This document shows positions 1 through 5,920 of a stretch of 5,920 nt of DNA, piece after piece. The position numbers and the translations under genes were made by a program. The notes under the pieces were generated by a model. It searched no databases. It was not told the DNA's origin and worked only from the letters and a program-made list of their open reading frames with translations. How positions within the stretch are numbered: position 1 is the first letter of the stretch; each line of letters begins with the position of its first letter. This DNA comes from a virus. Where the stretch lies: the IMG/VR virus record IMGVR_UViG_3300005319_000012, positions 1 through 5,920 of that record, one strand, 5' to 3'.

Positions 1-547
1 CCATTACGCCTCTTCCTGCTAGTGTTCCTAGTGGTTGTTCTCCGTCTCCTGCTTCTGCGTTGCTTATTACTTCTTGAAACACTAATTCTTTTATTAGTCC
101 GCCCATGTACATTGGTGTTGTTGCTAATGTTACTCTGTCGTGCATGTAAACTGCTCTTTGCCAATCATCGTATGTCCCTCCGCTTATTGCAATTCTATTT
201 AGCATTTCATATACTTTTGTTGCTAATTGAAATGTGTCGATTGAAAAATTTCCATCTGATGTGTCTATTGCAGTTATTGCGTTTATTCCGTTTTCTCCAT
301 CAATCCATTCCGTTTGCATCCAATTATTAAATAAATCGCTTTGATACGTTTTTATTGCTAATCCCTCTTGTGTTGTTAGTTTTGCCCACGTTTTATTTGT
401 TCCGCTCCCTAGTTCTAGTAGTGGTAGGTTGTATGGTTCTAAGTTTGTGTTTTTACTTATTGTGAATGGAGACGATTGTTTTGTGTATATTAATATGTTT
501 TCCCTCATGTCATCTAAGTTTTTTAGTGGGAATGTTTTTATTTTTGG
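1..547. repeat. Terminal redundancy, copy 1. Identical to 5374-5920. This is the signature of a circular 5373-nt genome written past its junction, not a biological repeat.
   Basis: Position 1 (ccattacgcctcttcctgct...) aligns to 5374, and the last bases of the window (...ttatttttgg) align to 538-547. The ORF-track entries 22..330 and 5296..5703 end in the same peptide, and 330+5373=5703. Every stretch I compared by eye was identical. Confidence 0.95.
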
Positions 548-1435
548 TGGTCTTGCTTCTTTTGCATCTATGTAGCTCCAATTCATTATTTTAATTGCTG
601 AAAACTCTCTTTTTGCACTTCCTAGTGTTGTTTCTGTTGGGTATTCTGATATTGTTTCATAAATATCTGTTAGTCTTGCTGTTACCCCTGTTGATAGTCT
701 TACAGATATTTCACTTATGTCTGGTCTTTCCCCTGTGAATCTTACATACATGGCTGTTCCTCTTGCAATTGTGAATTCTGCATTTCCTGTGTTTTTTGGT
801 ATTGTTGTGAATGTTCCTCCTGAATCACCGATAATTTCAGTTACTGTTTCTACTATTGCTCTTCCGTGTATTACTGCGCCTTTTTCTTCTTGTTTGTTTG
901 CATAGTAATTTTTGTATGTGTCCCAATATGCTAGGTATGTTACTGCATTAAATTCTCTTAATACTTTTCCATCTACTCCGCTTCCTCCGCCTACGCCTCT
1001 TATATTTAAATAGCTAAATATGCAGCTTGGGTTTATTTGTTGATTGTCGGGGTCTAGTCTTTTGTTTATTGCGTTTGATACTATTTCTATTTGCGGTAGT
1101 TTTACCGTATCCATGTGGTTTCCTATTCCTAGTTTATTGTTGTGTAGTTGTCCTTGATATAGCCTTATTGGTGCTAAGAATATGTCCGCTTGTACTTTAT
1201 AGCTTCCGAATAGAGGTCCTATTGTTGGATGTGTTTTGATGTCAATATCTAGGTTTATATCGAATGTATCGCCGGGTAAGGCCACTTCTGTCATGAATGG
1301 TACTAGTGTTCCAGCGGCCATTGTACTTCTCCATATATAACCTAAATCATGGGTCGATCTTTCGTAGTTTTTTAATTCTACTTTCATTTTTTTTCCTGAC
1401 CCTAGTCTTTCTCCTCCTAATGTTACTTTTTGCAT
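1..1435 (-). CDS. VP1: Major capsid protein (Microviridae VP1 / F-like), N-terminal ~478 codons. The gene continues across the circle junction into 5373->4841. The joined gene is 1968 nt, 655 aa.
   Basis: My own minus-strand translation from the ATG at 1435-1433 is stop-free down to position 1: MQKVTLGGERLGSGKKMKVELKNYERSTHDLGYIWRSTMAAGTLVPFMTEVALPGDTFDINLDIDIKTHPTIGPLFGSYKVQADIFLAPIRLY...NAVTYLAYWDTYKNYYANKQEE... It is missing from the ORF track because its stop lies beyond the window edge. It is in frame with the 346-aa ORF: M at 5881 equals 508, and 1435-508=927, which is 309 codons. The RSTHDL, LPGDTF, GSYK and YWDxYKNYY motifs match what I remember of microvirus capsid proteins. An alternative start is the ATG at 1387 (MKVELKNY...). 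Confidence 0.9.
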   Translation of the reverse strand, partial: MQKVTLGGERLGSGKKMKVELKNYERSTHDLGYIWRSTMAAGTLVPFMTEVALPGDTFDINLDIDIKTHPTIGPLFGSYKVQADIFLAPIRLYQGQLHNNKLGIGNHMDTVKLPQIEIVSNAINKRLDPDNQQINPSCIFSYLNIRGVGGGSGVDGKVLREFNAVTYLAYWDTYKNYYANKQEEKGAVIHGRAIVETVTEIIGDSGGTFTTIPKNTGNAEFTIARGTAMYVRFTGERPDISEISVRLSTGVTARLTDIYETISEYPTETTLGSAKREFSAIKIMNWSYIDAKEARPPKIKTFPLKNLDDMRENILIYTKQSSPFTISKNTNLEPYNLPLLELGSGTNKTWAKLTTQEGLAIKTYQSDLFNNWMQTEWIDGENGINAITAIDTSDGNFSIDTFQLATKVYEMLNRIAISGGTYDDWQRAVYMHDRVTLATTPMYMGGLIKELVFQEVISNAEAGDGEQPLGTLAGRGVM

Positions 1436-1440
1436 TTTTT

Positions 1441-1719
1441 TTATTTATTAAATTTTCTACTTTCTTCTACCATTACCCCTATTATTGTTATCATGAACTT
1501 CCAATTTATTCCACTTACCATTTTTTCTAGTTCGTGTAGGTTTTCGTGTTCGTCTGTTATTTGGTATTTTCCCATTGTTAAGAACCATCCTCCGTCTTTT
1601 TTTACCGCTACGAATGACCCCTCTGCTAATTCTACTCTTTCAATCAGACTCCCAGAGTCTTGTTTGCCTGATTCTTTCGCATTCGTTAATGTGTTTAACA
1701 ATTCCGTATTTTTCCCCAT
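1441..1719 (-). CDS. Hypothetical 92-aa protein immediately upstream of the capsid gene. By position only it is analogous to a scaffolding-type gene. The C-terminus has a short hydrophobic stretch (WKFMITIIGVMV).
   Basis: ATG at 1719-1717 (cat on the + strand) and TAA at 1441-1443. Codons after the overlap region follow the genome-wide A-ending habit. The stop is joined to the capsid start by TAA-AAAAA-ATG. Confidence 0.7.
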   Translation of the reverse strand: MGKNTELLNTLTNAKESGKQDSGSLIERVELAEGSFVAVKKDGGWFLTMGKYQITDEHENLHELEKMVSGINWKFMITIIGVMVEESRKFNK

Positions 1720-1855
1720 TTGTATATTCTTTTATTTCTGATTTACTATTTGTTTTTTTTGTTATGTATTTTCTTTCTTTGAGGCTTTTACTTATAACCT
1801 CTCCTGTTTCTATGTCTACGTACGTTGTTGTTGCGTACCATTTCATTTTAGCCAT
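1640..1855 (-). CDS. Hypothetical 71-aa basic protein (MAKMKWYATTTYVDIETGEVI...). It overlaps the next gene by 80 nt in another frame.
   Basis: ATG at 1855-1853 and TGA at 1640-1642, the only non-TAA stop among the genes I call. A-ending codon use is strong in the non-overlapping part. Confidence 0.65.
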   Translation of the reverse strand: MAKMKWYATTTYVDIETGEVISKSLKERKYITKKTNSKSEIKEYTNGEKYGIVKHINECERIRQTRLWESD

Positions 1856-1875
1856 CTCTGATCATTTTTTTTTAT

Positions 1876-1965
1876 TTAATCTAATTTGTTGTATACTTCT
1901 AGTAGTATTCCTACTGTTATTATTATTAGCACTATTCCTGTTACTAATGACGCTAGTTCTGTCAT
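1876..1965 (-). CDS. Mini-protein of 29 aa with a single predicted transmembrane helix: MTELASLVTGIVLIIITVGILLEVYNKLD.
   Basis: Hand translation. The ATG at 1965-1963 directly abuts the TAA of the preceding mini-ORF (GAT TAA ATG). The stop TAA is at 1876-1878. It has about 20 consecutive hydrophobic residues and A-ending codons throughout (ACA GAA CTA ... GGA ATA CTA CTA GAA GTA). It falls below the ORF-track length cutoff. Confidence 0.6.
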   Translation of the reverse strand: MTELASLVTGIVLIIITVGILLEVYNKLD

Positions 1966-2049
1966 TTAATCTTTTCTTGTGTTTATTAATGTGTATAGTA
2001 TTATTGTTATTCCTACTATTCCTATTACTCCCAGTATTGTCGCTTCCAT
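1966..2049 (-). CDS. Mini-protein of 27 aa with a single predicted transmembrane helix: MEATILGVIGIVGITIILYTLINTRKD.
   Basis: Hand translation. The ATG at 2049-2047 sits 5 A residues after the TAA of the upstream gene (TAA-AAAAA-ATG). The stop TAA is at 1966-1968. It has a hydrophobic core, a basic tail and A-ending codons. Together with its neighbour it fills an otherwise unexplained 198-nt gap in a compact genome. Confidence 0.6.
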   Translation of the reverse strand: MEATILGVIGIVGITIILYTLINTRKD

Positions 2050-2054
2050 TTTTT

Positions 2055-2267
2055 TTATAGGTTAAAGTAGTTTTCTCTTATTCTCATTAGGATAGCTTGT
2101 AGTTCGTCTCTATCTTCTTCACTTATGAAGTGCGTTGAGTCTATTGCGTTTACTGCTCCTACAAATCTTTTTATGTCTGCTGCTGTTCCTTTTTTGTTGA
2201 AATTTTTACTTTCTTTTTTAGTTTTAGCTCCTTGAGTTTCTACATTTTTATTTTCGTTATTTTCCAT
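2055..2267 (-). CDS. Hypothetical 70-aa protein with a Lys-rich N-terminus (MENNENKNVETQGAKTKKESKNFNKKG...). By position it is the first gene after rep (VP5-like position in gokushoviruses). Function unknown.
   Basis: ORF track 2055..2273. I checked the listed start: 2271-2273 is caa on the + strand, so it is TTG, not ATG. The first ATG is two codons downstream at 2267-2265. The stop TAA is at 2055-2057. Confidence 0.7.
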   Translation of the reverse strand: MENNENKNVETQGAKTKKESKNFNKKGTAADIKRFVGAVNAIDSTHFISEEDRDELQAILMRIRENYFNL

Positions 2268-2270
2268 ATT

Positions 2271-2301
2271 CAAATATAGGTATTATTTTTATATTTCCAA
2301 A
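2271..2301 (-). promoter_or_regulatory. Candidate promoter in the rep / 70-aa-gene intergenic spacer. It reads TTTG-N19-TATATTTG (Bacteroides-type -33/-7 consensus) and also TTGGAA-N16-TATATT (sigma70-like).
   Basis: The minus strand reads ...AAAATTTGGAAATATAAAAATAATACCTATATTTGAATATGGAA. TTTG is at 2301-2298 and TATATTTG at 2278-2271, with exactly 19 nt between them. These T-rich motifs sit in a strand that is otherwise very T-poor. Caveat: the predicted start site would fall at or next to the ATG at 2267, implying a leaderless or very short leader. Confidence 0.4.
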
Positions 2302-2317
2302 TTTTTTTTCATTTTTT

Positions 2318-3361
2318 TTAATCCCATTCTTTTGACGGTTGGATTAACTGCTCTCTGCCCTCGGGGGGGCAGTCCCCCGCCTGCGGAGCAATCTTTTCTT
2401 TTATTATCCTTTCTTCTATTTTTAGCATTCTTCTTTGATTTTCGTACTCCTTCTTGTTCCAGTCTATTGTATCGTCTCCGTACCCTAATCTTTTGTTTTT
2501 TTCTCTGTAGTATTCTAGTAGTTTGTAGTATTCTTCTTCTCCTTCTGTTACGTCTACTTTTTCTCCCATTACCCACCTTTCTTCCTTATCTAATTTCATT
2601 AGCCATAGTTTTTCTCTTTCTTCATCTGTGTATATTTTATTTCTCCAATATATTGGCATTGCTATTTTATGCCCTGATCTCGTTGTGTATGTTTCGTTTG
2701 TGTCTTTTCCTTTGAATTTATTTTTATTGCTATCTATTCTCTCTATATACCCTGCCCCTATTCCTGCACTTGTTAGTATTTTTGCTGTGTAGTGTTCGTG
2801 ATCTTTGTCTTGTTTTGTTACGTATTTTGTTAAGTAGTTTACTGTTTTTTCGCTTACGTAGTTTTCTTTTTTTTCTCCCTTTCCTTTCCACACGAACCCG
2901 TATTGCCAGTGTTTTTCTACTTCGTCTAAGCTTTCGTTCGTCCATACTATTCCGTGTAAGTGTAGGTTTTCCGTTCCGTTATGCCCGAGTTCTGTTATTA
3001 ACCAGTGTCTTAGGCTTTTTTTATATTTCTTTCTCCATCTTTCTAGAAATCTTCTTACTGCTAGTGTAGCTATTGCGTTGTCTAAATTATACCCTTCTAG
3101 TGTTTCTATTTCTTTACTTAGGTCTGTTATACTTTCGTTACTGAATGTTAGCGTTATGAATTTTCCGTTTTTGTTATGCCTTACATCTTCTAGTAGTCTT
3201 ACTTGCCATTCTCTCGATTTTTGTTTTCTGCATTCTATGCATTTTCCGCATCCTACTGGTACTGCTAATACTCTTTTATCAGAAACGGCAGGTATTACCC
3301 CGCCGTTCTTTTTGGTTTCTCCGTATTTTCTGTTCCTTATTAATTTTGGATATAGGCACAT
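2318..3361 (-). CDS. VP4: Replication initiation protein (Microviridae VP4 / phiX174 gpA-like HUH rolling-circle endonuclease), 347 aa.
   Basis: ORF track. It has the N-terminal MCLYPKLI and CGKCIECR cysteine motif. RCR motif 1 is FITLTF (res 68-73). Motif 2 (HUH) is HLHGIVW (res 134-140). Motif 3 is YLTKYVTK (res 176-183), with two Tyr spaced like YVAKYVNK of phiX174 gpA. The ATG at 3361 lies 1 nt after the VP2 stop (TAA-A-ATG). Confidence 0.93.
   Translation of the reverse strand: MCLYPKLIRNRKYGETKKNGGVIPAVSDKRVLAVPVGCGKCIECRKQKSREWQVRLLEDVRHNKNGKFITLTFSNESITDLSKEIETLEGYNLDNAIATLAVRRFLERWRKKYKKSLRHWLITELGHNGTENLHLHGIVWTNESLDEVEKHWQYGFVWKGKGEKKENYVSEKTVNYLTKYVTKQDKDHEHYTAKILTSAGIGAGYIERIDSNKNKFKGKDTNETYTTRSGHKIAMPIYWRNKIYTDEEREKLWLMKLDKEERWVMGEKVDVTEGEEEYYKLLEYYREKNKRLGYGDDTIDWNKKEYENQRRMLKIEERIIKEKIAPQAGDCPPEGREQLIQPSKEWD
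2350..2389 (-). other. GC-rich (32/40 G+C) imperfect stem-loop with a C7 homopolymer, embedded in the last ~25 codons of rep. Candidate replication, priming or packaging signal.
   Basis: The coding strand reads GCTCCGCAGGCGGGGGACTGCCCCCCCGAGGGCAGAGAGC. Possible pairings are GCTC/GAGC at the ends, GGGGG/CCCCC around ACTG, and CTGCCC/GGGCAG. The flanking sequence is AT-rich, and the local codons (CCG CAG GCG GGG GAC TGC CCC CCC GAG GGC) break the A-ending rule. Confidence 0.6.
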
Positions 3362-3362
3362 T

Positions 3363-4199
3363 TTATTGCTCTCCCACTCTTTTTAGTTGTTTGTTTCTGT
3401 CGCTTTTGTTTATTTGGAATATTGCTTCTATAGCATCATCTATTGTTCTTCCTGCTACGTTCATTAAGTTAGGATACGCTTTGTCCATTTCTGCTCTAAA
3501 TTTTTCTATTCTTAGCTTTTGTTCGTTTTGGTCTAATCCTTTCCATCCTTGAGCTACTTGCGCTGCCATTTGTTTTATTCTTTCTTTGTCTACTTCTATT
3601 CCGACTTTTTTAGCGTCATTTTCTATTTCCGCTCCTATGCTTTCTGCTTTTATTCTTGTTAATCTATCTTCTAACCCTCTGTTTGCTTCTTGTGACTCTG
3701 CTGCTGTTTTTGTGAATTTTTCCCCTTCTGTTAGTGTTTGTGCATTTTTTAAGTCTCTTTCGCTTCCTGCTACTTCTACTCCTGCTTTCTTGTTTGCTGT
3801 GTCTGCTTCTATGTTCTCTTTTTGTGCGTTCATTAATGCCATTTGCATTCCCATCCCCATCTCTCCTCCTCCTGTCGGTGCTGCTCCTCCGCTTACCGCT
3901 CCCCCTGCTACTCCTCCCATTGTTGCTCCTCCTGTTCCTCCCATTCCGTATAGTAGTGCTGGGTTTAGTCCTGCTTTTTTTAAGTGTTCTACTTGTGCTC
4001 CGTAGTTTGTTTTGTTCCACGAATCTAATTGTAATTCGTGTGCATTGCTTGCCAGTTCTTTCTGTCCTTTTATTTGTAATCCTTGCAGTTTTTCTTGCAT
4101 TTGGTATTGTCTTTGGTCGTTGTATTTTCCTAGCGCCATTCCTAGCGCTGATCCTATTATTGCCGACCCTGCTCCTTCTGCTAATTTTCCTAGTCCCAT
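3363..4199 (-). CDS. VP2: Minor capsid / DNA pilot protein (Microviridae VP2, functional analogue of phiX174 H), 278 aa.
   Basis: ORF track. It carries the KKAGLNPALLYG motif (3945-3974), which I recognise as typical of microvirus VP2. The N-terminal segment is glycine-zipper-like (GAGSAIIGSALGMALG). A Gly-rich linker spans res 85-118. The C-terminal half is long, charged and coiled-coil-like. Its position directly upstream of VP4 also fits. Confidence 0.85.
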   Translation of the reverse strand: MGLGKLAEGAGSAIIGSALGMALGKYNDQRQYQMQEKLQGLQIKGQKELASNAHELQLDSWNKTNYGAQVEHLKKAGLNPALLYGMGGTGGATMGGVAGGAVSGGAAPTGGGEMGMGMQMALMNAQKENIEADTANKKAGVEVAGSERDLKNAQTLTEGEKFTKTAAESQEANRGLEDRLTRIKAESIGAEIENDAKKVGIEVDKERIKQMAAQVAQGWKGLDQNEQKLRIEKFRAEMDKAYPNLMNVAGRTIDDAIEAIFQINKSDRNKQLKRVGEQ

Positions 4200-4200
4200 T

Positions 4201-4284
4201 TTATTTTACGCTTATTGTTATGTTGTAATTTATTTTATTTCCTGATATTGATTCCTCTAGCATTGTTCTTAATTTTCTTTCCAT
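4201..4284 (-). CDS. Possible 27-aa ORF (MERKLRTMLEESISGNKINYNITISVK) abutting the VP2 start. It is the ATG-initiated tail of a 73-codon stop-free, coding-like frame (4425->4204).
   Basis: Hand translation. ATG at 4284-4282, TAA at 4201-4203, then A, then the VP2 ATG. This is the same TAA-A-ATG junction as VP2/VP4. A-ending codons are present. It is short and the T-poor strand makes open frames cheap, so support is weak. Confidence 0.3.
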   Translation of the reverse strand: MERKLRTMLEESISGNKINYNITISVK

Positions 4285-4434
4285 CGTCTTTAATGCTTTT
4301 CTTATCGTTCTTTCTTCAATATAGGTTAACTTTCTTCTTTTCTCTTTGCTTTCTTTTATTATTTTTGAGTTAGTTTCTGTGTCTTTTAGACTTATTTTGT
4401 AATTCTCTATTTTTTCGCTTCTTTTTTATTAAAA

Positions 4435-4485
4435 AAAGAGTGGTACACTTAGTTCATAATATAGAACACATGCGTACCACTCTTT
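4435..4485 (-). terminator. Hairpin with a 12-bp perfect stem and 27-nt loop, followed by a T-run on the coding strand. Candidate intrinsic terminator of the capsid operon and/or origin hairpin.
   Basis: The minus strand reads TAA CACGTT AAAGAGTGGTAC-GCATGTGTTCTATATTATGAACTAAGT-GTACCACTCTTT TTTTAATAAAAAAG. The arms are 4474-4485 and 4435-4446. The hairpin starts 6 nt after the stop of the 111-aa ORF. The loop has an inner GTTC/GAAC mini-stem around TATATTAT. The loop is large for a textbook terminator. Confidence 0.5.
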
Positions 4486-4491
4486 AACGTG

Positions 4492-4827
4492 TTAATTTTC
4501 AGTTCCTTGTGTTGACTCGGCTCCGCCGTTTTTATCTTTGTTTATATTGATTATTTTTGCTTCTTTTTCAGCCATTCTGTCTGCTCTTTTTGCTGTGTGT
4601 GTTTTACTTACTTTGTCCATTGCGTCGATCGCGACTTCGAATCTATCCGTTCTTACGTTGTATCCTGCTAATACTCCTTCTTTCCTTTCTGTATATATCA
4701 TCGGAGCTCCGTCTGTTATTGGCTCTTTGTTGTTTACAACTCTTTCGATTTTTTGTTCTATAGTTTCTCCCTCTAACGAGTCGTTTTCGTTTATTGAGGT
4801 TTCTTGCATTTTGTTTTGTTTGTACAT
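4492..4827 (-). CDS. Small 111-aa protein downstream of the capsid gene, with an acidic N-terminus and the motif IYTERKEGVLAGYNVRTDRFEVAIDAMD. Function unassigned, possibly scaffolding or assembly.
   Basis: ORF track. The ATG at 4827-4825 follows the VP1 stop by 13 nt (TAA AAAAAAGAAAATA ATG). TAA at 4492-4494. Genome-typical codon use. The IYTER...RTDRF-type motif seems familiar from small ORFs of uncultured microviruses, but I cannot verify that here. Confidence 0.75.
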   Translation of the reverse strand: MYKQNKMQETSINENDSLEGETIEQKIERVVNNKEPITDGAPMIYTERKEGVLAGYNVRTDRFEVAIDAMDKVSKTHTAKRADRMAEKEAKIININKDKNGGAESTQGTEN

Positions 4828-4840
4828 TATTTTCTTTTTT

Positions 4841-5920
4841 TTATAGATTTGGCATTATTTTTGCACTCATTTTTCTTCTTGCTGTTATGTCTACTCCTAT
4901 TTGTGCCCAAAAGTTTTGTGCGTCTCTACTTGTTTGTGCGAATATGTGATTGAATTTTACTGGGTCTATATATGTTGTTAGGTCTTTTATTTGTCCTGTT
5001 GCTCCATCCATTTCGTATCTTCTGTTTAGAGTCATGAACATTTCATTGTCTGCTATGGCAAAATTCCCTCTTGTTTGGTTTACATTTGTCATATAGTTTA
5101 GCCATGCTGGTTGTTTCCCTGCACTTCTGAATTCTATTTTTGTTGGATTCCCCATTGTTATGTTTGTGTCAAATGCTGCCATTTGGTCGGTTATTAGGTC
5201 TTGGAATCCTATTTGATCTAACGCTGGTTTATGGAAATCGTCCATTGTTTTTAGATTTGTGTCCCATTTGTTTCCTTGACTGTAGTCGACTCTAGGTGTT
5301 AGGCTTATTATTCCCATTATGTAGCTCGGTTCGTCTACTTTTATTGTCACGTGGCCTCCTTTTCTTTTTCCTGCCATTACGCCTCTTCCTGCTAGTGTTC
5401 CTAGTGGTTGTTCTCCGTCTCCTGCTTCTGCGTTGCTTATTACTTCTTGAAACACTAATTCTTTTATTAGTCCGCCCATGTACATTGGTGTTGTTGCTAA
5501 TGTTACTCTGTCGTGCATGTAAACTGCTCTTTGCCAATCATCGTATGTCCCTCCGCTTATTGCAATTCTATTTAGCATTTCATATACTTTTGTTGCTAAT
5601 TGAAATGTGTCGATTGAAAAATTTCCATCTGATGTGTCTATTGCAGTTATTGCGTTTATTCCGTTTTCTCCATCAATCCATTCCGTTTGCATCCAATTAT
5701 TAAATAAATCGCTTTGATACGTTTTTATTGCTAATCCCTCTTGTGTTGTTAGTTTTGCCCACGTTTTATTTGTTCCGCTCCCTAGTTCTAGTAGTGGTAG
5801 GTTGTATGGTTCTAAGTTTGTGTTTTTACTTATTGTGAATGGAGACGATTGTTTTGTGTATATTAATATGTTTTCCCTCATGTCATCTAAGTTTTTTAGT
5901 GGGAATGTTTTTATTTTTGG
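4841..5920 (-). CDS. VP1: Major capsid protein VP1, C-terminal part (stop TAA at 4841-4843). It is open upstream to the window end. 5374-5920 duplicates 1-547.
   Basis: ORF track 4841..5881 (346 aa, MRENILIYTKQ...AKIMPNL). The frame stays open to 5920 and is contiguous with the 1..1435 segment through the circular junction. This is the largest ORF of the genome, as expected for the capsid gene. Confidence 0.9.
   Translation of the reverse strand, partial: PKIKTFPLKNLDDMRENILIYTKQSSPFTISKNTNLEPYNLPLLELGSGTNKTWAKLTTQEGLAIKTYQSDLFNNWMQTEWIDGENGINAITAIDTSDGNFSIDTFQLATKVYEMLNRIAISGGTYDDWQRAVYMHDRVTLATTPMYMGGLIKELVFQEVISNAEAGDGEQPLGTLAGRGVMAGKRKGGHVTIKVDEPSYIMGIISLTPRVDYSQGNKWDTNLKTMDDFHKPALDQIGFQDLITDQMAAFDTNITMGNPTKIEFRSAGKQPAWLNYMTNVNQTRGNFAIADNEMFMTLNRRYEMDGATGQIKDLTTYIDPVKFNHIFAQTSRDAQNFWAQIGVDITARRKMSAKIMPNL
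5374..5920. repeat. Terminal redundancy, copy 2 (identical to 1-547).
   Basis: Same comparison as for 1-547. The offset is 5373. Confidence 0.95.

Follow-up and report, generated by a model that had tools for sequence, protein, structure and literature searches.

The A-rich, T-poor sense strand of a circular microvirus genome is a clade-wide trait independent of the host

How a microvirus comes to carry genes on a strand rich in A and starved of T, the reverse of the bias of phiX174, is the question raised by the window, i.e., the whole stretch of 5,920 nt analysed from record IMGVR_UViG_3300005319_000012. The window corresponds to one complete circular microvirus genome plus a 547-nt overlap. 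Positions 1-547 are identical to positions 5374-5920, and the unit is therefore 5,373 nt long; this size agrees with the first-pass annotation. The record is deposited as the reverse complement, the coding strand being the reverse complement of the given strand. Every homology-supported gene (Pfam and PHROG profile matches) lies on the minus strand, as had been claimed for all convincing genes. The features are as follows.

1..5373, minus strand: complete circular genome unit (base counts and ORFs on the circularised unit)
5374..5920, no strand: terminal redundancy, an exact copy of 1-547 and the assembly overlap of the circular genome (547-nt terminal direct repeat)
1..1435, minus strand: major capsid protein, N-terminal 478 codons, starting at 1435 and running over the circle junction into 5373..4841 (Pfam Phage_F 2.4e-10, phrog_514 3.9e-41)
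4841..5373, minus strand: major capsid protein, C-terminal part and TAA stop, the stop codon ending at 4841 (ORF)
4492..4827, minus strand: 111-aa ORF downstream of the capsid gene, without Pfam or PHROG match
4416..4486, minus strand: conserved structured non-coding element (covariance model, compensatory changes)
3363..4199, minus strand: DNA pilot protein, 278 aa (PHROG pilot families, best 4.8e-09)
2318..3361, minus strand: rolling-circle replication initiator (Rep), 347 aa (PF23343 1.1e-10, phrog_942 6.7e-27)
2055..2267, minus strand: 70-aa ORF (weak phrog_22439 match)
1876..2049, minus strand: two putative tiny hydrophobic ORFs, back-to-back, of 27 and 29 aa, both with TAA stop (read from the sequence)
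1855..1640, minus strand: small ORF of 71 aa, TGA stop, overlapping the 92-aa ORF
1719..1441, minus strand: small ORF of 92 aa, TAA stop, overlapping the 71-aa ORF

On the circularised unit, the major capsid protein is 655 aa long. The Rep translation shows an HUH-type motif (HLHGIVW) and a two-tyrosine motif (YLTKYVTK). Relatives also have a small ORF in the position of the 111-aa ORF, and the 71-aa and 92-aa ORFs (1441..1855) match no Pfam or PHROG family. As in Bacteroidota, no Shine-Dalgarno motif is present in the leaders of the genes, which are rich in A.

The given strand of the whole window contains 2812 T, 1203 C, 1000 A and 905 G, i.e., an AT skew of -0.475 and a GC skew of -0.141, and the AT skew stays between -0.38 and -0.65 in all 500-nt windows. 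The large excess of T over A seen at first reading is thereby confirmed, down to the hand counts (24 T and 4 A in 1-60; 31 T and 4 A in 3781-3840). The coding (minus) strand, indeed the A-rich and T-starved one, holds 47.8% A, 20.5% G, 16.7% T and 15.1% C (68% purine) in a genome of 35% GC. The skew is strongest at synonymous sites. Third codon positions are A 0.603, C 0.167, G 0.119 and T 0.110, and four-fold sites are A 0.763 (76-79%), G 0.125, T 0.059 and C 0.054, with A at 0.81 and T at 0.04 in the capsid gene, 0.80 and 0.04 in the pilot gene, and A at 0.71 in the Rep gene. ATA accounts for 99 of 119 Ile codons, AGA for 71 of 79 Arg codons, CTA and TTA for 103 of 110 Leu codons and GGA for 98 of 138 Gly codons, and two-fold boxes end in A 326 times versus G 29 times. 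A therefore dominates third positions, but at 60% its use falls short of the "near-universal" A-ending first described. Because C exceeds T in two-fold boxes (211 versus 114) despite 35% GC, the avoidance of T is real, and the frequent CTA and ATA codons reflect it rather than host-type optimisation, as had been proposed; TT dinucleotides show no specific depletion (observed/expected 1.10). TAA is the dominant stop, in six of seven called ORFs, or eight of nine with the two tiny ORFs, rather than in nine of ten. Contrary to the first reading, stops are not scarce in all three sense frames: the sense +1 frame is stop-dense (0.085-0.196 stops per codon), and only the sense +2 frame, at 0.022-0.045 within the large genes, and the antisense frames, at 0.032-0.058, are poor in stops.

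The skew is a real, inherited lineage trait common to the whole clade and not a peculiarity of the window genome, because every close relative has it. Among 88 relatives with at least 52% capsid identity, the coding strand averages A 0.448, T 0.200, AT skew +0.385 and purine 0.654 ± 0.020; AT skew spans +0.09 to +0.55, with the window in 11th place among the 89 genomes. It is +0.11 to +0.51 in 25 of 25 IMG/VR relatives, +0.28 to +0.45 in GenBank relatives and +0.37 on average in gut Alpavirinae-like relatives, and Bacteroidales prophages also carry an A-rich, T-poor sense strand. The first-pass annotation had suggested an unusual regime; as something specific to the window this does not hold, the same skew being routine across the 88 genomes of the closest clade, an outcome which that annotation itself had named as counting against novelty. 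No published description of the pattern was found in a literature search. The virus belongs to a large Bacteroidota-associated clade comprising Alpavirinae-like viruses and an environmental and gut sister group. Purine load is conserved, purine content being the composition measure of smallest variance across the 88 genomes, and variation lies mainly along an exchange between C and T, which alone makes up the first principal component (63% of variance), with correlations of -0.82 between C and T and -0.36 between C and G. Three members (L183, L294 and L267) are T-rich, two of them being C-starved on the sense strand. Substitution fluxes polarised with an outgroup balance each other, i.e., composition is stationary.

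At four-fold sites, the clade is the mirror image of phiX-like phages and of the Bacteroides fragilis microvirus phiHBP1. In the case of Bullavirinae (phiX174 and relatives), T is 0.305 and A 0.244 genome-wide, and four-fold sites range over T 0.49-0.62 and A 0.08-0.13; their four-fold coding-strand composition (T 0.49, C 0.21, G 0.17, A 0.13) is almost that of the gut relatives' non-coding strand (T 0.49, C 0.28, G 0.16, A 0.07). The differences among genes are mirrored as well, with stronger enrichment of the dominant base in the capsid and pilot genes than in the Rep gene. The T-rich coding strand that had been stated for phiX174-type viruses is found in phiX174 and other Bullavirinae, yet T-richness is not a family rule, because gokushoviruses (n=143) form a continuum of four-fold AT skew from -0.9 to +0.63. 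Since this continuum includes the cultured, A-rich phiMH2K, an A-rich sense strand does occur and requires no change of polarity.

We lean, by a little, towards normal polarity combined with a clade-specific, strand-biased substitution pressure. To our knowledge, the sense strand is the packaged one in every characterised microvirus, and it would still be packaged here, the clade probably occupying one extreme of a continuum of strand-biased substitution that spans the family. Sense-strand changes towards A (G to A, pyrimidine to purine) would be favoured, while T and C would be kept low; the purine-to-pyrimidine ratio would be held near-constant clade-wide, and the C-to-T balance would drift between lineages, as expected with ordinary cytosine decay of the sense strand on top. 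The pressure may be clade-specific selection or a replication-error asymmetry, candidate agents being unequal fidelity of complementary-strand and rolling-circle synthesis, or selection against pyrimidines in the virion strand. Damage to ssDNA by deamination of cytosine, oxidation of guanine, or loss of a purine with A then inserted raises T in each case, and we know of no lesion pathway that would raise A on an exposed ssDNA strand, so that normal polarity requires an agent outside these pathways. T enrichment of the exposed strand has been described in E. coli ssDNA phages (PMC4032129). The compositional mirroring of T-rich microviruses, gene gradient included, also counts against normal polarity.

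That mirroring, which extends to the rank order of the bases, is what a flipped polarity would produce: Rep would nick and displace the antisense strand, the T-rich non-coding strand would be packaged, and the skew of the clade would be the ordinary T enrichment of exposed ssDNA by the known damage pathways, viewed from the other side. We regard this as rather unlikely. The host independence of the skew fits it, and so does the clade's most conserved non-coding element, which reads ACTTGATATATAAGAATAC on the non-coding strand and resembles the phiX174 viral-strand origin ACTTG^ATATTAATAACAC at phiX 4299-4328 (alignment score 12, shuffle mean 8.1, p about 0.02), CTTGATA occurring on that strand in 74 of 89 subclade genomes and 13 of 16 gut genomes. 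However, in the window this motif has the variant form GTTCATA, and the window's own element shows no significant similarity to the phiX origin in alignments against shuffles. The element at 4416..4486 contains a hairpin that had been singled out as strong (stem 4485-4474 with 4446-4435, loop of 27 nt), followed by a second, overlapping AT-rich hairpin. A covariance model matches it in nearly all clade members and prophages, every time in coding-strand orientation, with 91% of stem cells paired and compensatory changes; it has no Rfam match. The conserved hairpin folds on the coding strand, where the stem retains 42 G-T cells versus 6 A-C cells. This speaks against flipped polarity, but a coding-strand hairpin could act in mRNA and would then be uninformative on the virion strand. 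Further against a flip, the main compositional axis is C-T on the sense strand, where some members are C-starved, and replication would probably meet transcription head-on. Several features thus mirror T-rich microviruses, yet the sign of the skew is no reliable polarity marker within Gokushovirinae, because it varies continuously among close relatives. A virion-strand determination for any clade member was not found in the accessible literature, and the paper on phiHBP1, a phage outside the clade, contains no strand-polarity test (PMC13064476). We know of no precedent for packaging of the antisense strand in Microviridae.

It seems improbable that the skew arises from selection against intrastrand pairing, under which an excess of A or of T alike would keep the strand unfolded and so ease packaging, ejection or translation. 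Strong skews of both signs do occur in microviruses, the A-rich leaders are compatible with it, and the coding strand of the window folds weakly, as had been anticipated: its DNA folding energy is -0.043 kcal/mol/nt, whereas a GC-matched random sequence with symmetric strands reaches -0.062 and phiX174 -0.093. However, the native window folds no less than its own shuffles (-0.040), and low self-pairing is not general, L027 (-0.071 versus -0.048) and L017 (-0.105 versus -0.081) folding more than theirs and L017 as strongly as a strand-symmetric control (-0.096). Gokushovirus skews, moreover, pass continuously through zero and are not bimodal.

The skew is virus-intrinsic and not copied from the host. 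On Bacteroidales contigs, three integrated relatives form distinct ~6-kb islands (AT skew mostly +0.2 to +0.5) between flanks of about ±0.2, and their four-fold sites (A 0.45-0.55, T 0.10-0.20) differ from those of adjoining host genes (A 0.12-0.28, T 0.19-0.35). Adaptation of A-ending codons to the tRNAs or preferred codons of an AT-rich host is very improbable and already contradicted in relatives: adjoining host genes do show a mild coding-strand excess of A over T at two of three prophage loci, but they use ATA and AGA/AGG far less than prophage genes, C exceeds T in two-fold boxes at 35% GC, which no symmetric AT pressure explains, and neither those genes, nor the B. fragilis dsDNA phage B40-8 (four-fold A 0.30, T 0.37; T 0.41 in structural genes), nor phiHBP1 (A 0.13, T 0.65; T preferred at 0.65-0.76) has the skew, so the mundane host-matching alternative first offered is rejected.

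Among known systems, the closest are uncultured microviruses with 55-63% capsid identity (IMG/VR contigs such as L245, L001 and L246; GenBank MN311493, Antarctic microvirus TYR_006_V_SP_13, MG883728 and MT135417), which share the A-rich, T-poor sense strand and, in those with an annotation or inspected by us, the order of the genes (capsid, small ORF, pilot, Rep, small ORFs); the closest IMG/VR contigs also carry the non-coding element. No relative above ~63% capsid identity was found in viral, metagenome or GenBank collections, and the sole megablast match covers 245 nt at 77.5%. Alpavirinae-type microviruses of Bacteroidales (Krupovic and Forterre 2011, PMC3091885), Family 5 of Kirchberger et al. 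2022 (PMC9239249), are represented here by gut contigs L017-L023 and integrated copies (Dysgonomonas sp. 521, a Bacteroides MAG and a Phocaeicola MAG) rather than by named reference Alpavirinae. Their capsid protein is likewise large (about 660-690 aa), their sense strand also has more A than T (AT skew +0.30 to +0.41), and the element sits in the same position, but capsid identity is only 38-49%, GC is higher (about 47%) and some copies are integrated. phiX174 and other Bullavirinae have a circular genome of similar size, an F-type capsid protein, a two-tyrosine HUH initiator and all genes on one strand, with the opposite compositional bias and no counterpart of the element. Bacteroides phage phiHBP1 (PV598014), the first cultured Bacteroidota microvirus (PMC13064476), has the gene order of the window and a host order common with the gut relatives, yet its capsid is only 22-29% identical over local matches, its T-rich sense strand mirrors that of the window, and it lacks the element. 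Bdellovibrio phage phiMH2K, of a different subfamily and also without the element, has an A-rich, G-poor sense strand (genome AT skew +0.29; four-fold A 0.43, T 0.26, G 0.06), and A over T is therefore not unique to the clade, although the bias is far milder (four-fold purine ~0.50 versus 0.82-0.91 here). Vertebrate mitochondrial DNA also has an A-enriched sense strand with C at least equal to T in two-fold boxes, the signature expected from C-to-T and A-to-G changes on the complementary strand; this is an analogy only, the window being enriched in purines overall, with four-fold G above C and no replication-linked gradient.

The strand asymmetry of the window is real and extreme, yet it is ordinary for the clade of related A-rich microviruses. 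The base counts made by hand in the first-pass annotation are exact, and the sense strand of the 5,373-nt circular unit contains 47.8% A, 20.5% G, 16.7% T and 15.1% C, i.e., a purine fraction of 0.682. On the given strand, the AT skew in 500-nt windows ranges from -0.38 to -0.65. The bias is strongest at synonymous sites: third codon positions are 0.603 A, 0.167 C, 0.119 G and 0.110 T, and four-fold degenerate sites reach 0.763-0.79 A, with 0.125 G, 0.059 T and 0.054 C. Isoleucine is encoded by ATA in 99 of 119 codons, arginine by AGA in 71 of 79, leucine by CTA or TTA in 103 of 110, and six of seven ORFs end in TAA (eight of nine when two tiny ORFs are included). In two-fold boxes, A greatly exceeds G, and C also exceeds T despite a GC content of 35%, an excess that is unattainable by any symmetric AT pressure. 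Stop codons had been described as scarce in all three sense frames, which is wrong: the +1 frame carries 0.085-0.196 per codon. Low densities are confined to the +2 frame (0.022-0.045 in the large genes) and to antisense frames (0.032-0.058), which accounts for the spurious ORFs rich in Arg/Lys and in Leu/Phe. On genomes of the clade, gene callers and strand-orientation heuristics that were calibrated on T-rich ssDNA phages will thus yield long spurious ORFs. The expectation that the coding strand barely self-pairs is borne out by its folding energy of -0.043 kcal/mol/nt (DNA parameters), compared with -0.062 for strand-symmetric sequence of the same GC content; phiX174 gives -0.093 on the same measure. 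A second hairpin, at 661-711 of the given strand within the minus-strand capsid coding sequence, has 16-nt arms that are 88% complementary and a 19-nt loop.

The window is a complete microvirus genome deposited as its reverse complement. Its first 547 bases recur exactly at its end as an assembly overlap, and the resulting unit lies within the range of circular Microviridae genomes (about 4-6.5 kb). On the circularised reverse complement, an ORF of 655 aa encodes an F/VP1-type capsid protein (Pfam Phage_F, 40.3 bits, cut-off 25; phrog_514, major head protein, 3.9e-41), which is missing from the linear ORF list because it spans the circle junction; tblastn with this protein matches 470 microvirus records. 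The 347-aa Rep is a rolling-circle initiator (PF23343, 42.2 bits, cut-off 27.8; phrog_942, 6.7e-27), in whose translation an HUH motif (HLHGIVW) and a two-tyrosine motif (YLTKYVTK) were assigned by eye, and the 278-aa DNA pilot protein matches several PHROG pilot families (best 4.8e-09). Gene leaders are A-rich and devoid of Shine-Dalgarno motifs, which is consistent with a putative Bacteroidota host. The features beyond the capsid gene are as follows.

3′ of the capsid gene, same strand: 111-aa ORF, 278-aa pilot gene, 347-aa Rep gene and several small ORFs
1966-2049, minus strand: tiny ORF encoding the hydrophobic peptide MEATILGVIGIVGITIILYTLINTRKD
1876-1965, minus strand: tiny ORF encoding the hydrophobic peptide MTELASLVTGIVLIIITVGILLEVYNKLD, adjoining the 1966-2049 ORF

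The two hydrophobic peptides may be membrane or lysis peptides; the stretch is otherwise non-coding in appearance.

Within the family, the window differs from Bullavirinae, as its Phage_F match is limited to residues 22-97, a scan seeded with phiX174 F does not return its relatives, and its composition is the opposite of the T-rich Bullavirinae sense strand. Its capsid protein is also longer than Gokushovirinae VP1 (about 530-565 aa), and scans seeded with Chp2 and phiMH2K VP1 return 160 loci, none in common with the relatives of the window; this exclusion is based on capsid length and search overlap. Integrated relatives with 38-49% capsid identity, found in Dysgonomonas, Bacteroides and Phocaeicola contigs, carry the same non-coding element as the window, which is thus a candidate member of the Alpavirinae-like clade of Bacteroidales microviruses. 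The window belongs to the A-rich clade as defined here, i.e., by a purine content of about 0.65, dominance of A at four-fold sites and a conserved element that separates the capsid module from the pilot gene. Two further members occur in other assemblies, namely a complete microvirus-sized contig inside an Acinetobacter lwoffii isolate assembly (L186, NZ_JACWEU010000076.1) and a fragment inside a Bathyarchaeum MAG (L187, JAOZIF010000191.1); both probably reflect contamination or mis-binning and not true hosts.

The nearest public genomes share 55-63% capsid identity with the window. Searches of viral, metagenome, genome and GenBank collections gave nothing closer, and its own neighbours therefore provide no mutation spectrum. 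Across the 88 genomes of its subclade (at least 52% capsid identity), mean composition is A 0.448, T 0.200, C 0.146 and G 0.207, with an AT skew of +0.385 (0.09 to 0.55) and a purine content of 0.654 ± 0.020. Gut Alpavirinae-like contigs (n = 15-16, 41-47% identity) have an AT skew of about +0.37. The skew is no peculiarity of this genome: it has the same sign in all relatives and is routine in the closest clade, in which the window ranks 11th of 89 in AT skew. This is an outcome that the first-pass annotation had named as refuting novelty. Some IMG/VR contigs (L248, L256 and L310, of about 8 kb, L253 and L303) exceed the length of a single genome or contain two copies of the non-coding element, which suggests concatemeric or redundantly assembled circles.

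Set against other Microviridae, the clade occupies one extreme of a wide range.

Base frequencies at four-fold degenerate sites of the capsid gene, sense strand (phiHBP1, all genes)
Window subclade: A 0.72, C 0.04, G 0.12, T 0.11
Gut Alpavirinae-like: A 0.49, C 0.16, G 0.28, T 0.07
Bullavirinae: A 0.13, C 0.21, G 0.17, T 0.49
Chp2-like gokushoviruses: A 0.14, C 0.31, G 0.20, T 0.35
phiMH2K-like gokushoviruses: A 0.36, C 0.19, G 0.16, T 0.29
phiHBP1 (cultured, B. fragilis): A 0.13, C 0.10, G 0.12, T 0.65

In base frequencies, the coding strand of Bullavirinae is nearly identical to the opposite, non-coding strand in gut relatives (T 0.49, C 0.28, G 0.16, A 0.07). The gradient among genes is mirrored as well: four-fold A in the clade is 0.72 in the capsid gene, 0.71 in the pilot gene and 0.63 in Rep, while four-fold T is 0.62 in F and 0.48 in A of Bullavirinae, and 0.71 (capsid), 0.76 (pilot) and 0.59 (Rep) in phiHBP1. 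Between these extremes, the four-fold AT skew of 143 gokushoviruses varies continuously from below -0.8 to +0.63; in the cultured phiMH2K, four-fold frequencies are A 0.43, T 0.26 and G 0.06. The T-richness that the first-pass annotation ascribed to phiX174-type coding strands thus holds for ssDNA coliphages, whose T-bias is documented (PMC4032129), but not as a rule for the family, of which it is only one end of a continuous range.

Variation inside the clade follows a different axis. Purine content has the smallest variance across the 88 genomes, in which C correlates with T at r = -0.82 and with G at r = -0.36, and 63% of the variance falls on a first principal component that consists purely of sense-strand C-T exchange. 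As transitions leave purine content unchanged, the transversion balance is stable and the C-to-T balance of the sense strand labile, the pattern expected if an exposed sense strand undergoes cytosine decay to a variable extent. Three subclade members (L183, L294 and L267) have T at least equal to A, or about equal, at four-fold sites (T 0.38-0.53); in L183 and L294, four-fold C is almost absent (0.01-0.02) and GC skew reaches +0.6. These genomes look like lineages in which cytosine decay has run to exhaustion. Direct counts of substitutions say less. Tip singletons in sets of close relatives, counted to separate mutation from selection, seemed to show that T was gained too often (92 vs 29) and A lost too often. 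They were discarded because of ascertainment bias: states that are rare and evolve fast seldom stay the same in every other tip, so that singletons over-count common-to-rare changes. Once polarised by an outgroup, the counts in closer sets balance each other (32 C to T against 31 T to C, 70 G to A against 66 A to G) and show only a stationary composition, with G to A about 1.9 times C to T per site.

A conserved non-coding element of about 70 nt lies between the capsid module and the pilot gene and includes the strong hairpin (4485-4435) singled out in the first-pass annotation.

4416-4486 of the window, minus strand: element
4478..4463 of the window, minus strand: its 16-nt core, without mismatch
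6359-6434 of L182 (Dysgonomonas sp. 521 locus): element
12447-12522 of L184 (locus of a relative): element

Its core in the clade reads GGTACGCATGTnTTCT..., the conserved loop of the coding strand GGTACGCATGTGTTCTATATTATGAACTAAGT, and the coding-strand consensus AAGCGGTAC-GCATGTnTTCTTATATATCAAG...GTACCGCTTTT-AAAAAA-GCGCGAAAA. With up to three mismatches, the 16-nt core occurs at about 100 loci, on the coding strand except for two chance-level matches, one of them in phiMH2K. A covariance model also finds the element in prophages and gut relatives; what it finds in gokushoviruses (a single hit, E = 0.62) is not credible, and Bullavirinae and phiHBP1 give no credible hit either. Rfam has no match within the window, element included. 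The outer stem covaries, with 91% of cells paired (29-59% in slid controls) and compensatory changes at four pairs. Its non-Watson-Crick cells comprise 42 G-T and 6 A-C, so folding takes place on the coding strand, either in mRNA or in sense ssDNA. The 3′ arm can instead pair with a downstream copy of the 5′ arm, all three segments co-varying, so that the element consists of two mutually exclusive hairpins with a common middle arm and a near-invariant loop, GCATGTnTTCT.... The element is confined to the A-rich clade and may serve as a replication origin or as a transcription attenuator.

On the non-coding strand, the consensus loop reads ACTTGATATATAAGAATAC and is similar to the phiX174 origin ACTTG^ATATTAATAACAC (phiX174 sequence verified), at a marginal p of about 0.02 by shuffling. 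The loop of the window, with the variant GTTCATA, is not significantly similar, and no stretch of the window matches the phiX174 origin itself with up to three mismatches. CTTGATA was rejected as a family-wide origin marker: in many gokushoviruses (loci L112-L176), CTTGATAT lies on the non-coding strand inside VP1 genes, where it stems from the codons of the conserved capsid peptide FGYQERYAEYR and is not an origin, a case that calls for caution in motif-based origin hunting. Another hairpin, perfect and G-rich/C-rich (AAACGGGGGG-loop-CCCCCCGTTT), occurs in several relatives with (C)TGATAA after it.

L003: 4476-4501
L006: 3777-3802
L027: 3339-3364, in the 5′ part of the Rep gene
L250: 3856-3879
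L246: 871-896

The window lacks this hairpin because GGA and CCA codons are used there.

Indirect evidence from the sequences on which strand is packaged is mixed. Altogether, we lean towards a model in which the packaged strand has the normal, mRNA-sense polarity of Microviridae and a clade-specific pressure drives it towards A and purines. This model is supported by the continuum seen in gokushoviruses, by the C-T axis and the C-starved genomes, and by the hairpin that folds on the coding strand; it is opposed because, to our knowledge, no lesion pathway enriches A on the exposed strand. That difficulty disappears if the antisense, T-rich strand is the one packaged throughout the clade, in the Alpavirinae-like phages of gut Bacteroidales too, with the conserved loop as origin, as a known process would then account for every mirrored detail and the phiX174-origin-like motif does sit on the non-coding strand. 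However, such a reversal has no precedent, the sign of the skew changes between closely related gokushoviruses, and the origin-like motif is weak evidence that the window itself does not share, so that we regard it as rather unlikely. If true, it would reveal the first negative-sense Microviridae, their A-rich genes being the shadow of the usual T-enrichment of ssDNA.

The remaining probability falls to structure avoidance, host effects and causes not thought of. Structure avoidance beyond composition is not general, as two relatives (L027 and the gut contig L017) fold more strongly than their own shuffles. Dipyrimidine steps make up 9.3% of the sense strand vs 45.8% of its complement in absolute terms, but specific avoidance of thymine dimers is rejected, TT not being depleted relative to base composition (observed/expected 1.10). 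Translational selection, suggested by a capsid gene more A-biased than Rep, was likewise rejected, since T-rich microviruses show the same gradient for T and the gradient is thus not specific to A. As for the host, a profile of clade capsid proteins located integrated relatives in Dysgonomonas sp. 521, which is an isolate (NZ_QVMO01000010.1; prophage at about 2,300-9,000 of L182), and in a Bacteroides and a Phocaeicola MAG. In these contigs, AT skew is about ±0.2 in the flanks and mostly +0.2 to +0.5 over the roughly 6 kb that each prophage occupies.

Four-fold degenerate sites of prophages, hosts and a dsDNA phage
Prophage genes, three loci: A 0.45-0.55, T 0.10-0.20
Adjoining host genes: A 0.12-0.28, T 0.19-0.35
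B. fragilis dsDNA phage B40-8: A 0.30, T 0.37

Host codon matching is rejected as the cause, as adjoining host genes, B40-8 and phiHBP1 are all free of the bias: the skew belongs to the virus and is not taken from the host.

We found no description of an A-rich microvirus clade, although absence from the searchable literature is no proof of novelty. Of base composition, the global microvirus survey gives GC content only (PMC9239249), strand polarity was not part of the phiHBP1 study (PMC13064476), and the A-rich pattern does not come up in a general study of strand-specific viral substitution, which covers one microvirus data set (PMC12483504). This genome alone matters little, being one more member, of typical composition, of a populous and already sequenced group. 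What deserves attention is that, inside a single virus family, a whole clade has the bias at synonymous sites reversed: either a strand-biased pressure has gone unrecognised, or the packaged strand is other than expected, and both can be tested cheaply. The usual account has cytosine decay pushing the packaged coding strand of ssDNA phages towards T. In this clade, which includes abundant phages of gut Bacteroidales, synonymous sites show the exact reverse whatever the host, and gokushoviruses fill the range between the two.

Follow-up and report, generated by a model that had tools for sequence, protein, structure and literature searches.

The window, that is, the whole stretch of 5,920 nt analyzed here (IMG/VR record IMGVR_UViG_3300005319_000012), comprises one circular microvirus genome of 5,373 nt with a terminal overlap of 547 nt, and all genes of this genome are carried on the minus strand. 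The genome belongs to a Bacteroidales-associated, Alpavirinae-like lineage of microviruses, and relatives of it were found integrated in Bacteroidales genomes. A whole-genome megablast search against GenBank phages gave a single 245-nt match (77%) and nothing more. An exact lookup of the VP4 sequence led to one Logan contig, which is identical to the window and therefore holds no polymorphism information for the region described below.

The VP4 replication initiator gene (2318..3361, minus strand), recognized by PHROG 942 (E = 7e-27) and PF23343 (E = 1e-10), forms the upstream boundary of a slot that leads to the VP1 capsid gene (start at 1435, minus strand). Between the two lie, in coding direction and all on the minus strand, a 72-aa accessory gene (2055..2273; 70 aa if started at the ATG of 2267), the putative single-pass membrane-peptide genes p27 (1966..2049; 27 aa, MEATILGVIGIVGITIILYTLINTRKD) and p29 (1876..1965; 29 aa, MTELASLVTGIVLIIITVGILLEVYNKLD), a 71-aa family gene (1640..1855), and a 92-aa family gene (1441..1719). 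The 71-aa gene was recognized by alignment, carries the conserved motif YVDxETGE, and marks where the slot ends downstream, a conserved boundary; the 92-aa gene overlaps it by 80 nt and stops 5 nt short of VP1. The p27 and p29 genes were defined from the ORF list, KD17 hydrophobicity, and the Hessa scale, and both are skipped by gene callers. The initial annotation, which described minus-strand ORFs from ATG(2049) to TAA(1966) and from ATG(1965) to TAA(1876), gave their 27- and 29-aa sequences correctly, and its placing of them between VP4 (3361-2318) and VP1 is borne out. It put the coding sequence at about 94%; the density measured is 92.8% with the mini-ORFs counted and 89.6% without them. 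Searches of all window ORFs against Pfam, PHROGs, and NCBIfam revealed no muralytic enzyme or hydrolase family.

The junction of VP4 and the 72-aa gene contains a promoter-like element of Bacteroides type, TTTG-N19-TATATTTG, at 2271..2301 (minus strand). The element was scored against the Bacteroides promoter consensus; a simulated genome would contain the full motif 0.002 times on average, and TAnnTTTG occurs only once on the coding strand, in this element. The predicted promoter would give a transcript over the 72-aa gene, p27, p29, the 71-aa and 92-aa genes, and VP1. The product of the 72-aa gene is homologous to L133-67 (shuffle p = 0), and a gene assigned to this 72-aa family precedes the mini-ORF in several relatives. 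The proteins of L043, L050, and L005 are alike among themselves and were likened to the window protein by eye only, as were those of L009, L135, and L138. No annotated family in Pfam, PHROGs, or NCBIfam matched the 72-aa product, and the 70-aa form used as a query found itself alone, with none in IMG/VR.

The genes p27 and p29 stand in one frame with only a TAA between them (GAT TAA ATG), so that the start of p29 abuts the stop of p27. The spacers flanking the mini-ORFs are 5, 0, and 20 nt and resemble the other gene junctions of the genome, which would otherwise have a gap of 199 nt at this place. The peptide p27 has an acidic N-terminus, a TM core at residues 4-22, and an RKD tail; its last residues, INTRKD, have a net charge of +1, while the tail of p29, EVYNKLD, has a net charge of -1, and the junction of the two is charged and loop-like (NTRKD/MTELA). 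Over the whole peptides, the net charge is 0 for p27 and -2 for p29, each with about 19 hydrophobic residues in a run. Proline is absent from both, the tails have only 5-7 residues, and there is no extramembrane domain. As noted in the initial annotation, the start context TAAAAAAA-ATG is common to p27 and the VP1 capsid gene; the context of p27, ctaTAAAAAAAATG, is also the same for VP2 and VP4. TAA is the stop codon of eight of nine genes, and the in-frame TAA between p27 and p29 is agreed upon by two independent assemblies.

The hydrophobicity of the two peptides is exceptional in this genome. KD17 values reach 2.78 in p29 and 2.52 in p27 compared with 1.56 in the next coding-strand ORF, the top KD17 windows of all three coding-strand frames fall within p27/p29, and the 19-residue sums on the Hessa scale are -2.0 (p27) and -3.2 (p29). 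An ATG ORF of at least 25 aa is in itself common, with about 11 per simulated genome, but none of 2,000 genomes simulated with a Markov-1 model contained such an ORF with KD17 >= 2.5, and none of 20,000 shuffles that kept the composition of the interval itself reached these values. The earlier argument that the hydrophobicity is not due to chance thus holds, as do its two compositional points: T at codon position 2 amounts to 46-53% in p27/p29 against 19-31% in the other genes, and the A-ending codons of the genome are kept, with approximately 80% A at position 3. In addition, the synonymous codons of both ORFs fit the genome-preferred set at least as well as those of other small genes. Judged from these sequence features, p27 and p29 look like genuine single-pass membrane-peptide genes.

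Other readings of the interval were rejected. Plus-strand ORFs that cover it (e.g., 1575-2060, 161 aa) were discarded, since all genes identified lie on the opposite strand and the T-richness of the plus strand gives rise to many long L/F-rich ORFs by chance. Another minus frame is free of stops over 2077-1865 but lacks a start codon and yields a low-complexity translation rich in N, R, and K. A structural DNA or RNA element was likewise rejected, with a fold z of -1.4, no Rfam match, and no significant excess of sigma-70 promoters or terminators.

The two peptides were proposed to be diverged tandem duplicates. They truly share G10-I11-V12 and I14 among 8 identities in 27 positions, but the relationship is statistically weak, with p = 0.03-0.07 in a fixed-register permutation and p = 0.5 in a local-alignment shuffle. 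No recognizable homologue of p27 or p29 was found in about 145 related loci, and when p27, p29, and L009-32 were compared by tblastn with every related locus retrieved, all matches had E > 0.6. The best of these pairs p29 with an 86-aa TM protein of a Dysgonomonas macrotermitis prophage ("ELIEVFNKV", E = 1.3), a lead rather than evidence. The 56-aa in-frame concatenation of p27 and p29 had no match among 5.8 billion called proteins. Similarly, a search for homologues among E, the holin families, and the mini-ORF families of relatives found none: BLASTP against phiX174 E (NC_001422) produced no alignments up to E = 100, the holin families of Pfam, PHROGs, and NCBIfam gave no match, and the PADLOC defense and exclusion models gave none at E <= 1.

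The surroundings of p27 and p29 were compared across 82 unique VP4-to-VP1 slots of relatives (the full set of VP4 relatives exceeds 2,000), and use of the 71-aa family as an anchor led to 23 further loci. Counted as slot hydrolases were M15_3, hedgehog-like LAS, and DUF5675 proteins, the last being a C82-peptidase-like lysin candidate according to a 2026 preprint. Peptidase_M15_3 was found in L002 (E = 1.6e-21), L008 (E = 1e-10), and L120 (E = 1.4e-11), and a hedgehog/LAS-like zinc peptidase in L021 (E = 3.5e-5); Dysgonomonas prophages have Amidase_2 and M15_3 in the slot, and M15_3 is likewise present at this place in phiHBP1, a lytic Bacteroides microvirus available in culture with B. fragilis (PMC13064476) and a tractable related system for the hydrolase slot. 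The coding strand of phiHBP1 is T-rich, which makes small hydrophobic ORFs in that genome uninformative. A hydrophobic mini-ORF of 27-40 aa accompanies the hydrolase in 16 of 17 hydrolase-bearing slots, an association with a Fisher odds ratio of 114 (p = 3e-10, 82 slots, kinship among the relatives being ignored). These findings support the VP4-to-VP1 interval as a site of lysis-type genes that nearly always come with a mini-ORF, in line with earlier reports of such peptidases in microviruses (PMC3394797; PMC9239249).

The slot hydrolases of the relatives have no hydrophobic segment (maximum KD below 1.5), suggesting that they need a membrane-permeabilizing partner. The mini-ORF follows the hydrolase directly in the family A and B genomes described below and lies inside the DUF5675 gene in L033 and L034, and two-TM ORFs of 57-59 aa occur in the slots of L033, L034, and L040. 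Strongly hydrophobic ATG mini-ORFs number 9 in 61 kb of slot sequence against 6 in 303 kb outside (binomial p = 2e-4; 2.5e-3 with the window excluded). Neither hydrolase nor mini-ORF is present in 57 of the 82 slots, which indicates that the cassette is dispensable. A mini-ORF without a hydrolase was found in seven further relatives, five of which (L133, L134, L135, L138, and L141) are among the nearest to the window, with VP4 69-75% identical; the survey included 11 relatives whose VP4 is at least 68% identical, and such hydrolase-free mini-ORFs occur in 5 of them.

The mini-ORFs of the relatives, located directly upstream of the 71-aa family gene, fall into two conserved families defined in this analysis and apparently unannotated in Bacteroidales microviruses, family A in 7 genomes and family B in 13. 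Family A follows the pattern M[ED]xFPxxE..TAV.A..SY..G..basic tail, and family B has a basic N-terminus, an NW motif, and a ..G...G.Q[LV] end. All matches of the two profiles fall in the VP4-VP1 slot, and close pairs have pN/pS of 0.16-0.33, i.e., they are under purifying selection; by this sequence evidence, the family A and B mini-ORFs are real genes. In the census, a hydrolase accompanies the peptide in 16 of 20 family A/B genomes. L133, the closest among the relatives whose slot is complete, has a 72-aa family gene directly followed by a family-A peptide, then further genes and the 71-aa family gene, and in the window order of 72-aa gene, p27, p29, and 71-aa gene, p27 takes the position of that family-A peptide.

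The window peptides share with families A and B the slot, the size class of 27-40 aa, and the tight coupling to neighboring genes, and with family A also the acidic N-terminus and the single hydrophobic helix; the basic tail of family A has a counterpart in p27 (net charge +1) and none in p29 (-1). They differ from family B by the opposite charge pattern, since the N-terminus of B is basic, and from both families by forming a tandem pair in place of one peptide gene, by the absence of a hydrolase in the window, and by the lack of detectable sequence similarity. The family A HMM had no match in the window at E <= 0.01 (shuffle p = 0.15-0.32; p = 0.2-0.48 against L133-30), the family B HMM had none either (shuffle p = 0.29-0.46), and comparisons with both families, L009-32, and L133-30 gave shuffle p = 0.13-0.5 overall. 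The Hessa sums of family A/B peptides are +2.4 to +6.1 against -2 to -3.2 for p27/p29; the window peptides are so much more hydrophobic that they may be a different kind of peptide.

The reading preferred here, though tentatively, is that p27 and p29 are real, tightly coupled membrane-peptide genes in the lysis slot of this lineage and act most likely as holin-like, membrane-damaging effectors. They would be the best candidates for the otherwise missing host-lysis machinery of the virus. Family A/B peptides look holin-like by their pairing with signal-less hydrolases, and as p27 and p29 have no similarity to the peptides of relatives, the argument for them is purely one of positional analogy. 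Translation, membrane insertion, a role in lysis, and the following mechanism are inferred. The two genes would be transcribed together with the late and capsid genes from the putative promoter just after VP4 and translated from SD-less, A-rich starts, p29 probably by ribosomes that end p27. The peptides would enter the inner membrane, build up, and permeabilize or depolarize it, like a holin or a type I toxin. In relatives, such damage would free the signal-less hydrolase encoded beside the mini-ORF; in the window virus, whose genome has no hydrolase, host autolysins would have to finish the breakdown of the wall. A holin without an endolysin normally kills Gram-negative cells but does not lyse them. 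A wider reading is possible and more doubtful, namely that Bacteroidales microviruses have a dedicated lysis slot built around a membrane peptide of 27-40 aa, a mini-holin or minimal lysis peptide below the size of all holins described, with an optional hydrolase and fast turnover of the peptide genes, and that the window is the extreme case, a hydrolase-free two-peptide system lysing its Gram-negative Bacteroidota host alone. Rapid turnover would account for at least four unrelated types (family A, family B, L009-32, and p27/p29) in one position, and p27 and p29 would then possibly form a heteromeric or effector/regulator pair.

Compared with the holins of tailed phages (one- and two-TMD classes, pinholin S21-68), p27 and p29 are likewise small membrane proteins with at least one TMD (KD17 2.5-2.8) in a proposed lysis cassette. 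The relatives' mini-ORFs also resemble holins in having a signal-less cell-wall hydrolase adjacent, and p27 does so in its charged C-terminal tail; p29 has no basic tail. In contrast, the window has no endolysin gene beside p27/p29, the adjacency being found only in relatives. The smallest holins known to us have about 60-70 aa, and the window peptides (27-29 aa) are less than half that size. Nearer in size are the type I toxin peptides TisB (29 aa), Ibs (18-19 aa), ShoB (26 aa), and Hok (about 50 aa, causing ghost-cell formation), which share the single very hydrophobic helix and the expected membrane depolarization. They are, however, chromosomal or plasmid-borne and controlled by antisense RNA, a context that the window does not have, and no similarity of p27/p29 to them was found in the libraries searched. 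The M15_3 peptidase of Microviridae, horizontally acquired and proposed to be an endolysin (Roux et al., 2012, PMC3394797), occupies the same VP4-VP1 slot and presumably serves host lysis as well, but it is an enzyme of approximately 130 aa that is entirely absent from the window. Mini-ORFs adjoining M15_3 are not described in that paper (PMC3394797).

The main rival to the holin-like reading is an Sgl or amurin type of "protein antibiotic", in which p27, p29, or both block a membrane enzyme for the synthesis or export of peptidoglycan precursors (MraY, MurJ, or similar), so that growing cells would burst at the septum without a muralytic enzyme of the phage. The window, like the genomes of phiX174, with E (91 aa, MraY inhibitor), and of the levivirus with LysM (37 aa, MurJ inhibitor), is a small muralytic-free phage genome, and p27 and p29 are, like these proteins, short and dominated by one TM helix, standing alone and of a size comparable to the 37 residues of LysM (PMC12506998). 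Single-gene lysis proteins are also orphan sequences missed by gene callers, and the orphan state of p27/p29 fits the rapid de novo turnover of Sgl genes (PMC7693330). Both peptides are far more membrane-integral than the hydrolase-associated A/B peptides, and the other strongly hydrophobic peptides outside these families (L009 and L130) lie in hydrolase-free slots too. Against this stands that p27 and p29 have no similarity to E, no TM proline, and no extramembrane or soluble domain, and that E is overprinted in the scaffold gene whereas the window has standalone genes, two of them where one Sgl suffices. In phiX174 E, the proline P21 of the N-terminal TMD is essential, the C-terminal domain is cytoplasmic, and the inhibition of MraY depends on SlyD. 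By position, p27/p29 also replace the A/B peptides, which look holin-like by their pairing with signal-less hydrolases. An Sgl role is judged unlikely. The premise of the initial annotation that non-phiX microviruses have no recognized E-type lysis gene agrees with the literature (PMC7062461; PMC3394797).

Less likely again is a membrane role other than lysis. The peptides might exclude superinfecting phages or remodel the membrane, two roles named in the initial annotation that gained no positive support here, or they might tether replication or assembly to the membrane or modulate a transporter or sensor of the host. The evidence for p27 and p29 being genes would serve this role equally, the many relatives with an empty slot point to an accessory function, and a TMD alone does not predict lysis: of 293 candidate ORFs from ssRNA phages, in all of which a TMD was predicted, 178 gave no phenotype (PMC7693330). 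On the other hand, neither PADLOC nor the other libraries gave a match, and the position is associated with wall hydrolases and with nothing else. That the ORFs are an untranslated spacer or a decaying remnant with incidental hydrophobicity is improbable. They lack a homologue, gene callers pass over them, and chance alone often yields ORFs as long as these, but their hydrophobicity was never reproduced in simulations, they tile the gap with gene-like spacers and a strongly 3-periodic composition, the interval has no alternative structural signal, and purifying selection acts on the analogous mini-ORFs that relatives have in this slot. Very improbable is a single two-TM hairpin of about 57 aa, similar to a class-II holin, made by TAA readthrough or recently split. 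The common frame with one stop and a loop-like junction, and the two-TM ORFs in the slots of three relatives, would fit it; however, TAA is a normal stop in this genome on which both assemblies concur, p29 has its own ATG, the concatenated sequence has no homologue, and we know of no TAA readthrough in these hosts. A reading as small DNA-binding or packaging proteins like phiX174 J, which the small size and the location upstream of the capsid gene could suggest, is effectively refuted by the composition of the peptides, as their net charges and hydrophobic runs are unlike the strongly basic J-type proteins (PMC9865509).

Non-phiX microviruses are among the most abundant ssDNA phages of the gut and the environment, and their exit route is known only as sporadic acquired peptidases (PMC7062461; PMC3394797; PMC9239249). 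If the mini-peptides of the slot are lysis effectors as in the preferred holin-like reading, this long-standing gap could be tested with a few synthetic genes, and peptides of the p27/p29 type would be smaller than all known holin-like or Sgl-like proteins and could provide leads against Bacteroidota that target the membrane or the cell wall. The slot would then parallel, in DNA phages, the fast de novo origin of lysis genes reported for ssRNA phages (PMC7693330), and thousands of microvirus genomes would be under-annotated. The mini-ORFs, and even their conserved neighbors of 60-70 aa, are omitted by standard gene callers and GenBank records.

The window represents a single circular 5,373-nt genome and has a terminal overlap of 547 nt; a Logan assembly of run SRR6464545, made independently, matches it without a difference across 5,403 nt. 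Every recognisable gene is encoded by the A-rich minus strand (48% A, 17% T): the VP1 capsid gene (start 1435, wrapping round to end at 4841), a 111-aa gene (4827-4492), the VP2 pilot gene (4199-3363), the VP4 replication initiator gene (3361-2318), a 72-aa gene (2273-2055; 70 aa counted from ATG 2267), the 27-aa ORF p27 (2049-1966), the 29-aa ORF p29 (1965-1876), a 71-aa gene (1855-1640), and a 92-aa gene (1719-1441), which is followed by VP1. The 71-aa and 92-aa genes share 80 nt, and the 71-aa gene alone stops at TGA, the others ending in TAA. The gene caller of the Logan assembly skipped p27, p29, and the 71-aa gene.

Translation returned p27 and p29 exactly as the initial annotation had described them, and its view that they are not products of chance was borne out, their hydrophobicity never being reproduced in simulated or shuffled sequences. 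In 17-residue Kyte-Doolittle hydrophobicity (KD17), p29 (2.78) and p27 (2.52) are the top two coding-strand ORFs, the third reaching 1.56, and the highest windows of all three coding-strand frames fall inside them; an ATG ORF of at least 25 aa with KD17 2.5 arose in 0 of 2,000 first-order Markov genomes and 0 of 20,000 shuffles keeping the interval's composition. The codon bias reported earlier is likewise present, with T at 46-53% of second positions (17% strand-wide) and A at about 80% of third positions, and synonymous codons track the genome-preferred ATA, ACA, GGA, GTA, CTA, and TTA at least as closely as in neighbouring small genes. Counting both ORFs leaves the 199-nt gap with spacers of 5, 0, and 20 nt, comparable to those at the other gene junctions (1-13 nt), and takes coding density to 92.8% from 89.6%. 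The start context TAAAAAAA-ATG is indeed common to p27 and VP1, and similar A-rich contexts lacking a Shine-Dalgarno (SD) sequence are found at VP2, VP4, and the 111-aa gene. The best 19-residue sums on the Hessa scale, with values reportedly those of the 2005 paper, are -2.0 (p27) and -3.2 kcal/mol (p29), so efficient membrane insertion is predicted for both. The proposal that the two are tandem duplicates did not hold in local alignment (shuffle p = 0.5); in register, 8 of 27 residues are identical (permutation p = 0.03-0.07).

Other readings of the interval's DNA gave little. Its single-stranded fold is unremarkable (z = -1.4), no Rfam family matched the window at E <= 1, and sigma-70-type promoter and terminator matches were no more than, or fewer than, the shuffle expectation. 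Long plus-strand ORFs were disregarded: a T-rich strand is expected to contain them, and they match no family. An alternative frame (2077-1865) is stop-free over the whole interval but lacks a start codon, and was judged non-coding because its translation is N/R/K-rich and of low complexity. An A8 run (ctaTAAAAAAAATG; window 2058-2077 / 2050-2057) bridges the 72-aa stop and the p27 start.

VP4-based searches collected approximately 140 related loci. The 71-aa family (motif YVDxETGE) and the 92-aa family are conserved immediately upstream of VP1 and widespread in the lineage, have no annotated function, and are unannotated in GenBank relatives (e.g., MK765638). The stretch from VP4 to the 71-aa family gene is variable, and its large gene, when present, is a cell-wall hydrolase: Peptidase_M15_3 in L002 (E = 1.6e-21), L008, and L120; hedgehog-like zinc peptidases (LAS type) of about 100 aa, as in L021 (E = 3.5e-5, above the Pfam cut-off; PDB hedgehog matches about 6e-5); DUF5675 (E about 1e-19 to 6e-25), described as a C82-peptidase-like candidate lysin (2026 preprint); and Amidase_2 plus M15_3 directly before VP1 in Dysgonomonas prophages. 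The VP4-to-VP1 slot of phiHBP1 (L143, PV598014), the first cultured Bacteroides microvirus, which forms plaques on Bacteroides fragilis, also encodes a Peptidase_M15_3 (84-488, E = 4e-17), annotated merely as a hypothetical protein. These hydrolases agree with the published position of acquired peptidases, proposed to be endolysins, between VP4 and VP1 (PMC3394797, PMC9239249). A 38-aa ORF lies between M15_3 and VP1 in phiHBP1 and is not diagnostic, as the coding strand is T-rich.

Syntenic hydrophobic mini-ORFs, whose presence in relatives had been suggested as a check, exist as two conserved families of 27-40 aa. Nearly all slot hydrolase genes are followed by a short hydrophobic ORF, frequently with an ATGA-type overlap, and in most genomes with either family the mini-ORF is directly downstream of the hydrolase gene. 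Family A follows M15_3 and combines an acidic N-terminus with a basic tail (e.g., MDNFPIQEIATAVMALISYILGRISKKIEKK), while family B follows LAS-type or DUF5675 genes and pairs a basic N-terminus with an amphipathic helix (e.g., MKKFNWKRLIVEVLKIAVAFLAGDQIGI); members of the two include L002:4536-4628, L008:5255-5353, L120:3148-3243, L133:3718-3810, L021:2409-2495, L046:4269-4364, and L138:3135-3221. Profile searches of 7,208 coding-strand stop-to-stop segments recovered family A in 7 and family B in 13 unique genomes, always within the slot. In close pairs pN/pS is 0.16-0.33, on small counts that point consistently to purifying selection. Among 82 unique slots, 16 have a hydrolase plus a mini-ORF (two of these, L033 and L034, with embedded two-TM ORFs outside both families), 1 a hydrolase only, 8 a mini-ORF only, and 57 neither (Fisher OR = 114, p = 3e-10), an association that ignores shared ancestry among phylogenetically non-independent loci and uses thresholds (KD17 >= 2.0, HMM E <= 0.01) and family definitions set here. 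The slot is also about 7-fold richer in strongly hydrophobic ATG mini-ORFs than the remaining coding strand (binomial p = 2e-4; p = 2.5e-3 with the window excluded).

Among the window's closest relatives, a mini-ORF without a hydrolase is common (VP4 69-75% identical; family A in L133, family B in L134, L135, L138, and L141). L133 (VP4 74%) is the closest relative having both a complete slot and a homologue of the 72-aa gene (67 aa, shuffle p = 0), immediately after which, in p27's position, stands a 30-aa family-A peptide. In L009 (VP4 63%), a truncated 72-aa-like ORF precedes a very hydrophobic 32-aa peptide, MDCNSTIEIMIVINLVIILAGIVGLVIVSKHE, whose ORF shares 8 nt with the 71-aa family gene. 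No similarity was detectable between p27, p29, or this 32-aa peptide and family A, family B, the L133 peptide, or each other (p = 0.10-0.5), in tests where true family members gave p <= 0.013, and p27 and p29 far exceed family A (+2.4) and family B (+4.6 to +6.1) in hydrophobicity on the Hessa scale. What links them to the relatives' mini-ORFs is position and architecture rather than demonstrable common descent.

The most economical reading would make p27 and p29 the window's form of the slot's small membrane effector: co-transcribed late with the capsid gene and translated in a coupled manner, they would insert into the cytoplasmic membrane, and the resulting damage would set off lysis. The slot hydrolases all lack hydrophobic segments (maximum KD below 1.5), so a membrane-permeabilising partner would be needed for them to reach the wall, and the pairing with these signal-less enzymes argues for a holin-like role of families A and B. 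By positional analogy, p27 and p29 may be holin-like as well, a tentative assignment that is nonetheless the favoured one. Gram-negative cells are not usually lysed by holins alone. Because of this limit, the lack of a hydrolase in the window, and the different, much more hydrophobic sequence type of p27 and p29, single-gene lysis by inhibition of a lipid II pathway enzyme, comparable to phiX174 E and the 37-residue LysM (PMC12506998), is a serious rival, if a rather improbable one.

Nothing in the results favours a membrane role apart from lysis, and it is unlikely. That p27 and p29 are not genes at all is a little less likely still, since the simulations, the tiling, and the codon structure speak against it; the reading keeps some standing because both are genes predicted from sequence, and Chamakura et al. 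(PMC7693330) likewise saw no phenotype with 178 of 293 candidate ORFs, every one with a predicted transmembrane domain. A single two-TM readthrough product of both ORFs is unlikely, and their composition effectively rules out a J-like role in DNA binding.

Neither peptide was matched in Pfam, PHROGs, NCBIfam, or PADLOC or resembles phiX174 E, the in-frame 56-aa concatenation had no match among 5.8 billion called proteins, and the upstream 70-aa protein matched only itself; no VP4 in the whole collection comes closer to the window's than 74-75% identity. The best match of p29 ('...GILLEVYNKL', its C-terminal half) is a non-significant one (E = 1.3) to an 86-aa TM protein of a D. macrotermitis prophage (L123:1529-1789, '...IVGLIGLIPELIEVFNKV') in the equivalent region upstream of a 71-aa-like gene. 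Holins and small phage lysis proteins with a single TM are already known kinds. The literature searched contained no account of genes for small membrane peptides in this slot of non-phiX microviruses, nor of mini-ORFs paired with acquired peptidases there; Roux et al. (2012; PMC3394797) went no further than to remark that certain peptidase genes border an 'unknown' ORF. The slot is left empty in GenBank annotations of related genomes, and the mini-ORFs of both families are publicly unannotated. The broader pattern among relatives arguably outweighs the window's two ORFs in importance.

Relatives with VP4 at 36-54% identity are embedded in large Bacteroidales contigs, including cultured Dysgonomonas sp. 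521 and D. macrotermitis DSM 27370 and MAGs of Bacteroides, Paludibacteraceae, Phocaeicola, and Rikenellaceae, which makes the lineage Alpavirinae-like and Bacteroidota-associated, in agreement with the SD-less starts; from relatives at only this identity, we infer a Bacteroidales host for the window. The motif TAnnTTTG, which we take to be the Bacteroides -7 consensus, has a single coding-strand match (2278-2271), between VP4 and the 72-aa gene, with TTTG 19 nt upstream. The full promoter-like motif TTTG-N19-TATATTTG (2271-2301, minus strand) is expected 0.002 times per simulated genome and has 7 matches in 69 relatives, 4 of them likewise just after VP4. Such a putative promoter would place the 72-aa gene, p27, p29, the 71-aa gene, the 92-aa gene, and VP1 on one transcript; if it is used, ATG 2267 is nearly leaderless.

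Microvirus prophages in Bacteroidales genomes (L121, L122, L123, L124, L128, L129, and L131) have VP1 upstream of VP4, which places the integration junction inside the slot; several encode 36-87-aa TM proteins right after VP4 and a hydrolase right before VP1. In L033:810-983, L034:2379-2552, and L040:357-536, a 57-59-aa ORF with two hydrophobic segments, beginning MKRKSKK in two of the three, is overprinted within the DUF5675 gene and may represent a class-II-holin-like gene embedded there. Immediately ahead of the 71-aa family gene, these genomes also carry a 40-41-aa amphipathic ORF (MKRKILELLVEKLVP...). In L039:48-254, L041:141-374, and L124:2371-2574, the 71-aa family gene or VP1 is closely preceded by a 67-77-aa ORF bearing a lipoprotein-like signal (..AALSC.., ..ITIGC.., ..LTSC..); these ORFs may be outer-membrane-directed, spanin-like slot components. 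The genome's largest non-coding stretch (4200-4491, 292 nt, between the 111-aa gene and VP2; about 110 nt in L133) has the lowest GC, approximately 26%, contains a 74-codon stop-free frame whose only ATG is late (27 aa, 4284-4201), and could be the site of the origin or a further promoter.

Follow-up and report, generated by a model that had tools for sequence, protein, structure and literature searches.

Near the 3' end of its rep gene, an otherwise AT-rich microvirus genome carries 40 nt that are mostly G and C and can fold into a hairpin, which raises the question of whether this stretch is kept for the Rep peptide that it encodes or for the structure that the nucleic acid adopts. Our analysis covered a window of 5,920 nt (the whole of positions 1 to 5,920 of IMG/VR record IMGVR_UViG_3300005319_000012), with a circular microvirus genome of 5373 nt; the features discussed are collected in Table 1. 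To our knowledge, how replication starts is hardly known for microviruses outside the phiX174 group, which are abundant in gut and environmental samples; no origin or priming site has ever been mapped in them, and for most a cultured host is lacking.

Table 1. Features at the 3' end of rep, in window coordinates.
Feature	Position	Strand	Remarks
rep gene	2318..3361	-	347 aa; PF23343 HUH-type replication initiator
40-nt two-tier hairpin module	2350..2389	-	coding, viral-sense strand; element positions 1-40; Rep codons 325-337 (APQAGDCPPEGRE)
Outer stem, 5' arm, T + GCTCCGC	2383..2390	-	partner 2349-2358 in consensus fold
Inner stem, 5' arm, CGGGGG	2374..2379	-	element positions 11-16; partner 2362-2367
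Loop, ACTGCC	2368..2373	-	element positions 17-22; semi-conserved, last 2-3 bases usually GCC or CCC (alignment)
Inner stem, 3' arm, CCCCCG	2362..2367	-	element positions 23-28; part of C7 run
Outer stem, 3' arm, GCAGAGAGC + A	2349..2358	-	AG repeat permits alternative registers
Conserved unpaired motif directly 3' of hairpin	2343..2349	-	AGTTAAT in window; R-K-TAAT in 7/8 members
Last 10 Rep codons, QLIQPSKEWD	2321..2350	-	C-terminal aromatic-acidic motif; compared in homologue tails
Promoter-like motif, TTTG-N19-TATATTTG	2271..2301	-	context only, outside module; between rep stop and next ORF (ATG 2267)

The element reads GCTCCGCAGGCGGGGGACTGCCCCCCCGAGGGCAGAGAGC on the minus strand, with 32 of its 40 bases G or C in a genome of 35.6% G+C. 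It is the G+C-richest 40-mer of that genome, so that the original prediction of a unique composition holds at this segment length, although the margin is not wide: the second-richest 40-mer, in the Gly-rich part of the pilot gene (~3865-3905), reaches 28 of 40. Codon choice departs from the rest of the gene as predicted, with A-ending codons making up 58% of rep codons but only one of the 13 in the element; 11 of these 13 have G or C in third position. The pairings listed in that prediction are likewise all present, and the minimum free energy fold consists of a GCTC/GAGC closing stem and CGGGGG/CCCCCG. Folded as single-stranded DNA the element reaches -10.9 to -11.0 kcal/mol, folded as RNA -26.6 kcal/mol, and the + strand is just as stable (-11.0 kcal/mol). 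A scan of ssDNA folding in 60-nt segments across the whole genome gave three outliers, at 4435-4485 (-13.2 kcal/mol), 3284-3307 (-11.0) and the element itself (-11.0), against a next best of -8.0 kcal/mol and a genome mean of -2.1 +/- 2.0; the coding strand, A/G-rich and T-poor, otherwise hardly folds. The element is therefore one of the rare places where a stable ssDNA hairpin can form, but there are three of these, not two as had been supposed. Against composition-matched dinucleotide shuffles its fold is only marginally special (z = -1.4 as ssDNA, -2.8 as RNA), and over seven family members the z values (-0.9 to -2.6 for DNA, -1.4 to -3.5 for RNA) are all negative, each marginal when taken alone. 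Much of the stability is thus a matter of composition, and it is the comparison of homologues, rather than thermodynamics, that argues for a selected structure. The sequence itself is secure: a Logan assembly of SRR6464545 contains the entire 5373-nt genome with 0 differences, C7 run included, which together with the homologous elements in other samples rules out an assembly artefact.

The same module is present in seven relatives from other samples, six with an identical 40-nt architecture and one (L222) a 48-nt variant with the same flanks, which a covariance model matched at E = 0.003. The 40-nt set (n=7) comprises the window genome (WIN) and L005, L040, L223, L229, L230 and L231, making eight members with L222. 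All six pairs of the inner stem are intact in all seven sequences (100% of 42 cells) and are purely Watson-Crick, with no G:T pair, and three of the six (11:28, 12:27 and 13:26; 8 cells, n=7) show compensatory double changes. The covariation score of 0.289 compares with 0.110 +/- 0.030 in shuffled controls, none of 500 being as high, and with at most 0.099 in slid controls. The outer stem is paired in 91.8% of cells, with T:G wobbles in L229 and L230 and a closing pair changed from T:A to C:G in L231 and L229. Since these wobbles would be A:C mismatches on the complement, the coding-sense strand is favoured as the one that folds, and an inner stem without G:T points slightly more to DNA than to RNA as the folding molecule. 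We rejected a pseudoknot or mutually exclusive hairpins built on the CTGCCC/GGGCAG pairing: in three sequences that alternative stem shows a single compensatory pair, which is not significant, and the change at 19:34 is explained equally well by the outer stem. Because the comparison draws on seven related sequences, several of them from one project (SRR22560xxx runs), it samples few independent substitution events.

Aligning the 3' ends of rep, as had been suggested as a check, thus revealed a fully paired inner stem with three covarying pairs, and it also revealed that the peptide frame is not shared. The element starts at codon position 1 in WIN, L005 and L040, and at codon position 3 in L223, L229, L230 and L231, such that three genomes encode APQAGDCPPEGRE and four encode LRGLGxAPESAES from the module. 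L231 has 35 of 40 bases in common with the window, including the C7 run, yet encodes LRGRGFAPPSAES. The two frame types are intermixed among nearest Rep neighbours, and the length is exactly 40 nt in seven genomes whose Reps share just 59-78% identity. Even the unpaired R-K-TAAT is translated differently, as Q-L-I in the window genome and as S-I-N in frame-3 members. We can therefore discard the idea that the hairpin is a by-product of a Gly/Pro-rich linker, in which GGN codons would pair with CCN codons, since in frame-3 members the same bases translate into another peptide. AlphaFold2 predicts a Rep confidently folded up to residue 324, followed by a tail (residues 326-347, pLDDT < 50) that is predicted to be disordered and at whose beginning the element sits. 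Most Rep homologues terminate ahead of this position, and other long tails, many of them unrelated, occur in 35 of 121 close homologues, in what is a fast-evolving region. What every member's tail does retain, in frame, is the C-terminal aromatic-acidic motif, at whose conserved residues WIN and L005 differ synonymously. The two reading frames, the three compensatory pairs and the predicted disorder of the tail all argue that, as first proposed, the hairpin is very probably selected as a nucleic-acid structure and not as a peptide.

The same comparison bears on the C7 run, which had been put forward as a slippage site. The frame arithmetic is correct: the run is a homopolymer, and a +/-1 change enters the alternative frame that ends at 2289 (...PPRGQRAVNPTVKRMGLKKMKKNLEI). 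Nonetheless, the C run is 7, 6, 6, 7, 5, 3 and 6 nt long in the seven members, the C7 of L231 is read in another frame than that of the window, the tail stays in frame to its terminal motif in all members, and two assemblies agree on the C7. There can be no common alternative-frame product, because the reading frame differs between members, and the peptide is wholly different between the frame types. It is hardly credible, then, that the element is kept as a switch giving two Rep C-termini or through selection on the encoded peptide itself. We also considered whether the overlapping basic 95-aa ORF (2289-2576) encodes a J-like DNA-binding protein and rejected it on composition, as what looks like a by-product of reading A/G-rich codons out of frame.

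The module is restricted to a subclade of Bacteroidota-associated microviruses. The covariance model placed it in 8 of ~95 related genomes or prophages, each of them with a single copy located in the Rep tail; its sole match in the window (2338-2401, 78.9 bits) is high by construction, this being one of its training sequences. Wider searches added little: pattern scans of viral and metagenome contigs recovered only L040 and chance matches in contigs of 50-71% G+C or in unrelated phages, and a profile search with the last 110 Rep residues returned only short fragments without the element. A nucleotide search of a phage collection gave one partial match at 77.5% identity, so there is no close named relative in that collection.

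What might such a structure do? The element belongs to a small family of modules, ~40-64 nt long, that are built alike: GCTCCGC pairs with GCAGAGAGC on the outside, six G+C pairs form the inner stem around a loop of 6 nt, and R-K-TAAT lies unpaired immediately downstream. What is selected is very probably the fold that the coding (viral plus) sense strand adopts. The module is overprinted on the linker of the Rep C-terminus, predicted to be disordered, where any peptide would be tolerated provided that the frame reaches the aromatic-acidic motif. On single-stranded viral DNA it could act in cis as a signal for the host replication machinery, possibly as an entry or priming site for complementary-strand synthesis, being one of three duplex features that would be able to persist under SSB in a poorly folding A/G-rich strand. 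The hairpin is stable on the packaged, viral-sense strand, as a complementary-strand origin would need, and we regard a priming signal on viral ssDNA as a tentative candidate, ahead of an element acting in RNA, which in turn precedes a merely tolerated palindrome and, last of these four, a target of Rep. A packaging signal is a viable candidate reading of the same element. Several observations weigh against priming. The fold exceeds composition-matched shuffles only marginally as ssDNA; template-switch mutation can mimic compensatory changes without selection; and in phiX174 and G4 the known priming hairpins lie between genes rather than within one. Since the module is missing from most relatives, the clade cannot depend on it alone for priming the complementary strand, and two hairpins conserved clade-wide could equally be the priming site. 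One of these (H1, 4435-4485) is intergenic, with a conserved loop and a stem followed by T7; the other (H2, 3284-3307) lies in the 5' end of rep and has an AT-rich loop and a covariation score of 0.254 against 0.144 +/- 0.011. A direct reading of the element and its ACTGCC loop shows no CS-6 TAGCGT, and the element has no match to an Rfam family.

Alternatively, the hairpin could act in the pilot-rep mRNA, at the end of that transcription unit and just upstream of the next unit's promoter, where it might signal a pause or processing, stabilise the 3' end or terminate transcription in a non-canonical way. The RNA fold is very stable, its z value is better than that of the DNA fold in five of seven members, and the T:G wobbles of the outer stem would be better tolerated in RNA. 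The location is suggestive as well, with the element 32-60 nt ahead of the rep stop (the hairpin ends 32 nt upstream of it) and ~50 nt ahead of the promoter-like motif, which we take to be Bacteroidota-type from the Bacteroides promoter consensus; GTATATT follows rep in 19 of 78 relatives where 1.6 would be expected, and many relatives have hairpins immediately after the rep stop. The features of an intrinsic (Rho-independent) terminator are nonetheless missing here, since the hairpin lies upstream of the stop and is followed by AGTTAATCCAACCG, with no U tract, and a terminator scan of 2000-4600 found 0 sites, even though the phage does have a stem followed by T7 at H1. A 3' stabiliser upstream of the stop codon would give non-stop mRNAs, the inner stem shows Watson-Crick pairs without G:U intermediates, and an Rfam match is lacking, so that we consider a function in RNA unlikely. 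Less likely again is an element without function, in which case a G+C-rich palindrome would have inserted into a disordered linker that Rep can do without, to be inherited vertically and kept palindromic by template switching or gene conversion. The confinement to a subclade, with absence from most relatives although their Reps look just as functional, the fast-evolving and often unrelated tails and the weak excess over shuffles would all fit, and template switching is documented as creating and maintaining hairpins. Yet the flanks, the exact 40-nt length and the unpaired motif are conserved despite differing frames, 11 of 13 codons run against a strong A-ending bias, and nucleotide identity between WIN and L040 steps from ~0.55 outside to 0.85-0.92 exactly at the element. 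Hairpins also recur at the Rep end in unrelated lineages: the stretch between the end of the Rep core and a point 120 nt beyond the stop, ~4.4% of the genome, holds the best 60-nt ssDNA fold in 13 of 78 related genomes and a fold among the three best in 30, with unrelated sequences that lie inside the ORF or just after it. Nor does the module behave as a dispersed palindromic element, given that the covariance model finds a single copy per genome, always in the Rep tail, and that collection-wide scans gave chance matches.

A further reading has the HUH Rep itself recognise or nick the hairpin and R-K-TAAT, as a plus-strand origin or as a secondary, termination or regulatory site. Targets of HUH nucleases usually have an unpaired AT-rich motif directly 3' of a hairpin, the layout that is conserved here, and the phiX174 origin is located within gene A. 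In L223 the motif next to the hairpin reads ATTAATAAC, which we take to be nine bases of the phiX174 origin, and the sharp change in WIN-L040 identity recalls the recombination-prone origins of ssDNA viruses. However, the window has AGTTAATCC rather than this phiX-like 9-mer, and an origin would be expected with every homologous Rep, whereas the module is absent from ~85 related genomes. The suggestion of a rep-internal plus-strand origin is weakened accordingly: because the module is limited to a subclade and the clade-wide H1 and H2 are better candidates, an origin at the element is unlikely, and we hold recognition by Rep in any of these forms to be improbable. The signal might instead be read on the other strand or in duplex DNA, as an antisense terminator or as a dyad operator upstream of the downstream promoter. 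The + strand fold is as stable and is followed by a T-rich run, AATCTTTTCTTTTATT, and the distance to the promoter motif (~50-100 nt) would suit an operator; but this run is expected by chance, because the whole + strand is T-rich (AT skew ~-0.5), the genes all lie on one strand, the T:G wobbles favour the coding-sense strand, and the same terminator scan finds none on either strand. An operator should moreover conserve its bases, and the stem changes from G:C to C:G to T:A. This reading is very improbable.

Structures comparable to the module are known from other systems. Conserved hairpins near or in rep have been described in the reekeekee- and roodoodooviruses, small Microviridae, with compensatory substitutions in either arm and, as a sign of variable coding status, [quoted passage not shown]; they were tentatively linked to negative-strand initiation (PMC9865509). 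These hairpins resemble the module, by description, in their location at rep, conservation at the nucleotide level, compensatory changes and variable coding status, although they belong to different clades with hosts inferred to be Alphaproteobacteria, and they were sought in intergenic regions; the module, by contrast, lies inside the Rep ORF, is read in two frames and is followed by a conserved unpaired motif. The primosome assembly site of phiX174 (the n'/PriA hairpin) and the complementary-strand origin of G4 are, like the module, plus-strand microvirus hairpins of tens of nt. They serve host-machinery entry for conversion of single- to double-stranded DNA, a role that is putative for the module; they are intergenic (F-G) and biochemically characterised in E. 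coli, whereas the module lies within a gene and its host is probably one of the Bacteroidota. The sso elements (ssoA, ssoU) of rolling-circle plasmids are likewise strand- and orientation-specific folded ssDNA, non-essential, variable and patchy in distribution, but they are non-coding, span ~150-200 nt and carry the motifs RSB and CS-6 TAGCGT, neither of which appears in the 40-nt element. The phiX174 plus origin shares with the module the overlap of a cis replication signal with rep coding sequence, and with L223 the 9-mer beside the hairpin; it differs in being a 30-nt conserved sequence with no required hairpin, found in all relatives, while the module is a subclade-limited hairpin whose representative in the window lacks the 9-mer. 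Rickettsia palindromic elements are also palindromes inside ORFs, translated as tolerated peptide segments, but they are multi-copy, dispersed and ~100-150 nt long, in contrast to a module with a single copy per genome at a fixed locus.

Compact, conserved in structure whatever the reading frame and flanked by a defined motif, the element offers a concrete target for tests of priming, of Rep and of transcripts, and it is a clear example from nature of overprinting, with a nucleic-acid signal written over a protein linker predicted to be disordered. For annotation this means that LRGLG..APESAES and APQAGDCPPEGRE, although "conserved", are peptides to which the hairpin gives rise incidentally; dN/dS-type analyses of Rep are affected too. 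That the module is the complementary-strand (minus) origin, or some other essential cis replication signal, of this group of Bacteroidota microviruses strikes us as rather doubtful. If it were, no signal of this kind would have been recognisable before beyond the enterobacterial phiX174/G4 group; it would be written into rep and would have outlasted repeated flips of the reading frame above it, and rep would carry two overprinted structural signals, the element and the clade-wide hairpin at 3284-3307. Should the element prove functionless, it would still be useful for marking a microvirus subclade and would illustrate palindrome persistence in ssDNA genomes.

An identity of the element as an attP of the XerCD/dif type was ruled out: with the motifs at prophage junctions and after rep in relatives as queries, no dif-like 28-bp motif was found in the window even with 4-7 mismatches allowed, and the element is unlike dif. 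Prophage relatives in Bacteroidales end right after rep, with dif-like repeats at that point.

The 5920 bases hold one circular microvirus genome, 5373 nt long, and a terminal repeat of 547 nt: positions 1-547 recur as 5374-5920, and the gene for the 655-aa capsid protein crosses the junction. All genes lie on the - strand, which therefore carries the mRNA sense; it is this sense that all Microviridae package as their viral strand. The genes run in the order major capsid protein (655 aa), a 111-aa protein, an intergenic region, pilot protein, Rep and several small ORFs. Public data contain about 3,700 homologues of Rep, and no close named relative was found in the phage collection. The host is probably a member of the Bacteroidota, since prophage relatives sit in Bacteroidales (Dysgonomonas, Paludibacteraceae and Candidatus Aphodosoma).

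Features of the microvirus genome considered in the text
Feature	Position	Strand	Description
Promoter-like motif	2271-2301	-	TTTG-N19-TATATTTG, between rep stop and ATG of next ORF (2267)
Rep	2318-3361	-	347 aa, PF23343 match
40-nt hairpin element	2350-2389	- (coding)	32/40 G+C
H2 (hairpin near rep 5' end)	3284-3307	-	rep codons 19-26, AACGGCGGG-GTAATA-CCTGCCGTT, peptide N-G-G-V-I-P-A-V, AT-rich loop
H1 (intergenic hairpin)	4435-4485	-	within intergenic 4200-4491; AAAGAGTGGTAC-N27-GTACCACTCTTT, 12-bp stem, then T run

The element in the 3' end of rep is the most G+C-rich 40-mer of a genome with 35.6% G+C; the second (28/40) lies where the pilot gene encodes a Gly-rich stretch. Its sequence and composition match the original prediction exactly, and its codons do abandon the A-ending rule, with 1 of 13 ending in A versus 58% across rep. 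The minimum free energy is -10.9 kcal/mol as ssDNA and -26.6 kcal/mol as RNA, with a closing stem GCTC.../...GAGC and an inner stem CGGGGG/CCCCCG. When the genome was scanned as ssDNA in 60-nt windows (mean -2.1, sd 2.0 kcal/mol), the element (-11.0) was an outlier, as anticipated, but one of three rather than two, together with H1 (-13.2) and H2 (-11.0); the next best fold reached -8.0. When these 60 nt were compared with their dinucleotide shuffles, the ssDNA fold did not stand out significantly (z = -1.4) and the RNA fold did so moderately (z = -2.8); for this sequence alone, the structure thus comes close to being no more stable than composition-matched controls, an outcome that the original prediction listed as grounds for refutation. 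An artefact is ruled out, as the Logan assembly of SRR6464545 has zero differences from the genome, C7 run included.

Typical Rep homologues have 320-330 aa and end about 25 residues short of the window's Rep; a minority carry long tails in which G, A, P, S and R abound. For several of this minority we compared the DNA, and found the 40-nt architecture in six relatives, L005 (SRR22560120), L040 (IMG/VR 3300005308), L223 (SRR22560123), L229 (SRR28755156), L230 (SRR2063924) and L231 (SRR22560175), as well as a 48-nt variant with the same flanks in L222 (SRR22560149). In a gapless alignment of the seven 40-nt sequences, window included, the inner stem consists of six pairs (element positions 11-16 with 23-28) that are formed in all seven. 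Three of these pairs have double-sided changes (8 cells): 11:28 is C:G or T:A, 12:27 is G:C, C:G or T:A, and 13:26 is G:C or C:G. The inner-stem covariation score of 0.289 was not reached in any of 500 shuffles (0.110 +/- 0.030), and slid 3' partners, used as a control, scored at most 0.099; with the first three sequences only, covariation was not significant (56 of 500 shuffles). Pairing in the outer stem reaches 92%, with two T:G wobbles, and RNAalifold predicts a further closing pair, T:A in some sequences and C:G in others. The seven sequences were also used to build a covariance model, which picks up the L222 variant (E = 0.003). It detected no further copy in the window, and about 85 other related genomes or prophages gave no convincing hit.

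The same nucleotides are read in two frames. The first base of the element is at codon position 1 in the window, L005 and L040, giving the peptide APQAGDCPPEGRE or close variants, and at codon position 3 in L223, L229, L230 and L231, giving (S)LRGLGxAPESAES. L231 is identical to the window at 35 of 40 bases, including CGGGGG...CCCCCCCG, yet its peptide is LRGRGFAPPSAES. Directly 3' of the hairpin, AGTTAAT, ATTAAT or GTTAAT is kept in 7/8 members; one frame type translates it as Q-L-I, the other as S-I-N. Further members are marked by peptide signatures: 16 of 121 close homologues have a signature of one of four related tail types. The window's Rep is closest to homologues P0004 and P0005, and nearest neighbours mix frame types, L040 (position 1) being closest to P0105 (position 3); the reading frame has thus flipped more than once while the nucleotides were kept. 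These observations exclude the encoded peptide as the selected object, and a hairpin arising as a side effect of a Gly/Pro-rich linker is likewise excluded. Together with the inner-stem covariation, the two-frame reading supports the central suggestion of the original prediction, that the structure is selected and not the peptide. The proposal of slippage at the C7 run is not supported, as the C run measures 7, 6, 6, 7, 5, 3 and 6 in the seven members, with no conserved slippery site.

An AlphaFold2 model of Rep from a 42-sequence alignment (mean pLDDT 85.9) is confident up to the last helix, residues 301-324, and falls below 50 over residues 326-347. Since the element encodes residues 325-337, it is predicted to start where the Rep fold ends. 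Every member has an aromatic-acidic C terminus (...EWD, ...IWD, ...NWD, ...LDW, ...EEW, ...EFE and similar), and its conserved residues show synonymous differences, which means that the tail is translated and that its end probably matters as protein; this would be why the frame is always restored beyond the element. Such a short terminal motif follows whatever linker precedes it in long-tail Reps (window 2321-2349, - strand, and many homologues; I-[KQ]-P-[SN]-x-x-W-[DE], ...NINWEEM, ...EQFNGE, ...SKEFE) and is lacking in short-tail Reps; a host protein may dock on it. The 3' end of rep is overlapped by an extremely basic ORF of 95 aa (2289-2576, - strand), for which the simplest explanation is out-of-frame reading of A/G-rich Lys/Glu/Arg codons.

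Conserved hairpins are a known kind of feature in microvirus genomes; what is new here is a defined hairpin family overprinted on a disordered Rep tail, with its two-frame reading and frame-independent flanking motif. A full-text literature search, with most subscription journals outside its reach, found no published description of such an element.

The sense strand is likely to be the one that folds, because the T:G wobbles would become A:C mismatches on the complement, which would leave viral ssDNA or mRNA as the folding molecule. We tentatively favour, as possible rather than probable, a signal on the viral ssDNA for complementary-strand priming. Every microvirus needs such a site, and the known ones, the phiX174 n' site, the G4 origin and plasmid sso, are hairpins comparable in size that differ between relatives. 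The A/G-rich strand is otherwise unfoldable, such that its few G+C hairpins stand out, and the inner stem has Watson-Crick pairs only. A similar proposal has been made for conserved hairpins of other microviruses (PMC9865509), which also favours the priming reading.

A role at the RNA level seems unlikely: z-scores are better for RNA, and the element sits at the end of the pilot-rep unit, shortly ahead of a promoter motif of Bacteroidota type, but there is no U tract and the element lies upstream of the stop codon. That motif matches the Bacteroides -33/-7 promoter consensus, and would yield a nearly leaderless mRNA; GTATATT follows rep in 19 of 78 relatives versus 1.6 expected. On the evidence of seven related sequences, a neutral palindrome kept by template switching retains a chance, somewhat smaller still. 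We give less weight again to a site recognised by Rep, an improbable reading despite the combination of a hairpin with a conserved AT-rich single-stranded motif and the sharp change in identity between the window and L040 at the element. A canonical terminator is excluded, as no T tract follows the hairpin, the stop codon lies downstream and a terminator scan was negative. A dispersed mobile palindrome is also excluded; there is one copy per genome, always at the rep-tail locus, with chance matches only in collection scans.

The element is probably not the plus-strand origin, since an origin should travel with Rep and the module is confined to a subclade. The suggestion of an origin within rep at this position is thereby weakened, as two other hairpins are kept clade-wide, each a better candidate for a universal signal. 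H2 ranks with the best folds of almost every relative, and its conservation spans essentially the whole clade. Among 48 distinct sequences it has 31 double-change cells and a covariation score of 0.254, versus 0.144 +/- 0.011 for shuffles, none of 500 scoring as high. This covariation couples synonymous codon choice with amino-acid identity, AAC pairing with GTT (Val) but AAT with ATT (Ile), and likewise GGC with GCC (Ala) but GGG with CCC (Pro); the stem often has G:T wobbles. H2 is a strong candidate for a universal cis signal, acting either in translational control or as an origin, and the "invariant" NGG..IP motif of these Reps may be owed to it. H1 is the most stable fold of the genome and terminator-like; few non-coding k-mers of the clade are as conserved as its loop words, such as GGTACGCATGT and, in many relatives, CTTATATATCAAG (38/82 genomes). 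A terminator, an origin and a priming site are all possible roles for H1.

Hairpins recur at the end of rep. The stretch that starts where the Rep core ends and runs to 120 nt beyond the stop, about 4.4% of a genome, holds the best 60-nt ssDNA fold in 13 of 78 related, and not independent, genomes (about 3 expected) and a top-three fold in 30 (about 10 expected). The hairpins of different relatives have no sequence kinship: AACGAGG...CCTCGTT lies within the ORF in L019, L028, L036, L041 and MG883728, others are just past the stop (L021, L014, L018 and others), and a small hairpin of its own marks a second tail type (L006, L011, L022, L225), where the arms ACCTCC/GGAGGT, ACATCC/GGATGT and ACACCC/GGGTGT differ by compensatory changes. 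The rep end thus seems to be a preferred site for a structured signal, which the window's lineage carries inside an extended ORF. G+C-rich hairpins also occur about 90-120 nt upstream of rep in L002, L003 and L004, and downstream of it in L042, L047, L048, L049 and L056; T runs follow some of them (CCCTCCGGGGGGGTTTTTAT in L042, L047 and L048). L003 has ATGGGGCTTCGCCCCCAT then CCCCCGCCTGCAGC, the latter resembling the reverse complement of the 5' half of the window's element.

An attP site is excluded, the window having no dif-like motif. In all four Bacteroidales prophage relatives (L207 on a 1.42-Mb JGI contig, L209 in Dysgonomonas sp. 521, and L210 and L212 in Paludibacteraceae and Candidatus Aphodosoma MAGs), no phage gene follows rep, and host genes start within 90-600 nt. 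Dif-like repeats directly follow rep in the prophages; L212 has the 20-nt direct repeat AATGTTAATTATAATAATTT at both ends, and the left junction of L207 has the dif-like ATTTAACATAATATAAATTATAATACC. AAATGTTA and TATAAATT follow rep in 24 and 22, respectively, of 78 free relatives' genomes versus about 1 expected, suggesting Xer-type integration in relatives with attP just after rep. Five tandem copies of the 23-nt unit AAAAAGGCAAAATCAACCAGGAT span the rep stop in L207 (10990-11130), where other relatives have hairpins. Lastly, a block at about 1851-2030 (- strand) is 95-98% identical between the window and L040, with only about 50% in the flanking genes, which indicates mosaic recombination; it codes for two tandem small hydrophobic peptides, MEATILGVIGIVGITIILYTLINTRKD and MTELASLVTGIVLIIITVGILLEVYNKLD, which may be lysis or membrane peptides.
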